64,000 bases of DNA from an uncultured Flavobacterium sp. GTDB lineage: Bacteria; Bacteroidota; Bacteroidia; Flavobacteriales; Flavobacteriaceae. This document shows positions 1 to 64,000 of this stretch, one piece after another (within the stretch, counting starts at the first letter, position 1; each line of letters opens with the position of its first letter). The stretch lies in NCBI RefSeq assembly GCF_963975515.1, contig NZ_CAXBGY010000012.1:12467-76466 (forward strand), given 5' to 3'. The notes below the pieces were generated by a model, which had not been told where the DNA came from, ran no database searches, and saw only the letters and a program-made list of their open reading frames with translations. Position numbers and translations under genes: made by a program.

Positions 1-1
1 A

Positions 2-280
2 TTGCGTTTGGTTTTTGTAGAAAATCCTTTAGAAGAAAAGGAAATAATTAAAATGGGCGTTTCTGTTTCAAAAAAACATTTTAAAAATGCCGTTGATCGA
101 AATTATTTTAAACGTTTATTGCGCGAAACTTATCGATTAAACAAACATATTTTGACAGAAAATCTTGAAAAACCTTATGCTTTCATGTTTTTTTATCAAT
201 CGAAAGATCGTTTGACTTATCAAGAGATTAACGAGAAAACTATCCAACTTTTTCAGAAATTTGTTGAAAATGTTAAGTAA
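2..280 (+). CDS. rnpA: Ribonuclease P protein component, 5'-truncated by the window edge
   Basis: MGVSVSKKHFKNAVDRNYFKRLLRETYR matches the RnpA G-x-S-V-S-K-K...AVxRNxxKRxxRE signature. Confidence 0.93.
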   Translation: MRLVFVENPLEEKEIIKMGVSVSKKHFKNAVDRNYFKRLLRETYRLNKHILTENLEKPYAFMFFYQSKDRLTYQEINEKTIQLFQKFVENVK

Positions 281-352
281 AACCTAACTTTGGTTTACTT
301 TTTGCTCAATTATAATTATATTCGTAGTTCATTTTTACTTAATTCTCTTATT

Positions 353-1984
353 ATGAAGTCCTTTTTTAGAAAAAGAATCATTATTCCCATTATAGCTGTT
401 TCGTTTTTATTTGTTGGAGTTAGTTTCAAAGGTGATTTCTTTGAATTAGCTAAACAAATTGAAATTTTTACCAACTTATTCAAAATCGTTAATCAAAATT
501 ATGTGGATGAAACTAATCCTGGTGATTTGATGGATAAAGGAATCAAAAGTATGTTGAAAGAATTGGATCCTTACACGGTTTTCTTTAATGAACAAGATGT
601 AATTAAATTCAAAATTAACAACACAGGTGAATATACTGGAATTGGAGCTATGATTACTCGTAAAGAAGATAAAGTCATCCTTAAAGAAGTTTACAAAAAT
701 TTTCCAGCAGATAAAGCAGGATTAAAAGCTGGTGATGAAATCATTCAAATTGATGATGTATTGCTAAAAGACTTTAAAGAAGATGCTTCGCAATTGCTAA
801 AAGGAACAAAAAACACCAAAGTGAATATTGTTTATTTCCGACAAGGTAAAAAAACGAACGGAACTATTATTTTAGATGAAGTTGAATTAAAAGCGGTTCC
901 TTATTACAAATTATTAGAAGACAATATTGGTTATATAGTTTTATCAAAATTTACTGAAAAAGCGTCTTCTGATACTAAAGCTGCTTTATTAGATTTAAAA
1001 AAACAAGGAGCCACAAAAATCATTCTAGATTTAAGAGGAAATCCAGGTGGGTTATTGGGTGAAGCTGTAAATATTTGCAATTTATTTGTGCCTAAAAACG
1101 AAACAATTGTTACTACAAAATCAAAAGTAGAGAAACACAACAGTACTTATAAAACAAAAAACGAACCGGTTGATTTAGAAATTCCGTTAGCTATTATTGT
1201 GAATGGCCGAAGTGCTTCCGCTTCAGAAATTGTTGCTGGTGCTTTACAAGATTTAGACCGAGCTGTTGTTGTTGGAAATAGAAGTTTTGGAAAAGGATTA
1301 GTACAAAGACCTTTAAATTTATCTTACGGAACACAGGTAAAAGTTACAATTTCTAAATATTACACTCCTTCAGGAAGATGCATTCAGGCTTTGGATTATT
1401 CACATAAAGATGAAAACGGAAAAGCAATTCGCACAGACGAAAAAAACTATAATGCTTTTAAAACTAAAAAAGGAAGAACCGTTTATGATGGTGGAGGAAT
1501 TATGCCAGATATGGAGATTTTAGAAACAAAACCTTCAACAATTTCAAAAGCTTTAACAGCTAATGATGCCATTTTTAATTACGTGACTGAGTTTTATTAT
1601 AAAAATCAAAACAATCCAAACGCACTATTTTCTAATTCAGATTTTGATGGCTTTAAACAGTTTGTTAAGAAAAATGATTACAAAATGAACACAGAAACAG
1701 AAAAAGCGCTGGAAAACACATTAGAAGTAGCAAAAAGAGAAAATATTGATGGAAACATTCAAACGGAATACAATTTACTGAAAACCGCTATTGAAAAAAG
1801 TAACGAAAAAGAACTAGACAAAAACAAAGCAGAAATTATTATGCTTTTGAATGATGAAATTATTACTCGTTTTCAATATAAAGAAGGTTTGTATGATTAT
1901 GATACTAAAAATAATATTGAAATCAACAAAGCCAAAGCCGTTTTAAAAAATTCATCAGATTATAACAAAATATTAAAAAAATAA
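353..1984 (+). CDS. S41A carboxyl-terminal processing protease (Prc/CtpA-like) with PDZ domain
   Basis: GIGA PDZ loop, DLRGNPGGLL, SASASEIVAGALQD and SFGKGLVQ motifs. ATG at 353 (MKSFFRKR, signal-like) is preferred to the track start at 290. Confidence 0.92.
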   Translation: MKSFFRKRIIIPIIAVSFLFVGVSFKGDFFELAKQIEIFTNLFKIVNQNYVDETNPGDLMDKGIKSMLKELDPYTVFFNEQDVIKFKINNTGEYTGIGAMITRKEDKVILKEVYKNFPADKAGLKAGDEIIQIDDVLLKDFKEDASQLLKGTKNTKVNIVYFRQGKKTNGTIILDEVELKAVPYYKLLEDNIGYIVLSKFTEKASSDTKAALLDLKKQGATKIILDLRGNPGGLLGEAVNICNLFVPKNETIVTTKSKVEKHNSTYKTKNEPVDLEIPLAIIVNGRSASASEIVAGALQDLDRAVVVGNRSFGKGLVQRPLNLSYGTQVKVTISKYYTPSGRCIQALDYSHKDENGKAIRTDEKNYNAFKTKKGRTVYDGGGIMPDMEILETKPSTISKALTANDAIFNYVTEFYYKNQNNPNALFSNSDFDGFKQFVKKNDYKMNTETEKALENTLEVAKRENIDGNIQTEYNLLKTAIEKSNEKELDKNKAEIIMLLNDEIITRFQYKEGLYDYDTKNNIEINKAKAVLKNSSDYNKILKK

Positions 1985-2808
1985 TGCACTTTCTTAAATA
2001 CATTTTTCTGCTTTTTATTATGACTTCATATGCTCAAGACGATGAGGTAATACAATCTATTTATTTTGATTTTGATAAGTTCGACATACGAAAAGACCAA
2101 CAAAAAGAACTTCAAAAATTCATTAAAACTATTGATACTGCTAAGGTAGAATCTATTCAGATTTTTGGTTATTGTGATGATAGAGGAAAAGATGCTTATA
2201 ATTATGATTTATCAACAAAAAGAGCCAATACTATCAAAGATACTTTGTTGCTTAAAGGCATAAAAAACAAAATCATTGTTTCTATTGAAGGAAAAGGAAG
2301 TATTGTAATTGATGAAGATTTAGAAAGCAATGTACCCGAAATTCGTTCTAAAAACAGAAGAGTCGATGTTTTAATAAATTTTAAACCCTTACTTAAAGAA
2401 AAAAGAACAAAACCAGAAAATTATACAGTTTTAAGAAAAGATGTCATTGTTGGTGACAAAATCACATTAGACAAAGTTTTTTTTGATAGAGGAAGTAGTA
2501 GACTAACAACTTCTGCAAAAAAAGAATTAGATAAAATTGCTATAAAAATGCACCGTTTTCCAAAAATACAACTTGAAGTTCAAGGACATATTTGTTGTAC
2601 ACCTTCTTATCAAAAAGAAGCTATTGACAAAGACACCAGAAAACGCGAATTATCTGTCAACAGAGCAAAATCGGTATATAAATATCTTATTTCTAGAAGA
2701 GTTAATGAAAAAAGATTAATTTATAACGGTTACGGAAACACACAACCACTAGGAAATAGTACGGAACAAGACAGAAGAGTTGAGTTGGTGATTACTAAGA
2801 TAGAGTAA
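1984..2808 (+). CDS. OmpA-family protein with two OmpA C-terminal-like peptidoglycan-binding domains
   Basis: Signal peptide; IYFDFDK...GYCDDRG...LSTKRA...NRRV and VFFDRGS...GHICC...LSVNRA...GYGNTQP...RRVE; TAATG overlap with the upstream gene. Confidence 0.85.
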   Translation: MHFLKYIFLLFIMTSYAQDDEVIQSIYFDFDKFDIRKDQQKELQKFIKTIDTAKVESIQIFGYCDDRGKDAYNYDLSTKRANTIKDTLLLKGIKNKIIVSIEGKGSIVIDEDLESNVPEIRSKNRRVDVLINFKPLLKEKRTKPENYTVLRKDVIVGDKITLDKVFFDRGSSRLTTSAKKELDKIAIKMHRFPKIQLEVQGHICCTPSYQKEAIDKDTRKRELSVNRAKSVYKYLISRRVNEKRLIYNGYGNTQPLGNSTEQDRRVELVITKIE

Positions 2809-2834
2809 TTCAACATTAACCTTAAAAAGAATAA

Positions 2835-3299
2835 ATGAAAAAAATATACTTATTAACACTACTAGTTTCTACTTCTATATTTTCTCAAGTAAAAGAGATT
2901 AAAAGTTTTGATTTTAAAGGAAAAAAAATTGAATATACTATAATTGATTACTCTAAATATAGTGTTGCCCAATTATTTATTACCATCTATAATGACACAG
3001 CTGAAAATGCGTCCGTTGAAGAAAACGCAATTAATTGTTTAAGTGATAAAAAGAATTTATATCATACATTTTATTATTTTTTAAAAATTCCTACTGGCAT
3101 TACAGATGAAACTGAAAAAACAGAACTTTATGCAGGGTTCTTAAATCATTTGTCTATGGAACAAGATATGCAAAAGCACAATTTATTTCTAAATTTTGAC
3201 GCTGATTATACCATTACCCATCCAATGACTGATAATATTAAAAGAATAATAACAGCTATAAATTCAAATACTATTTGTGATTATTTAAGCATTAGATAA
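2835..3299 (+). CDS. Hypothetical secreted protein
   Basis: 154-aa ORF with a Sec-type signal peptide (MKKIYLLTLLVSTSIFSQ); no family recognised. Confidence 0.7.
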   Translation: MKKIYLLTLLVSTSIFSQVKEIKSFDFKGKKIEYTIIDYSKYSVAQLFITIYNDTAENASVEENAINCLSDKKNLYHTFYYFLKIPTGITDETEKTELYAGFLNHLSMEQDMQKHNLFLNFDADYTITHPMTDNIKRIITAINSNTICDYLSIR

Positions 3300-3319
3300 G
3301 CATTTATTTGATTTAATAA

Positions 3320-3763
3320 TCAACTTCTCTTCATTTGAATATGCGGAATATCATCTTCTAAATACATTTCGCTGCTTTGCACAAATTGATGAGCTTCGTA
3401 GAATTTTTTTAGATGTTCTTGAGCAGAAATTGTGATTTCACTAATGTCGTATTCTTTTTCAATAGCTTCAATGGAAACTTTCATCAAATCGTGACCCCAT
3501 TTTTTGTCGCGTACTTTTGGACTCGTAACTACTCTACCAATTGAAGCTTCGTCAAAATAATATCCTTTGTCGAATAATCTAGTGTAAGCCACAATTTCGT
3601 TTTCATAAAAACCTAAAACATGTAAAGCTTTCTCATCTTTACCATCAATGTCTTGATAGACGCAATTTTGCTCCACCACAAAGACTTCGCTTCGCAATTG
3701 TAGCAATTTATATAGTTCGTAAATAGAAAGTTCGTTAAATCGCTTTATTTGGAATATTAGCAT
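3320..3763 (-). CDS. GNAT N-acetyltransferase, ElaA-like
   Basis: LRSEVFVVEQNCVYQDIDGKD, ASIGRVV, ISAQEHLKKFY and YLEDDIPHIQM are typical ElaA motifs. Confidence 0.9.
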   Translation of the reverse strand: MLIFQIKRFNELSIYELYKLLQLRSEVFVVEQNCVYQDIDGKDEKALHVLGFYENEIVAYTRLFDKGYYFDEASIGRVVTSPKVRDKKWGHDLMKVSIEAIEKEYDISEITISAQEHLKKFYEAHQFVQSSEMYLEDDIPHIQMKRS

Positions 3764-3776
3764 CTGAGAAATGAAT

Positions 3777-3824
3777 TAAAAAAAGAGCAAAAAAACTATT
3801 TTAAAAATAAGTTGATTTGCTCTT
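3777..3824 (-). terminator. Probable intrinsic terminator after the DUF4837-like gene
   Basis: AAGAGCAAA...TTTGCTCTT imperfect hairpin, followed by a T-run on the minus strand. Confidence 0.5.
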
Positions 3825-3846
3825 CGATAGTATCTTATTAAAATTT

Positions 3847-4824
3847 TTATTTTATAAATTTTGTTGAATTGATTATTGCTTCCATTTCGAACATGTGATC
3901 TCTTTTGGCTTTTGTAGGCAAGTAAGTAAATCCTTCAACAATTAGATAACGATTGTTTTTAGTGTCTTTGATAGCATAATTTACAAAAGGTCCACCCATA
4001 AAATCGTTTTTTAAAACCCAAGTACCTTTAGCTAAATATGTAAACTTGTTGTCTAATTTTGTTTCAAACAAATAAGGTGCATAAGCTTCTTCGGTAATCA
4101 TCCATGTGTTTGGCAACATTCCATGAATATTTGCTTTTCCAATAGAATCTCTAATGTTTATTATATTTTGAACGATATCCTGATTTTTTTCTACACTTTC
4201 AATAGGCACTTCGTAAATTAAAATACTATTGTAACCTGATTGAAATTCTTTTCGTAACCAAATAAATTTATCTTTAACCGTGTCATATTCATAACCATAA
4301 CCAATGTTCATAGACACACCAAATTTGTCTTCTATCTTTTTATCATTAACCAATGATTTTTTCATTCGTTTTTGATTCTCAATAATTTCACCGTTTTTAA
4401 CCGTGCTAATTATTTCTTTAGATTTAGATTCAATAATTTTTAATAAATCTTCATTTGTTTTTCCTGATATAAAAAAAACATTTTGAGGTGCTGCGTATAA
4501 ATCTTTAGAAGCTCCAAAACCCGTTTTGTCTGCTTTTTGAACAACAATTATGTTTCTTCCTTTTTTTACAAAACCATCAAATATTTTTGTTGGATATTGA
4601 TTGATATTAAACAAAGGCTCTTCTTGAGGCAAACCGTCTACTGGTGCAGCAAATTTTTTACGCAAAGAATCTCCAATTTCTCCATTCCAAAGTGGTTCAT
4701 CAATAAAAATAGAAACGTTATTAATATTTCCTGAAGATTCAGAAAGTCCTTTGTTGTTAGAAGCTTCTTCTTTACAAGAAAATAATAAGAAGGAAAGAAA
4801 CAGAAGTAAAAAAGATCTTTTCAT
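3847..4824 (-). CDS. Lipoprotein, DUF4837-like
   Basis: Lipobox (LLFSC); GLPQEEPLF, GTW...FMGGPFVNY and KRDHMFEMEAI resemble this Bacteroidota family, which usually follows mltD. Confidence 0.75.
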   Translation of the reverse strand: MKRSFLLLFLSFLLFSCKEEASNNKGLSESSGNINNVSIFIDEPLWNGEIGDSLRKKFAAPVDGLPQEEPLFNINQYPTKIFDGFVKKGRNIIVVQKADKTGFGASKDLYAAPQNVFFISGKTNEDLLKIIESKSKEIISTVKNGEIIENQKRMKKSLVNDKKIEDKFGVSMNIGYGYEYDTVKDKFIWLRKEFQSGYNSILIYEVPIESVEKNQDIVQNIINIRDSIGKANIHGMLPNTWMITEEAYAPYLFETKLDNKFTYLAKGTWVLKNDFMGGPFVNYAIKDTKNNRYLIVEGFTYLPTKAKRDHMFEMEAIINSTKFIK

Positions 4825-4846
4825 TTGAGGTTGATTTAATAAGATT

Positions 4847-6364
4847 TTACCCGTTTATTTTTAATTTCATTCCGGGTTGAATATTATCACCACTAATATC
4901 GTTCCATTTTTTTAAATCGTCTGTAGAAACTCCAGGATATTTTTTTGCAATAGTGTATAATGAATCCCCATTTCTAACTATATAACTAGTTGTACTGGTT
5001 GATCTAGAAGTCTTTGAATTATCTTCTTTTGTGCTATAAATTTTTAATTTATTTCCAGTTTGTATTGTGGAAGACCTAAGATTATTCCATTTTTTTATTT
5101 CTGAAACAGAAACATCATATTTTTGTGCAATTAAACCAAGACTTTCTCCACGTCTTACTGAATGGTACGCTAATTTACTTTTTGTTTTGGTTTCTTTATA
5201 TTCAACGATATTTGTTTCTTCAGAATTTTCAACAATAGCATCTTGTGCTTTTTCTCCACCATTTTTTACATAATCAATGTAAGCATAAACTGCTTCTTCA
5301 TTAGAAACAAATAAACCGATTTTATCTTTTGGTAATCTTAAAAAGTGAGGTTTATCTTCGTTAAAAGGAATTATGTTTAATTTATAAATTGGGTTTAAAA
5401 ATTCTACTTGATCTTGAGGAATATCAAATAAATCCGAAACCTGTTTGAAACTCATTTCTCTTCTAACCTTAATGGTGTCAGTTTCAAAATAAGTTAAAGG
5501 TGCTTTTTTTGGTTTAATTCCCAATTCCTTTTTATATTCATAAATATACATTGTAGCTAAAAAAGCGGGTACATAATTAGCTGTTTCTCTAGGAAGATTT
5601 TTTCTAATAATCCAATAATTTTGACTTCCTCCAGAACGTCTTATGGCTTTAGAAACATTTCCTGGGCCAGCATTATATGAAGCTAAAACTAAACTCCAAT
5701 CTCCAAAAATTTTATATAAACTAGATAAATATTGGCAAGCTGCTTCAGTTGCTTTTAAGGGATCGTATCTTTCATCAACATAAGAATTGACTTCTAAGTT
5801 AAATTGTTTTCCAGTTGGATACATAAATTGCCAAAGTCCAGAAGCACCAACTCTACTTTTTGCTCTTGGATTTAAAGCTGATTCTACAATTGCTAAATAT
5901 TTAATTTCTAAAGGCACATCATATTTAGCTAAATGCTCTTCAAACATTGGAAAATAATATTCAGAAATAGCCATTAATCGTTCAAAACTATGTTTTCTGT
6001 TTTTTAAGAATGATTTAATTACATTTTCAAGTGATGTGTTATACTCAATATTAAATGGTGATTTATCATCCATTTTTTTAAGTCTTTTCTTAAGAACTTC
6101 TGTTGACATTTCGTAAGCAACAGCTTCCTCTATGTCCAAGTCAGAAACATCTTCGTACATATTATCAAAAAGCTCTTGGTTAGATAATTCTTCCATCCAT
6201 CTGCTATCTATACAAATGCTTGTACTGTGGTTAACAAATGATGCTTTTAAAGAATCTAAATAAGAAACTTTTGTAACTGTTTCTTCAATTAAATTTGCCT
6301 CTACACTTTCTTGTGCAAAGGAAATTAAAGGTAATAGTAAGAATAAAATGTTTTTGATTTTCAT
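4847..6364 (-). CDS. mltD: Lytic murein transglycosylase (SLT domain) with two C-terminal LysM domains
   Basis: LAIVESAL, GASGLWQFM, ASYNAGPGNV and ETANYVP; two LysM repeats (HSVRRGESLGLIA, YIVRNGDSLYTIA). Confidence 0.9.
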   Translation of the reverse strand: MKIKNILFLLLPLISFAQESVEANLIEETVTKVSYLDSLKASFVNHSTSICIDSRWMEELSNQELFDNMYEDVSDLDIEEAVAYEMSTEVLKKRLKKMDDKSPFNIEYNTSLENVIKSFLKNRKHSFERLMAISEYYFPMFEEHLAKYDVPLEIKYLAIVESALNPRAKSRVGASGLWQFMYPTGKQFNLEVNSYVDERYDPLKATEAACQYLSSLYKIFGDWSLVLASYNAGPGNVSKAIRRSGGSQNYWIIRKNLPRETANYVPAFLATMYIYEYKKELGIKPKKAPLTYFETDTIKVRREMSFKQVSDLFDIPQDQVEFLNPIYKLNIIPFNEDKPHFLRLPKDKIGLFVSNEEAVYAYIDYVKNGGEKAQDAIVENSEETNIVEYKETKTKSKLAYHSVRRGESLGLIAQKYDVSVSEIKKWNNLRSSTIQTGNKLKIYSTKEDNSKTSRSTSTTSYIVRNGDSLYTIAKKYPGVSTDDLKKWNDISGDNIQPGMKLKING

Positions 6365-6432
6365 CTTGCAGGAATTTGTAATTTAATAGTTTATTAATCT
6401 ATGATAACTCAAAAAAGTCAAAAATAGTATTA

Positions 6433-7620
6433 TTATTGGATAATAGCTTGAATTCCAGGTAAAGTTTTTCCTTCTAGCATTTCTAACATTGCTCCACCAC
6501 CTGTGGAAACATAGCTTACTTGATCTTCAAAACCAAATTGTTTTACTGCTGAAACTGAGTCACCACCACCAACTAGAGAAAAAGCTCCGTTTTTAGTTGC
6601 TGCAGCAATATATTCTCCAACTTTAATTGTTCCATTAGCAAAACTTGGCATTTCGAAAACACCAACTGGTCCATTCCAAAGAATCGTTTTCGATTTTAAA
6701 ATTACTTCTTCAAAAAGTTCAAGCGATTTTGGTCCAGCATCTAAACCTTGCCAACCATCAGGAATTTTAGTTACATCAATTATTTGAGTATTAGCATCGT
6801 TAGAAAAAGCATCAGCAGCAATTACATCAACTGGTAAATGTATTTGCACTCCTTTTTCTTTTGCTTTTTTTAAAATTTCTAAAGCTAAATCCATCTTATC
6901 ATCCTCACATATAGAGTTTCCAACACTTCCGCCTAAAGCTTTGATAAAAGTAAAAGTCATTCCTCCACCAATTATCATATGGTCGATTTTATCTAAAATA
7001 TTTTCGATAATTGTAATTTTCGAAGATACTTTTGAACCCCCTAAAATTGCTGTAACTGGTTTTTGAGAATCCTTAAGTACTTTATTGATGCTTTCAATTT
7101 CTTTGGCTAACAATAATCCGAAATATTTATCATTTGGAAAATAATTTGCAATTATAGTTGTTGAAGCATGCGCTCTATGTGCTGTTCCAAAAGCATCATT
7201 TACATATACATCTCCTAACGTTGATAATTTTTTTGCGAAGTCAGAATCTCCTGCTTCTTCTTCCTTATAAAACCTAAGGTTTTCTAGTAGAAGTATTTGA
7301 TTTGGTTGTAGATTGCTTGCTTTTGAGTGTGCATCGCTACCTATACAATCATCTGCAAAAAGAATTTCTCTTCCTAAAATTTCTGAAACTTTACCAATAA
7401 TATGCTTTAATGAATATTTTTCTTCCTTTCCTTTTGGTCTTCCTAAATGCGACATTAAGATTACACTTCCACCCTCATTTAAGATTTTATCAATAGTTGG
7501 TTTTGCAGCTTCAATTCGTGTTGCATCAGTTACATTAAAATTTTCGTCTAAAGGAACATTAAAATCAACTCTGATAATTGCTTTTTTTCCATTAAAGTCT
7601 AAATTATTGATTGTTTTCAT
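6433..7620 (-). CDS. pgk: Phosphoglycerate kinase
   Basis: [41 protein letters not shown] and STGGGA. Confidence 0.99.
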
Positions 7621-7666
7621 AAGAAGTTATTGTTTTCAGTTTATTGAAATTGATCTATTTTTTATA

Positions 7667-7674
7667 CAAAAATA
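7667..7674 (-). promoter_or_regulatory. Bacteroidota -7 promoter element for pgk
   Basis: TATTTTTG on the minus strand fits TAnnTTTG, about 47 nt before the start codon. Confidence 0.5.
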
Positions 7675-7702
7675 AAAAAGACTCACAAATGAGTCTTTTT
7701 TT
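7674..7702. terminator. Intrinsic terminator after the 648-aa gene
   Basis: AAAAAAGACTCA-CAAA-TGAGTCTTTTTTT hairpin with A/T tails. Confidence 0.75.
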
Positions 7703-7718
7703 AATACTAATTTAACGT

Positions 7719-9665
7719 TTACACGAGTTCGTCATCTTTAGATCTCGTGGCAACCATTTTTTGTTGGGGACAAAAAGGGTCATTATAATCTACATTCTGT
7801 TCATTACTTACTAATTGGTCAGGACTAGTGTTTACTAACATTATCCAAGTATCACCATAATATTTTCCGTTAACATTTGAATAATATAAATTTAAAGCAT
7901 TTGTCCAAGAATCATTTTTACTTACAAAAACATATCTGTAATTATTTTTTGGGTTGATAAAGAAATTAGCATCAATACCTAAACTTCTTAGTTTTGCAAC
8001 AAAACGAGTTGCATTTCTATGAACAGCAAACACATTTGCAATTACATAAAATCCACGTTGTTGATTATAAATTTCAACCATTGGTCCTGGAATTGCGGTG
8101 ATTTTTTGTTTTTGTCCATATTGATTTTGTGCAACTTGACTCAATTTTTCGCTAATCATAACTGGATCAATCATTGTTGTGTTTGAGGCAACAACATCAT
8201 TGTTCTCGGTCTTAACTTTTGGGTGACTAACTACAACTTCTTTTTTTGGAGCTAAAACAACACTGTTTGTGTTTTCTTTTGGACTGTTATCGACTTTAAC
8301 TGCAATTATTGTTTCTTTTTTGGTCGGCTCAATTGCTTTAACTTCTATTTTAGTTGTTTCAGCAACTATATTCTCTTTAGTTGGTATTTTAGTTTCTGAC
8401 TTTATTTCGTTTTTAACAATAGTTGTTGTTGTAGGTTTTGTATTGTCGGCAATAACTGTTTCTGTAACTATAGGAGTTGTAACAGATTCTTTAGTTTCTT
8501 CAGCTTCATTTGAAACAAACATAACTGGTTCTTTTTTAGCATCTTGAACCTCTACATTGAAAGCGTTAAAGAACATAAAGTATCTATCTCCTACTGTTTT
8601 AAGCTTTAAGGTTACATTATCCGTATTATTTTGAATAACAGAATTATCAGGATTTGCAATAGTTATTAAACTTGTGTCATAACCTAGGGTATTTTTACTG
8701 TTTGGGTTTCTGTCCGTAAAGTATTGGTCATTTATAATAATATTACTATTGAAAAAATTATTTTCTAATTTTAATGGTCCGCTTAATAATGTGAAAATTT
8801 CACTTAGTTGAGATTTTATTTGTAATTGGTCTCCAGCTAAATTATTATCCCCTTCTAAACCAGCACAAGCTAATTTAGCAAAAACATTTCCTTCAGGTAA
8901 AGTTTTAAATCCTGTAAATAATATTTCTGTGTCTTTATCTGTTACACCTGCAAAACCATCATATGAAGTTATGAATTTTGCTGTTTCGTTATCATCTTCA
9001 TAAACAAAAAACATTGTCCATCCACCTGAAACTCCACCTTCAACAACTCCTTGTGTTGCTTTTATGTTTGCAACTGTATATTCTCCAACAGGACTTCCAA
9101 GCTCTTTTACTAAATCGGTAATGTCAGCATAAACTGCATATGGAGCACTTTCGTCAAATCCTTTTTTATCTAAACCATCAAAAATTATATTTCCTTTTAT
9201 ATCTACATATTTAGATTCTCCAGGAAGTTTCAATTTAATTTGATCAAACTCTTCTCTATTTTTATCAAATGCTTTAAATTTGTTGCGTTTCTTTTTGATT
9301 CCACTATTGTATTTATAAGTGGCAGACCAGTATAAACCAGCGTAAACTATTTTTTTATTTTCTTCATTTTCAAGATATAATGTTGCAGCACTAGAACTAA
9401 AAGTAGACATGTCACTATCAATATCAATATAAAACATTTCAAACTCGTCATTAAGTTTGGCTGTTTTAGTTGCGTTCATGTATGGCATGTTTGGATTATT
9501 TCCATAATCTTTTCTGTTCACAATATTGTTTGCTATAACAGTCATATCGCCTTTAACATAAGACTGATATCTTACTTTAAAAGGAACGGGTAATTGACCA
9601 TAAGAAAAAGATGTTGCAAAAAGGATTGCAACCATTAACCCTAATTTTGAAATTTTGCTTAACAT
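7719..9665 (-). CDS. Exported protein: SprB-N-terminal-like domain, Thr/Glu/Lys-rich linker and SPOR-like C-terminal domain
   Basis: Residues ~24-372 align by eye with the N-terminus of the 4674-aa protein (GDMTVIANNIVNR, AGLYWSATY, GGWT, LEGDN, RNPNSxNTLGxD). C-terminal GFYVIANVFAVHRNATRFVAKLRSLG is SPOR-like. No T9SS CTD. Confidence 0.8.
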   Translation of the reverse strand: MLSKISKLGLMVAILFATSFSYGQLPVPFKVRYQSYVKGDMTVIANNIVNRKDYGNNPNMPYMNATKTAKLNDEFEMFYIDIDSDMSTFSSSAATLYLENEENKKIVYAGLYWSATYKYNSGIKKKRNKFKAFDKNREEFDQIKLKLPGESKYVDIKGNIIFDGLDKKGFDESAPYAVYADITDLVKELGSPVGEYTVANIKATQGVVEGGVSGGWTMFFVYEDDNETAKFITSYDGFAGVTDKDTEILFTGFKTLPEGNVFAKLACAGLEGDNNLAGDQLQIKSQLSEIFTLLSGPLKLENNFFNSNIIINDQYFTDRNPNSKNTLGYDTSLITIANPDNSVIQNNTDNVTLKLKTVGDRYFMFFNAFNVEVQDAKKEPVMFVSNEAEETKESVTTPIVTETVIADNTKPTTTTIVKNEIKSETKIPTKENIVAETTKIEVKAIEPTKKETIIAVKVDNSPKENTNSVVLAPKKEVVVSHPKVKTENNDVVASNTTMIDPVMISEKLSQVAQNQYGQKQKITAIPGPMVEIYNQQRGFYVIANVFAVHRNATRFVAKLRSLGIDANFFINPKNNYRYVFVSKNDSWTNALNLYYSNVNGKYYGDTWIMLVNTSPDQLVSNEQNVDYNDPFCPQQKMVATRSKDDELV

Positions 9666-9734
9666 AATACTTAGTTTTACAATTATTATACTAACGAATC
9701 ATTAACAATTATTTTTATGTACATTTACTTTTTT

Positions 9735-9864
9735 TGTTAGTAAGTGCAATCAATTTGATGATAAAAGAACTGTTTTTAAATCTTTTACTAAACTATTAAG
9801 AATAGTGATTGGTTTATCAACAATGGTAAACGACTTATTAACAATTTTTATTGTGTTATCAACA
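9735..9864. promoter_or_regulatory. Phased array of DnaA-box-like 9-mers
   Basis: TTATCAACA 9814, TTATTAACA 9835 and TTATCAACA 9856 (21-bp period); reverse-oriented variants TGTTAGTAA 9735 and TGATGATAA 9756 (also 21 bp apart). Confidence 0.6.
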
Positions 9865-9889
9865 AGATATAAAATTTAGAACTTATACA

Positions 9890-11029
9890 ATGTTTAAAAA
9901 TGTAATTGGAAATAAAAAAACGGTAGATTACTTAACTTCAAGTGTTGATAGTAGTAGACTTGCACACGCTCAGCTATTTGTTGGTCCTGAAGGAATTGGT
10001 TTGTTACAAATTGCAATATCCTATGCAAAATACATACTGTGTAATGGCAAGAATGTTGAAAACTCTGATTATGAAAACTGTCAAAACAAGGTCATTCAAC
10101 AGTCACATCCTGACATTCACTATGCGTTTCCTGTTACTTCAACCGAAAGTGTAAAAAGTCATCCTGTTAGTGATAATTTCCTAAAAGAATGGAAAGAATT
10201 CGTTAATCAACAACCTTTTGGAAGTCTTCAAGATTGGTATACACATTTGGGTGTGGAAAAAAAACAAGGGCAAATCGGGGTAGATGAGGCTTTAGAGATT
10301 GTGAAAAAGCTATCTTTAAAGTCATATGAAGGTGGTTATAAGATTATGATAATTTGGATGGCTGATAAAATGAATACAGCAACTTCTAACAAAATTCTTA
10401 AAATTTTAGAAGAGCCTCCACAAAAAACAATCTTTTTATTAATTACCGAAAATATTGAAGAAATCATCTCAACTATAACTTCTCGTTGCCAAATTATTGA
10501 GTTTAAAAAGCCTGAACAACAAGAAATTGAAGATTTATTAAAAACAAAAGGGGTTTCTGATGCTATTGCAAAGAAATATGCACATTTAGCACAAGGAGAC
10601 ATTAATAAAGCCCTAAAATTAGCCAATAATGAAAAAGATGATAGGTTATTTGAAGAGTGGTTTGTTAAATGGGTAAGATTTGCCTTTAAAGCAAAAGGAA
10701 ATGCTTCTTCTATTTTGGATTTAATTAGTTGGAGTGAAGAAGTGGCAAGCTACGGAAGAGAGGTTCAGAAGCAATTTTTACATTATTGCATTGAATTCTT
10801 TAGACAAGCTATGTTGGAGAATTACACAGCTGAAGATTTGGTCTATTTAGATGAAGGTTTAGACGGTTTTGAGTTGAAAAAATTTGCTCCATTTGTAGAT
10901 GGTGGTAACATAAATGAAATTTTTAAAGAAATTTCAGAGGCAATTTACCATATTGAACGAAATGGAAATGGTAAAATCATATTAACTGATTTATCTATTA
11001 AATTAACTCGCTTAATTCATAAAAAATAG
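9890..11029 (+). CDS. holB: DNA polymerase III subunit delta'
   Basis: RLAHAQLFVGPEG, HPDIHYAFP, KILKILEEPP and TITSRCQ; ATG 9890 preferred to the TTG at 9851. Confidence 0.9.
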   Translation: MFKNVIGNKKTVDYLTSSVDSSRLAHAQLFVGPEGIGLLQIAISYAKYILCNGKNVENSDYENCQNKVIQQSHPDIHYAFPVTSTESVKSHPVSDNFLKEWKEFVNQQPFGSLQDWYTHLGVEKKQGQIGVDEALEIVKKLSLKSYEGGYKIMIIWMADKMNTATSNKILKILEEPPQKTIFLLITENIEEIISTITSRCQIIEFKKPEQQEIEDLLKTKGVSDAIAKKYAHLAQGDINKALKLANNEKDDRLFEEWFVKWVRFAFKAKGNASSILDLISWSEEVASYGREVQKQFLHYCIEFFRQAMLENYTAEDLVYLDEGLDGFELKKFAPFVDGGNINEIFKEISEAIYHIERNGNGKIILTDLSIKLTRLIHKK

Positions 11030-11064
11030 ATTATATTGATTTACAAGTATTTAAAATAAACTAA

Positions 11065-13338
11065 TTAAAGTATTTCTTTCAAACTTGCTTTATATAACTT
11101 AAGTTCTTCCCAGGAGAACTTGTCGCCAATGGTTTCTTTTAGTTCTGATAAACTTTCTCCTTTAAAATATTTAAACAAAACTTGTAATTGTTTGATTTTT
11201 TCGGCTGAAAGCACATCTTCAATGGCAATATATTCTTGCTGAATTAACTTTGCAAAATGGCTGCTAATAGTGGTTTCTGTTAACTTTCGAATAGTTGCAA
11301 TCTCTTTGATAGTATGGTTTTCTTTCCAAAATTCTAAAGTGATTTCAATAGTTGGTTTTTTACTTTCTTTTGATTTTTTTACCTTTGGTTCGTAGTAAGA
11401 AACGTCTGGATCAACATCAAAAACACCTGGTTTTACAGTGTTCAAATCTTTGATCTTCTTAAGTTTATTCGCTTTATAAGAAAGAATTTCTTCAGAAATA
11501 AGATTTTCTTTCGAAATTTCTTTTCCAGATGCAACCATTTCAATTAACAATTTGGCTTTCATTAAGCGTTGAATTGTTTTAGTTTGAGTATCTTCTAAAT
11601 CATTCAACTCGTCGTAAAATGTTTTAACTTTCTTTATGCGTTTTATTTCATCTACCTTAAGTAACAATTCATAAACAAAATTATCTAAGTCTTTATAAAA
11701 ATAGTTGTACGCAGCTTGAAATCGTTCATTAATGTATTGAACTTCAAAGGGTTCTTTAGAGAAAATATTGTTTAATTGTTTAATAAAATTTTGAGCAGGA
11801 ACAACCAAATTATCAATTTTATTCGATTGATTTTCAGCCCATTTAGCATATTTAGATTTTGGTGATTTTGGTGCTTCTTCTTTATAGCTGAATCTGTGAT
11901 TTCTCCATTCTTGTGCTAAGTCTTGCCAATCAAAAGTTGCTTTTAGATAGTTAAATAAATAGTTTTTTGTTTCTTGTTCTAATGATTTTTGAATGTATTC
12001 ATCAGAGGCTTTTTGTTCAGCGTAAAGCATAACATCACTATCATTAGAAAGTCCATTCATTTGAATTGGAGCTAATAAAACCAAGCCTTTTAACGATCGT
12101 AAACGAGATAGTGCCACATAAGCTTGTCCTGGTTGAAAAACACGTGAAACATCTAATGCTGCTTTGTCAAACGTTAATCCTTGGCTTTTATGAACCGTTA
12201 TTGCCCAAGCTAATTTTATAGGATAATGCGTAAAGGTTCCAAGTACTTCTTCCTGAATTTCTTTAGTTGTTTCATTGACTTTATATCTTATGTTTTGCCA
12301 TTCATATCGTTCAACTTCAATGGTTTTTTTCTCTTCTGTAAACTCTACAGTTATCTCATCTTTAGACAGATACTTAATTATTCCCATTTTTCCATTAAAA
12401 TAGTTTTTCTCAAACGAAAGGTCATTTTTGATGAACATGATTTGAGCACCAACCTTTAATTCTAAATTATCTTCTACTGGATAGATTTTATCTGGAAAAT
12501 CATCTACAATTTGAGCTTTATAAGAAAAAGACTTTCCTTCTAATTCATTTAAAGCTTCAGAATTAATCGAATCTGCCTTTCTATTATGAGTCGTAAGTGT
12601 AATAAATCCTTCATTCTTTTTTAAATCAAAATCAGGATTAACAAACTGATTTAGAATACTTAAGTCAGATTTAGTTATAGTATTATTTCTTAAATTGTTT
12701 AGTACTTCAATAAATTCGCTATCTGTTTGACGATAAATTTTATCTAACTCAATGTATAAAGGTGGATTTTGCTGAACAACATGAGAATGAAAGAAAAACT
12801 TACCTTGATAGTATTTACGTAAAATATCCCATTCTTCAGGTTTTACGATTGGAGGTAATTGTAGTAAATCTCCTATAAATAAAACTTGCGCACCTCCAAA
12901 AGGAAGTTTGTTTCTTCTAACAGATTGCATCATAAAATCAATTGCATCTAGAAGATCTGCACGCAACATACTGACTTCATCAATAACTAGTAACTCAATG
13001 TTTCTGATAACATTTCGTTTAACAGCGCTCATTTTAAAATGTCTAGAAAGAGTACTTTTGGACTCAAATTTAACAGTATCTTTAAAATGTGGAGCAATTG
13101 TATCTGGAATGAATCCACCAAACGGAAGTTGAAAAAGGGAATGAATAGTAACACCACCAGCATTTAGTGCGGCAATTCCAGTAGGAGCAACAACAGCAGT
13201 GTTTTTGTGTGTTGTTTTAATAATTTCTTTTAGTAGAGTAGTTTTACCTGTTCCTGCTTTTCCAGTAAGAAAAACAGATTTATTAGTCTGATTAATAAAC
13301 TTCAAGGTATAACTTGCAACGGCTGATAATGAATTCAT
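11065..13338 (-). CDS. Pif1/RecD-like SF1B helicase with a C-terminal helix-turn-helix domain
   Basis: FLTGKAGTGKTT, APTGIAA, IDEVSM, GDLLQLPP, YRQ, AWAITVHKSQGLTFD and YVALSR; C-terminal HTH (TIKEIATIRKLTETTISSH). ATG 13338 preferred to 13377. Confidence 0.9.
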   Translation of the reverse strand: MNSLSAVASYTLKFINQTNKSVFLTGKAGTGKTTLLKEIIKTTHKNTAVVAPTGIAALNAGGVTIHSLFQLPFGGFIPDTIAPHFKDTVKFESKSTLSRHFKMSAVKRNVIRNIELLVIDEVSMLRADLLDAIDFMMQSVRRNKLPFGGAQVLFIGDLLQLPPIVKPEEWDILRKYYQGKFFFHSHVVQQNPPLYIELDKIYRQTDSEFIEVLNNLRNNTITKSDLSILNQFVNPDFDLKKNEGFITLTTHNRKADSINSEALNELEGKSFSYKAQIVDDFPDKIYPVEDNLELKVGAQIMFIKNDLSFEKNYFNGKMGIIKYLSKDEITVEFTEEKKTIEVERYEWQNIRYKVNETTKEIQEEVLGTFTHYPIKLAWAITVHKSQGLTFDKAALDVSRVFQPGQAYVALSRLRSLKGLVLLAPIQMNGLSNDSDVMLYAEQKASDEYIQKSLEQETKNYLFNYLKATFDWQDLAQEWRNHRFSYKEEAPKSPKSKYAKWAENQSNKIDNLVVPAQNFIKQLNNIFSKEPFEVQYINERFQAAYNYFYKDLDNFVYELLLKVDEIKRIKKVKTFYDELNDLEDTQTKTIQRLMKAKLLIEMVASGKEISKENLISEEILSYKANKLKKIKDLNTVKPGVFDVDPDVSYYEPKVKKSKESKKPTIEITLEFWKENHTIKEIATIRKLTETTISSHFAKLIQQEYIAIEDVLSAEKIKQLQVLFKYFKGESLSELKETIGDKFSWEELKLYKASLKEIL

Positions 13339-13382
13339 TGGCTTATATTTAACACCATAAAAGTATAAAAAAAACACAAATA

Positions 13383-13412
13383 AAAAACCCCATTAAAAAA
13401 ATAATGAGGTTT
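13383..13412 (-). terminator. Probable terminator after the OmpH-like gene
   Basis: AAAACCCCATTA...TAATGAGGTTTT hairpin with a T-run on the minus strand. Confidence 0.6.
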
Positions 13413-13431
13413 TAAATAAATTTAAAAGAAA

Positions 13432-14001
13432 TTATTTCTTAACTTCTTCTTTTTCAATAGCTTTAGTAGATTCACTTGGCTTGTATTTATCATTAAGCGT
13501 CTTAAGTATCTCATCTGTAACATCATAAGAATCTTTAGCATATAAAATACTAGGAGAAGTTAAACCTGTACCATATACATAGTCGTAGTTATTCTTTTTT
13601 CCATAATCTTTAATGTAAAGTTTAATTTCTTTTACAAGAGAATCTAATTCAGCATTACTTGCTGTTTGAATTTCTTGATACATTGATTGTTGTTTTACAT
13701 TCAATTTTTGCTCTCTTTGTTGTAATTCAGCTGCTTTTTGTTGAGCCCATTGTGGTCCTTTCGCTTGAGCTTGTCTTAATGCATTTTCATAGTCTGATTG
13801 AAATTGTTTTGCTTCTGTTTCAAGCTCACGACCCATTTCTTCGGACTTAACTTTATATTTATTTTCAATATCAATAGCTTGTTGATGTTCTTTCATTAAC
13901 TTTTCAGTATCAACATATGCGGTTTTTAGACCTGAAGTTCCTTCTTGTTTATTACAAGACAATATTGCAAATCCTAGTGCAATAAATAATAATTTTTTCA
14001 T
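13432..14001 (-). CDS. OmpH/Skp-family outer membrane chaperone, lipoprotein
   Basis: Lipobox (ILSC); KTAYVDTEKLM, coiled coil, YGKKNNYDYVYG and DVTDEILKTLN. Confidence 0.85.
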   Translation of the reverse strand: MKKLLFIALGFAILSCNKQEGTSGLKTAYVDTEKLMKEHQQAIDIENKYKVKSEEMGRELETEAKQFQSDYENALRQAQAKGPQWAQQKAAELQQREQKLNVKQQSMYQEIQTASNAELDSLVKEIKLYIKDYGKKNNYDYVYGTGLTSPSILYAKDSYDVTDEILKTLNDKYKPSESTKAIEKEEVKK

Positions 14002-14221
14002 ATTCGTTATTTCTAAATTTTGGTAAAAGTAAACAATTGAAAATAGTAATGCAAGGGTTAATTTTAAAGGTATAATAAATATCTATTCTGATTTGTTTTG
14101 GAATAAGTAATATTTATAAAAAAACATCTGTTTATTTTTACTTTAAAACAACTTCTTTTTTGAGTCAACAAAACACATCGAACGACTTAAAAAAACCCTT
14201 AAATCATCTTAAAATGGTGTT

Positions 14222-15070
14222 TTAGATGTTTTTTATGACGTAAATGTGAGATGAAAACTCTTTTTTTAATAATCCGGAGCAATTTGATAAAAAACCAAAG
14301 AAAAAGCCTTTAACAAAATTCATTTTTCCAGATTTGTATTTTTCAGACAAAAGACAAACATAAAAACTATCAAACCACATTGGTTTAACTTTTTTCAATT
14401 GTAAATCTTCTTTGTTGAATAGTTTTTGAATACTTATTTTTGAAAAATGCCATAAATGTCTTGGAACATCATAAGCAGCCCAAAATGATTTATAATGTTT
14501 TGCATCAAATGATTTATAATTTGGAACAGCTATGATAATTGTACCATTTGGTTTTAATAATCTTTTTAAAGTTTTTATTTGATTTTCTAAATCTGGAACA
14601 TGTTCTAAAACATGCCACATTGTAATTACATCAAATGAATTGTTTTCTAGTTCATCTAAAGTATTTGTAAAACTGACACCTTTTGAAATAGAAATATTTT
14701 TTGCTTTTTCGTTTGGCTCAATTCCAACACAGATCCAACCATCATTTTTAGCCTGAGTTAAAAAATCTCCAGTACCTGCACCAATATCTAATAATTTTCC
14801 TTTTTGAGAATTTTCTTTTGAAATTAATGCAACTTTGTTTTTTAAAGCATTTGTTTTTACTAAATGATATAATTTTTCAAATAAAGTTCGTTTAGAATCT
14901 GTATGAGAAATATAATCTTCACTCTCATAATAGGAGGGAAGTATATCTAAAGAAGGTTGAGGGGAAGTTTTTAACAACTGTAACTCTTCGTCTAAAAGTA
15001 AATCAAATGATTCTTTTGAAACAGTATGATCTTTAACTTTTATAAAAACATTGTTGGGAGAGAAATTCAT
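14222..15070 (-). CDS. Class I SAM-dependent methyltransferase
   Basis: LLDIGAGTG, FDVITMWHVLEHVPD, LKPNG and YDVPRHLWHFS. Confidence 0.9.
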   Translation of the reverse strand: MNFSPNNVFIKVKDHTVSKESFDLLLDEELQLLKTSPQPSLDILPSYYESEDYISHTDSKRTLFEKLYHLVKTNALKNKVALISKENSQKGKLLDIGAGTGDFLTQAKNDGWICVGIEPNEKAKNISISKGVSFTNTLDELENNSFDVITMWHVLEHVPDLENQIKTLKRLLKPNGTIIIAVPNYKSFDAKHYKSFWAAYDVPRHLWHFSKISIQKLFNKEDLQLKKVKPMWFDSFYVCLLSEKYKSGKMNFVKGFFFGFLSNCSGLLKKEFSSHIYVIKNI

Positions 15071-15122
15071 ATTTTAAAATAAAACTTAAACAAAGGTAGT
15101 AAATGTGGGGGTTAACAAAGTA

Positions 15123-15138
15123 TGTTTCACGTGAAACA
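15123..15138. promoter_or_regulatory. parS: parS site (ParB binding)
   Basis: TGTTTCACGTGAAACA, a perfect match to the canonical bacterial parS palindrome. Confidence 0.9.
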
Positions 15139-15141
15139 ATT

Positions 15142-15202
15142 AAAGATAATAGAAAAAAGAACAAAGAGAAAAGATTTCTTCTTTCATCTTGCTTCTTGCT
15201 TC
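15142..15202. repeat. Inverted pair of degenerate 7-mer arrays after mnmG
   Basis: AAAGATA-ATAGAAA-AAAGAAC-AAAGAGA followed by TCTTTCA-TCTTGCT-TCTTGCT. Confidence 0.5.
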
Positions 15203-17080
15203 TTATCTACCCATATAAATTAATAATACAGAAATATCACTTGGAGAAACTCCGCTAATTCTTGAAGCTTGTGCAATTGTCTTTGGACGAATTTTATTAA
15301 ACTTCATTTTGGCTTCTGTTGAAATTGATTTAATTTTATTAAAATCAAAATTATCTGGAATTATTGCATCTTCTAAACGATTTAGTTTATCTGCATGTAA
15401 TCTTTCTTTTTCTATATAACCTGAATATTTTACATCAATTTCTGCTTGCTCGATAATTTCTGAATCTAGTTCATTCGTATTTATATATTCAGCAACTTTT
15501 TCAAACTTAACGATGTCTTCTAAATCAATTTGAGGTCTAGAAAAAACTTTAAACATTTTATCTGGTTGCGTCATTGGACTTGAACCTTTAGATTCTAAAA
15601 TCGGATTTGCTTCTTCAGGTTTAGTACTAGTTTCTCTAAAAAACTGAACCATTGCATCTGACTTAGAAAATTTTTGCTCCATACGAATTAAACGTTCTTC
15701 AGAAGCTAATCCTAAATCAAAACCTTTAGGAGTTAATCTTGAATCTGCATTATCTTGACGAAGCAACGTTCTATACTCTGCACGAGAAGTAAACATACGA
15801 TAAGGCTCTTCTGTTCCTTTGGTAATTAAATCATCAATTAAAACTCCAATATAAGCTTCGTTGCGTTTAAGTATAAACTCATCTCTTTCTTGAACTTTTA
15901 ATGCTGCATTTATACCAGCCATTAATCCTTGAGAAGCTGCTTCTTCATATCCAGTAGTTCCATTAATTTGTCCAGCAAAATATAAACCTTCAACTAATTT
16001 AGTTTCTAACGTGTGTTTTAGTTGCGTAGGAGGGAAGTAATCATATTCAATTGCATAACCAGGTCTAAAGAATTTAACTTTTTCAAAACCTGCTACAGAA
16101 CGCAATGCTTTAAATTGAATGTCTTCTGGCAAAGAAGTAGAAAATCCATTTACATAAACTTCTACCGTATTCCATCCTTCTGGTTCAACAAATAATTGAT
16201 GCCTGTCTTTGTCTGCAAAACGATTTATTTTATCTTCAATAGACGGACAATATCTTGGGCCTATACTTTTTATTCTTCCGTTAAACATTGGACTTCTATC
16301 AAAACCTTCACGAAGATGATCGTGAACTTCAAGTGAAGTATAAGTCATGTAACATGACCTTTGATGGGTAAGTGGTTTTATACTTTGTAAATAAGAAAAT
16401 TTATGTGGTTTTTCATCACCTGGTTGTTCGACCATTTTTGAATAATCTAAAGAACGACCATCAACTCTTGGAGGAGTTCCGGTTTTCATTCTTCCCGATT
16501 CAAAACCAACTTTTACTAAATCTTCTGTAATTCCAAAAGAGGCACTTTCACCTGCACGACCACCTCCAAATTGTTTGTCACCAATATGGATTAAACCATT
16601 TAAAAAAGTACCATTTGTCAATACAACAGTTTTGGCTTTAATCTCCAAACCAAGTGAAGTTTTGATTCCGACAATTTTGTTGTTTTCGATTAACAAACCA
16701 GAAACCATCTCTTGGTAAAAATCTAAATTTGGAGTTTGCTCCAACATTAATCTCCATTCTTCAGCAAAACGCATTCTATCACTTTGCACTCTTGGAGACC
16801 ACATTGCAGGCCCTTTTGACTTATTCAACATCTTAAATTGAATGGCTGTTTTATCAGACACAATTCCAGAATAACCACCAAGCGCATCAATCTCTCTTAC
16901 AATTTGCCCTTTTGCAATTCCACCCATTGCAGGGTTACAAGACATCTGTGCGATGTTTTGAAGATTCATTGTGACAAGCAAAGTGGAGCAACCCATATTG
17001 GCAGCAGAAGCCGCGGCTTCAGAACCAGCGTGACCAGCACCAACTACAATCACATCGTATTTTTCTTGAAATATACTCAT
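15203..17080 (-). CDS. mnmG: tRNA uridine-5-carboxymethylaminomethyl(34) synthesis enzyme MnmG (GidA)
   Basis: VVGAGHAGSEAA, MSCNPAMGGIAKG, GPRYCPSIEDK, GQINGTTGYEEAA and FTSRAEYR. Confidence 0.99.
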   Translation of the reverse strand: MSIFQEKYDVIVVGAGHAGSEAAASAANMGCSTLLVTMNLQNIAQMSCNPAMGGIAKGQIVREIDALGGYSGIVSDKTAIQFKMLNKSKGPAMWSPRVQSDRMRFAEEWRLMLEQTPNLDFYQEMVSGLLIENNKIVGIKTSLGLEIKAKTVVLTNGTFLNGLIHIGDKQFGGGRAGESASFGITEDLVKVGFESGRMKTGTPPRVDGRSLDYSKMVEQPGDEKPHKFSYLQSIKPLTHQRSCYMTYTSLEVHDHLREGFDRSPMFNGRIKSIGPRYCPSIEDKINRFADKDRHQLFVEPEGWNTVEVYVNGFSTSLPEDIQFKALRSVAGFEKVKFFRPGYAIEYDYFPPTQLKHTLETKLVEGLYFAGQINGTTGYEEAASQGLMAGINAALKVQERDEFILKRNEAYIGVLIDDLITKGTEEPYRMFTSRAEYRTLLRQDNADSRLTPKGFDLGLASEERLIRMEQKFSKSDAMVQFFRETSTKPEEANPILESKGSSPMTQPDKMFKVFSRPQIDLEDIVKFEKVAEYINTNELDSEIIEQAEIDVKYSGYIEKERLHADKLNRLEDAIIPDNFDFNKIKSISTEAKMKFNKIRPKTIAQASRISGVSPSDISVLLIYMGR

Positions 17081-17096
17081 TGTTCCACGTGAAACA
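17081..17096. promoter_or_regulatory. parS: parS site abutting the mnmG start codon
   Basis: TGTTCCACGTGAAACA, the Bacillus-type consensus variant. Confidence 0.88.
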
Positions 17097-17118
17097 TTTA
17101 ATTAATATTAATAGATGA

Positions 17119-17541
17119 TTATTGTTGTTCCACGTGGAACAAAGCAATTTTCTCATCTTCTTTTTGTCGCATTATTAGTGCTTCGTTATCTGTTTTATCT
17201 TTATAGCCACAGTAGTGTAACACACCGTGAGATAATACTCTTTTGATTTCGTTTTCAAAAGGAACATTGAACTCAATTGCATTTTCAGCAACTCTTTCAG
17301 TAGATATAAAAATATCACCTTGAATTAAGTCGCCAACAGAATAATCAAAACTTATAATATCTGTATAAGTATCATGATTAAGATACTCATTGTTGATGTT
17401 TATTAAATATTCATCATCACAAAAAATGTAATTTATTTCACCTTCTGATTTGTTTTCTGATTGGACAATTCTTGATATCCAATCTTGATATATTGATTCA
17501 TCCTCTAAAAGGAAATCATTTTCATAGTTAAATGTAATCAT
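17119..17541 (-). CDS. ybeY: rRNA maturation RNase YbeY
   Basis: INNEYLNHDTYTDIISF, GDIFIS and HGVLHYCGYKD (H-x3-H-x5 zinc motif). Confidence 0.97.
   Translation of the reverse strand: MITFNYENDFLLEDESIYQDWISRIVQSENKSEGEINYIFCDDEYLININNEYLNHDTYTDIISFDYSVGDLIQGDIFISTERVAENAIEFNVPFENEIKRVLSHGVLHYCGYKDKTDNEALIMRQKEDEKIALFHVEQQ
17126..17141. promoter_or_regulatory. parS: parS site inside the 3' end of ybeY
   Basis: TGTTCCACGTGGAACA, a perfect palindrome. Confidence 0.88.
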
Positions 17542-20500
17542 TACTTCTTAAAATATTCTTTGACTTTTTGGTCGTAATTTTTTTGCAAAGGTAAACTTTG
17601 TCTGTTTAAAATCTCTATGCTTTTTATATATTCTTGTAATTCCTTTGGTAGGGTAGAAGCGTTGTTAGAAAACTTATCATCTGTTGTATTGGATTTACGC
17701 TTTTCATCTTGCCCTTGCTGCTGAATTGCATTCTCTAATTTTAATAATTCATGCTTGAGATTTAGCATCTTCTGTAAGGTTTCATTTTTAAAACCTTTAT
17801 TGATTAATTGCTTTTCAATGTCTTTCATTTGGTTTAAAACATTGTTACCGTTAATACCTTGTTGTTCTAAAGATTTCTGTAAAGCATCACGAAGTTGTTG
17901 TTGTTCTTTTAGGATTTCTAATACCTTTCCAGCATTTCCTTCTGAACCTTCTCCCTCACCATTTTCTCCCTGACCTTTTCCATCTTTCTTTCCTTCACCA
18001 AGTTTTTCGCCCGGTTTGTCTCCGGGTTTATCACCTGGCTTTTCTCCAGGTTTCAATCCTTCTTTCATCTTCTCAGAAAGACCTTCTTGTTTTTTTATTA
18101 TATCTGATAATTGTTTTCCAGGATTACCTTGTCCAGGACTTGGCATTCCTTTGCCTTTTCCTTTACCTTTTCCAGACATTTGCATATTCATATCACTTTG
18201 AACATTGCTTAAAAAATCAGCCAATTTATTAGCACTTGACAAAACATACTGTTGAAGAGAAGCTCCTCTTGAAACATTATTATCTGCTAAAGTTTCTAGT
18301 GATTGATCTAGGTTGTAATGTATTTCACCTATTTCGTTTAATACAAATTCAGAAATCATTGGGTTACGAAGAGATACCGCAAAGATACTATCATCTACAT
18401 GTTTAAACTGTAATTTAAGTTCTTGTTGTTTTTTAAGGATTTTATTCAAAGCCAAAGAACGTGATTGAGATGATTTTGTTGGTTGAATTAATGCTTCTTC
18501 ATCGTAAGAAAATGCTAAAAGATTGTCTAGAATTTGACGTAACGTTTTTGCATCTTCTTCCATTTGTTGAGATTCTCCACCTTCCATTGATGAGCTCATT
18601 TTCTGACTCATTTCTTTCATTTTCTTAGAGGCAGCTTTTTGAGATTTAGAAGCACTTGGTTTGTCGTTCTTTTTTAAATCTTCTTCAGATTTTTCTAAAT
18701 CATCTTGAACATCTTCTTGTTCATTTATATCATTTGGAATGTCCATAGGTTTTTTTAAATCCTTGTTTTCTTTATCCAATTGTTGTAACTCTTCTTTTAT
18801 TTTTTCAAATTCATCAGCTACTTTTTTCTGTTCTTCTAAATTGTTTTTATTTTCGTTAGCTAACTTATCTTCTTTTTCTGCTAACTTATTTAATTTGTCA
18901 GCAATTTGTTCAGCCTTTTTTTCAACGTAAAAACGTTTCGTTAATTCTACTAGTTGCTCTAAATTCTTAGCTTGATTTTTTGAATCTTTTTTTAATTTAT
19001 CTGCTTTTTCAAATAGTTCATCATCTTGTAATTTCTTTTGTAATTCTTCTAATTCTTTTAAAAGTTTTTCGTTTTTTTCTGATTGTTTTTGACTTTCATC
19101 TAAACGACGTAATAATTCTTTTTTAAGTTTATCTTCTTCTTTTGGATTAAAATTCTCAAGGTTTTCAGAAAGTTTTTTAGAAAATTCTTTCATCATTTCA
19201 TCCTGATTTTTTTGTTTTTTAATGAAATCTTCAATCTTTTTTTGATCTTTAAAGTCAAGATTAGCTTTCTCCTTTTTCATTTTTTGGAGTTTATCTAATT
19301 CCTTTAATTGTTTATCTTGATTATTTAATGACTTTTCTAAGCTGTTTATATTATCATTTTGATCTTTTAATAATTCATCTTGCTTTTGATCATCCGTTAA
19401 TTCGTTGTGAGAAAAAACAGAAGACTTACTTGACTTGTAATTATTCACAGCATCATTATCAAAAACTTCAAAATAGTATTCATAAACAATTCCTTGTTCT
19501 ACATTTAAACCTGTAGGAAAAGAATAAACAAATTGGTCAACCGTTTGGTGCTTTACAGCAAGTGTTCCACGTTTAACAATTTGTGGTTTTCCTTTTGGAT
19601 AATAAACTACTTGTAATTTGCTCAACCCATAATCATCTGACAATTGGCCAATAATAAAGTTCTTTTTTAGGCTTAAAGAATCAGGTGCTTTGTTTGCAGA
19701 GATAAAAGGGTATTGATCTTTAACAATATTAACTTGATAATCGAGTTTTTCAAAGTTTTTTACGTTACTATTTGATGTTACTATTTGATATTCAGTATTT
19801 TGACTAATATTTTTAGTGAAATTAAACTCTCCATTTGTTGATGAGTAAACAGATTTACTATTATTTGAAATAAAAGCAATATTAGTTGTTGCAAAAGTTG
19901 ATAATTTCCATCGAATTGAAGTTCCTTCTGGTACAATTGCATTTCCTGTTCCTTTAATAATTTCCGATTTACGTTTTAAATAAGTTGGATAGGATAAAAT
20001 CATTTCAAAATTATTGATAGTTGGAACATTAACTACTTTGAGATTGTAGCCTTTTGAATTAATAGAATTAGCTTTCAGGCTAAAATTCACATCCGAAATA
20101 ACATTATCAAACTTATATTGAAACTCTCCAGGATTCGTATTTTCCAATAAATATTCTTCATCACCAATTATAAGCGAAACATTTTCAGGTATAACATTAC
20201 CAACAGTCTTTACTTGTAAAGTAAAATCTTTGTTTTGTTGAGTGACTAAATCTTTATTCAAAACTACAAATTGAAAAGGAGCTGGTGGAACATATTTTGT
20301 ATTGTAATTAACAACTCTGTCCATTCCTTGTGAAATCACTTTTGAATTTCCAGACACAAAAAACAAAGCCAATAAAAAAATTGGAACTATCGCATAAGGC
20401 AAAAATTTCTTGTTCTTATTAAAATTTATCGCATTAGAGAAAGGAATTGGGCTTAAAGTTTCGGCTTTGTGATTGATAGAAGCTAAAAGTAATTCCGAAT

Positions 20501-20858
20501 TCTCGTTCTGATTTGATAATTGTAGAAAATTGGTCAATTTATCGCTCACCTCACTAAAGTGATTACCTATAATTACAGAAGCTTGTTCATAATTAATTCC
20601 TTTTTGAAGTTTAAATAATTTAAACAATGGAAAAAATATAAATCGAACTAATAAGAAAATTTGAACAGCAACGAACAACCAAAATAAAATCGTTCTTCCT
20701 GAAGATGGTAACCAAAGGAAATATTCAACTAAAATGGTAAAAAGAAAATATAGTAAACCTAAACCAACAAAAAGAATAACTCCTTTTATTAGTTCATTGG
20801 TATAAAACCTTTTGATAAAGGCCTCTAATTTCTCAAAAATGATAGTTTTTGTTTCCAA
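17541..20858 (-). CDS. Large membrane-anchored coiled-coil protein, DUF4175-like
   Basis: TTG start; three N-terminal TM segments, a beta-rich region (DDYGL...YYFEVFDNDAVN), a long K/E/Q coiled coil and a G/K/E-rich low-complexity tail. Confidence 0.75.
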   Translation of the reverse strand: METKTIIFEKLEAFIKRFYTNELIKGVILFVGLGLLYFLFTILVEYFLWLPSSGRTILFWLFVAVQIFLLVRFIFFPLFKLFKLQKGINYEQASVIIGNHFSEVSDKLTNFLQLSNQNENSELLLASINHKAETLSPIPFSNAINFNKNKKFLPYAIVPIFLLALFFVSGNSKVISQGMDRVVNYNTKYVPPAPFQFVVLNKDLVTQQNKDFTLQVKTVGNVIPENVSLIIGDEEYLLENTNPGEFQYKFDNVISDVNFSLKANSINSKGYNLKVVNVPTINNFEMILSYPTYLKRKSEIIKGTGNAIVPEGTSIRWKLSTFATTNIAFISNNSKSVYSSTNGEFNFTKNISQNTEYQIVTSNSNVKNFEKLDYQVNIVKDQYPFISANKAPDSLSLKKNFIIGQLSDDYGLSKLQVVYYPKGKPQIVKRGTLAVKHQTVDQFVYSFPTGLNVEQGIVYEYYFEVFDNDAVNNYKSSKSSVFSHNELTDDQKQDELLKDQNDNINSLEKSLNNQDKQLKELDKLQKMKKEKANLDFKDQKKIEDFIKKQKNQDEMMKEFSKKLSENLENFNPKEEDKLKKELLRRLDESQKQSEKNEKLLKELEELQKKLQDDELFEKADKLKKDSKNQAKNLEQLVELTKRFYVEKKAEQIADKLNKLAEKEDKLANENKNNLEEQKKVADEFEKIKEELQQLDKENKDLKKPMDIPNDINEQEDVQDDLEKSEEDLKKNDKPSASKSQKAASKKMKEMSQKMSSSMEGGESQQMEEDAKTLRQILDNLLAFSYDEEALIQPTKSSQSRSLALNKILKKQQELKLQFKHVDDSIFAVSLRNPMISEFVLNEIGEIHYNLDQSLETLADNNVSRGASLQQYVLSSANKLADFLSNVQSDMNMQMSGKGKGKGKGMPSPGQGNPGKQLSDIIKKQEGLSEKMKEGLKPGEKPGDKPGDKPGEKLGEGKKDGKGQGENGEGEGSEGNAGKVLEILKEQQQLRDALQKSLEQQGINGNNVLNQMKDIEKQLINKGFKNETLQKMLNLKHELLKLENAIQQQGQDEKRKSNTTDDKFSNNASTLPKELQEYIKSIEILNRQSLPLQKNYDQKVKEYFKK
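19563..19578. promoter_or_regulatory. Possible degenerate parS
   Basis: TGTTCCACGTTTAACA, 14/16 match to the neighbouring parS sites; lies inside a CDS. Confidence 0.35.
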
Positions 20859-21009
20859 ATTGTTCGTAATCTGTTAATAACCGATAAAATTACAATATAA
20901 AAAGTAATTAGTCAAAAGTAAATAGTGATTAGCAAAACTTTAACTTGATATTATGTTGATAAGTAGCAGATTTTCTAAAATCTAAATTCTTACTTCTAAA
21001 TTCAAATTG

Positions 21010-21017
21010 TATCTTTG
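21010..21017 (+). promoter_or_regulatory. -7 promoter element for gltX
   Basis: TATCTTTG fits TAnnTTTG, 17 nt before the ATG. Confidence 0.7.
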
Positions 21018-21034
21018 CAACAAATTAGAAAAAA

Positions 21035-22537
21035 ATGTCAAAACCAGTTAGAGTACGATTTGCTCCAAGTCCAACAGGAGGATTACATATTGGTGGTGTG
21101 AGAACCGCTTTATTTAATTATTTATTTGCTAAAAAAAATAACGGAACATTCTATTTAAGAGTAGAAGACACCGATCAAACTAGATTTGTTGAAGGAGCTG
21201 AAGCCTATATTTTAGAAGCTCTAGAGTGGTTAGGAATTTCTCCAGATGAAACAGTTGGAAAAAATGAAAAATTTGGACCATATCGTCAAAGTGAACGTAA
21301 AGGAATTTATAAAGAATATGCGGATCAATTGATTGAAAATGGATGGGCATATTATGCTTTTGACACGTCTGAATCATTAGATGCACACAGAAAACAACAC
21401 GAAGCTGAAGGAAAAACATTCATTTACAATTGGCATAATCGTGAAAAATTAGATACTTCTTTAGTTCTTTCAAAAGAAGAAACTCTTCAAAGAATTGAAA
21501 ATGGTGATGCTTTTGTAATTCGTTTTAAAACTCCAGTGAATGAGATTTTAGAATTGAAAGACATCATACGTGGTGATATAAAGTTTGATACCAATTTATT
21601 AGATGATAAAGTTTTATTCAAAAGTGATGGAATGCCAACGTATCATTTAGCGAATATTGTCGATGATCATTTGATGGAAACTTCTCATGTAATTCGTGGT
21701 GAAGAATGGTTACCAAGTATGCCATTGCACAGTTTATTATACAGAGCCTTTGGTTGGGAAGCCCCTGAATTTGCACATTTACCTTTAATTCTAAAACCAG
21801 TTGGAAACGGAAAATTAAGTAAGCGTGATGGTGATAAATTAGGATTTCCAGTATTTCCATTGGCTTGGAAAACGGCAGAAGGAACATCAATGGGTTATAG
21901 AGAGCAAGGATTTTTTCCTGAAGCAGTTCTTAACTTTTTAGCATTATTAGGTTGGAATGATGGAACAGATAAAGAATTATATTCCTTAGAAGAATTAGTT
22001 GAAGTTTTTGATTTAAGCCGAATTCACAAAGCAGGAGCGAAGTTTGATCCAGAGAAGAATAAATGGTTTAATCATCAATATTTAATAGGCAAAAGTGATA
22101 AGGCATTAGCTATAAGTTTTTCAAAAGATTTAGAAGAACGAGGAGTTATTACTTCTTTAGATTTGGAAAGAGTTGTTGGATTGGTAAAAGAAAGAGCTAA
22201 TTTCGTGAATGAACTTTGGGATTTATCAGATTATTTCTTTGAAGCACCAACATCTTATGATGAAAAAGCATCCAAAAATTGGAAAGAAGAAACTCCGGCT
22301 TTAATGGAAAAAGTAATTGTTGAATTGAATAACATTTCAGATTTCACTTCTCAAAACATTGAAACTTTATTAAAAGAGTGGATGACCACTAATGAAATAG
22401 GAATGGGAAAAGTAATGCAACCTTTACGATTAAGTTTGGTTGGAGCTTTAAAAGGACCACATTTATTTGACATCATTGAAATGATTGGAAAAGAAGAAAG
22501 TATAAAACGTATTGAGAAAGCGATACAAACCTTATAA
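21035..22537 (+). CDS. gltX: Glutamate--tRNA ligase
   Basis: RVRFAPSPTGGLHIGG, RVEDTDQ, IRGEEW and KLSKR. Confidence 0.99.
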   Translation: MSKPVRVRFAPSPTGGLHIGGVRTALFNYLFAKKNNGTFYLRVEDTDQTRFVEGAEAYILEALEWLGISPDETVGKNEKFGPYRQSERKGIYKEYADQLIENGWAYYAFDTSESLDAHRKQHEAEGKTFIYNWHNREKLDTSLVLSKEETLQRIENGDAFVIRFKTPVNEILELKDIIRGDIKFDTNLLDDKVLFKSDGMPTYHLANIVDDHLMETSHVIRGEEWLPSMPLHSLLYRAFGWEAPEFAHLPLILKPVGNGKLSKRDGDKLGFPVFPLAWKTAEGTSMGYREQGFFPEAVLNFLALLGWNDGTDKELYSLEELVEVFDLSRIHKAGAKFDPEKNKWFNHQYLIGKSDKALAISFSKDLEERGVITSLDLERVVGLVKERANFVNELWDLSDYFFEAPTSYDEKASKNWKEETPALMEKVIVELNNISDFTSQNIETLLKEWMTTNEIGMGKVMQPLRLSLVGALKGPHLFDIIEMIGKEESIKRIEKAIQTL

Positions 22538-22544
22538 AAAAGTT

Positions 22545-22572
22545 AATCCCGAAAGTTTCGGGATTTTTTTTT
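22545..22572 (+). terminator. Intrinsic terminator after gltX
   Basis: AATCCCGAA...TTCGGGATT followed by a long T-run. Confidence 0.85.
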
Positions 22573-22630
22573 GTAACTTTTCACAACTTTGAGCGTATAA
22601 TTAACATAACCAATTTAAAAAATTCAAACT

Positions 22631-23578
22631 ATGATCGGAATTTACATTATCATTTTTTTAGCAGTAGTGATTTTATTTTCATCCTTTTTTACTGTAAAAC
22701 AGCAAACATCTGCTGTTATTGAGCGTTTTGGTAAATATGCAAGTACTCGTACTTCAGGTTTACAATTAAAATTACCCATTATAGATAGAGTTGCAGGAAG
22801 AGTAAATCTTCGTATTCAACAATTAGATGTAATGATTGAAACGAAAACTAAAGATAACGTATTCGTTAAACTAAAAGTTTCAGTACAATTTAAAGTATTA
22901 CAAGAAAGTGTTTACGAAGCTTTTTATAAATTAGAATATCCACATGATCAAATTACTTCTTATGTATTTGACGTAGTTCGTGCCGAAGTACCAAAATTAA
23001 AATTAGATGATGTTTTTGAACGTAAAGATGATGTAGCGGTTGCCGTAAAAAGAGAATTAAACGGTGCAATGTCAGGTTATGGATATGATATTATCAACAC
23101 TTTGATTACAGATATTGATCCAGATATTCAAGTTAAGAATGCTATGAACAGAATTAATGCTGCTGATAGAGAAAAAACAGCTGCAGAATATGAAGCTGAA
23201 GCAGGAAGAATTAGAATTGTAGCTAAAGCAAAAGCTGAAGCTGAAAGTAAAAGACTTCAAGGTCAAGGAATTGCTGACCAACGTAGAGAGATTGCACGTG
23301 GATTAGTTGAATCTGTAGATGTATTGAACAGAGTTGGAATTAATTCTCAAGAAGCTTCTGCTTTAATTGTAGTTACACAACATTATGACACTTTACAAGC
23401 AATTGGTGCTGATTCAAATAGTAATTTAATCTTATTACCAAATTCACCACAAGCTGGAAGTGAAATGTTAAATAACATGGTTGCAAGTTTTACAGCAAGT
23501 AATCAAGTTGGTGAATCTATGAAAAGAGCAAATTCTACAAAAAGAAAAAAAGCTGAAGATTCAGAAAATAAAGAATAG
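22631..23578 (+). CDS. SPFH/band 7 domain membrane protein
   Basis: N-terminal TM; VIERFGKY, ETKTKDNVFV, ITSYVFDVVRAEVP, ITDIDPD and AEAESKRLQGQGIADQR. Confidence 0.95.
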   Translation: MIGIYIIIFLAVVILFSSFFTVKQQTSAVIERFGKYASTRTSGLQLKLPIIDRVAGRVNLRIQQLDVMIETKTKDNVFVKLKVSVQFKVLQESVYEAFYKLEYPHDQITSYVFDVVRAEVPKLKLDDVFERKDDVAVAVKRELNGAMSGYGYDIINTLITDIDPDIQVKNAMNRINAADREKTAAEYEAEAGRIRIVAKAKAEAESKRLQGQGIADQRREIARGLVESVDVLNRVGINSQEASALIVVTQHYDTLQAIGADSNSNLILLPNSPQAGSEMLNNMVASFTASNQVGESMKRANSTKRKKAEDSENKE

Positions 23579-23613
23579 ATTTTAGTTTTCCACTTTGGTG
23601 GAAACCAAATTAC

Positions 23614-23650
23614 AAAAAAGACTGCTTTTTAAAAAAAGTGGTCTTTTTTT
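23614..23650 (+). terminator. Intrinsic terminator after the SPFH gene
   Basis: AAAAAAGACTGCTTTTT-AA-AAAAAGTGGTCTTTTTTT. Confidence 0.75.
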
Positions 23651-23917
23651 CATTTTACAAAGATTATTATCCTAAAACAGTTAAAATTAAAATATGGTTT
23701 GAAAAACTGAGGCCTTTTAAGCCAAAACGCATTTAAAAAACGCTGTTAAACGATTTTTACCACACGCATGAACTAACATTAAACAATTCTTAAAGTGCGT
23801 TAAAATTAACTTATGAAAGTCGTTTTTTAATGATTTACTTATGATTCTTTTATTTTTAATAGATTTTGTTTATAGTTAAAATAATTGCGGAAAATTATAA
23901 TTTTCTTACAAAACAAA

Positions 23918-23956
23918 AATTCCAAACTCAAGATTCTGAATCTTGAGTTTGGAATT
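23918..23956. terminator. 39-bp palindrome, probable glnS terminator
   Basis: AATTCCAAACTCAAGATTC-T-GAATCTTGAGTTTGGAATT (19-bp perfect arms), with a T-rich tail on the minus strand. Confidence 0.7.
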
Positions 23957-23966
23957 AATTAAATGA

Positions 23967-23991
23967 GATTCTGAATCAAGTTCAGAATAAC
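23967..23991. repeat. REP-like palindrome
   Basis: GATTCTGAATCAAGTTCAGAATAAC, one mismatch to the copy at 49488. Confidence 0.75.
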
Positions 23992-24039
23992 AGAAAAATG
24001 TAGAATGAAATTGAAAAGATTTCCGTTTTAACGGAAATT

Positions 24040-25719
24040 TTATTGATTGCTAATTTTTGCCCAAGTATCTCTTAATCCAACCGTTTTGTTAAAAACTAAT
24101 TTATCAGCTTTTGAGTCTCTGTCTACACAGAAATATCCTAAACGTTGGAATTGATAATGTTCTAATTCTTTGGCATTTACTAATGAAGGTTCTACATAAC
24201 CAGTAATAATTTCTAATGAATTTGGGTTTATGTATTCTTTAAAATCAACTTCTTTGTCTCCATCAGGATTTTCGTGAGTAAATAACCTATCATATACTCT
24301 AACTTCTGCTTCAACAGCGTGTTTTGTAGAAACCCAATGAATCGTTCCTTTTACTTTTCTTTGACTAGCTTCCGAACCACTTCCTGATCTAGAATCTTCG
24401 TCATAAGTACAATGAATTTCTGTTATATTTCCGTCAGCATCTTTTACAACTGACTCACCTTTAATGATATATGCATTTTTAAGACGAACTTCTGTTCCTA
24501 ATGTTAAACGGAAAAATTTCTTGTGAGCTTCTTCTTGAAAATCTTCTCTTTCGATATATAATTCTTTAGAAAAAGGTAAACTTCTATATGTCATTACCTC
24601 TTCTTCTTGGTTGTTTTCTGCTTCAACCCATTCTTCTTTTCCGTCAGGATAATTGGTAATTATCAACTTCACAGGATTCAAAACAGCCATTACTCTTGGA
24701 GCAATTTTATTTAAATCTTCACGAACGTAAAACTCTAGTAATGAAACATCTATAAGGTTATCACGTTTAGCAATTCCGATTGCATTTGCGAAATTTGTTA
24801 TAGCAGCTGGTGTATATCCACGTCTTCTCATTCCAGAAATGGTTGACATTCTAGGATCATCCCAACCTGTTACATGATTTTCAGTAACTAATTGCGCTAA
24901 TTTTCTTTTACTAACAACTGTATGAGAAAGATTTCTTCTTGCAAATTCTCGTTGTTTTGGTCTTACTTTAGTTTCATCATAAATTTGGTTTAAGAACCAA
25001 TCATATAATTCTCTATGTGGTAAAAATTCTAATGTACAGAAAGAATGCGAAATTTGTTCGATATAATCACTTTCACCGTGAGCCCAATCATACATTGGAT
25101 AAATGCACCATTTACTTCCAGTTCTGTGATGTTCTTTGTGTAAAATTCTATAAATTAAAGGATCACGCATTAACATGTTAGTTGCGTTCATGCTTATTTT
25201 TGCACGTAAAACATGAGTTCCTTCTGGAAATTCACCATTTTTCATACGTTCAAATAAGTCTAAATTTTCTTCAACTGAACGATTTCTGAAAGGAGAATCT
25301 GTACCAAATTGAGTTGGAGTTCCTTTTTGAATAGCCATATCTTCAGAAGATTGACTATCAACATAAGCTTTACCATTTTTGATTAACTCGATGGTCCAAT
25401 CATATAATTGCTGAAAATAATCTGATGCATAACACTCTTTATCCCATTGGAAGCCAAGCCATTCTACATCTTTTTTGATTGCGTCTACAAATTCTTGTTC
25501 TTCTTTTGCAGGGTTTGTATCATCAAAACGAAGGTTAACAGGGGCTTTATAATCTAATCCTAATCCAAAATTTAGACAAATAGAACTTGCATGACCAATA
25601 TGTAAATAGCCGTTTGGTTCTGGGGGAAAACGAAAACGTAATTTATCATTTGATAAACCGTTTTTTAAGTCTTCATTAATAATTTGTTCTATGAAGTTTA
25701 ATGATTTTTGTTCTGACAT
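24040..25719 (-). CDS. glnS: Glutamine--tRNA ligase
   Basis: RFPPEPNGYLHIGH, RFDDTNPAKE, VVSKRKL, GWDDPRM and QFQRLGYF. Confidence 0.98.
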   Translation of the reverse strand: MSEQKSLNFIEQIINEDLKNGLSNDKLRFRFPPEPNGYLHIGHASSICLNFGLGLDYKAPVNLRFDDTNPAKEEQEFVDAIKKDVEWLGFQWDKECYASDYFQQLYDWTIELIKNGKAYVDSQSSEDMAIQKGTPTQFGTDSPFRNRSVEENLDLFERMKNGEFPEGTHVLRAKISMNATNMLMRDPLIYRILHKEHHRTGSKWCIYPMYDWAHGESDYIEQISHSFCTLEFLPHRELYDWFLNQIYDETKVRPKQREFARRNLSHTVVSKRKLAQLVTENHVTGWDDPRMSTISGMRRRGYTPAAITNFANAIGIAKRDNLIDVSLLEFYVREDLNKIAPRVMAVLNPVKLIITNYPDGKEEWVEAENNQEEEVMTYRSLPFSKELYIEREDFQEEAHKKFFRLTLGTEVRLKNAYIIKGESVVKDADGNITEIHCTYDEDSRSGSGSEASQRKVKGTIHWVSTKHAVEAEVRVYDRLFTHENPDGDKEVDFKEYINPNSLEIITGYVEPSLVNAKELEHYQFQRLGYFCVDRDSKADKLVFNKTVGLRDTWAKISNQ

Positions 25720-25859
25720 TTCAGTATATTTTTAGCAAAAATAGCTAAAATTATTAAGGCTAAAAATTGAATTTATATATTAAATAGTTTTAGTACGGTT
25801 TAACAATTTAAAAAAGGTGGTTTTACCGTATAAAAGGGTGTTTTAATCGATTTTAACGG

Positions 25860-25918
25860 TTATCAACAATAAATGTTTATAAAAAAAACTTGGTTGTTAA
25901 TAAAATTTTATATATTTG
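25860..25918 (+). promoter_or_regulatory. sprC-operon promoter with DnaA-box-like 9-mers
   Basis: TTATCAACA 25860; TGTTTATAA 25874 and TGTTAATAA 25895 (21 bp apart); -7 element TATATTTG at 25911-25918. Confidence 0.65.
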
Positions 25919-25960
25919 TAATAGTAATATTCGGACACTTATATTAAATTAAAAATCAAT

Positions 25961-28150
25961 ATGTTACAAAAGTTAATAGCCCCGTTAGCTTTGTTGAACA
26001 AAAAAGTTTTTTTAACAATAGCCTTGTTAATAAGTTGTATTATTGCCACTGCGCAAATTACAATAAACACACCTACATTGGGATTTACTCAAGTATGTGC
26101 TTCAACAACTTTTAACAATTACAATCTTAGTTTTTCTTTTTCTCCTGCTTCTAATTTAGGAACAGGAAATGTATTTTCTATAGAATTATCTAATGCAGCT
26201 GGTAGTTTTGCTTCACCCACGGTATTAACAACTTCTTCGGCAATAACTTCTCCCGTAAACGTGTCTTTTCCTTTTCCAACTAATGTTAATGGAACAAATT
26301 ATAGAATTCGTATAAAAAGTTCTTCACCTGTAAGTACCAGTCCCTCAAGTCCGGCTTTTTCAGCAAATTATGCTGTTTATAATCAACCTTTCACTATTAA
26401 CAATAACGTTTTTAATCAATCTATATGTAGTACCTCTACTTATAGTTTAACTATTGATAGTGGCCCAAATAGTCCTTTAAATTTTTCTCAATTAATATAT
26501 GTTTGGGAAAAAGATGGAGTTGTTTTGTCGGGCCAAACAGGTCCAAGTTTACCTGTAACAACAGCAGGTAGTTATTTTGTTAGCGTAAATTATGGAACAT
26601 GTAATTACAACTCTTATTCTAATGCTGTTGCAATTACTGTAATTCCATCGGAAACATTGACCATAAACTCTCAAGGCAATGCAACAAATATTTGTCCTAC
26701 AACTGGTTTATTATTATCAAGTATGATTGCTAGTTCTGGGTATACATATCAATGGTATTTAAACAATGTGTCAATAAGCAGTGCAACTAGTGCGACTTAT
26801 ACCGCAACACAAGCGGGTAATTATTCATTAATAGCTTCAAATTCAGCATGTGTTATTAATTCAAATATTTTAGTACTAACAGAAAATAGTTTTGCTCTTT
26901 CATTAGATTCAGGGGCTGAAGTTAACTTGTTACCTGGTCAAAATAAAACATTAACTTGTACAACCAATGCTTCAAACCCAACATATATTTGGTATAGAAA
27001 CAATGTTGAGTTAACAGGACAAGTAGGTAATTCTTTATCGGTAACTCAAACTGGAACTTATAAAGTGAAAGTGAAACAAAATACAGGCTGTATTCTTGAA
27101 AAAGAAGTTTCAACATTAGTTTCTCCATATACCTCTTATAACTTAACAATAATTCACGACGCAGACTATACGAGTTGTGAAAACCTTACAGAAACTTTAA
27201 CTGTTCAAGATTTTGAAGCGAGTTCTAATTTAATAACAGTTGCTGTACCATCAAACATTGGTGTAACTTATATATGGTATAAAAATAATGTTGCGATAAT
27301 CGGAGCTAATTCGCCTAGTTATACAATAGCTAATTATACAGATAATGGTAATTATCGTGTAGAAGCAAAATTTACTGATGGACAAATCGTTTCTTCTAAT
27401 GCTTTAGATGTTAAGTTAAAAATTGACGAGACTATAAATTTAACAACTGATGGTATTTTGTGTACTACTAATTCTAGTGTTACAATTACTTCTTCTATTA
27501 CAGATGCTGTTTTTACTTATCAATGGTTTATGGATGGAGATGCTACAGTTTTAGGAACAAATACAAGCTATAACGCAACAGTGGTTGGTGATTATTATTT
27601 AAAAATATCTCTTTTTGGATGTGAATTAAATTCAGATTTAATAGCTGTATCAACCATCGATGAAGGTCAATTAATAACAAATTATGATGAAGACATTTAC
27701 ATTAATGAAGGTGAAGAAATAACAATTATTGCTTCTGGAGTAGATTCTTATGAATGGTTTATTGATGGTGTTTTAGAAAATTCAACAAACGAAATTATTG
27801 TAAATCAAGAAATTACGATTCAGCTAATAGCACAACTTAATGGCTGTGAAATTATTAGAAATTTTACTGTCTTAATTCAGCCTAAAGTTTTTAGTGCTAT
27901 AATTCCAAACACGATAACTCCAAATAATGATGGTAAAAACGATACTTGGATAATTACTGAAGAATTGGCTTATCAAAATAACGTTGAGATTGTAATATTT
28001 TCATCTAATCAACAGATTGTTTATAGTACAAAAGATTATCAAAATAATTGGCCATTAGATTCAATTTCAAAAAACAATAAAATTTTTTATTACAAAATAA
28101 TACGAGATAATTCTACCATATATCAAGGTACGATATCAGTAATACAATAA
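25961..28150 (+). CDS. sprC: T9SS type B cargo with Ig-like domains, SprC-like
   Basis: Signal peptide; Ig-like repeats (YQWYLN, YIWYRN, YIWYKN); type B CTD IPNTITPNNDGKNDTW; position before a PorP-family gene and sprB. Confidence 0.72.
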   Translation: MLQKLIAPLALLNKKVFLTIALLISCIIATAQITINTPTLGFTQVCASTTFNNYNLSFSFSPASNLGTGNVFSIELSNAAGSFASPTVLTTSSAITSPVNVSFPFPTNVNGTNYRIRIKSSSPVSTSPSSPAFSANYAVYNQPFTINNNVFNQSICSTSTYSLTIDSGPNSPLNFSQLIYVWEKDGVVLSGQTGPSLPVTTAGSYFVSVNYGTCNYNSYSNAVAITVIPSETLTINSQGNATNICPTTGLLLSSMIASSGYTYQWYLNNVSISSATSATYTATQAGNYSLIASNSACVINSNILVLTENSFALSLDSGAEVNLLPGQNKTLTCTTNASNPTYIWYRNNVELTGQVGNSLSVTQTGTYKVKVKQNTGCILEKEVSTLVSPYTSYNLTIIHDADYTSCENLTETLTVQDFEASSNLITVAVPSNIGVTYIWYKNNVAIIGANSPSYTIANYTDNGNYRVEAKFTDGQIVSSNALDVKLKIDETINLTTDGILCTTNSSVTITSSITDAVFTYQWFMDGDATVLGTNTSYNATVVGDYYLKISLFGCELNSDLIAVSTIDEGQLITNYDEDIYINEGEEITIIASGVDSYEWFIDGVLENSTNEIIVNQEITIQLIAQLNGCEIIRNFTVLIQPKVFSAIIPNTITPNNDGKNDTWIITEELAYQNNVEIVIFSSNQQIVYSTKDYQNNWPLDSISKNNKIFYYKIIRDNSTIYQGTISVIQ

Positions 28151-28152
28151 GA

Positions 28153-29541
28153 ATGAATAGACACAAATTTCTTTTTATTATAGGGCTTGTCTTAAGCTGT
28201 GTTATAACTAATGCTCAAACTGATAGCAGTGATGAGTTTATAATGCCGTCTCAGACATTTATGCGTTTTAATAGAAATTTAGTTAACCCAACGTTATCAA
28301 TATTTAATAGTTATAAATCAGAATATGTAGCTTATCATAGAAACCAATGGTTTGATTATGATGAATCACCAAAAACATACATGGTAAATTACTCTGGAAA
28401 CGATTATGAAAATACTGGTTATGGATTAGGAATATATCAACAAGAGGTTGGTGTTTGGAAAAGCATTGGGGCTATTGCAAATTATGCAAAAGGTGTGCGT
28501 TTAAACGATGAAACTATATTGTCTTTAGGGTTTAATGTAGTCTTTTTTAATTCGGGTTTAAACAGAGGTAAAATAATAACTGGTGAAGCAGATCCGTATT
28601 TGGAACAATATGATAATACAAGTATGTTGATGCTAAATCCTGGATTATCTATCCAAGTTGGAAAGTTTAATTTTGGTGTTTATGGAGATAATTTAGTGGA
28701 TTATAATTTCAAATTAGGCGAAATGCAAACCAAATTTGGTGAAAAAACTATCTCAAGTCATTTGTCGTATATGTACTCTTTGGAGAATGCTTCAAATTTA
28801 TTTGAAAACAGTAGTTTAACCTTTTTAGGAAGAGGAAAATATATTGCCATGGAAGACTTTGATTATTCTGGTGGAATATTATATAATGTTCCAAGAGCTG
28901 GTTGGGTTCAAGGTTCTTATAGTGATTATTATGGGGTTTCGGGTGGTTTAGGAATAAACATCTCACAAAAAATTGCTGTAGGTTATAATTACGAAAAAGG
29001 ATTAGGTAAAGAAATTACAAATTTAGGAGCTACTCATGAAATATTTTTAGCCCTTACATTAGATAGCAATGAAGAATTCTCAGCATATGCTAAAAAACCA
29101 AAAATTAATAAACAAGAAGAAGCCGATAGACTTAAAAATCAAACCTTAGAACAAGAAGAAATTGACAGGTTTAAACAAAATATTTATAATCAAACTATTG
29201 TAGAAACGAACAATACAATTGTTAAAAAACTAGAAGAGTTTGTTTTGAATGCAGAGAACGACAACATTAATTATTTACTACTCCCAGAGAAAAACACTGG
29301 AGTTAAGAAAGGATATTATGTGATTGCTACTATTTATAAAGATAAAAATAAAGCGTCGAAATTTATAAGTGAGTTAAAGAAAAAAGGATTAAACAAAAGT
29401 GGATCATTTAAAACATCTGGCAATCAATGGAACTATGTTTACATAGAACGTTTTGAAAGTTATGAAGCAGCCAAAAAAGCATATCAAACAAAATTCAACA
29501 ATAAGTACCCCGAAACTATGTGGATTTTACCAATACTATAA
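28153..29541 (+). CDS. sprD: PorP/SprF-family T9SS membrane protein with a SPOR-like C-terminal extension, SprD-like
   Basis: NLVNPT, YHRNQW...SPKTY and VGYNYE...GATHEI barrel motifs; tail KGYYVIATIYKDKNKASKFISELKKKG. Confidence 0.72.
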   Translation: MNRHKFLFIIGLVLSCVITNAQTDSSDEFIMPSQTFMRFNRNLVNPTLSIFNSYKSEYVAYHRNQWFDYDESPKTYMVNYSGNDYENTGYGLGIYQQEVGVWKSIGAIANYAKGVRLNDETILSLGFNVVFFNSGLNRGKIITGEADPYLEQYDNTSMLMLNPGLSIQVGKFNFGVYGDNLVDYNFKLGEMQTKFGEKTISSHLSYMYSLENASNLFENSSLTFLGRGKYIAMEDFDYSGGILYNVPRAGWVQGSYSDYYGVSGGLGINISQKIAVGYNYEKGLGKEITNLGATHEIFLALTLDSNEEFSAYAKKPKINKQEEADRLKNQTLEQEEIDRFKQNIYNQTIVETNNTIVKKLEEFVLNAENDNINYLLLPEKNTGVKKGYYVIATIYKDKNKASKFISELKKKGLNKSGSFKTSGNQWNYVYIERFESYEAAKKAYQTKFNNKYPETMWILPIL

Positions 29542-29544
29542 CCT

Positions 29545-32500
29545 ATGAGAAAAATTACCCTATCTCAAAAATTTGTTGCTATTCTAATTTTAACATTAGG
29601 AACAATTACGTCATCAGCACAAATTAAAAACCCTTTTGATGTTCGATTTCAAACAACTGTAAGAGGAGATTTAACCATGATCTCTAACAATATTGTTAAT
29701 AGAAGTCCAAACCCAAATACGGCCTATAATACAACTGGAGGTTCATCTATCTATAATGATGAAACTAATATGCAGTTTATTGATATTGATGGTTCAACTC
29801 AAACATTTAATTCGAGTAGTGCTAATTTGACAGTTCCAGATGCAACATGTTCAAAGATCGTTCATGCTGGATTGTATTGGTCAGCAACTTATAGATATAA
29901 TATAGGTAACGACCCTTCTAGTGGACGTGCAACAGATTGGAATCAAGTAAAATTTAGAGTACCTGGTGGTGCTTATGTAAATGTGATTGCTGATGAAGTT
30001 TTATATGATGGTTTTGCTGATCCTATTCAAACAAATGTTACGCATGGTCCTTATGGTTGTTTTGCAGATGTTACTGCCTTAGTGTCTGGATTAGCCAATC
30101 CAAATGGAACCTATTTCGTCGGAAATATTAGAGTTAGTACAAATGGTAATAGTAGCGGTTCATTTTCAATACAAGGTGGAGTAGCTGGTGGATGGACTTT
30201 AGTAATCGTATACGAAAACATTAATTTACCCGGTAAAAAAATTACAACTTTTGATGGATATGCTGTTGTGGCTTCAAATGCTGGAAATTTAGATATTCCT
30301 GTTTCTGGATTTTCGACATTGCCTGCTCCATTTCCAGTAAGAGCAAAACTTGGAATTTCTACTTTAGAAGGAGATAATAGAGTTATAGGTGATCAATTAA
30401 GAATTAAAGCAAATTCAATAGCTGGTTTTACAAACCTAACAAATACACCTTTACCTGCCGCAGCAGTAACAAATAATTATTTTAATTCTTCAATTACCTT
30501 AAATGGCGCCTTTTTTAATGCCAGAAATCCAAATAGTTTAAACACCCTAGGTTGGGATGCTCACTTAAATAGAGTTAATAATCCTGGAAATAGCGTAATC
30601 CCTAATAATGAGACTGGTGTAACCTTAAGGGCGGTTTCAAGTGGTGATAAATATGATGTGTTTTTTACTTCTTTTGATGTTGAAATTATTGAACCTCAAA
30701 TTCCTTTATTAAAACAAGTTGAAGATATATCTGGTAATAATGTAAACGGTCAAACCTTAACCTTAGGACAAGAAATTTTTTATACCTTAACTTTTCAGAA
30801 TACTGGAAATGATAATGCGCTGAATTTTACCCTTACTGATATATTGCCAACAAACGCAATATTTCCAGCAAATGGAACTATTCAGCCTGGAGATTTAATT
30901 TTACCACCGGGAGTTACTTATGTTTTTAACCCAACAACAAATCAATTTACATTTTCTATACCAAATAATTTAGTTGAAATAGGAGATCCAGCTTATACAA
31001 TAAAAATTAAGGTTAAGTTACCTTTAAATTGTGAAGATTTTAGAGATGCTTGTACTAATCAAATAATTAACCAAGCCTATGTTTCTTATAATGGAGAATT
31101 AAATACTCAAGTTATTACAGATAACCCTAGTTTCAATGGATATGACAATTGTAATTATCCAACTCCAGGAACAACAAATTTTATAGCAAATATTGATGAT
31201 TGTATTTTTACAAGAACAGAAATTTTATGTGGTAACACTTTAGAATTAACAGGAGCTGATGGTTACGACACTTATTTGTGGCAAGATTCATCGGGAAATA
31301 CAATTGGAAATACACAAACAATAACTGTAAATGCTACAGGAACCTATACTGTGTTTTTATCTATTCCACCACCTTGTGTTTCAATATATGAGACAGTAAA
31401 TGTTGTAGATTTTAACAATGCCATAAGTTCAAACCCAGCAATTCCTTATGCAAATGTTGTAGAAACATGTCCTAATGATGGTTCACAGTTACCAAAAATA
31501 TTTTTATGTGGGTTAAATGATAGTGTCTTAATTCAATCCGGAGTAAATAATGCTATTAGTATACAATGGCAACAACTAGTTCCTGGAAGTTGTGCTCCAG
31601 TTGGAATTAGTAACTGTGCCAATACTAATAATAGTTGTACATGGAATACGGTTGGAACAGGTCCAAATTTTAATGTAACAACAGCTGGTGAATATCAGGT
31701 TATTTTTAACTATCAAAATGGTTGTTTTAGAAAATTCTATTTTAATGTTTTTCAAAACACATTAAATCCTGATATAGTAACGTCAAATATTATTTGTACA
31801 ACACCTGGTTCAATTACAATAAACAATATTCCTTCTACTTACGAATTTAGTTTATCTCCTACTGGTCCGTTTTCATCAAACAATGTAATTCCGATAACTA
31901 CTGCAGGAAATTATACTGTATACATTCAACAAACAGGAGTAACAGGAGGATGTCTTTTTGAGTTTCCAAATATTAATATCTTAAATCAAATTTTAGATGT
32001 TGATGTGATTGTTACAGATAAACTTTGTAATGATGGTTTTGGAAGTATTAGGGTACAAACGAATGGAGTAGAACCACAATATTATTTTCAGATATCTCAA
32101 GGAGCAACAATAATATCAACATTTGGTCCTTCAACAGATAATGATCATTTATTTTCTAATTTAAATCCTGGAACTTATACCGTAACAGCAACAACAGACG
32201 ATGGTTGTACATATACTGAACAAGTTACTATACAAGATTTATCAGATTTAGCCGTAAGTGCAGCAGTAACACAAAATATTAGTTGTGTAAATGGTCAAGT
32301 AACTTTAACACCATCTGGTGGTTTAGCTCCATACAATTATGCTGTTTATAGTTACAATGGAGTTCCAGTAGTATCAGGAAACTATGCTTATCAAACCTAC
32401 GAAATATTTGAGTATAATATAACTCAAATTGGAACTTATCAATATATAATTGTTGATAGTAATAATTGTACTTCGTTATCAAATATAGTAACAGTAGCAG

Positions 32501-35500
32501 CTGAACCAACAGTAACAATTACCGAAACTCATACAAACGTAACATGTAATGGGTTGAATAATGGTACAGCTACTATTTCCGCTTTACCTACAAATGGATA
32601 TGCCATAACTTATAGTATTGATGGAGGAATTAATTATCAAAATTCAAATGTTTTTACTGGATTAGCTCCTGGAACTTATACAATTGATATAAAATACACT
32701 AAACCAACACACGAATGTGATTATACAATTAACGTTACAATTACACAACCTACTCCTATAACGGGTCAATCACAAGTAACCCAACAATTAACATGTGTAG
32801 CAACAGGAACTATTCAAGCCTTTAATGTAACTGGTGGAACAGCTCCTTATCAATACAGTATTAATGGTATCACTTTTCAAAATGGTGCTTCTTTTCCTAA
32901 TCTTTCTGCAGGAACTTACGTAATTACTATTAGAGATTTTAATAACTGTACTACAACTACAACTCCAATAACTTTAGTTCAACCTCTTGCTGCAACAGAT
33001 TTAACGTTTACAGCTTCAAGTGTAACTTGTCCTACTTTAACAAGTAATGTTACAGCAACTATTGTGGGTGGAACTGCTCCTTTTGTAGTTCAAATAACAG
33101 CTCCTTCAACTATTGCTGCAACTTCTATTGCTGGAAACGTTGCTACTTTTAATAACTTAGCGGTAGGTTCATATACATTCAATGTAACAGATGCTAATGG
33201 ATGTATGTATCAAGAAAACTTTACAATTAACCCAATTACTTTTATTAATGTTACTGGAAATTTAGTTTCTAATGTTATTTGTTTCGGTGCTTCTAATGGT
33301 GCTGTTTCTTATAATGTAACTGGTTTTAACACTACTTATTCTTATACCGTAAATAGTGGAACAGCTGTTACTAATCAAACTAGTAATACAATAAATTTAA
33401 ATAGTTTAGCTGCTGGTAATTATGCTATAACAGTTACTGATAACAGTACAAACTGTCAAAGTACTGTAAGTGTAACTGTAGCTCAACCTAGTTCTCCTTT
33501 AGCACTTAATGCAACTACAAACCCAATAACTTGTATTGCTAATGGAACTATAAATGCAGCTGCTTCAGGTGGTTGGGGTTCTTATTCTTATACTTTAACA
33601 CAACCTAATGCTGCAACTGTTGGTCCACAAAGTAGTGGTGTATTCACAAATCAAACACAAACAGGTACTTATACTATTTCGGTTACTGACGGAAATGGAT
33701 GTATAGTAACTAGTACGGCAACTTTAAGCCCTACTGTTAATCCAACACTAACTATAAGTCCTACTTCAACATTATGTTATAATGCAACAACGGGTTCAAC
33801 TGTTATATTAACAGCAGCTAGTGGTGTTGCTCCTTATCAATATAGTTCTGGTGGTGCATTTCAATCAAGTAATACTTTTGCTGGATTAACTCCTGGAAAT
33901 TATACGTTCACAGTTAGAGATAGTTATGGTTGTACGGCAACTGTTACGCAAACTATTACTCCTGCTTTATTAGCACAAACTACCATAACTAAAACATTAG
34001 ATTGTAGTGCTTCACCAAATGCTGTAATTACAGTAAATGTAAATGGTGGAACAACGCCATACCAATACCAAGTTAATTTTAATGGTGGTGGATTCGGTGC
34101 TTTAAATCCAATTGTAGGATCTTCTTTTACTTATTCAACAGCAATTGCAGGTACTTATCAATTCTTAATAACGGGTGCTACTGGTTGTACTTACACTACT
34201 AGTATTATCACTATCAATCCAATTACAAATCCAGATATTACTTCTATTACACCAACACAACAAAATTTATGTAATGGAGATACCAATGGTGCAATACAAG
34301 TAAATATTGACAACACTCAAGGAACTTCTCCTTTTCAATACAGTATCAATGGCGGAACAACTTATCAAAGTTCAAACATATTTACTGGACTTGCTGCCGG
34401 AACCTATACCGTAATTGTAAGAGACTCTAAACTTTGTACAGATACCGAAAGTATTACTCTTGTACAGCCAGCCATACTTGCAGGTCAATCACAAGTAACC
34501 CAACAATTAACATGTGTAGCAACAGGAACTATTCAAGCCTTTAATGTAACTGGTGGAACAGCTCCTTATCAATACAGTATTAATGGTATCACTTTTCAAA
34601 ATGGTGCTTCTTTTCCTAATCTTTCTGCAGGAACTTACGTAATTACTATTAGAGATTTTAATAACTGTACTACAACTACAACTCCAATAACTTTAGTTCA
34701 ACCTCTTGCTGCAACAGATTTAACGTTTACAGCTTCAAGTGTAACTTGTCCTACTTTAACAAGTAATGTTACAGCAACTATTGTGGGTGGAACTGCTCCT
34801 TTTGTAGTTCAAATAACAGCTCCTTCAACTATTGCTGCAACTTCTATTGCTGGAAACGTTGCTACTTTTAATAACTTAGCGGTAGGTTCATATACATTCA
34901 ATGTAACAGATGCTAATGGATGTATGTATCAAGAAAACTTTACAATTAACCCAATTACTTTTATTAATGTTACTGGAAATTTAGTTTCTAATGTTATTTG
35001 TTTCGGTGCTTCTAATGGTGCTGTTTCTTATAATGTAACTGGTTTTAACACTACTTATTCTTATACCGTAAATAGTGGAACAGCTGTTACTAATCAAACT
35101 AGTAATACAATAAATTTAAATAGTTTAGCTGCTGGTAATTATGCTATAACAGTTACTGATAACAGTACAAACTGTCAAAGTACTGTAAGTGTAACTGTAG
35201 CTCAACCTAGTTCTCCTTTAGCACTTAATGCAACTACAAACCCAATAACTTGTATTGCTAATGGAACTATAAATGCAGCTGCTTCAGGTGGTTGGGGTTC
35301 TTATTCTTATACTTTAACACAACCTAATGCTGCAACTGTTGGTCCACAAAGTAGTGGTGTATTCACAAATCAAACACAAACAGGTACTTATACTATTTCG
35401 GTTACTGACGGAAATGGATGTATAGTAACTAGTACGGCAACTTTAAGCCCTACTGTTAATCCAACACTAACTATAAGTCCTACTTCAACATTATGTTATA

Positions 35501-38500
35501 ATGCAACAACGGGTTCAACTGTTATATTAACAGCAGCTAGTGGTGTTGCTCCTTATCAATATAGTTCTGGTGGTGCATTTCAATCAAGTAATACTTTTGC
35601 TGGATTAACTCCTGGAAATTATACGTTCACAGTTAGAGATAGTTATGGTTGTACGGCAACTGTTACGCAAACTATTACTCCTGCTTTATTAGCACAAACT
35701 ACCATAACTAAAACATTAGATTGTAGTGCTTCACCAAATGCTGTAATTACAGTAAATGTAAATGGTGGAACAACGCCATACCAATACCAAGTTAATTTTA
35801 ATGGTGGTGGATTCGGTGCTTTAAATCCAATTGTAGGATCTTCTTTTACTTATTCAACAGCAATTGCAGGTACTTATCAATTCTTAATAACGGGTGCTAC
35901 TGGTTGTACTTACACTACTAGTATTATCACTATCAATCCAATTACAAATCCAGATATTACTTCTATTACACCAACACAACAAAATTTATGTAATGGAGAT
36001 ACCAATGGTGCAATACAAGTAAATATTGACAACACTCAAGGAACTTCTCCTTTTCAATACAGTATCAATGGCGGAACAACTTATCAAAGTTCAAACATAT
36101 TTACTGGACTTGCTGCCGGAACCTATACCGTAATTGTAAGAGACTCTAAACTTTGTACAGATACCGAAAGTATTACTCTTGTACAGCCAGACGCCATAAC
36201 CTTTGATATTTCAATAACAGAAATAACTTGTAATAATCCAGGTGGAACAAGTTATGGTGAAGTAATTTTTGAAAATATAACTGGAGGAACACAACCGTAT
36301 ACTTATTATTTGAGTAGTAATTTTGGCTATGCAGATAGTTATTCAACAACAACAAACGAAGATCATACATTTGTAATATTAAACTTTGGAATATATACTG
36401 CTGAGGTAATAGATTCAAATGGTTGTTCTATTGTAAAAAGTAATATTATTATTGCTTCACCACCAGATGACTTAGATATCGATATTTCTACAGCAACAGC
36501 TGATTGTATAAGTGGTGGAACTGCAATAATAACTGTTTCCTCTTTAGTAAGTAGTGGTTCTTATGAATTTGGAATACTAGAAACTAATACCTTACCTTAT
36601 ACAACATCTTGGCAATTAGCAGATGCTGGTACTCCAGAAACTTCAACTTTTACAGGTTTAACACCTGGAGTAACTTATACATTTGTAGTTCATGATTTAA
36701 TTACACTTTGTTATTATTTTGAAACAGCTAATGGTCCAATTCCAACTCCTTCTAATTTAACAACTGTAATAGATGTTGTTCAAAATGTAACTTGTACAGG
36801 AAGTGGAAATGGAAATATATCATTTACGTTTGACAATTATAATGCTCTAACTACATCTGTAGATTATGAAATATTCAATGCTCAATCAAATTTAACTACT
36901 GGATTGATAGGAAATAGCCTAACACCTGGTGGACCAATAAATGTTCTAAATTTTGGTATATTACCTCCAGGAACCTATTATATATTATTAACAGAAAACG
37001 GAACAGGAAGTGCAAATGGTTGTACTTCTGCAACTCCAAACTTTACAATTACTCAATCTACTAACCAATTAATTGGAACAGCTACTTTAGTTAAAAACGA
37101 TAACTGTAATTTAAATGCTGGAATTGTTACCGCGACTGGTCAGTTTGGAACAGCTCCATATCAATATCAAATTGTGTTAAGTACAGATCCTGCTCCAACG
37201 GTTGGAACTTGGACTGGAACCCCTACAAATACTTTCAATGTTGAAAATGGTTCTTATATTGTTTATGTAAAAGATGCTAATAACTGTATAGCAGCTAGTA
37301 ATATAGTTGTTGTTGGACTTGATCCTTCGCCAGAAATTACTTTAGCAATAGATGATGCCTGTGCAAACGAAGGAAGTTTTGTAATTAATGGTATCAGAAC
37401 TGTGGATGGAATTGCTCCTTATACTATAACAGTGGATGGAAATACTCCTTACACTGAAAATGCAGCCAACTTTACTATTTCAAACTTATTATCAGGTAGT
37501 CATACTGTAACTATTACCGATGCTAATGGTTGTACATATTCACAAACTATCCTTATAGATCAAATTATTAATGGAAATGCAATTGTTACTGTTCAACCTA
37601 GTTGTGCTAATAATGATGGTGAAATTCAAGCTACTGCAACTAACGGAAGTACAAATTATTCTTTTGAGTTACAAACAACAGCTGGTGTTAACGTAGCCGG
37701 TCCAAACACAACTGGTTTATTTACTGGATTAGGTTTTGGAAACTATAATGTAATTATTTCTGATGCTACTTTAGGATGTGATATTACTATTCCTTTATCT
37801 TTAGAACAACCTGCTCCTGTTTCATTCACTACAACACATGAAAATGTAAGCTGTAATGGAGCGACTGATGGAAGTATTTCTATTGCTTTAGACGCAACAA
37901 ATATTGATACTCCTTATACGTATTCATTATTTGATGGTACAACAACTGTAACTCAAAATAGTCCGATTTTTACAGGTTTAGCTGCTGGAAACTATACCGT
38001 AACCGTAACTTCTTCTAAAAACTGTACTGATTCTCAAATTATAAATGTTACCCAGCCAAATCCTTTAGCTTTAGCTCTAACAGGTGGCGATTTTGCTTGT
38101 AATAGTAATAACACAGTAAGTGTTGTTACAGTAACAGCAAACGTAGCTTTAGGAACAGGAACTGCTCCTTATTTGTATAGTATAGATGGTACAAATTATC
38201 AAACAACTAATACTTTTGATATAGTAGATAATGGAACTATTCAAAATATAACCATAACAGTTCAAGATTTTAATGGTTGTACAATTAATGAATCTATAAC
38301 TATTAACCCTTTACCAACTATTACTAATGTTGCTGTTACTCAGAATACAGCTTTAACGTGTGCAAATAATGAAGAAGTTTTAATAACTGTAACTGGTGGT
38401 TCAGGAAACTATACTTATCAATTGTTACCAAATGGAGCAATTGTTGGACCTACTTCAAGTAATACAGCTACCTTCTCTCTTACTACTGCAGGAACATATA

Positions 38501-41500
38501 CTTTTGAAATAATTGATACCGTAACAGGTTGTAGTACTATTACTGTTCCTTACACAATTAATCCTCTACCTGTTTTAACCGTTGTAGCTGATAATACTAA
38601 TGCTGTAAATTGTTATGGTGAAACTAATGGTTCTTTCGATATAACAGTTAGTGGTTATTCAGGAAACTATAACTACAATATTTATGATGAAACAAATACA
38701 ATTGTAGCTTCTGGAAGTAATAATACCACAACAAATCCTTTAACTTTAACTTTAACTAGTTTAGGAGCTGGAAATTATTCGGTTCAAATAATTGCTACAC
38801 AAACTCCTTTCTGTGAAACTATTTCCAATGTAATCACAATTGGATCACCTGTTGGTCCACTTGGTGTAAATGTAACAGCTACAAACGATAACTGTAATTT
38901 AAATGCTGGAATTGTTACCGCGACTGGTCAGTTTGGAACAGCTCCATATCAATATCAAATTGTGTTAAGTACAGATCCTGCTCCAACGGTTGGAACTTGG
39001 ACTGGAACCCCTACAAATACTTTCAATGTTGAAAATGGTTCTTATATTGTTTATGTAAAAGATGCTAATAACTGTATAGCAGCTAGTAATATAGTTGTTG
39101 TTGGACTTGATCCTTCGCCAGAAATTACTTTAGCAATAGATGATGCCTGTGCAAACGAAGGAAGTTTTGTAATTAATGGTATCAGAACTGTGGATGGAAT
39201 TGCTCCTTATACTATAACAGTGGATGGAAATACTCCTTACACTGAAAATGCAGCCAACTTTACTATTTCAAACTTATTATCAGGTAGTCATACTGTAACT
39301 ATTACCGATGCTAATGGTTGTACATATTCACAAACTATCCTTATAGATCAAATTATTAATGGAAATGCAATTGTTACTGTTCAACCTAGTTGTGCTAATA
39401 ATGATGGTGAAATTCAAGCTACTGCAACTAACGGAAGTACAAATTATTCTTTTGAGTTACAAACAACAGCTGGTGTTAACGTAGCCGGTCCAAACACAAC
39501 TGGTTTATTTACTGGATTAGGTTTTGGAAACTATAATGTAATTATTTCTGATGCTACTTTAGGATGTGATATTACTATTCCTTTATCTTTAGAACAACCT
39601 GCTCCTGTTTCATTCACTACAACACATGAAAATGTAAGCTGTAATGGAGCGACTGATGGAAGTATTTCTATTGCTTTAGACGCAACAAATATTGATACTC
39701 CTTATACGTATTCATTATTTGATGGTACAACAACTGTAACTCAAAATAGTCCGATTTTTACAGGTTTAGCTGCTGGAAACTATACCGTAACCGTAACTTC
39801 TTCTAAAAACTGTACTGATTCTCAAATTATAAATGTTACCCAGCCAAATCCTTTAGCTTTAGCTCTAACAGGTGGCGATTTTGCTTGTAATAGTAATAAC
39901 ACAGTAAGTGTTGTTACAGTAACAGCAAACGTAGCTTTAGGAACAGGAACTGCTCCTTATTTGTATAGTATAGATGGTACAAATTATCAAACAACTAATA
40001 CTTTTGATATAGTAGATAATGGAACTATTCAAAATATAACCATAACAGTTCAAGATTTTAATGGTTGTACAATTAATGAATCTATAACTATTAACCCTTT
40101 ACCAACTATTACTAATGTTGCTGTTACTCAGAATACAGCTTTAACGTGTGCAAATAATGAAGAAGTTTTAATAACTGTAACTGGTGGTTCAGGAAACTAT
40201 ACTTATCAATTGTTACCAAATGGAGCAATTGTTGGACCTACTTCAAGTAATACAGCTACCTTCTCTCTTACTACTGCAGGAACATATACTTTTGAAATAA
40301 TTGATACCGTAACAGGTTGTAGTACTATTACTGTTCCTTACACAATTAATCCTCTACCTGTTTTAACCGTTGTAGCTGATAATACTAATGCTGTAAATTG
40401 TTATGGTGAAACTAATGGTTCTTTCGATATAACAGTTAGTGGTTATTCAGGAAACTATAACTACAATATTTATGATGAAACAAATACAATTGTAGCTTCT
40501 GGAAGTAATAATACCACAACAAATCCTTTAACTTTAACGGGTCTTGGTGCTGGAAACTATTCTGTACAAATAATTGCTACACAAACTCCTTTCTGTGAAA
40601 CTATTTCCAATGTAATTAATATATATTCTCCGCCAAACCCATTAACATTGGTTGTTCAACAAACTTCTGATGTGACTTGTAATATTCCTGGTTTAGGAAC
40701 AATAACTGCACAAGCAAATGGTGGAAACGGAACATATGAATATCAATTAGTAAATACAACTACTAGTACAACTATACAAGCATTTGGAGCCAATAATACA
40801 TTTACTGGTTTAGATGCAGGTACTTATGAAGTTACAGTTAGAGATATTAATTTATGTGAAGTTTCTCAGACTATAATCCTTATTGCACCAACAGCAATTA
40901 ATGCTACTTATGTTGTTACAAATGCTAATTTATTATGTTATAATAATACAAATGCAAGTGTTACAATAACAGCAACAGGAGGTCAAGGAAGTTACCAATA
41001 CACATTGACTGAATCTGATGGTGATATTTATGGACCTCAGATTGAAAATGTGTTTAGTGGTTTAGGCGCAGGCACTTATACTATAAGTATTAATGATGGA
41101 TGGAATTGTGATTTTACTGCATTGCCATTTACAATTACACAACCAACAAAAATTGAGGCGACTTTAAGTGTTCAAAGTACATTAACTTGTGATAACGATG
41201 CTGAATTAATCATTAATGCATCAGGTGGAACACCACCTTATATGTATAGTGCAGATGGAATAACCTTTAATTCAACAAATACATTCTTTGTTGGTCCTGG
41301 AACATATCAATATTATGTTACTGATGCAAACGGTTGTACTGCAACACAGACAAATGAAGTGACAATTTCTCCAATCCCATCATTAACTGTAACTATTAAT
41401 GCTTCAAATACTGCTATTCAATGTAACGGAGATATGAATGCTTCTATTACTGTAAATGCAACGGGCGGATTAGGAAATTATAATTATACTTTATTAAATA

Positions 41501-43569
41501 GTACTACAATGGCAATTATCACTGGTCCACAAACTAGTAATGTTTTTAGTCCATTAGGTGCTGGATCATATATTGTAAGTGTTAATAGTGTTGATTGTGA
41601 TCAAAACTCAAATACGGTTATTATTACACAACCTTTAAACCCACTTAACATTACTAATTTTACAGTAATACCTGCAACTTGTAATGGAACAGCAAATGGA
41701 AGTATAACATTTAACCCAACTGGAGGAACACCTCCTTATCAATATGCAATTACAAATCATTTAGATCAATTTTTTGATACAAATACTTTTATTGGTTTAG
41801 GTGTGGGTACATATTCAGTAGTTGTTCAAGATACTAACGGTTGTTTTGAAACAATCAATGTTCAAATGACAGAACCTGCTCCTTTAGTCGCGTCTTCTGT
41901 TAATACGTTTGAAGTATGTGAAGGAAGTAATAATGGAACTGCAACTTTAACCATAACTGGTGGAACTGCTCCTTATTATACAAGTTTAGATGATGATACA
42001 CCAACTAGTTTTGTACAAGGGCAATTAATTTTTAATAACTTAGATAGCACGGTTGATCATACTATATTTGTGCATGATGCTAATGACTGTCAGACAACAG
42101 TTTATATTCCTGTTGGAAATCCTATTACATTGACACCAACTGCTACTGTAACTTATGCTTGTACAACTACGACTACCTTACAAAACAATACAGTAACAGT
42201 TAATGTTGAAGCTTCTAATGTTGGTCAAGTTCAGTATTCATTAGATAATCAAACAAATTATCAAACAAACAATGTCTATACTAATTTAAATAATGGTACA
42301 CATACTATTTATGTAATGCATACAAATGGTTGTGTTAAAACAGTAACAGTAAACATTACAAACTGGAGTCCAGTTACTGAAACTCATACTCAAGTTAATG
42401 TATTATGTAATAGTGCAACAACTGGTAGTATAACAGTGAATGGAAATGGTGGAAACGGAACATATCAATATGCAATTTCTCCAGCATTTACTTACGGAAC
42501 GGCAAATACATTCAACAATTTAACTGTTGGAACATATACTGTAAAAGTAAAAGATGGTAATAACTGTGAAATTGAAACACAACTAATAACAATAACTCAA
42601 CCAACAGTATTAAATGCAATTGTATCTGATTTTGAACAAGATGTTTGTCAAGGAGATAATGCAGGATATATACAAGTAACTGCTAGTGGTGGAGTTGGTC
42701 CTTATATGGCAAGTTTTAATAACACAACTAATTATCAAGCAGTAAATGCTTCTAATATTGTAGACTATTTTGGTTTAGCTGGTGGAGCAACATATACTAT
42801 TTATATAAAAGATGTTAATGGTTGTGTCACTTCTGTTCAACAAACTTTAGATCCAGCAGTTGATTTAGATCCAAACGCTGTTGTAGTTTATGATTGTTTA
42901 GATAACCAATCAACAAATACTGTAACAATTTCAGTCGATGCAATCTATCAAAACGATGTTGTTTATTCGATTGATGGAGTTAATTTCCAATTAAGTAACA
43001 CGTTTACAAATGTTGCTGCTGGTAACTACACTGCATATGTTGAACATTCTAACGGTTGTTTTAACAGTAATGAAACTTTTACAGTTGATCAAATTGATGC
43101 GGTTAGTTTAATTGTAACTGAAACAGGATTAAATGAAATAACAGCAGTTGCTTCTGGTGGTGTTCCTCCTTATTCGTATGTGTTTAATGGAACAAACACA
43201 GGATCAAACAATGTATTTATCTTTAATCAAACAGGAAATCAATATGTATCTGCTTATGATGCAAATGGTTGTGAAGCTAATTTTACAATTCCAACAACAT
43301 TCTACCCTATAGAAATTCCAAACTTCTTTACACCTGATGGAAATGGATTTAACGATTATTGGTCACCTAAAAATGTAGATAACTATACTAATATTGAAAG
43401 TTTAATTTTCGATAGATACGGTAGAGAAATCATACGATTAAAATTAGGAGAATCTTGGAACGGAACTTATGACTCTATTGATTTACCATCTGGTGATTAC
43501 TGGTATTTGGTAAATGTAAATGACGGAACAGGAAGAACATTCACGGGTAACTTCACTCTTTATAGATAA
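29545..43569 (+). CDS. sprB: Giant gliding-motility surface adhesin (4674 aa), T9SS type B cargo
   Basis: Signal peptide, N-terminal domain, DUF11-like segment (GQEIFYTLTFQNTG), dozens of SprB repeats (C...G.I....GG..PY.Y) and type B CTD IPNFFTPDGNGFNDYW...FTGNFTLYR; followed by a PorP/SprF gene. Confidence 0.9.
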   Translation: MRKITLSQKFVAILILTLGTITSSAQIKNPFDVRFQTTVRGDLTMISNNIVNRSPNPNTAYNTTGGSSIYNDETNMQFIDIDGSTQTFNSSSANLTVPDATCSKIVHAGLYWSATYRYNIGNDPSSGRATDWNQVKFRVPGGAYVNVIADEVLYDGFADPIQTNVTHGPYGCFADVTALVSGLANPNGTYFVGNIRVSTNGNSSGSFSIQGGVAGGWTLVIVYENINLPGKKITTFDGYAVVASNAGNLDIPVSGFSTLPAPFPVRAKLGISTLEGDNRVIGDQLRIKANSIAGFTNLTNTPLPAAAVTNNYFNSSITLNGAFFNARNPNSLNTLGWDAHLNRVNNPGNSVIPNNETGVTLRAVSSGDKYDVFFTSFDVEIIEPQIPLLKQVEDISGNNVNGQTLTLGQEIFYTLTFQNTGNDNALNFTLTDILPTNAIFPANGTIQPGDLILPPGVTYVFNPTTNQFTFSIPNNLVEIGDPAYTIKIKVKLPLNCEDFRDACTNQIINQAYVSYNGELNTQVITDNPSFNGYDNCNYPTPGTTNFIANIDDCIFTRTEILCGNTLELTGADGYDTYLWQDSSGNTIGNTQTITVNATGTYTVFLSIPPPCVSIYETVNVVDFNNAISSNPAIPYANVVETCPNDGSQLPKIFLCGLNDSVLIQSGVNNAISIQWQQLVPGSCAPVGISNCANTNNSCTWNTVGTGPNFNVTTAGEYQVIFNYQNGCFRKFYFNVFQNTLNPDIVTSNIICTTPGSITINNIPSTYEFSLSPTGPFSSNNVIPITTAGNYTVYIQQTGVTGGCLFEFPNINILNQILDVDVIVTDKLCNDGFGSIRVQTNGVEPQYYFQISQGATIISTFGPSTDNDHLFSNLNPGTYTVTATTDDGCTYTEQVTIQDLSDLAVSAAVTQNISCVNGQVTLTPSGGLAPYNYAVYSYNGVPVVSGNYAYQTYEIFEYNITQIGTYQYIIVDSNNCTSLSNIVTVAAEPTVTITETHTNVTCNGLNNGTATISALPTNGYAITYSIDGGINYQNSNVFTGLAPGTYTIDIKYTKPTHECDYTINVTITQPTPITGQSQVTQQLTCVATGTIQAFNVTGGTAPYQYSINGITFQNGASFPNLSAGTYVITIRDFNNCTTTTTPITLVQPLAATDLTFTASSVTCPTLTSNVTATIVGGTAPFVVQITAPSTIAATSIAGNVATFNNLAVGSYTFNVTDANGCMYQENFTINPITFINVTGNLVSNVICFGASNGAVSYNVTGFNTTYSYTVNSGTAVTNQTSNTINLNSLAAGNYAITVTDNSTNCQSTVSVTVAQPSSPLALNATTNPITCIANGTINAAASGGWGSYSYTLTQPNAATVGPQSSGVFTNQTQTGTYTISVTDGNGCIVTSTATLSPTVNPTLTISPTSTLCYNATTGSTVILTAASGVAPYQYSSGGAFQSSNTFAGLTPGNYTFTVRDSYGCTATVTQTITPALLAQTTITKTLDCSASPNAVITVNVNGGTTPYQYQVNFNGGGFGALNPIVGSSFTYSTAIAGTYQFLITGATGCTYTTSIITINPITNPDITSITPTQQNLCNGDTNGAIQVNIDNTQGTSPFQYSINGGTTYQSSNIFTGLAAGTYTVIVRDSKLCTDTESITLVQPAILAGQSQVTQQLTCVATGTIQAFNVTGGTAPYQYSINGITFQNGASFPNLSAGTYVITIRDFNNCTTTTTPITLVQPLAATDLTFTASSVTCPTLTSNVTATIVGGTAPFVVQITAPSTIAATSIAGNVATFNNLAVGSYTFNVTDANGCMYQENFTINPITFINVTGNLVSNVICFGASNGAVSYNVTGFNTTYSYTVNSGTAVTNQTSNTINLNSLAAGNYAITVTDNSTNCQSTVSVTVAQPSSPLALNATTNPITCIANGTINAAASGGWGSYSYTLTQPNAATVGPQSSGVFTNQTQTGTYTISVTDGNGCIVTSTATLSPTVNPTLTISPTSTLCYNATTGSTVILTAASGVAPYQYSSGGAFQSSNTFAGLTPGNYTFTVRDSYGCTATVTQTITPALLAQTTITKTLDCSASPNAVITVNVNGGTTPYQYQVNFNGGGFGALNPIVGSSFTYSTAIAGTYQFLITGATGCTYTTSIITINPITNPDITSITPTQQNLCNGDTNGAIQVNIDNTQGTSPFQYSINGGTTYQSSNIFTGLAAGTYTVIVRDSKLCTDTESITLVQPDAITFDISITEITCNNPGGTSYGEVIFENITGGTQPYTYYLSSNFGYADSYSTTTNEDHTFVILNFGIYTAEVIDSNGCSIVKSNIIIASPPDDLDIDISTATADCISGGTAIITVSSLVSSGSYEFGILETNTLPYTTSWQLADAGTPETSTFTGLTPGVTYTFVVHDLITLCYYFETANGPIPTPSNLTTVIDVVQNVTCTGSGNGNISFTFDNYNALTTSVDYEIFNAQSNLTTGLIGNSLTPGGPINVLNFGILPPGTYYILLTENGTGSANGCTSATPNFTITQSTNQLIGTATLVKNDNCNLNAGIVTATGQFGTAPYQYQIVLSTDPAPTVGTWTGTPTNTFNVENGSYIVYVKDANNCIAASNIVVVGLDPSPEITLAIDDACANEGSFVINGIRTVDGIAPYTITVDGNTPYTENAANFTISNLLSGSHTVTITDANGCTYSQTILIDQIINGNAIVTVQPSCANNDGEIQATATNGSTNYSFELQTTAGVNVAGPNTTGLFTGLGFGNYNVIISDATLGCDITIPLSLEQPAPVSFTTTHENVSCNGATDGSISIALDATNIDTPYTYSLFDGTTTVTQNSPIFTGLAAGNYTVTVTSSKNCTDSQIINVTQPNPLALALTGGDFACNSNNTVSVVTVTANVALGTGTAPYLYSIDGTNYQTTNTFDIVDNGTIQNITITVQDFNGCTINESITINPLPTITNVAVTQNTALTCANNEEVLITVTGGSGNYTYQLLPNGAIVGPTSSNTATFSLTTAGTYTFEIIDTVTGCSTITVPYTINPLPVLTVVADNTNAVNCYGETNGSFDITVSGYSGNYNYNIYDETNTIVASGSNNTTTNPLTLTLTSLGAGNYSVQIIATQTPFCETISNVITIGSPVGPLGVNVTATNDNCNLNAGIVTATGQFGTAPYQYQIVLSTDPAPTVGTWTGTPTNTFNVENGSYIVYVKDANNCIAASNIVVVGLDPSPEITLAIDDACANEGSFVINGIRTVDGIAPYTITVDGNTPYTENAANFTISNLLSGSHTVTITDANGCTYSQTILIDQIINGNAIVTVQPSCANNDGEIQATATNGSTNYSFELQTTAGVNVAGPNTTGLFTGLGFGNYNVIISDATLGCDITIPLSLEQPAPVSFTTTHENVSCNGATDGSISIALDATNIDTPYTYSLFDGTTTVTQNSPIFTGLAAGNYTVTVTSSKNCTDSQIINVTQPNPLALALTGGDFACNSNNTVSVVTVTANVALGTGTAPYLYSIDGTNYQTTNTFDIVDNGTIQNITITVQDFNGCTINESITINPLPTITNVAVTQNTALTCANNEEVLITVTGGSGNYTYQLLPNGAIVGPTSSNTATFSLTTAGTYTFEIIDTVTGCSTITVPYTINPLPVLTVVADNTNAVNCYGETNGSFDITVSGYSGNYNYNIYDETNTIVASGSNNTTTNPLTLTGLGAGNYSVQIIATQTPFCETISNVINIYSPPNPLTLVVQQTSDVTCNIPGLGTITAQANGGNGTYEYQLVNTTTSTTIQAFGANNTFTGLDAGTYEVTVRDINLCEVSQTIILIAPTAINATYVVTNANLLCYNNTNASVTITATGGQGSYQYTLTESDGDIYGPQIENVFSGLGAGTYTISINDGWNCDFTALPFTITQPTKIEATLSVQSTLTCDNDAELIINASGGTPPYMYSADGITFNSTNTFFVGPGTYQYYVTDANGCTATQTNEVTISPIPSLTVTINASNTAIQCNGDMNASITVNATGGLGNYNYTLLNSTTMAIITGPQTSNVFSPLGAGSYIVSVNSVDCDQNSNTVIITQPLNPLNITNFTVIPATCNGTANGSITFNPTGGTPPYQYAITNHLDQFFDTNTFIGLGVGTYSVVVQDTNGCFETINVQMTEPAPLVASSVNTFEVCEGSNNGTATLTITGGTAPYYTSLDDDTPTSFVQGQLIFNNLDSTVDHTIFVHDANDCQTTVYIPVGNPITLTPTATVTYACTTTTTLQNNTVTVNVEASNVGQVQYSLDNQTNYQTNNVYTNLNNGTHTIYVMHTNGCVKTVTVNITNWSPVTETHTQVNVLCNSATTGSITVNGNGGNGTYQYAISPAFTYGTANTFNNLTVGTYTVKVKDGNNCEIETQLITITQPTVLNAIVSDFEQDVCQGDNAGYIQVTASGGVGPYMASFNNTTNYQAVNASNIVDYFGLAGGATYTIYIKDVNGCVTSVQQTLDPAVDLDPNAVVVYDCLDNQSTNTVTISVDAIYQNDVVYSIDGVNFQLSNTFTNVAAGNYTAYVEHSNGCFNSNETFTVDQIDAVSLIVTETGLNEITAVASGGVPPYSYVFNGTNTGSNNVFIFNQTGNQYVSAYDANGCEANFTIPTTFYPIEIPNFFTPDGNGFNDYWSPKNVDNYTNIESLIFDRYGREIIRLKLGESWNGTYDSIDLPSGDYWYLVNVNDGTGRTFTGNFTLYR
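32764..36190. repeat. Tandem duplication A inside sprB: 32764-34471 and 34483-36190
   Basis: Two 1708-nt copies, offset 1719 nt (573 codons); no mismatch found in a line-by-line comparison. Confidence 0.97.
37095..40538. repeat. Tandem duplication B inside sprB: 37095-38750 and 38883-40538
   Basis: Two 1656-nt copies, offset 1788 nt (596 codons), no mismatch found; an extra identical 50-nt patch at 38785-38834 and 40567-40616. Confidence 0.97.
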
Positions 43570-43575
43570 TATAAA

Positions 43576-44529
43576 ATGAAAAATATTTTTAAAATTTTAG
43601 TTAGTTTAATCATGGTTAACTCTTTTGCACAAGAGTTAACCATACCAACTTACACACAATATTTAGGAGATAATCCTTATGTTATTTCTCCTGCTTATGC
43701 CGGAATTGGAGATAATATCAAAATTAGGGTAAACGGTTTAACACAATGGGTTGGATTAAAAGATGCTCCAGATAATCAATCATTGGCTGTTGATGGTCGT
43801 TTAGGTCAACGTTCTGGAATTGGTGCTTTTATTTACAATGACAAAAACGGAAACACTTTTCAAAAAGGTGGAAAAATATCCTTTGCACATCACTTAATTC
43901 TTGATTATTATGAAAACAGATACATATCATTTGGTATGTCTTTTATAATGAATCAGTTTTATATTGATAGAACGCAATTTGATCCTTCTTACGATCCTAT
44001 TGTAACAAACAATAGAGATTTAAACAATTATAATATTGATGTAGGATTTTTATACAGACAACAAGGTTTTTATTTAGCGGCAAATGTTTCTAATTTATTA
44101 AACAAAAACACCGATAAGTTCTTAATAAAGGAACCAAATATATTACGTAATTTTTCTGCTTACACGGGTTATAAAATAAAGTCAAGCAATAATAGTGATG
44201 TAGAATATGAACCATCAATCTTTTATCAATATTATCAAAGTGATAAACGTTCGAGTACAGATGTGAATGTAAAGGTTCGTTTTATGGATTATGAAGATTA
44301 TTATTGGGTAGGAATTTCGTATCGTTTCTTAAATGATCAATTATTTCAACCTTTAAATATTGGTCCAATGGCTGGATTAAAAAAGAATAATTTTTACTTT
44401 GCTTATTCGTACCAATATACAACAAATGCACTTTCTGCTTTTAATTCTGGAACACATATGGTAACTTTGGGCTATGATATTTTCCAAGGATTAAGTAATT
44501 GTCCTTGTACAAGTAATGAAATAGACTAA
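43576..44529 (+). CDS. sprF: PorP/SprF-family T9SS membrane protein
   Basis: YLGDNPYVISPAYAG, QWVGLKDAP, EPSIFYQ, YWVGISYR and SGTHMVTLGY; directly after sprB. Confidence 0.88.
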   Translation: MKNIFKILVSLIMVNSFAQELTIPTYTQYLGDNPYVISPAYAGIGDNIKIRVNGLTQWVGLKDAPDNQSLAVDGRLGQRSGIGAFIYNDKNGNTFQKGGKISFAHHLILDYYENRYISFGMSFIMNQFYIDRTQFDPSYDPIVTNNRDLNNYNIDVGFLYRQQGFYLAANVSNLLNKNTDKFLIKEPNILRNFSAYTGYKIKSSNNSDVEYEPSIFYQYYQSDKRSSTDVNVKVRFMDYEDYYWVGISYRFLNDQLFQPLNIGPMAGLKKNNFYFAYSYQYTTNALSAFNSGTHMVTLGYDIFQGLSNCPCTSNEID

Positions 44530-44530
44530 A

Positions 44531-44890
44531 ATGGGAACCATTAAATTAAAAAACATCCGAACATTTTCTTTTCACGGATGCCTAGAAGAAGAAGGAAAAA
44601 TAGGGAGTGACTACGTAGTAGATTTAGAAGTTAAATCAGACCTCAGAAAATCAGCTTTAAGCGACGATTTAGAAGATACTGTGGATTATGTTCATTTAAA
44701 CAAAATAGTTGTTGAGGAAATGGCTATACGTTCTAAATTGCTCGAACATGTAGCTCATAGAGTTATTGTTAGAACATTTAAAGAAGTTCCTTCTATATCA
44801 CGTATCAAAATTGCTGTTTCAAAAATAAATCCTCCAATTGGTGGTGATGTGGCTAAAGTAACTATTGAAATGGAAGAATTTAGAAATTAA
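44531..44890 (+). CDS. folB: Dihydroneopterin aldolase
   Basis: FHGCLEEEGKIG, DTVDYV, LLEHVA and SKINPPIGG. Confidence 0.95.
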   Translation: MGTIKLKNIRTFSFHGCLEEEGKIGSDYVVDLEVKSDLRKSALSDDLEDTVDYVHLNKIVVEEMAIRSKLLEHVAHRVIVRTFKEVPSISRIKIAVSKINPPIGGDVAKVTIEMEEFRN

Positions 44891-46809
44891 TCTTTCATTT
44901 TATATTTTCTTTTTTCATACAAATTACTTGAAGCTACAATGTGTGCTAATGCATCTTTTGCAAACTCTTTATCCAATTCAACTGGTGTGAAAATGGAATC
45001 TTTTTCCACTTTAAATTGCAATGGTGCTGCATTTGGATTAATAATAATTACGTCATTATCAACCTTAAAAGCATACGTTTCATTAAACATCATTATTGTT
45101 CTACCCTTTGTATTTGCAGGAAGTGTCATAAGATTTCTTCCAGGCATTGGTGATTTAGATGTGATTCCAGATAAAGCTAAAACCGTTGAAGGAATGTCAA
45201 TTTGACTTGCCATTTTATCATAAGTTGTTCCATTTTTAACATTTGGAGCAATGATTAGTCCAGGTATTTTAAACTTATGAATTGGTACTAAAGCTTTTCC
45301 AAAAGTTCTAGTATTATGATCAGCAATTACAACGAAAATTGTATTTTTAAAATAAGCTTCTTTTTTAGCTAATTCAAAGAATTTTCCAATTGAATAATCA
45401 GCATACTTCATAGCGTTGTTTACAGTATTTTTCTCTTTATCATATAATTTAATTCTTCCATCAGGAAATTCATAAGGTTTATGATTTGATGTTGAAAACA
45501 TTAACGAAAAGAAAGGTTTGTCACCTAAAGAAGTAAAATATTCATTTGCTTTTACGGCTAAATCTTCGTCTGAATAACCCCAAACTCCTTTAAATGCGTA
45601 TTTATTTCCATCGTTATCTAAATCTGTTTCATCAATAATATTATTAAAACCATTTCCATTAAAGAAAGAAGCCATATTATCAAAGTTTGATAAACCACCA
45701 TAAATGAAGCTTGTATCATACTTATGTTTTCCAAAAGCTTCAGCTAAACTATAAAAACCTTGTTGTGAATTACTTAATTTAACAACACTTTCAGCAGGAT
45801 TAGGTAAAAAACCAGTTACAACTGATTCAATTCCTCTAATGCTTCTGGTTCCTGAACTATATAATTTTGTAAACAAAAGTCCTTCTTTAGTTAACTTATC
45901 AAATTCTGGTGTTAAAGGCAAACCACCTAAAGAGCCAACGAATTCTGCTCCTAAACTTTCTTGTAAAAAGATAACAACATTATATTTTGGTGCAATAGAA
46001 TCAGGTTTTTGAATGTGTAAAAAAGGTATTTCATCATCAATAAATTCGGTTACATCCATGTATTTTTTTACTCTGTTGTAAGCTTCAAATTCATCCATTT
46101 TACCATATTTGTCTGTATTTCCTTCATTTTTTAAAGAATAAGCAGCAAAAGCAACGGTATAAAGTGAATTTAAACCCAATGAGTTTGTCATTTGATCCGT
46201 TGAAAATATAGCATTACTAGCGTTTATTGGACGAAGAGTCGTTAAACTAGAACGTGCTCCAAAAAACAAAAAGAAAGCTAAAACAGGAAATAAGATAAGT
46301 TTTATTTTATAAGAAGTTGCAACAGTATAAAACAATTTCTTTCCAAATTTAAAAGCAAAAAATAAAGCAACAATTACTAAAATAACAGTTACTATCATTG
46401 ATGGTAAGTAACTTTTAACTAACGTTCCTAAGACTTCTTTTGGGTATATTAAGTAATCTAAAAATAAACGATTTGGTCTAGTATCATATTCATGAATGAA
46501 ATTTAAGGTTGATAATTCCATAAAAAAGAACAGAAATAAAAACAGAATAAAATATATATTCAAGAATTTATTAAAATATTTTAGAATTGAATCTGGTAAA
46601 AGACTTATTAAAGCAGCTGGTAAAACCGATAAATAACACAACATAATTAAATCAAAACGAAGTCCTATGGTAAAGATTCTCCAGTAATCTTCAATTAAAG
46701 TCACTCTATCTTTAAACACAAAAAATAAAATTAACCTGCTTAAAGTTGTTATAATCAATCCAATAAGAAAGAAATTAAAAAGAGGTTTTAGGTAGCTAAG
46801 TTTTTTCAT
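44887..46809 (-). CDS. LTA synthase-family (sulfatase fold) membrane protein
   Basis: Five N-terminal TM segments; NVVIFLQESLG, SGTRSIRG, STSNHKPY, YADYSIG and ADH motifs. Confidence 0.88.
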   Translation of the reverse strand: MKKLSYLKPLFNFFLIGLIITTLSRLILFFVFKDRVTLIEDYWRIFTIGLRFDLIMLCYLSVLPAALISLLPDSILKYFNKFLNIYFILFLFLFFFMELSTLNFIHEYDTRPNRLFLDYLIYPKEVLGTLVKSYLPSMIVTVILVIVALFFAFKFGKKLFYTVATSYKIKLILFPVLAFFLFFGARSSLTTLRPINASNAIFSTDQMTNSLGLNSLYTVAFAAYSLKNEGNTDKYGKMDEFEAYNRVKKYMDVTEFIDDEIPFLHIQKPDSIAPKYNVVIFLQESLGAEFVGSLGGLPLTPEFDKLTKEGLLFTKLYSSGTRSIRGIESVVTGFLPNPAESVVKLSNSQQGFYSLAEAFGKHKYDTSFIYGGLSNFDNMASFFNGNGFNNIIDETDLDNDGNKYAFKGVWGYSDEDLAVKANEYFTSLGDKPFFSLMFSTSNHKPYEFPDGRIKLYDKEKNTVNNAMKYADYSIGKFFELAKKEAYFKNTIFVVIADHNTRTFGKALVPIHKFKIPGLIIAPNVKNGTTYDKMASQIDIPSTVLALSGITSKSPMPGRNLMTLPANTKGRTIMMFNETYAFKVDNDVIIINPNAAPLQFKVEKDSIFTPVELDKEFAKDALAHIVASSNLYEKRKYKMKD

Positions 46810-46897
46810 TTTTGTTCTAATTCAATAAATTAAGCCACAAAAGTAATAGAAATTATATCATTACTATTTTTTAAAAATTAAAATTTACTAAATTTTC

Positions 46898-46927
46898 TTG
46901 TGTTAGTCCAAAATATATGTAAATTTG
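46898..46927 (+). promoter_or_regulatory. Bacteroidota promoter for tRNA-Cys
   Basis: TTG (46898-46900), 19-nt spacer, TAAATTTG (46920-46927). Confidence 0.8.
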
Positions 46928-46939
46928 CATTTCTAATTT

Positions 46940-47010
46940 GGCGTTGTGGCCGAGCGGCTAGGCACCGGTCTGCAAAACCGTTTACCCCGGTTCGAATCCG
47001 GGCGATGCCT
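46940..47010 (+). tRNA. tRNA-Cys (GCA)
   Basis: Cloverleaf: GGCGTTG/CGATGCC acceptor stem, anticodon loop CTGCAAA, T-arm CCCGG-TTCGAAT-CCGGG; CCA not encoded. Confidence 0.97.
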
Positions 47011-47012
47011 CT

Positions 47013-47043
47013 AAAACCTTCAAGGAAACTTGGAGGTTTTTTT
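47013..47043. terminator. Bidirectional terminator between tRNA-Cys and the LysE-like gene
   Basis: AAAACCTTCAAG-GAAA-CTTGGAGGTTTT followed by TTT. Confidence 0.8.
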
Positions 47044-47063
47044 ATTTATAAATTAAATAGAAT

Positions 47064-47750
47064 TTACCCTTTTAATTTTTCAATTTTATCTTGTAGTTTT
47101 TCTTTCTCTTTTGGAAAGAAGCCTTGTAGCATAAAAAAGACTCCGAAAATTATAATTACTATACTGATAACACGTTTTATCTTGTAAATATTTTGTGGTG
47201 TAAGTTTGTTTTTCAATTGTTTTGCTAAGATAATTTTTGCTACATCAAACAATAAATAGAAAAATAAAATAGCAGCAAAAAACCATGAAATTCGTTCGGT
47301 TTGCATTTCCATTTGTGGTCCGTAAGTAATGATGATCATTAACCAAAAACCTAGAACTCCAATATTAATAAAATTCAATAAAAAGCCTTTAAAGAATAAG
47401 GCAAAATAATTATTTTTAGGAATGTTATCATTGTCAACTTCCTGATCTTTTTGTTTGATGAATTTCTTTTTTAATAATATATAAGAAATCAAACCATAAG
47501 TAACCATAATTAATCCACCAACAATAAACAATGTTGGGTTATCTTTTAATTGTTCTAAAAGTTGATTAGTACTTAAGTAAGCAATAAGTATAAAAATAAT
47601 ATCGCCAAAAACGATTCCTAAATCTAAAGTAAAAGCGGCTCTAAAACCTTTTGTAATAGAAGTTTCTAACAAAACAAAAAAACCTGGACCAATTGAAAAC
47701 GCCAATAAAAGTCCCCAAGGAATTGCAGTAAGTATATCTTGTAAATGCAA
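47064..47750 (-). CDS. LysE-family translocator
   Basis: TTG start; AFSIGPGFFVLLETSITKGFRAA and FFKGFLLNFIN; six TM segments. Confidence 0.9.
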   Translation of the reverse strand: MHLQDILTAIPWGLLLAFSIGPGFFVLLETSITKGFRAAFTLDLGIVFGDIIFILIAYLSTNQLLEQLKDNPTLFIVGGLIMVTYGLISYILLKKKFIKQKDQEVDNDNIPKNNYFALFFKGFLLNFINIGVLGFWLMIIITYGPQMEMQTERISWFFAAILFFYLLFDVAKIILAKQLKNKLTPQNIYKIKRVISIVIIIFGVFFMLQGFFPKEKEKLQDKIEKLKG

Positions 47751-47753
47751 GTT

Positions 47754-48460
47754 TTAGTGATTAGTGATTAGTAAATAGTGATTAGATACTAACGATAATA
47801 ATTACGAAGTTACTAAAAATGAAATAAAATCATTTAGTTATTCTAAAAAACTATTTTCTTATACATTCCATAAAAAAGTTTCCACAAACCATTAAACTTC
47901 TTCCTTCTTCTGTTTTTTTACCTAATTCTGTAAAATATAGTTTATCATTTTTTAAATAAATGCGCCAAATAGTTTTATTATCAAATGTAAATTCTTCATA
48001 ATTATAATTTAAAAAATCATCTAATGATAATTCTAACTTTGAATTTTTTAAATATTCATTTAAAGAAGAATCTTTATCATAGAATTTAAAAAAAATTAAA
48101 GAATCTTTAATATTAATTAAACCTAATTTATCATTAGAAGTACCCCAATTAGAACCTGAAGAATTTATTTCCCAATTACCTGAAATATCGTTTAATAGTT
48201 GTAATTTTATTACTCTGTTTAAAGAATCTAATTTTTTATAAGCTAAACTACCTAAATCATTAGTTTTATTTTCCAAATAAGCATTCTTAAAAGAACTAAA
48301 AGCATTTATATTGTCTTTAAAATTTAAACAAAGATTAGCATGATTAATCCAATTAATTTGAATTGAATCATTTTTAATATCTTGACTAAAAGTAGAAATT
48401 GTAAAGAATAATATTAAAACTAAATACTTCATTTATAAAAAAACTAATTACTAATCACTT
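47754..48460. repeat. Inverted 7-mer arrays (47754-47788 and 48443-48460) bracketing an orphan ORF
   Basis: TTAGTGA-type units; 47763-47779 matches the reverse complement of 48443-48459 at 16/17 nt. Confidence 0.65.
47851..48432 (-). CDS. Hypothetical secreted protein
   Basis: 193 aa with a signal peptide; very AT-rich; ISGNWEI may start a lipocalin-like beta domain. Confidence 0.65.
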   Translation of the reverse strand: MKYLVLILFFTISTFSQDIKNDSIQINWINHANLCLNFKDNINAFSSFKNAYLENKTNDLGSLAYKKLDSLNRVIKLQLLNDISGNWEINSSGSNWGTSNDKLGLINIKDSLIFFKFYDKDSSLNEYLKNSKLELSLDDFLNYNYEEFTFDNKTIWRIYLKNDKLYFTELGKKTEEGRSLMVCGNFFMECIRK

Positions 48461-48462
48461 CT

Positions 48463-49128
48463 CTATTTAGCTTCACGAATGGTTCCACCAGCAACAACCT
48501 TTTGATTAATTTGTCTTGGTTTTCCATAAATTGTGATGTTTCCACCAGCTCTTACTTTTGCATCCACTAAATTGGTTGCATAAATATCAGCTTCACCACC
48601 AGCATTTACAGTGATTGTAGTTTGTTCTGTTTCTAAAGATTTAGCGTTATAAATTGCACCCGAATTTACTAACAAATCTTGATTTTTAGCTTTACCAGTT
48701 ACATTTATAATTGCTCCAGAAGTTCCTTTTACGTTAAGTTTATCAACATCAAGTGTTAGTTTAATTTCAGCACCTTCTTTGGCAATGATATCAAAAATTG
48801 TGGTTTTAAAAGTTTCAGAAGAAGATATTCTTGAACCTTCATTCGCTTCAACAGCTTCAATATTTTTGTAATATAAAGTCACCGAAATATCTTCTCCACC
48901 CATTGTTTGTGAAAAAGGCATTCTTATTTTTAATTCACCATTTTTATTAACGGTTTCCACACTTTCAGCTTCATTACCGTTAATTGTAATTCTATTTTCG
49001 GTTGATTTTATTAATAAAACATCTAATTTATCAAAAGAAGTTACTTTAGTAAAATCTCCTAAGGTTCTTTCAACTTGTGAAAAAGCTGCTGTTGATAGTA
49101 ATAGAAATGTAAATGCTAATTTTTTCAT
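48463..49128 (-). CDS. DUF2807 / head GIN domain protein
   Basis: Signal peptide; RTLGDFTKVTSFD, NGELKI and repeated beta-helix-like units (VEANEGSRI, AGGEADIYA, VRAGGNITIYGKP). Confidence 0.8.
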   Translation of the reverse strand: MKKLAFTFLLLSTAAFSQVERTLGDFTKVTSFDKLDVLLIKSTENRITINGNEAESVETVNKNGELKIRMPFSQTMGGEDISVTLYYKNIEAVEANEGSRISSSETFKTTIFDIIAKEGAEIKLTLDVDKLNVKGTSGAIINVTGKAKNQDLLVNSGAIYNAKSLETEQTTITVNAGGEADIYATNLVDAKVRAGGNITIYGKPRQINQKVVAGGTIREAK

Positions 49129-49400
49129 GATATTAAATTTAAAAATATTGTTAGACTAAATATAAATAATCCTGCTTCAAGTATATTTAAGTTCATTCTA
49201 TCATAAATAAATTTTCTAAAAATAAAATCTAGAAACAAAAGAAGTAAACTAAATAAAAAGAATAAATAAGCAAAACCTCTAGCGTAACCATGATAATCTA
49301 GTCTATTTACACTTGAAAAAAATAATATAATTGAAATAATAATTAATAATATTCCAATTATATTAAAAACAGATATTTTACTTTTTATGAAATTATTCAT
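49125..49400 (-). CDS. Small hypothetical membrane protein (about 3 TM segments)
   Basis: 91-aa hydrophobic ORF whose stop overlaps the next start (ATGA). Confidence 0.6.
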   Translation of the reverse strand: MNNFIKSKISVFNIIGILLIIISIILFFSSVNRLDYHGYARGFAYLFFLFSLLLLFLDFIFRKFIYDRMNLNILEAGLFIFSLTIFLNLIS

Positions 49401-49450
49401 TTTTAAAACAAATCAAAAACTGTTCCTTTTTAGAAATAAACGTGAACTTT

Positions 49451-49512
49451 GTCAAGCTGGACTCGATTCAGCTTCTAAAATAAATGTGATTCTGAATCAA
49501 GTTCAGAATGAC
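49451..49512. repeat. Inverted pair of REP-like palindromes (BIME-like)
   Basis: GTCAAGCTGGACTCGATTCAGCTTC (49451-49475) and GATTCTGAATCAAGTTCAGAATGAC (49488-49512), with outward GTCA/TGAC ends. Confidence 0.75.
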
Positions 49513-49566
49513 AAGGTTTAAATAAATATAGTTAACCACAAACAAAGACTAATCACTAGTAACTAA

Positions 49567-51744
49567 TTACTCTTTCTTTCTTAAATAAGTAAAATCAAGT
49601 TGTTTCTTAACTAAATCTGCGTTTTTAACTTTAACGTAAACTTCGTCTCCTAATTGTATGATGTTTTTAGAAACTTCACCAACTAGTGCATATTGTTTAT
49701 CATCAAATGTGTAATAATCATCTTTAATTTCTCTAATTCTACACATTCCTTCACATTTATTTTCAATGATTTCAACGTAAATTCCCCATTCAGTAGCACC
49801 AGAAACAACACCTAAGAATTCTTCATCTTTATGATCTTGCATGTATTTCACTTGCATGTATTTGATAGAATCCCTTTCGGCTTGTGTTGCTAAATATTCC
49901 ATATTACTAGAATGTTCACATTTTACTTCATAATCTTCTGCTGAAGCACTTTTTCCACCATCTAAATAATATTGAAGTAATCTATGTACCATTACATCAG
50001 GATAACGTCTAATTGGTGATGTAAAATGACTGTAGTAATCAAATGCTAAACCATAATGACCAATATTCTCCGTTGAATATTTAGCCTTACTCATCGTTCT
50101 AATTGCCAAAGTGTCAATTAAATTTTGTTCTTTTTTACCATTAACATCTTGCATTAATTGATTTAAAGATTTAGAAACATCTTTTTTATTTCGTAAATCT
50201 AATTTGTAACCAAATTTAGAAATCAAGGCTTGAAGATTTAATAATTTATCTTCATTTGGTTCATCGTGAATTCTATAAACGAATGTTTTCTTTTGTTTTC
50301 CAATGAATTCTGCTACTTTTCTATTCGCTAAAAGCATGAATTCTTCAATTAAATGATTAGCATCTTTTGAAACTTTAAAGAAAACTCCAACAGGTTCAGC
50401 TTCTTCATTCAAATTGAATTTTACTTCTACTTTATCAAACGAAATGGCACCAGCTTGCATTCTTTTTTTACGAAGAATTTTGGCTAATTCATCTAATTTT
50501 AAAGTTGCTTCAACTATTGGTTCTGGAACTTGATATGATTCTCCAGTTATAGAAATATCAGCTGGAATTATATCTGACTTAGTTTCAATAATACTTTGTG
50601 CTTCTTCATAAGCAAATCGTTGATCTGAATAAGTTACAGTTCTTCCAAACCAAGAATCAACTATTTCAGCTTTATTATTCAATTGAAAGACTGCTGAAAA
50701 TGTATATTTCTCTTCATGAGGACGAAGTGAACAAGCAAAATTAGATAAAACTTCAGGTAACATTGGTACAACTCTATCTACTAAATATACTGAAGTTGCT
50801 CTGCTATAAGCTTCATCATCTAAAATAGTTCCTTCTTTTAAATAATGCGAAACATCAGCAATGTGAATTCCAATTTCGTAATTTCCGTTATCTAAAACTT
50901 CAAATGATAATGCATCATCAAAATCTTTAGCATCTTTTGGATCAATAGTAAAAGTTAGCGTTTTTCGCATATCTCTTCTTTTATCAATCTCATCTTGCGT
51001 TATAGAAGTATCTATTTTTTTTGCGTATGCTTCTACTTCAATTGGAAAATCATAAGGCAAACCATATTCCGCTAAAATTGCGTGAATTTCAGTGTCATGT
51101 TCTCCAGGTTTTCCTAAAACTTTAGTTACTCTTCCAAAAGGGGAATCAGCTTTCTTTGGCCAATCTTCCATGGTTACTAAAACGACATCACCTTGTTCTG
51201 CTTCACCAATTTTATCTTTTGGAATAAAAATATCAGTGTACATTTTATTGTTAGCTGTTGTAACGAAAGCAAAGTTTTTTTGAATATCAATAACTCCAAC
51301 AAAATCAACTTTATCTCTTTCTAAAATTTCTAAAACTTCAGCTTCTGGTTTACGAGAACTTCTTCTGTTATAAACATAAACTTTTACTTTATCTTTATCT
51401 AAAGCGTGATTTAAGTTTTGGAAAGGAATGTATACATCTTCTTCCAATTCATCACATACAAAATAACCTGATTTTCTGGTTGTCATATCGACTGTACCTT
51501 CGTAATATTCAGATTTTGCAATGATTTTGAATTTTCCTTTTTCTGGTTCTTCGATTTTTCCTTTTTGTTTTAAACGATTTAAATCTTTTATAATTTCGTT
51601 TCTACTTTTGGTATCATCTAAATTTAATGCAGCAGCAATTTGCTTGTAATTAAATGTTTTGTTAGCATCTTTTGCTATAATTTTTAATATTTGTGCAGTA
51701 AAATCTTTTTCGTTACTGCCATACTTTTTAACCTTCTTTGTCAT
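49567..51744 (-). CDS. rnr: Ribonuclease R
   Basis: N-terminal HTH and cold-shock domains, FTIDPKDAKDFDDA, HFTSPIRRYPD and C-terminal S1. Confidence 0.97.
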   Translation of the reverse strand: MTKKVKKYGSNEKDFTAQILKIIAKDANKTFNYKQIAAALNLDDTKSRNEIIKDLNRLKQKGKIEEPEKGKFKIIAKSEYYEGTVDMTTRKSGYFVCDELEEDVYIPFQNLNHALDKDKVKVYVYNRRSSRKPEAEVLEILERDKVDFVGVIDIQKNFAFVTTANNKMYTDIFIPKDKIGEAEQGDVVLVTMEDWPKKADSPFGRVTKVLGKPGEHDTEIHAILAEYGLPYDFPIEVEAYAKKIDTSITQDEIDKRRDMRKTLTFTIDPKDAKDFDDALSFEVLDNGNYEIGIHIADVSHYLKEGTILDDEAYSRATSVYLVDRVVPMLPEVLSNFACSLRPHEEKYTFSAVFQLNNKAEIVDSWFGRTVTYSDQRFAYEEAQSIIETKSDIIPADISITGESYQVPEPIVEATLKLDELAKILRKKRMQAGAISFDKVEVKFNLNEEAEPVGVFFKVSKDANHLIEEFMLLANRKVAEFIGKQKKTFVYRIHDEPNEDKLLNLQALISKFGYKLDLRNKKDVSKSLNQLMQDVNGKKEQNLIDTLAIRTMSKAKYSTENIGHYGLAFDYYSHFTSPIRRYPDVMVHRLLQYYLDGGKSASAEDYEVKCEHSSNMEYLATQAERDSIKYMQVKYMQDHKDEEFLGVVSGATEWGIYVEIIENKCEGMCRIREIKDDYYTFDDKQYALVGEVSKNIIQLGDEVYVKVKNADLVKKQLDFTYLRKKE

Positions 51745-52471
51745 ATTCTTTTTCTTAATAAAGTTTAAAAGTACGAATTAGTATTAAGATTATAGAATTA
51801 AGTATTAAGATTTATTATAATGATAACATTTTTAATTTTTAGTTATCTTTAAAATTCAAAGTTTAATTTTAAAATTTAGAAGTTTTCAACATATATTAAA
51901 AACAACAAAAATATTTTTAATTAATTTTAAATTAATGGTGGTTATGATAGCTTGTTAATAGTTACTATAAAATTTTAAAAAACACATTGGATTTTTAGTT
52001 TGTATAATTTATACACATTAATTAACAATGTTATGAAATTGTAAAGTCCTAAATTTGAACTTATTTTTAGTTTTTATTAACAGTTGTTAACAACCAAAAA
52101 AAGGTAATTTTCCTTGATAAGTTTTTTTAAAATTTATGTTGATAAGTGTGTTTTTAATGCTTATAAATTTTCAAAAAATAATCGAAACTTTAATAGGATT
52201 TTAAAATGCAGTTTTGGATTAGATAAAATATCTATACAATGCTAAAAAACTTCTAAAAAACTATCTTAATTTATTAACAATTGATGTTAAATTAACATTA
52301 ACTGATTATCAAGTAGTTGTAAAATTCTATTAACAATGCTTTTTTTGATAATTTTAATTAACTGTAAATCAGTAATCTATAAAAAAAAGTAAGAAAAGAT
52401 GTTTTCTATTTACTTTATAATTCTGCTTTAACTAACTTTGTATCAAACATACACACTAAAAATAATACTAA
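51745..52471. other. 727-bp AT-rich divergent intergenic region rich in DnaA-box-like 9-mers; oriC candidate
   Basis: TTATACACA 52009, TTATTAACA 52074 and 52271, TGTTGATAA 52137, plus near matches at 51953, 52085, 52158, 52306 and 52327. Confidence 0.45.
52433..52440 (+). promoter_or_regulatory. -7 promoter element for rpiB
   Basis: TAACTTTG, 31 nt before the ATG. Confidence 0.65.
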
Positions 52472-52903
52472 ATGAAAATTTCAATCGGAAACGACCATGC
52501 TGGTCCAGATTATAAAAAGGCAATTGTAGCTTATTTAGAAGAAAAAAGACATACAATTATTAACCATGGAACAGATACTTTTGATAGTGTTGATTATCCA
52601 GACTTTGGACATGAAGTTGCTTATGATGTACAAATGAAAAAAGCCGATTTTGGAATTGTAATTTGTGGTTCAGGAAATGGAATTGCAATGACTGCAAATA
52701 AACATCAAGATGTTCGTGCTGCTTTATGTTGGATTAAAGAAATTGCTGAATTAGCTCGTCAACATAATGATGCTAATGTAATAAGTATTCCGGCAAGATA
52801 TACTTCAATTCCACAAGCTGTTGCAATGGTTGAAACTTTTTTAACTACAGAATTTGAAGGCGGAAGACATGCTAATAGAGTAAATAAAATTGCTTGTAAA
52901 TAA
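52472..52903 (+). CDS. rpiB: Ribose-5-phosphate isomerase B
   Basis: IGNDHAG, VDYPD, ICGSGNG, ARQHNDANV and FEGGRHANRV. Confidence 0.97.
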   Translation: MKISIGNDHAGPDYKKAIVAYLEEKRHTIINHGTDTFDSVDYPDFGHEVAYDVQMKKADFGIVICGSGNGIAMTANKHQDVRAALCWIKEIAELARQHNDANVISIPARYTSIPQAVAMVETFLTTEFEGGRHANRVNKIACK

Positions 52904-52917
52904 TAATTTAGATATTC

Positions 52918-53017
52918 GGATTTTCAGATTAAAGATTTTCAGATGTAATTTTTAAAAATAACGTTTAGTACTATCTTACTTTTTCTGAACATCTAATGTC
53001 TGAAAATCTGAAAATCC
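52918..53017. repeat. Inverted 7-8-mer arrays between rpiB and the CDF gene
   Basis: GGATTTTCAGATTAAAGATTTTCAGATG (52918-52945) and CATCTAATGTCTGAAAATCTGAAAATCC (52990-53017). Confidence 0.65.
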
Positions 53018-53023
53018 AAAATA

Positions 53024-53926
53024 ATGAGTCACAACCACATTCATAAACATCAAGTACAAGGAAAAAACTTATTGTATTCCATTTTATTGAATGTGGTTAT
53101 TACGGTTGCACAAGTTATAGGTGGAATAATTTCAGGAAGTTTAGCGTTACTTTCAGATGCATTACATAATTTTTCGGATGTTATATCCTTAGTTATCAGT
53201 TATGTTGCTCATAAATTATCAAGAAGAAAGGCATCTTATGAACAAACTTTTGGGTTAAAACGTGCTGAACTAATTGCAGCTTTCGTAAATGCTTTGTCTT
53301 TAATTGTTGTGGCAATTTATTTGGTTTATGAAGCTATTTCTCGCTTTTTTCATCCACATGATATTCAACCAACAATAGTTATTTGGTTAGCAGCACTTGG
53401 AATTTTAGTCAATGGTTTTTCTGTTTTATTGCTAAAAAAAGACGCTGATCACAACCTAAATATGAAATCGGCTTATTTACATTTATTAACAGATATGTTA
53501 GCATCTGTTGCAGTTTTGATTGGAGGAGTTTTAATGTATTATTTTCAAATTTATTGGATAGATAGTGTTTTAACTTTGATAATAGCAATTTACTTAATCA
53601 TTGTTGGAGCTGATTTATTATTAAAAGCCACCAAAATGTTAATGCTTTTTACACCAGAAGAAATTGATATAAAAGAAATTGTAAAAACAGTCAATCAAAT
53701 AAAAGGTGTAAAATTATTGCATCACGTTCATGTTTGGCATTTAAATGAAGAAGAATTACATTTAGAAGCACATTTAGATTGTTCAGAAGATATAAAGTTG
53801 AGCGAATTCAACGATATGTTACATCAAATAGAGAAAGTGTTGTTTGAAAAATTTCATATTAATCACGTAAATATCCAACCAGAATTTCAAAAAGAAGATC
53901 CAAAAGAAATAATTGTGCAGGATTAA
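53024..53926 (+). CDS. Cation diffusion facilitator (CzcD/ZitB-like) transporter
   Basis: His-rich N-terminus, SLALLSDALHNFSD, NMKSAYLHLLTD and HHVHVW. Confidence 0.95.
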   Translation: MSHNHIHKHQVQGKNLLYSILLNVVITVAQVIGGIISGSLALLSDALHNFSDVISLVISYVAHKLSRRKASYEQTFGLKRAELIAAFVNALSLIVVAIYLVYEAISRFFHPHDIQPTIVIWLAALGILVNGFSVLLLKKDADHNLNMKSAYLHLLTDMLASVAVLIGGVLMYYFQIYWIDSVLTLIIAIYLIIVGADLLLKATKMLMLFTPEEIDIKEIVKTVNQIKGVKLLHHVHVWHLNEEELHLEAHLDCSEDIKLSEFNDMLHQIEKVLFEKFHINHVNIQPEFQKEDPKEIIVQD

Positions 53927-53976
53927 TTTTTATATTCAAATAAAAAAGCTACATTTCTTTACAATTAAAATAGAAA

Positions 53977-55029
53977 ATGAGCGGAGAAAAACCACAGTTA
54001 AAAAAACAATATTATCCCATAAATTCTAACCTAAGAAGTTATTTAGAAAAGTATAAAAGACTAACCAAAACCAGAGTTTTTTATGATGATTTGTTACGTT
54101 TTCAAGGAGGTATATCTGTTTTTGATAAAGAAGACAAAGATACTTTATGGGTTAGAGTTTACTACAACGAATTTGAAAAGTACGAACTAGATAAGAGTCT
54201 AAAAAAAGTATATACACTATTACATTCAGATGGAGATGAAAGTAGTATAGAGTATTTAAATGTTGATTATATTGATTTTTGCACCTTTGGAAACTCAAAA
54301 CCATTTCGAGTAAAAATCAGAAATATTCTAAACGACAATTACACACATTTTTACATAAAACAAGCAGATGCTTCAAGAATTTTTGGTTTAGAAATTGAAC
54401 ATATTATTTCACCAAATAGCATTAACTTTTTAGTTTTTGAAAACACACTTATAGAAGAACACATTGTTGGAATTCCAGGAGATGTTTTTTTAGAAGAAAA
54501 CTTAAAAGAATGTAATGAACATGAGAAAACTCAAATAGCAAAAGAGTTTGTAAAATTCAATGAGCGTTGTATGATTGGCCTTTTAGGAGATATGCGTTCT
54601 TATAATTTTGTGGTTATTCCGATTTATGATTTTGACCAACGAATTTTTAGAATTAGAGCCATCGATTTTGACCAACAAAGTTATGAAGGAAGTTTTAAAC
54701 TTTACAAACCTCACTTATTTAAAGAAAATTTTAAGTTTTCAGAATTAGTTCAAAATAAATTGAATCCTAAATCAATTACACAATATCAAATAGAAGAACG
54801 TTCAATTATTGTAAAAAGGTTAATTGATACAAAAGCAAGATTAAGACGATTAATTGAAGCTATGAAATCGACAAAGCTAGCACCAATTGAACATATTCAG
54901 CAACTACAAGAAGAAATTTATGAAGTGACTCTAGATATGGATTTCAAAAAAGCCAATTCAATGGGAGAAATTGTTCAAGCAGCTTTAAATTTTATGATCA
55001 GAAATTATAAGGTAGAAGACAATAATTAA
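53977..55029 (+). CDS. Hypothetical protein with putative atypical-kinase (HipA/PI3-4K-like) motifs
   Basis: G105-NSKP, FYIK128, LEIE, GD205-MRSY-N210 and ID230-FD in kinase-like order. Confidence 0.6.
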   Translation: MSGEKPQLKKQYYPINSNLRSYLEKYKRLTKTRVFYDDLLRFQGGISVFDKEDKDTLWVRVYYNEFEKYELDKSLKKVYTLLHSDGDESSIEYLNVDYIDFCTFGNSKPFRVKIRNILNDNYTHFYIKQADASRIFGLEIEHIISPNSINFLVFENTLIEEHIVGIPGDVFLEENLKECNEHEKTQIAKEFVKFNERCMIGLLGDMRSYNFVVIPIYDFDQRIFRIRAIDFDQQSYEGSFKLYKPHLFKENFKFSELVQNKLNPKSITQYQIEERSIIVKRLIDTKARLRRLIEAMKSTKLAPIEHIQQLQEEIYEVTLDMDFKKANSMGEIVQAALNFMIRNYKVEDNN

Positions 55030-55030
55030 T

Positions 55031-55747
55031 TTGAGAAAAACACTATTCATACTTTGTACGTTAGGAATTATTTCTTGTAAAAAAGAAGTAAAAGAACCTA
55101 TTGAAAAAATTCAAGAACAAAAAAAAACTCAAATAGATTCAATTCTTAAACAAACTGAAACTATTGAAACTAACAAAAACAGTTCTGAAACAACTATAAA
55201 AGACACTTCATTTGTTAACATACAAACTTTAAGTTCTTACTTCGTTTTAGATTTAAAATACGCTACAACAGATAATTTTTTAAAACAAAAAGTATATGAT
55301 TGTCCCGAATGTTTTTTAAGAATTAGTACTGCAAAAGCTTTGGTAAAAGCCAATAAAGAATTTATTAAAAAAGGTTTCCGTATAAAATTATATGATTGTT
55401 ATCGACCATTAGATGTCCAAAAAAAAATGTGGAAAATTTTACCAGGAACAAATTATGTAGCAAATCCCAAGAAAGGATCAAAGCATAATCGTGGAGCTGC
55501 AGTTGATTTAACTTTAGTAGATTCTTTAGGAAATGAATTAGACATGGGAACAAAATTTGATTTTTTTGGTCCAGAAGCACATCATACGTATACAAAACAT
55601 TCAAAGCAAGTTTTAGCGAATCGAAAATTACTTAAAGAAACCTTAGCAAAATATAATTTTAAAAGCATTTATAACGAATGGTGGCATTATGAATTTCGTC
55701 CAGAAAGATACTCTACAGTCTCTAATTTTAAATGGAAATGCGAATAA
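55031..55747 (+). CDS. M15D D-Ala-D-Ala dipeptidase (VanX/DdpX-like), lipoprotein
   Basis: TTG start, lipobox IISC; DLKYAT, YDCYRP, SKHNRGAAVDLTL and EWWHY. Confidence 0.92.
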   Translation: MRKTLFILCTLGIISCKKEVKEPIEKIQEQKKTQIDSILKQTETIETNKNSSETTIKDTSFVNIQTLSSYFVLDLKYATTDNFLKQKVYDCPECFLRISTAKALVKANKEFIKKGFRIKLYDCYRPLDVQKKMWKILPGTNYVANPKKGSKHNRGAAVDLTLVDSLGNELDMGTKFDFFGPEAHHTYTKHSKQVLANRKLLKETLAKYNFKSIYNEWWHYEFRPERYSTVSNFKWKCE

Positions 55748-55765
55748 TATTTAACTTTACTGACT

Positions 55766-56584
55766 ATGCAAACAATTGATAAAGCCTTAATTAAAAGTAT
55801 TTATAAAAAGAGAAACGAAAACTCCCATAAAGGAAATTATGGTCATTCTTTATTAATTGCAGGAAGTAAAAATAAAATGGGAGCAGCTTTGATAGCTTCA
55901 AAAGCCTGTTTGCGTTCTGGAACAGGTTTACTAACCGTTTCAATTCCTGAAGAAGAAAGAAATACGCTAAATACTTTTTTACCAGAAGCAATGCTTTCTT
56001 TTAGAGATAACCTCATAGATTTTTCATTGTTTGATGTTGTTGGAATCGGACCAGGTTTAGAACAAAATGAAGCGGCTCAAAAATTAGTTTATTCTGTTTT
56101 TTTAAAAGCAAAATCTTTAGTTATTGATGCAGATGCTTTAAATATTTTAGCCCAAAATCAAGATTGGTTTAGTCAGTTACCCAAAAACTCAGTTTTAACA
56201 CCACATCCAAAAGAGTTTGATAGATTATTTGGAAATCATGATTCTGAAGAAGAGCGAAGAACAACAGCTATAGTTAAAGCAAAAGAATTCAATTGTATAC
56301 TAGTTTTAAAAGGACACAAAACGTTTATAACAAACGGAATAGATTCTTTTGAAAACACAACAGGAAATTCAGGCCTAGCAAAAGGTGGTTCTGGTGATGC
56401 TTTAACTGGAATGATAACTGCATTTTTAGCACAAAATTATACATGTTTAGAAGCAAGCGTTTTAGGAGTTTACCTTCATGGATTAGCAGCAGACATTACC
56501 TTAGAATCACAAAGTGAAGAAAGTATGTTAATAACAGATGTTATTGAAAACATAGGACTTGCTTTTCAAAAAATTCAAGAATAA
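55766..56584 (+). CDS. nnrD: NAD(P)H-hydrate dehydratase (stand-alone YjeF C-terminal domain)
   Basis: SHKGNYG, IGPGL, VIDADAL, LTPHPKEF and LAKGGSGDALTG. Confidence 0.93.
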   Translation: MQTIDKALIKSIYKKRNENSHKGNYGHSLLIAGSKNKMGAALIASKACLRSGTGLLTVSIPEEERNTLNTFLPEAMLSFRDNLIDFSLFDVVGIGPGLEQNEAAQKLVYSVFLKAKSLVIDADALNILAQNQDWFSQLPKNSVLTPHPKEFDRLFGNHDSEEERRTTAIVKAKEFNCILVLKGHKTFITNGIDSFENTTGNSGLAKGGSGDALTGMITAFLAQNYTCLEASVLGVYLHGLAADITLESQSEESMLITDVIENIGLAFQKIQE

Positions 56585-56675
56585 AATTCAAGAATAAACT
56601 TCATATAAATTCATCACTATTTTTAGTAAACTGAAGTAATTTGCATAAATTGCACCTTAGAAATATAACACCTAA

Positions 56676-58799
56676 ATGAACCAAATTCAATTTATAAAAA
56701 CAGTTGTAAACACTGTTGATAAAAACATAGAAGCCACTTTAAAATTACTTTCAGAAGATTGTACAATTCCCTTTATTTCGCGTTACCGAAAAGATACAAC
56801 CGGAAATTTAGATGAGGTTCAAATTGAAAATATTGCCAAACTTTCAAAGCAATATGACGAAATCGTAAAACGAAAAGATTCCATTCTAAAAACAATTGAA
56901 GAACAAGGTCAATTAACTTCAGAACTAAAATCAAAAATCCAAAACAGTTTCGATTTACAAGAAATTGAAGATTTGTATTTGCCTTATAAAAAGAAGAAAA
57001 AAACCAAAGCTGATGTAGCTCGTGAAAACGGATTAGAACCTTTGGCAAAAATCATAATGGCTCAAAACAATGACGAAATTGACTTTGAAGCTTCAAAATA
57101 CATTTCAAAAAATGTTGTAAACGAAGATGAAGCCTTACAAGGTGCAAGAGACATTATTGCCGAATGGATAAACGAAAATGTTTTTGTCAGAAAGAATCTT
57201 CGTCGATTGTTTCAAAGAAAAGCTACTGTAACTACAAAAGTGGTTAAGAAGAAAGCTGAAGAAGAAGATGCTCAAAAATTCAAACAATATTTTGATTGGT
57301 CAGAACCAATTTCAAAAGCACCTTCACATAGATTATTAGCCATGCTTCGTGCTGTAAATGAAGGTTTCATAAAACTAAAAGTTGAGGTTGATAATGATGA
57401 AGCTATAGATTTCATTGAAGAAAACACCTTAAAAGGTAGAAATGAATCTACAGAACAAGTCAAAATTGCTATAAAAGACAGTTACAAACGTCTATTAGAA
57501 CCAGCAATTTCAAACGAAACTCTGCAAGAAGCAAAAACTAAAGCCGATGAAAAAGCCATTGAAGTTTTTGCTGGTAATTTAGGGCAATTATTATTAGCAC
57601 CACCTTTAGGTGAAAAACGAATTTTAGCGATTGATCCAGGTTTTAGAAGTGGTTGTAAAATTGTTTGTTTGGATGAAAAAGGAGATTTGTTATATAACGA
57701 AACCATTTATCCACACGCACCACAAAACGAAAGCGGAATGGCAATGAAGAAAATCCGTTCCATGGTAAACGCTTACAATGTTGAAGCCATTTCTATTGGA
57801 AACGGAACAGCAAGTCGTGAAACCGAATTTTTTATCAAAAAAATTGCTTTTGACAAACCCGTTCAAGTATTTGTAGTTTCAGAAGCTGGAGCATCAGTTT
57901 ATTCAGCATCAAAAATTGCTCGTGAAGAATTTCCAAATTTTGATGTAACCGTTCGTGGTTCAGTTTCTATTGGAAGAAGATTGTCAGATCCTTTAGCTGA
58001 ATTAGTAAAAATCGACGCAAAATCCATTGGAGTTGGTCAATACCAACACGATGTCGACCAAACCAAATTAAAAGAAGAATTAGACAATACTGTTGTTCGA
58101 TGTGTGAATTCTGTTGGAATAAACATCAACACAGCTAGTAAATCTCTATTAAGTTACGTCTCTGGAATTGGAGAAAAAATGGCAGAAAACATTGTAGCTT
58201 ATCGTTCAGAAAACGGTCCTTTTGAAGACCGAAAACAAATCAAAAAAGTACCAAGATTAGGAGAAAAAGCTTATCAACAAGCCGCAGCATTTATCAGAAT
58301 AAAAGACGGAAAAAACCCTTTAGACAATTCAGCGGTTCATCCAGAAGCTTATAAAATTGTGGAAAAAATGGCAAAAGATTTGAAAATTTCGGTTGAAGAT
58401 TTAATCGGAAATAAAGAAAAAATAAGCCAAATAAAATTAGAGAACTACATCACTGCTGAAATAGGAATTTTAGGATTAAAAGACATCGTAAAAGAACTAG
58501 AAAAACCAGGATTAGATCCAAGAAAATCAGCCAAAGTATTCGAATTTGATCCAAACGTAAAAACCATAAAAGACTTAAGAACTGGAATGATTTTACCAGG
58601 AATTGTTAATAACATAACAGCTTTCGGTTGTTTCGTAGATGTTGGAATCAAAGAAAGTGGTTTGGTTCACATTTCGCAACTAAAAGAAGGCTTTGTTTCT
58701 GATGTAAATGAAGTAGTAAAACTACACCAACACGTTCAAATAAAAGTCGTTGAGGTTGATGAAGCTAGGAAAAGGATTCAATTGACGATGATTTTGTAA
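56676..58799 (+). CDS. tex: Tex-family RNA-binding transcription accessory protein
   Basis: TIPFISRYRKDTTG, IDPGFRSGCK, SEAGASVYSAS, IGVGQYQHDV and C-terminal S1. Confidence 0.95.
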   Translation: MNQIQFIKTVVNTVDKNIEATLKLLSEDCTIPFISRYRKDTTGNLDEVQIENIAKLSKQYDEIVKRKDSILKTIEEQGQLTSELKSKIQNSFDLQEIEDLYLPYKKKKKTKADVARENGLEPLAKIIMAQNNDEIDFEASKYISKNVVNEDEALQGARDIIAEWINENVFVRKNLRRLFQRKATVTTKVVKKKAEEEDAQKFKQYFDWSEPISKAPSHRLLAMLRAVNEGFIKLKVEVDNDEAIDFIEENTLKGRNESTEQVKIAIKDSYKRLLEPAISNETLQEAKTKADEKAIEVFAGNLGQLLLAPPLGEKRILAIDPGFRSGCKIVCLDEKGDLLYNETIYPHAPQNESGMAMKKIRSMVNAYNVEAISIGNGTASRETEFFIKKIAFDKPVQVFVVSEAGASVYSASKIAREEFPNFDVTVRGSVSIGRRLSDPLAELVKIDAKSIGVGQYQHDVDQTKLKEELDNTVVRCVNSVGININTASKSLLSYVSGIGEKMAENIVAYRSENGPFEDRKQIKKVPRLGEKAYQQAAAFIRIKDGKNPLDNSAVHPEAYKIVEKMAKDLKISVEDLIGNKEKISQIKLENYITAEIGILGLKDIVKELEKPGLDPRKSAKVFEFDPNVKTIKDLRTGMILPGIVNNITAFGCFVDVGIKESGLVHISQLKEGFVSDVNEVVKLHQHVQIKVVEVDEARKRIQLTMIL

Positions 58800-58806
58800 A
58801 ACACAA

Positions 58807-58850
58807 AAAATCCCAAACTCCAACTTATAAAAATTGGAATTTGGGATTTT
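58807..58850. terminator. Bidirectional terminator between tex and tatA
   Basis: AAAATCCCAAACTCCAA...TTGGAATTTGGGATTTT. Confidence 0.8.
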
Positions 58851-58873
58851 ATTTTTTTAAATTTTAAAAAAGC

Positions 58874-59077
58874 TTACTCTTTTGTAGTAGTTTCGTCTTT
58901 TTTAGAATCTTTATTTTCTTCTTCTTTCATAGCGTTCTTAAATTCTTTAACGCCACCACCAAGACCTTTCATTAATTCAGGAATTTTTTTACCACCAAAA
59001 AGTAATAATATGATAACCACAACTAAGATTATTTGTGGAGCACCAATTACACCTAAAAATATAGATAATGTATTCAT
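58874..59077 (-). CDS. tatA: Twin-arginine translocase TatA/TatE subunit
   Basis: [37 protein letters not shown]. Confidence 0.95.
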
Positions 59078-59097
59078 TTTTTTAAGATTTAATACTG

Positions 59098-59105
59098 CAA
59101 AGATA
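59098..59105 (-). promoter_or_regulatory. -7 promoter element for tatA
   Basis: TATCTTTG on the minus strand, 20 nt before the ATG. Confidence 0.7.
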
Positions 59106-59179
59106 AAAAGAAAATAACAAATGCTACTTTTTTAACGAATAATTATCCATAAGCTAATCTCTTAACAAAGCATAATTCT

Positions 59180-59187
59180 TATATTTG
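59180..59187 (+). promoter_or_regulatory. -7 promoter element for the M23 gene
   Basis: TATATTTG, 19 nt before the ATG. Confidence 0.7.
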
Positions 59188-59206
59188 TAAAACAAACGGT
59201 TAAAAA

Positions 59207-60076
59207 ATGTCCAAAAAAAGAATCAAAAGACAACTATTAAAAAATAAATTATTCAACAAACGAAGACTTGTAATTCTTAACGAAGACACGTTTGAAGAAA
59301 CATTTTCATTAAAATTAAACTTAATGAATGTCTTTGTTGGAGCAACACTTTCAGCTATATTTTTAATTTCAATAACTACATACATAATTGCGTTTACACC
59401 ACTTCGCGAATATATTCCAGGATATGCATCTACCAAATTAAAACAAGACGCAATTGTTCTAGCCATCAAATCAGATTCTCTTCAAAACAATGTAGAATTA
59501 AATAACAAATACATTGCTTCTATAAAAAAAGTACTAATTGGAGAATTAGAATATGCCAAATTAAATAAAGATTCTCTTCAAAATAACAACATCGTTAAAC
59601 CAGAAGATTTTGATGTAAAAACCACCAAAGAGGAACAAGAATTAAGAGATCAAGTAGCAATTGAAGACAAATACAATGTGTTTGATAACGCAAAAGCAAA
59701 AGTCAATTTTGTATTATTTCCACCAACAAACGGAAAAATCATTAAAAAATACAATCCAGTTGCTAAAAACTATGGAATCGAAATTGCCGTAGCAAAAGAC
59801 ACACCCATTAAAGCGGTTGCATCAGGAACAATTTTGTTTGCTGATTGGACACCAAATTATGGCTATGTTGTGATTATTAAACACAAAGACGAACTGATAT
59901 CAGTATATAAAAATATAGCATTTTTAACAAAATCCGTACGAGATAATGTTCGTTCTGGAGAAGTTATTGGTCAAGCCGGAAGCACCGAATTTCAAAACAA
60001 CAGCAACAATTTCTATTTTGAACTTTGGAAAGAAGGTTTTCCTATAAATCCAACGCAATTTATTAATTTTCAGTAA
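59207..60076 (+). CDS. M23-family peptidase-like protein, possibly catalytically inactive
   Basis: N-terminal TM and coiled coil; C-terminal M23 fold (PIKAVASG, GYVVIIKH, VRSGEVIG, PINP). The expected HxxxD and HxH zinc ligands read NYGIE and NFY. Confidence 0.8.
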   Translation: MSKKRIKRQLLKNKLFNKRRLVILNEDTFEETFSLKLNLMNVFVGATLSAIFLISITTYIIAFTPLREYIPGYASTKLKQDAIVLAIKSDSLQNNVELNNKYIASIKKVLIGELEYAKLNKDSLQNNNIVKPEDFDVKTTKEEQELRDQVAIEDKYNVFDNAKAKVNFVLFPPTNGKIIKKYNPVAKNYGIEIAVAKDTPIKAVASGTILFADWTPNYGYVVIIKHKDELISVYKNIAFLTKSVRDNVRSGEVIGQAGSTEFQNNSNNFYFELWKEGFPINPTQFINFQ

Positions 60077-60082
60077 TGTTTT

Positions 60083-60228
60083 TAGGAGCTATTTCCAGCC
60101 ATCCATTACAAGTTTTTTGCAAAAAACATGTTTTTGTAAGTTATAAAAAGAGCTTCCTTTGGTCGCTTTTTTACAACCACAAAAACTACATTTTTTCACA
60201 AAAAAGCTATTCATTCATGTCTGGGCTA
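60083..60228. ncRNA. Structured intergenic element, possibly a Flavo-1-type RNA motif (probably read on the minus strand)
   Basis: Ends pair (CCAGCCAT with ATGTCTGG, AGC with GCT); internal hairpins GTTTTTTGCAAAAAAC and AAAAAGAGC...GCTTTTTT. The family name is recalled, not searched. Confidence 0.4.
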
Positions 60229-60239
60229 ATTCACAAACT

Positions 60240-61727
60240 ATGAGTATAAAAAGTTTCGCAGCAAAAATATTTGCCAAAAGCATACATTCAAAAACTCAAA
60301 AATGGGCTTCAAATCCAGTTGAAACCCAGCAAAAAGTTTTTTTAGACTTAATTCAACAAGCTTCCGAAACCGAATTCGGAAAAGACCATAATTTTTCACA
60401 AATAAAATCACATCAAGACTTTGTAAAGAAAGTTCCAGTAAGAGATTATGAAGGTTTAAAAACCTATGTTGATAAAGTTGTAAAAGGTGAAACAGACATT
60501 CTTTGGAAAGGAAAACCTTTATATTTTGCCAAAACATCAGGAACAACTTCTGGGGCCAAATATATTCCATTGACAAAAGAATCAATGCCCTTTCATATTC
60601 AAGCGGCTCGAAATGCTATTTTAAGCTACATTCACGAAACAGGTAAAGCCGATTTTGTTGACGGAAAAATGATTTTCTTACAAGGAAGTCCAACTTTAGA
60701 AGACAAAAACGGAGTCATGTTAGGTCGTTTATCCGGAATTGTAGCTCATTTTGTACCCGCTTATCTACAAAAAAACAGAATGCCAAGTTGGGAAACCAAT
60801 TGCATAGAAGATTGGGAAACTAAAGTCAACGCAATTGTAGAAGAAACCATAAACGAAGACATGGCAGTCATTTCCGGAATTCCATCTTGGGTACAAATGT
60901 ATTTTGAAAAACTAAAAGAAAAAGCGAATAAACCGGTTGGAGAAATATTTAAAAACTTCAATTTATTCATTTATGGAGGCGTAAATTACGAACCATATAG
61001 AGCCAAATTCGAAAATTTAATCGGTCGAAAAGTCGATTCAATTGAATTATTTCCCGCTTCAGAAGGCTTTTTTGCTTATCAAGATTCCCAAACAGAAAAA
61101 GGAATGCTTTTGTTATTAAATTCAGGTATTTTCTATGAATTTATAAAAGCCAACGAATTTCATAACGAAAACGCAAAAAGACATACAATAGGAGAAGTCG
61201 AATTAGGTATAAACTACGTTCTAATCATTTCCACAAATGCTGGACTTTGGGCTTACAATATTGGTGACACAGTTCAATTTACAAATTTAAAACCTTATAG
61301 AATAATAGTTTCTGGAAGAATAAAACATTTTATTTCAGCTTTTGGAGAACACGTAATTGCAAAAGAAGTTGAAAGTGCTTTGCAAGAAGCCACAGAAAAC
61401 ACAGAAGTTCGTGTAAACGAATTCACGGTTGCGCCACAAATAAATCCAAATTCAGGTTTACCTTATCACGAATGGTTTATAGAATTTCAAAACGAACCCA
61501 ATAATTTAGAAGAATTTGCGTTAAAAATCGATAACGCTATGCGAAAACAAAACGTTTATTATGACGATTTAATTGTAGGCAAAGTTTTGAGAACATTAGT
61601 CGTTTCTAAAGTACCAAAAAATGGTTTTCAAGACTATATGAAATCGATTGGAAAATTGGGAGGACAAAACAAACTACCAAGATTAAGTGATAATAGAACA
61701 ATTGCAGATAAGTTAGGAAGAGAATAG
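60240..61727 (+). CDS. GH3 auxin-responsive-promoter family protein (adenylating ligase fold)
   Basis: FAKTSGTTSGAKYIP, YPASEG-like FPASEGF, YNIGDTV and GGQNKLPRL; ATG 60240 preferred to 60159. Confidence 0.9.
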   Translation: MSIKSFAAKIFAKSIHSKTQKWASNPVETQQKVFLDLIQQASETEFGKDHNFSQIKSHQDFVKKVPVRDYEGLKTYVDKVVKGETDILWKGKPLYFAKTSGTTSGAKYIPLTKESMPFHIQAARNAILSYIHETGKADFVDGKMIFLQGSPTLEDKNGVMLGRLSGIVAHFVPAYLQKNRMPSWETNCIEDWETKVNAIVEETINEDMAVISGIPSWVQMYFEKLKEKANKPVGEIFKNFNLFIYGGVNYEPYRAKFENLIGRKVDSIELFPASEGFFAYQDSQTEKGMLLLLNSGIFYEFIKANEFHNENAKRHTIGEVELGINYVLIISTNAGLWAYNIGDTVQFTNLKPYRIIVSGRIKHFISAFGEHVIAKEVESALQEATENTEVRVNEFTVAPQINPNSGLPYHEWFIEFQNEPNNLEEFALKIDNAMRKQNVYYDDLIVGKVLRTLVVSKVPKNGFQDYMKSIGKLGGQNKLPRLSDNRTIADKLGRE

Positions 61728-61734
61728 AAAAAAG

Positions 61735-62607
61735 ATGAAAGAAAAAAGATTATTATTTTTACTATTACTAACAACACTTCCCCTCTCAGCACAAATAAAA
61801 GGAGTTGTTTTGGATAGTATTTCGGGCAAACCTATTGCTTATGCAGCCGTTATATACGAAAATTCAAGAATTGGAGTAAATACAGATGAAAAAGGAAATT
61901 TTATTTTACCTCAAAAAGATTCATTAAACATAATTCATGTTTCTAATTTGGGTTATTTTGATAAAAAAATATCCAAAAATTCAAATTTAATTATAAAACT
62001 TGCTCCAAAAACTTATGAATTAAATGAGGTTGTTGTTATTGGAAAGCTTAACACTCAAGAATTAGTTTTAGGTGAATTAAAAAAAGATGGAACATCATAT
62101 GGAAATGGAGGAACATCTCATATGTGGGGACGTTTTTTTAAATTTGAAAAGGAAAACAAAACATTTCAGTTTATTAAAGAAATTAAATTTATAACAAGAT
62201 CAAGAGTTAAAAATTCAAAAATAAAACTTCGAATATTCACAATTGACTCATTAAAAGAAATTGAAACAAATATTTTAGAAGATGAAATAATAATAACTTG
62301 TAAAAAAGGAAAGCAACTACAAACAATTGACTTAACAAGTTATAAATTAGTTTTTCCAAAAGAAGGCTTAATGATTGCTTTTGAAAGTTTAGTTATAGAA
62401 GAAAATAAGTTTGAATATAAATATACAATGGAAGGAAAAAAAGGCAGGTTTGAAGGAGTTACTTATGAACCTCACATTGTTGGATATTTCGATTCAGAAC
62501 CTAATGTATATTTAATTAAAAATAACAAAGCATCATTATTTAATTTTCAACCAAAAGGTTATAAAACGTATCATAATATAAGTTTACAATTAACCTTAAC
62601 TAATTAA
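61735..62607 (+). CDS. Secreted protein with a carboxypeptidase-regulatory-like N-terminal domain
   Basis: IKGVVLDSISGKPIAYAAV...GVNTDEKGNF...LGY...LNEVVV. Confidence 0.8.
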   Translation: MKEKRLLFLLLLTTLPLSAQIKGVVLDSISGKPIAYAAVIYENSRIGVNTDEKGNFILPQKDSLNIIHVSNLGYFDKKISKNSNLIIKLAPKTYELNEVVVIGKLNTQELVLGELKKDGTSYGNGGTSHMWGRFFKFEKENKTFQFIKEIKFITRSRVKNSKIKLRIFTIDSLKEIETNILEDEIIITCKKGKQLQTIDLTSYKLVFPKEGLMIAFESLVIEENKFEYKYTMEGKKGRFEGVTYEPHIVGYFDSEPNVYLIKNNKASLFNFQPKGYKTYHNISLQLTLTN

Positions 62608-62640
62608 AAAATTCGACAATATTTTCAATTTAAATCACAA

Positions 62641-63516
62641 ATGAAAAAAATCATTCTTTTATTACTAACCACATTTTCCCTTTCAGCACAAGTAAAAGGT
62701 GTTGTTTTAGATAGTATTTCTGGAAAACCAGTTGCTTATGTTGGAGTATTTACTTCAAAACCAGAATTTAATTTTTCTACAGATAAAAAAGGAAAATTTA
62801 AAGCAGAAAACTTAACCAAACAAGATACGTTATGGTTTTTTACAACAGGTTATGAAGAAAAGAAAATTACGGTTGAAAATTTAGATAAAAAAATTCTTTT
62901 AAAACCAAACGCTAATACTCAGGAAACGGAAAATATTGATTTATATAATCAAAAAAAACAATGGATAGATTTTCAAACCAATAATAATTCACATTCAGCT
63001 TCATCATATGCAGCAACATCTTTAAAAGCGTATTTTATAGAGGGAATTAGCAATCAAAAAAATAAATTATTTTTAGATAATTTAAGTCTATCAACATTAA
63101 ATTTTTCTGAAAAATCTAACATTTTTAAAATAAGGTTTTTCAAAACGGATTCACTTAAAAACATAGGAGAGGAATATAATATTGATCCTTTAATAATAAA
63201 TGTAAAATCTTCAGATAGTGATGGAGTGAATAATATCATTAAAAACTTTATACAAACACATGATATAAATATTTTAGATAGAAAAATTGAAATTCCAGAG
63301 AATGGCTTTTTTATTGCAATTGAAGTTATAAACATCAAAAAAAACAGATATACAATGGATCATAATGGTACAAAAGTCATAAGTATTTCTCCTTCTATTA
63401 AAACAACAAAGTTAGAAACCAAAGTTTATCAGTACAATAAAGGTAAATGGAAAGCAACAGATAAAATGAATAATTATCCTGACTTTAAAATATCAATAGC
63501 AACTACACAAAACTAA
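62641..63516 (+). CDS. Paralogous secreted protein with a carboxypeptidase-regulatory-like N-terminal domain
   Basis: VKGVVLDSISGKPVAYVGV...STDKKGKF...TGY. Confidence 0.8.
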   Translation: MKKIILLLLTTFSLSAQVKGVVLDSISGKPVAYVGVFTSKPEFNFSTDKKGKFKAENLTKQDTLWFFTTGYEEKKITVENLDKKILLKPNANTQETENIDLYNQKKQWIDFQTNNNSHSASSYAATSLKAYFIEGISNQKNKLFLDNLSLSTLNFSEKSNIFKIRFFKTDSLKNIGEEYNIDPLIINVKSSDSDGVNNIIKNFIQTHDINILDRKIEIPENGFFIAIEVINIKKNRYTMDHNGTKVISISPSIKTTKLETKVYQYNKGKWKATDKMNNYPDFKISIATTQN

Positions 63517-63522
63517 AAATAG

Positions 63523-63530
63523 TATATTTG
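63523..63530 (+). promoter_or_regulatory. -7 promoter element for the last ORF
   Basis: TATATTTG, 19 nt before ATG 63550. Confidence 0.7.
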
Positions 63531-63549
63531 CAGGTTAGAAAAACAGATT

Positions 63550-64000
63550 ATGAAAGAAATTAAAAACATATCACGTTCAAGAGCACAGGAATCATCTGCT
63601 GCCATTGAGCGTTTATACATAAGTATGCGTCACCTTTTTAACAGAGGTTTTTATAAGCCAATGGGAGTTTCTGGAGAAACTTTGCGTGAAGCATTATTAT
63701 CATTACGTCCAGAAATTTATGGAAGTATTGCAGAAGAAAAAGTAGAATTAAGCGGATTATTATACGTTATTGAAAGACTTCCAGTAGGAATAGAGCAATG
63801 TCGTTTTATTAACTTAACTTCAGATGAAGGGTATTCAAATTCGCATTTTAAAGCCATTGTTCCTCCAAAAAGAAGAAGAAATTGTTACAGAATTGATGAC
63901 GAACAAATGAACGTGGAAATTACACGTGGTCGTTCTGATATTTATGATATTTTAACGCATTTGACATTTATTTTCATCGAATCACACAAAATTAAAGACC
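63550..64000 (+). CDS. Hypothetical protein, 3'-truncated by the window edge and absent from the ORF track; possibly DUF6909-like
   Basis: Open frame MKEIKNISRSRAQESSAAIERLYISMRHLFNRGFYKPMGVSGETLRE... runs to the end of the window; family name is recalled only. Confidence 0.75.
   Translation, partial: MKEIKNISRSRAQESSAAIERLYISMRHLFNRGFYKPMGVSGETLREALLSLRPEIYGSIAEEKVELSGLLYVIERLPVGIEQCRFINLTSDEGYSNSHFKAIVPPKRRRNCYRIDDEQMNVEITRGRSDIYDILTHLTFIFIESHKIKD

Follow-up and report, generated by a model that had tools for sequence, protein, structure and literature searches.

Does a gene annotated as 'hypothetical protein' in Flavobacterium encode a kinase and, if so, on what might that kinase act? The window, a stretch of 64,000 nucleotides of DNA from an uncultured Flavobacterium sp., carries such a gene on its forward strand, and the original prediction had read in its product the motifs of an atypical kinase, likened it to HipA and CtkA, and suggested an unrecognised housekeeping family of Flavobacteria. 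We report that this 'hypothetical protein' is probably a real kinase, active as judged from its predicted site, and that by its sequence it probably falls into the SEAE1 family named by Krysinska et al. (bioRxiv 10.64898/2026.09.18.752743, 24 Sep 2026). The kinase-like fold and the conserved site of the original prediction therefore stand, while the unrecognised status of the family, its restriction to Flavobacteria and the HipA/CtkA analogy are abandoned.

The gene and sequence searches

The reading frame is open throughout and encodes 350 aa, as given by the list of open reading frames and their translations:

53977..55029 (+), whole gene: soluble protein of 350 aa, predicted protein-kinase-like (PKL) fold, probable SEAE1 family

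The protein has a pI of 6.2 and no transmembrane segment (maximum Kyte-Doolittle value in a 19-residue window, 1.19). Searching it against Pfam gave nothing significant (best VD10_N, E 0.084), and neither NCBIfam nor, by phmmer, the PDB returned a match. A 13-sequence family profile likewise gave nothing significant against the PDB, and Pfam found no significant match to any kinase family in the 13 family representatives. Even at E≤1-10, the PI3_PI4_kinase profile PF00454 matched neither the protein nor any of the 13 members of the family, and the PI3Ka accessory domain gave one weak match (E 0.089), in a single family member only. Nor did the Pkinase profile PF00069 match the protein, whose loop reads GDM and not HRD and which has no APE motif after IDFDQQ. 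The only real fusion seen among the homologues is a zinc-ribbon N-terminus in P0127; the homologue forms of 424-445 aa were considered as N-terminal fusions and rejected as start-codon overcalls in GC-rich genomes.

Predicted fold

The AlphaFold2 model of the full-length protein (pLDDT 90.1, pTM 0.88) has the bilobal fold of the PKL superfamily, with a five-stranded N-lobe including an alphaC-equivalent helix, a hinge and a helical C-lobe, in that order. The elements of the model are as follows.

53977..54237 (+), N-terminal accessory subdomain, aa 1-87, in which two short helices precede a beta-hairpin and one long helix (H17-25, H36-39, E44-49, E55-62, H65-83)
54286..54309 (+), beta1-beta2 nucleotide-binding loop FGNSKPFR, aa 104-111, between strands E94-102 and E110-116
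54358..54360 (+), K128, beta3 lysine and predicted binder of ATP phosphates, at the end of strand E121-129; equivalent to SEAE1 K140
54370..54408 (+), alphaC-equivalent helix, aa 132-144, carrying S133, R134, G137, E139 and E141
54445..54471 (+), beta5 and hinge TLIEEHIVG, aa 157-165: strand E157-161, then a loop
54580..54606 (+), catalytic loop LLGDMRSYN, aa 202-210, after helix H181-201, with D205, R207 at D+2, and N210
54661..54678 (+), DFG-equivalent IDFDQQ, aa 229-234, after the hairpin E211-218/E221-228, with D230, a predicted Mg ligand, and D232
54721..55026 (+), all-helical C-terminal region, aa 249-350, where protein kinases usually have their substrate-binding lobe (H249-261, H264-284, H286-298, H304-318, H321-324, H329-349)

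The original prediction had staked its reading on the fold, which came out kinase-like: in a fold search of the full-length model against the PDB, all 32 matches at E≤1e-3 are kinases. The top matches by E-value are the pseudokinase domains of JAK2 and TYK2, and the highest TM-score among the full-length matches listed belongs to the PI3K Vps34 (TMq 0.37, rmsd 8.4 Å). The full-length model superposes poorly on PDB kinases (TMq 0.25-0.37, rmsd 8-20 Å), so the fold call rests on consistent local 3Di matches together with a trimmed core. This core construct (aa 88-262; pLDDT 87), which omits aa 1-87, superposes on kinases and gave 79 PDB fold matches at E≤1e-3; the best 50 of the 79 are all protein kinases (TMq 0.42-0.57), and the best hits superpose with an rmsd of 4-6 Å over about 155 of 175 residues. 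Against TYK2 JH2 (5c01/6nzq) and GCN2 (1zxe) the TMq is 0.50-0.57.

That the best core matches are eukaryotic-type kinases and pseudokinases, among them TYK2 JH2, MARK, DAPK and GCN2, speaks for an atypical Ser/Thr/Tyr protein kinase that would phosphorylate at least one cellular protein for signalling, as does the basic residue at D+2 (R207), which resembles the Lys of HRDLKPEN kinases. The core topology is shared as well, from beta1 to beta5 through alphaC, hinge, alphaD/E and catalytic loop to the DFG-equivalent. However, identity to the eukaryotic-type kinases is 9-19%, the Pkinase match and the HRD, APE and GxGxxG motifs are absent, the extra N-terminal subdomain of 87 aa sets the protein apart, and an unrelated helical bundle stands where the substrate-binding lobe (APE motif and later helices) would be. 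Sensor and regulatory domains are lacking from the protein, and its gene adjoins neither a phosphatase nor an FHA partner; an identity of 40-45% between phyla and an invariant segment after DFD fit an enzyme with a single fixed substrate. We therefore regard a signalling protein kinase as unlikely.

A further comparison is with the APH, choline kinase and fructosamine-3-kinase group, in which an H/G-x-D-x4-N loop is followed by I-D-[FW]-[DE], with a second acid two residues after the metal-binding Asp. We take the Flavobacterium protein to resemble these APH-type kinases in its Asp loop, its second acid, its short activation segment and its nature as a stand-alone soluble enzyme; unlike them, it has no PF01636 or PF03881 match, and none of them is among the fold matches listed.

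Conserved residues of the predicted active site

The motifs named in the original prediction lie in the 350-aa translation exactly where it had placed them: FGNSKP at 104-109 (G105), FYIK at 125-128 (K128), LEIE at 138-141, LIEEHIVG at 158-165, GDMRSYN at 204-210 (D205, N210) and IDFD at 229-232 (D230). They map onto strand beta3, helix alphaC, the hinge, the catalytic loop and the DFG-equivalent of the AlphaFold2 model. Conservation was scored in 307 homologues (lowest identity 31%), a set that shrinks to 36 when filtered at 70% identity; N106, K128, D131, D205, N210, D230 and D232 each occur in 306 of the 307. The PKL-superfamily set of beta3 Lys, catalytic Asp, Asn five residues later and metal-binding Asp is present, and these four residues (K128, D205, N210, D230), whose conservation the original prediction had treated as decisive, are also invariant in 13 diverse representatives. 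Given this one-to-one mapping on the kinase elements of a confident model, and the conservation across the 307 homologues, the motif pattern exceeds chance.

Some elements are more variable than had been supposed. The glycine proposed for the Gly-loop, G105, is correctly placed but is Ala in 16/307 homologues; the invariant residues of this loop are N106 and P109 (306/307) with F110 and R111 (305/307). Similarly, the acidic helix LEIE is where it was said to be, with E139 (293/307) and E141 (297/307) conserved at 95-97% and so not invariant. As candidates for an ion pair, these two compare with R134 (304/307) and D232, both at about 99%, in terms of conservation across the 307 homologues. In the hinge, T157, E160 and H162 are kept in 306/307 and G165 in 307/307; position 207 is Arg in 293/307 and His in 13/307; F231 and Q234 of the DFG-equivalent are kept in 306/307; and N251 in the C-terminal region is kept in 305/307.

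Probable membership of the SEAE1 family

The preprint that named SEAE1 is purely computational and labels the family 'putative lipid kinase'; its founder, WP_147203046.1 of Segetibacter aerophilus, has K140, R146, D216, N221, D241 and D243 (10.64898/2026.09.18.752743). We find the same catalytic set in the Flavobacterium protein, with R six residues after K, and with N, D and D at +5, +25 and +27 from the catalytic Asp, the correspondence being K128/K140, R134/R146, D205/D216, N210/N221, D230/D241 and D232/D243, and the distance from Lys to catalytic Asp is 77 compared with 76 in the founder. The link between the two is the representative P0128, whose residue numbers are exactly those of the founder and which matches the Flavobacterium protein with 45% identity (E 6.7e-85, aa 3-344). 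The nearest named relatives of P0128 are Ferruginibacter and Niastella, and Ferruginibacter belongs to the Chitinophagaceae, the same family as Segetibacter. By way of this Chitinophagaceae homologue with the founder's numbering we infer that the Flavobacterium protein is a new member of the SEAE1 family. The family is hence not unrecognised, as had been proposed: it has been described computationally (10.64898/2026.09.18.752743), and it is still absent from Pfam and NCBIfam.

Founder and Flavobacterium protein have in common that they are cytoplasmic, lack a Pfam family, belong to a group spread over Bacteroidota and Verrucomicrobiota, and have a PKL fold in which the ion pair is putatively non-canonical. 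The Flavobacterium protein, with an N-terminus that is not hydrophobic and no transmembrane segment, agrees with the intracellular, non-secreted character of SEAE1. An AF3 model in the preprint pairs R146 with D243, favouring an Arg-Asp pair (10.64898/2026.09.18.752743).

Might the fold serve another chemistry, or none? Several PKL families with intact-looking sites run other reactions, SelO catalysing AMPylation and SidJ glutamylation on kinase folds, and pseudokinase domains top the list of our fold matches by E-value. Against such a reaction, or a non-catalytic scaffold, stands the canonical phosphotransfer set: the Lys of beta3, the catalytic Asp, the Asn and the Asp that binds metal are all present and invariant, and no scaffold would keep such residues across phyla. 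In the preprint's AF3 model, moreover, ATP and two Mg ions are oriented normally (10.64898/2026.09.18.752743), and we give this explanation only a slim chance.

The preprint itself proposes an inositol-phospholipid kinase of the PI3K/PI4K kind: lipid kinases are its closest structures for SEAE1, and the Segetibacter gene lies near a PAP2 phosphatase, SmpB and AccD, an arrangement that the preprint calls Segetibacter-specific; its HHpred E-value against PI3_PI4_kinase, 250, is not significant (10.64898/2026.09.18.752743). Our data agree in part. The motifs LGDM[R/H]xxN and IDFD resemble GDRHxxN and IDFG, and with the PI3K/PI4K enzymes (PF00454; Vps34, 2x6j) the protein shares a bilobal fold, the G-D-x-[R/H]-x-x-N loop with I-D-F after it, helices packed against the C-lobe and the best TM-score among the full-length matches listed. 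Unlike them, it lacks a profile match to PF00454, and neither a lipid-kinase-specific activation loop nor membrane-binding elements are identifiable, a membrane-binding segment being absent. Its core is closer to ordinary protein kinases, with no PI3K among the best 50 of the 79 matches. The PAP2/SmpB/AccD neighbourhood of the founder is absent at the Flavobacterium locus, and no PAP2 neighbour occurs at the other loci examined.

The substrate pathway, too, is absent from the genus. Myo-inositol-1-phosphate synthase (MIPS, PF01658) was found in none of 31 genus genomes, including this 99.9%-complete one (Bacteroides thetaiotaomicron served as a positive control), while the kinase is present in 14 of the 15 genomes sampled from the genus. 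Since the genus has no inositol-phosphate synthase, the phosphoinositide context of the preprint is not applicable to Flavobacterium; a phosphoinositide substrate is unlikely there, and we consider a lipid kinase of this type improbable. A lipid of another, non-inositol kind may still be the substrate.

Distribution and gene order

The gene is chromosomal and single copy. It is near-universal in the genus and in the Flavobacteriaceae, and we found it in 90 of 401 Bacteroidota genomes (22%), in several classes, and in the Verrucomicrobiota (Persicirhabdus), in agreement with the distribution over Bacteroidota and Verrucomicrobiota given in the preprint (10.64898/2026.09.18.752743). The family is consequently not confined to Flavobacteria, and the term 'housekeeping' is apt for genus and family and not for the phylum.

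The neighbours of the gene in the window are as follows.

53024..53926 (+), CDF cation-efflux transporter, upstream (PF01545, E 2e-50; ZT_dimer, E 2e-13)
55031..55747 (+), M15 D-Ala-D-Ala dipeptidase, downstream (PF01427, E 8.5e-32), with a lipoprotein-type signal and the N-terminus MRKTLFILCTLGIISC
56676..58799 (+), protein of 707 aa, presumably Tex-like, named from a reading of its translation

The metal exporter and dipeptidase that had been named as flanks are confirmed by Pfam, and so is the spacing, the TTG start of the dipeptidase at 55031 lying 1 nt past the stop that ends at 55029. The list of open reading frames likewise bears out that the gene has neither an antitoxin nor an HTH gene beside it. 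The CDF transporter, which we do not count as belonging to the system, is upstream in many, though not all, Flavobacterium loci, and the dipeptidase is adjacent only in the seven nearest (L001-L004, L006, L007 and the window). We considered the dipeptidase as a functional partner and rejected it, because the two genes adjoin only in the nearest relatives, an arrangement of recent and local origin.

A HipA/CtkA-like toxin kinase, or another kinase of stress-induced growth arrest, has as its sole support the D-x4-N pattern followed by an Asp. With a CDF transporter and an M15 peptidase in place of an antitoxin, a single-copy gene whose order is conserved in the genus, no HipA match in Pfam and no HipA-type structure among the matches listed in the full-length or core fold search, this reading is hardly credible, and the analogy drawn earlier falls with it. 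A toxin-antitoxin or defence gene was rejected on context, fold matches and PADLOC, which returned nothing for the gene.

Across the genus only one arrangement is conserved, that of the gene with Tex, the latter seen as a tblastn match downstream in most Flavobacterium loci with ≥70% identity. Near the gene, a Flavobacterium clade at 62% identity carries a two-component system and an SdiA-regulated-like gene, the Ferruginibacter locus an amidohydrolase and LigA, and the Verrucomicrobiota locus an aldose epimerase and a LysR regulator; twelve class-level Bacteroidia loci have no neighbours in common. In seven non-Bacteroidia families of Bacteroidota, the gene follows bshA, in the same orientation, at a distance of 36-120 bp (in GC-rich loci bshA was located by tblastn), often with a glyoxalase-II-like MBL hydrolase nearby. 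As bshA is present in 385 of the 401 genomes, its phyletic correlation with the gene is uninformative.

Proposed activity and substrate

Taken together, the sequence and the model make it likely that the protein is a cytoplasmic, catalytically competent ATP-dependent phosphotransferase of PKL fold and an orthologue of SEAE1. The mechanism that we propose is drawn from the fold and the conserved residues. ATP-Mg would bind between the five-stranded N-lobe and the helical C-lobe, its phosphates held by K128 on beta3 with N106, S107 and R111 of the beta1-beta2 loop, while E160, H162 and G165 would form the hinge. D205 would act as the catalytic base, N210 and D230 would chelate two Mg ions, and R207 at D+2 may stabilise the gamma-phosphate; this position is occupied by Lys168 in PKA and by the His of the 'DRH' motif in PI3K. 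The classical Lys-Glu ion pair is probably replaced by one between D232 and R134 of the alphaC-equivalent helix. The substrate site would be shaped by the subdomain of aa 1-87 and the helical bundle of aa 249-350.

The proposed substrate site is strongly conserved (Q233, Q234, E237, Y243, P245, N251), which speaks for a single fixed substrate; a metabolite or a lipid head group is the likeliest, rather than varied proteins. Because gene context is not conserved across lineages, any assignment of a substrate class is a weak inference, and the absence of MIPS from the genus argues against a phosphoinositide.

The gene order with bshA and the MBL hydrolase raises the possibility of a small-molecule kinase tied to low-molecular-weight-thiol or carbonyl-stress metabolism, acting on a metabolite of the bacillithiol pathway or one derived from methylglyoxal or glycation. 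The gene bshA encodes the bacillithiol glycosyltransferase, and to our knowledge the BshC step of the pathway has not been fully reconstituted in vitro; fructosamine-3-kinase is a repair enzyme with a PKL fold. Resting on gene order and analogy, this assignment is a long shot; if true, it would add a new enzymatic step to the bacillithiol pathway.

Significance

The September 2026 preprint had already named the family, and our study is not its first discovery. New here are the absence of MIPS from the genus and the position downstream of bshA in the seven non-Bacteroidia families. They narrow the search, in that a phosphoinositide is disfavoured for the genus and the order with bshA and the MBL hydrolase is a testable lead from other classes. 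The Flavobacteriaceae include fish pathogens and major marine and freshwater degraders of polysaccharides, and in this family the protein is near-universal and has a complete predicted kinase site, yet no Pfam or NCBIfam annotation. Identification of its substrate would close a gap in the core metabolism of Bacteroidota and give the kinase-like superfamily another branch of defined function.

The gene and its surroundings

The open ORF at 53977-55029 (+), annotated as a hypothetical protein, encodes a 350 aa product in which an atypical-kinase signature had been predicted, and all of its motifs lie at the predicted residues:

Motifs of the kinase protein
aa 104-109, FGNSKP
aa 125-128, FYIK
aa 138-141, LEIE
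aa 158-165, LIEEHIVG
aa 204-210, GDMRSYN
aa 229-232, IDFD

The protein has a pI of 6.2 and no hydrophobic segment, and is thus predicted to be soluble and cytoplasmic. Pfam and the ORF map also bear out the neighbours originally described (metal exporter, dipeptidase at 1 nt, no antitoxin or HTH gene). Specifically, a CDF cation-efflux gene (PF01545, 2e-50) is positioned upstream and an M15 D-Ala-D-Ala dipeptidase gene (55031-55747; PF01427, 8.5e-32) downstream, its TTG start codon 1 nt past the kinase stop. In the window no HTH or antitoxin-like ORF adjoins the kinase gene, and we consider a toxin-antitoxin kinase highly improbable. The dipeptidase N-terminus is of the lipoprotein type (MRKTLFILCTLGIISC), and an NAD(P)H-hydrate dehydratase gene (55766-56584; PF01256, 4e-60) follows; in many relatives the latter comes directly after the kinase gene.

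Residue conservation

Thirteen full-length representatives, with identities down to 32%, could be aligned end to end. Conservation was scored over 307 homologues (36 sequences at <70% mutual identity; minimum identity to ours 31%):

Conserved residues, number of homologues out of 307
N106, K128, D131, E160, D205, N210, D230, D232 and Q234, 306 each
R134, 304
G137, G165 and G204, 307 each
G105, 291 (Ala in 16)
E139, 293
E141, 297

The expected conservation of K128, D205, N210 and D230 was thus found, while G105 of the Gly-loop-like FGNSKP is not invariant; the lone outlier in the alignment, P0155, is a frameshifted fragment. The segment after IDFD is strongly conserved (Q233, Q234, E237, Y243, P245 and N251), and the D+2 residue is basic, i.e., Arg, or His in 13/307. 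PKA has Lys168 at this position, and the PI3K "DRH" motif has its His there.

Predicted fold

An AlphaFold2 model of the full-length protein, built from the 13-sequence alignment (pLDDT 90.1, pTM 0.88), has its elements in the order of a kinase:

Elements of the AlphaFold2 model
N-terminal 87 aa, extra subdomain before the kinase core
aa 94-102, beta1
aa 104-109, loop
aa 110-116, beta2
ending at K128, beta3
aa 132-144, alphaC
aa 151-161, beta4/beta5
aa 162-165, hinge
aa 168-201, alphaD and alphaE
aa 202-210, catalytic loop
aa 211-228, beta-hairpin
aa 229-232, IDFD
aa 249-350, all-helical region after the kinase core

Foldseek against PDB returned 32 matches at E<=1e-3, all kinases (JAK2 and TYK2 JH2, CK2, CK1, Vps34, LegK4, Bud32 and Pan3). 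Because the global TM-scores were low (0.25-0.37), the core was modelled alone (aa 88-262, 28 sequences, pLDDT 87.4), which gave 79 matches at E<=1e-3; the best 50 were all protein kinases (TMq 0.42-0.57), and those superposing best did so with an rmsd of 4-6 A across about 155 of 175 residues. On these models the protein almost certainly has the PKL fold.

Family membership

Searches of Pfam, NCBIfam and PADLOC with the kinase protein, of PDB sequences using phmmer or the 13-sequence family profile, and of Pfam with each of the 13 representatives gave nothing significant, and every named homologue is annotated "hypothetical protein". A word-indexed search returned at least 8000 matches, the top ones all Flavobacterium-like, while an exhaustive search of 1.84 billion representatives gave 567 clusters (50% identity) at E<=1e-3 and 72 at E<=1e-30. 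The only genuine domain fusion seen in the family is in a metagenomic protein of 491 aa (P0127), where about 150 aa of zinc-ribbon sequence (PF13453, E 1.5e-10) are fused N-terminally to the kinase domain.

The original prediction called the family possibly unrecognised; it is absent from curated family libraries, but a preprint of 24 Sep 2026 already names it SEAE1, as defined from WP_147203046.1 of Segetibacter aerophilus (Krysinska et al., bioRxiv 10.64898/2026.09.18.752743). This purely computational study, which includes no experiments, reports the catalytic set K140, R146, D216, N221, D241 and D243, a salt bridge between R146 and D243 that replaces the Lys-Glu pair, and 7,867 BLAST homologues (39% Bacteroidota, 8.7% Verrucomicrobiota); the label "putative lipid kinase" derives from the structural neighbours together with a PAP2 neighbour specific to Segetibacter, and HHpred gave an E-value of 250 against PI3_PI4_kinase (bioRxiv 10.64898/2026.09.18.752743).

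K128, R134, D205, N210, D230 and D232 of our protein reproduce the founder pattern. Among R, D, N, D and D all five spacings agree with those of the founder, and Lys is 77 residues from the catalytic Asp, compared with 76 in the founder. Moreover, the homologue P0128 (364 aa, 45% identity to ours, E 6.7e-85) has these residues at exactly K140, R146, D216, N221, D241 and D243, the founder numbering. Among named relatives, those of Ferruginibacter and Niastella are nearest to P0128, and Ferruginibacter belongs to Chitinophagaceae, the family of Segetibacter. Judged by sequence, our protein is very likely an SEAE1 member, linked through P0128 rather than through the founder sequence itself.

Distribution and gene order

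This genome has one copy of the gene. Of 15 genomes sampled from the same genus 14 carry it, and so does every genus sampled from the same family. The predicted restriction to Flavobacteria does not hold: 90 of 401 Bacteroidota genomes (54 of 179 genera) carry the family, as does the verrucomicrobium Persicirhabdus (homologue P0130). Two genomes of one genus (G194 and G266, g46) have two full-length copies each; no other paralogue pair occurs in the 90 positive genomes. In G246, G174, G234, G358 and G266, mostly of family f12, the profile match contains one or two stop codons, which may be natural stops that the match reads through at its C-terminal end, or may mark pseudogenes.

In a comparison of 80 Flavobacterium loci, relatives with >70% identity commonly have the order RNase R / RpiB / CDF / kinase gene / Tex. 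The M15 dipeptidase, between the kinase gene and nnrD/tex, is confined to the closest of these and so appears to have been inserted recently. Neighbours are entirely different in a 62%-identity Flavobacterium clade and differ too in the Verrucomicrobiota and Ferruginibacter loci; 12 loci of other Bacteroidia families have no neighbour in common. The kinase gene is essentially stand-alone, and the dipeptidase adjacency therefore carries no functional weight.

In the non-Bacteroidia classes of Bacteroidota the kinase gene directly follows bshA, in the same orientation. BshA is the bacillithiol glycosyltransferase, and its identity here is supported by TIGR03999 (553 bits, cut-off 274). Gene coordinates of the genome survey together with tblastn place the two genes side by side in at least 12 of the 21 non-Bacteroidia genomes carrying the family, representing seven families (among them f20, f32, f41, f43, f45 and f54; f41 and f43 each twice). 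Six fetched loci, from six families, have bshA immediately upstream, and at least six more genomes do so by coordinates. The kinase gene adjoins a GloB-like MBL-fold hydrolase (TIGR03413-like, though below the cut-off) in four of eight non-Bacteroidia loci:

Genes adjoining the kinase gene (at about 6000-7030 in each locus with bshA); bshA same strand, hydrolase convergent
L118, bshA 7041-8174; hydrolase 5269-5904
L120, bshA 7040-8185
L121, bshA 4853-5998; hydrolase 7026-7670
L122, bshA 4818-5942
L123, bshA 4817-5938
L124, hydrolase 5309-5929; no adjacent bshA
L125, bshA 7076-8218; hydrolase 5225-5854

A functional tie to bshA is a lead only, and gene order inherited among related lineages accounts adequately for the adjacency. 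BshA is near-universal (385/401 Bacteroidota genomes), so its phyletic profile says nothing about a link; in this genome bshA is on a different contig.

Predicted activity and substrate

The Lys / Asp-x4-Asn / Asp set is complete and invariant, and the modelled protein is probably a catalytically active phosphotransferase. ATP and two Mg ions would be bound in the canonical orientation, with D205 as base, N210 and D230 as metal ligands, and R134 and D232 standing in for the Lys-Glu ion pair. The high inter-phylum identity, the lack of regulatory domains and partner genes, and the replaced protein-kinase substrate lobe argue for one conserved substrate, for which a small molecule or lipid head group would be likelier than varied proteins. 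We slightly favour a small molecule or lipid; a protein substrate appears unlikely.

Phosphorylation of a phosphoinositide would agree with Vps34 scoring best among the full-length matches listed, possibly due to helical regions, but the best 50 of 79 core matches are topped by ordinary protein kinases, not PI3Ks. Moreover, myo-inositol-1-phosphate synthase (PF01658) is absent from all 31 genomes surveyed in the genus, among them this one, which is 99.9% complete, while the search controls (Bacteroides thetaiotaomicron and five others) were positive. The phosphoinositide idea does not fit the genus, where such a substrate is very unlikely.

New here are the PF01658 absence in the genus and the bshA link outside Bacteroidia. 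Finally, the modelled fold and the conserved residues indicate that the finding is real and that its core inference, a kinase, is right, in a family that is neither unrecognised nor confined to Flavobacteria.
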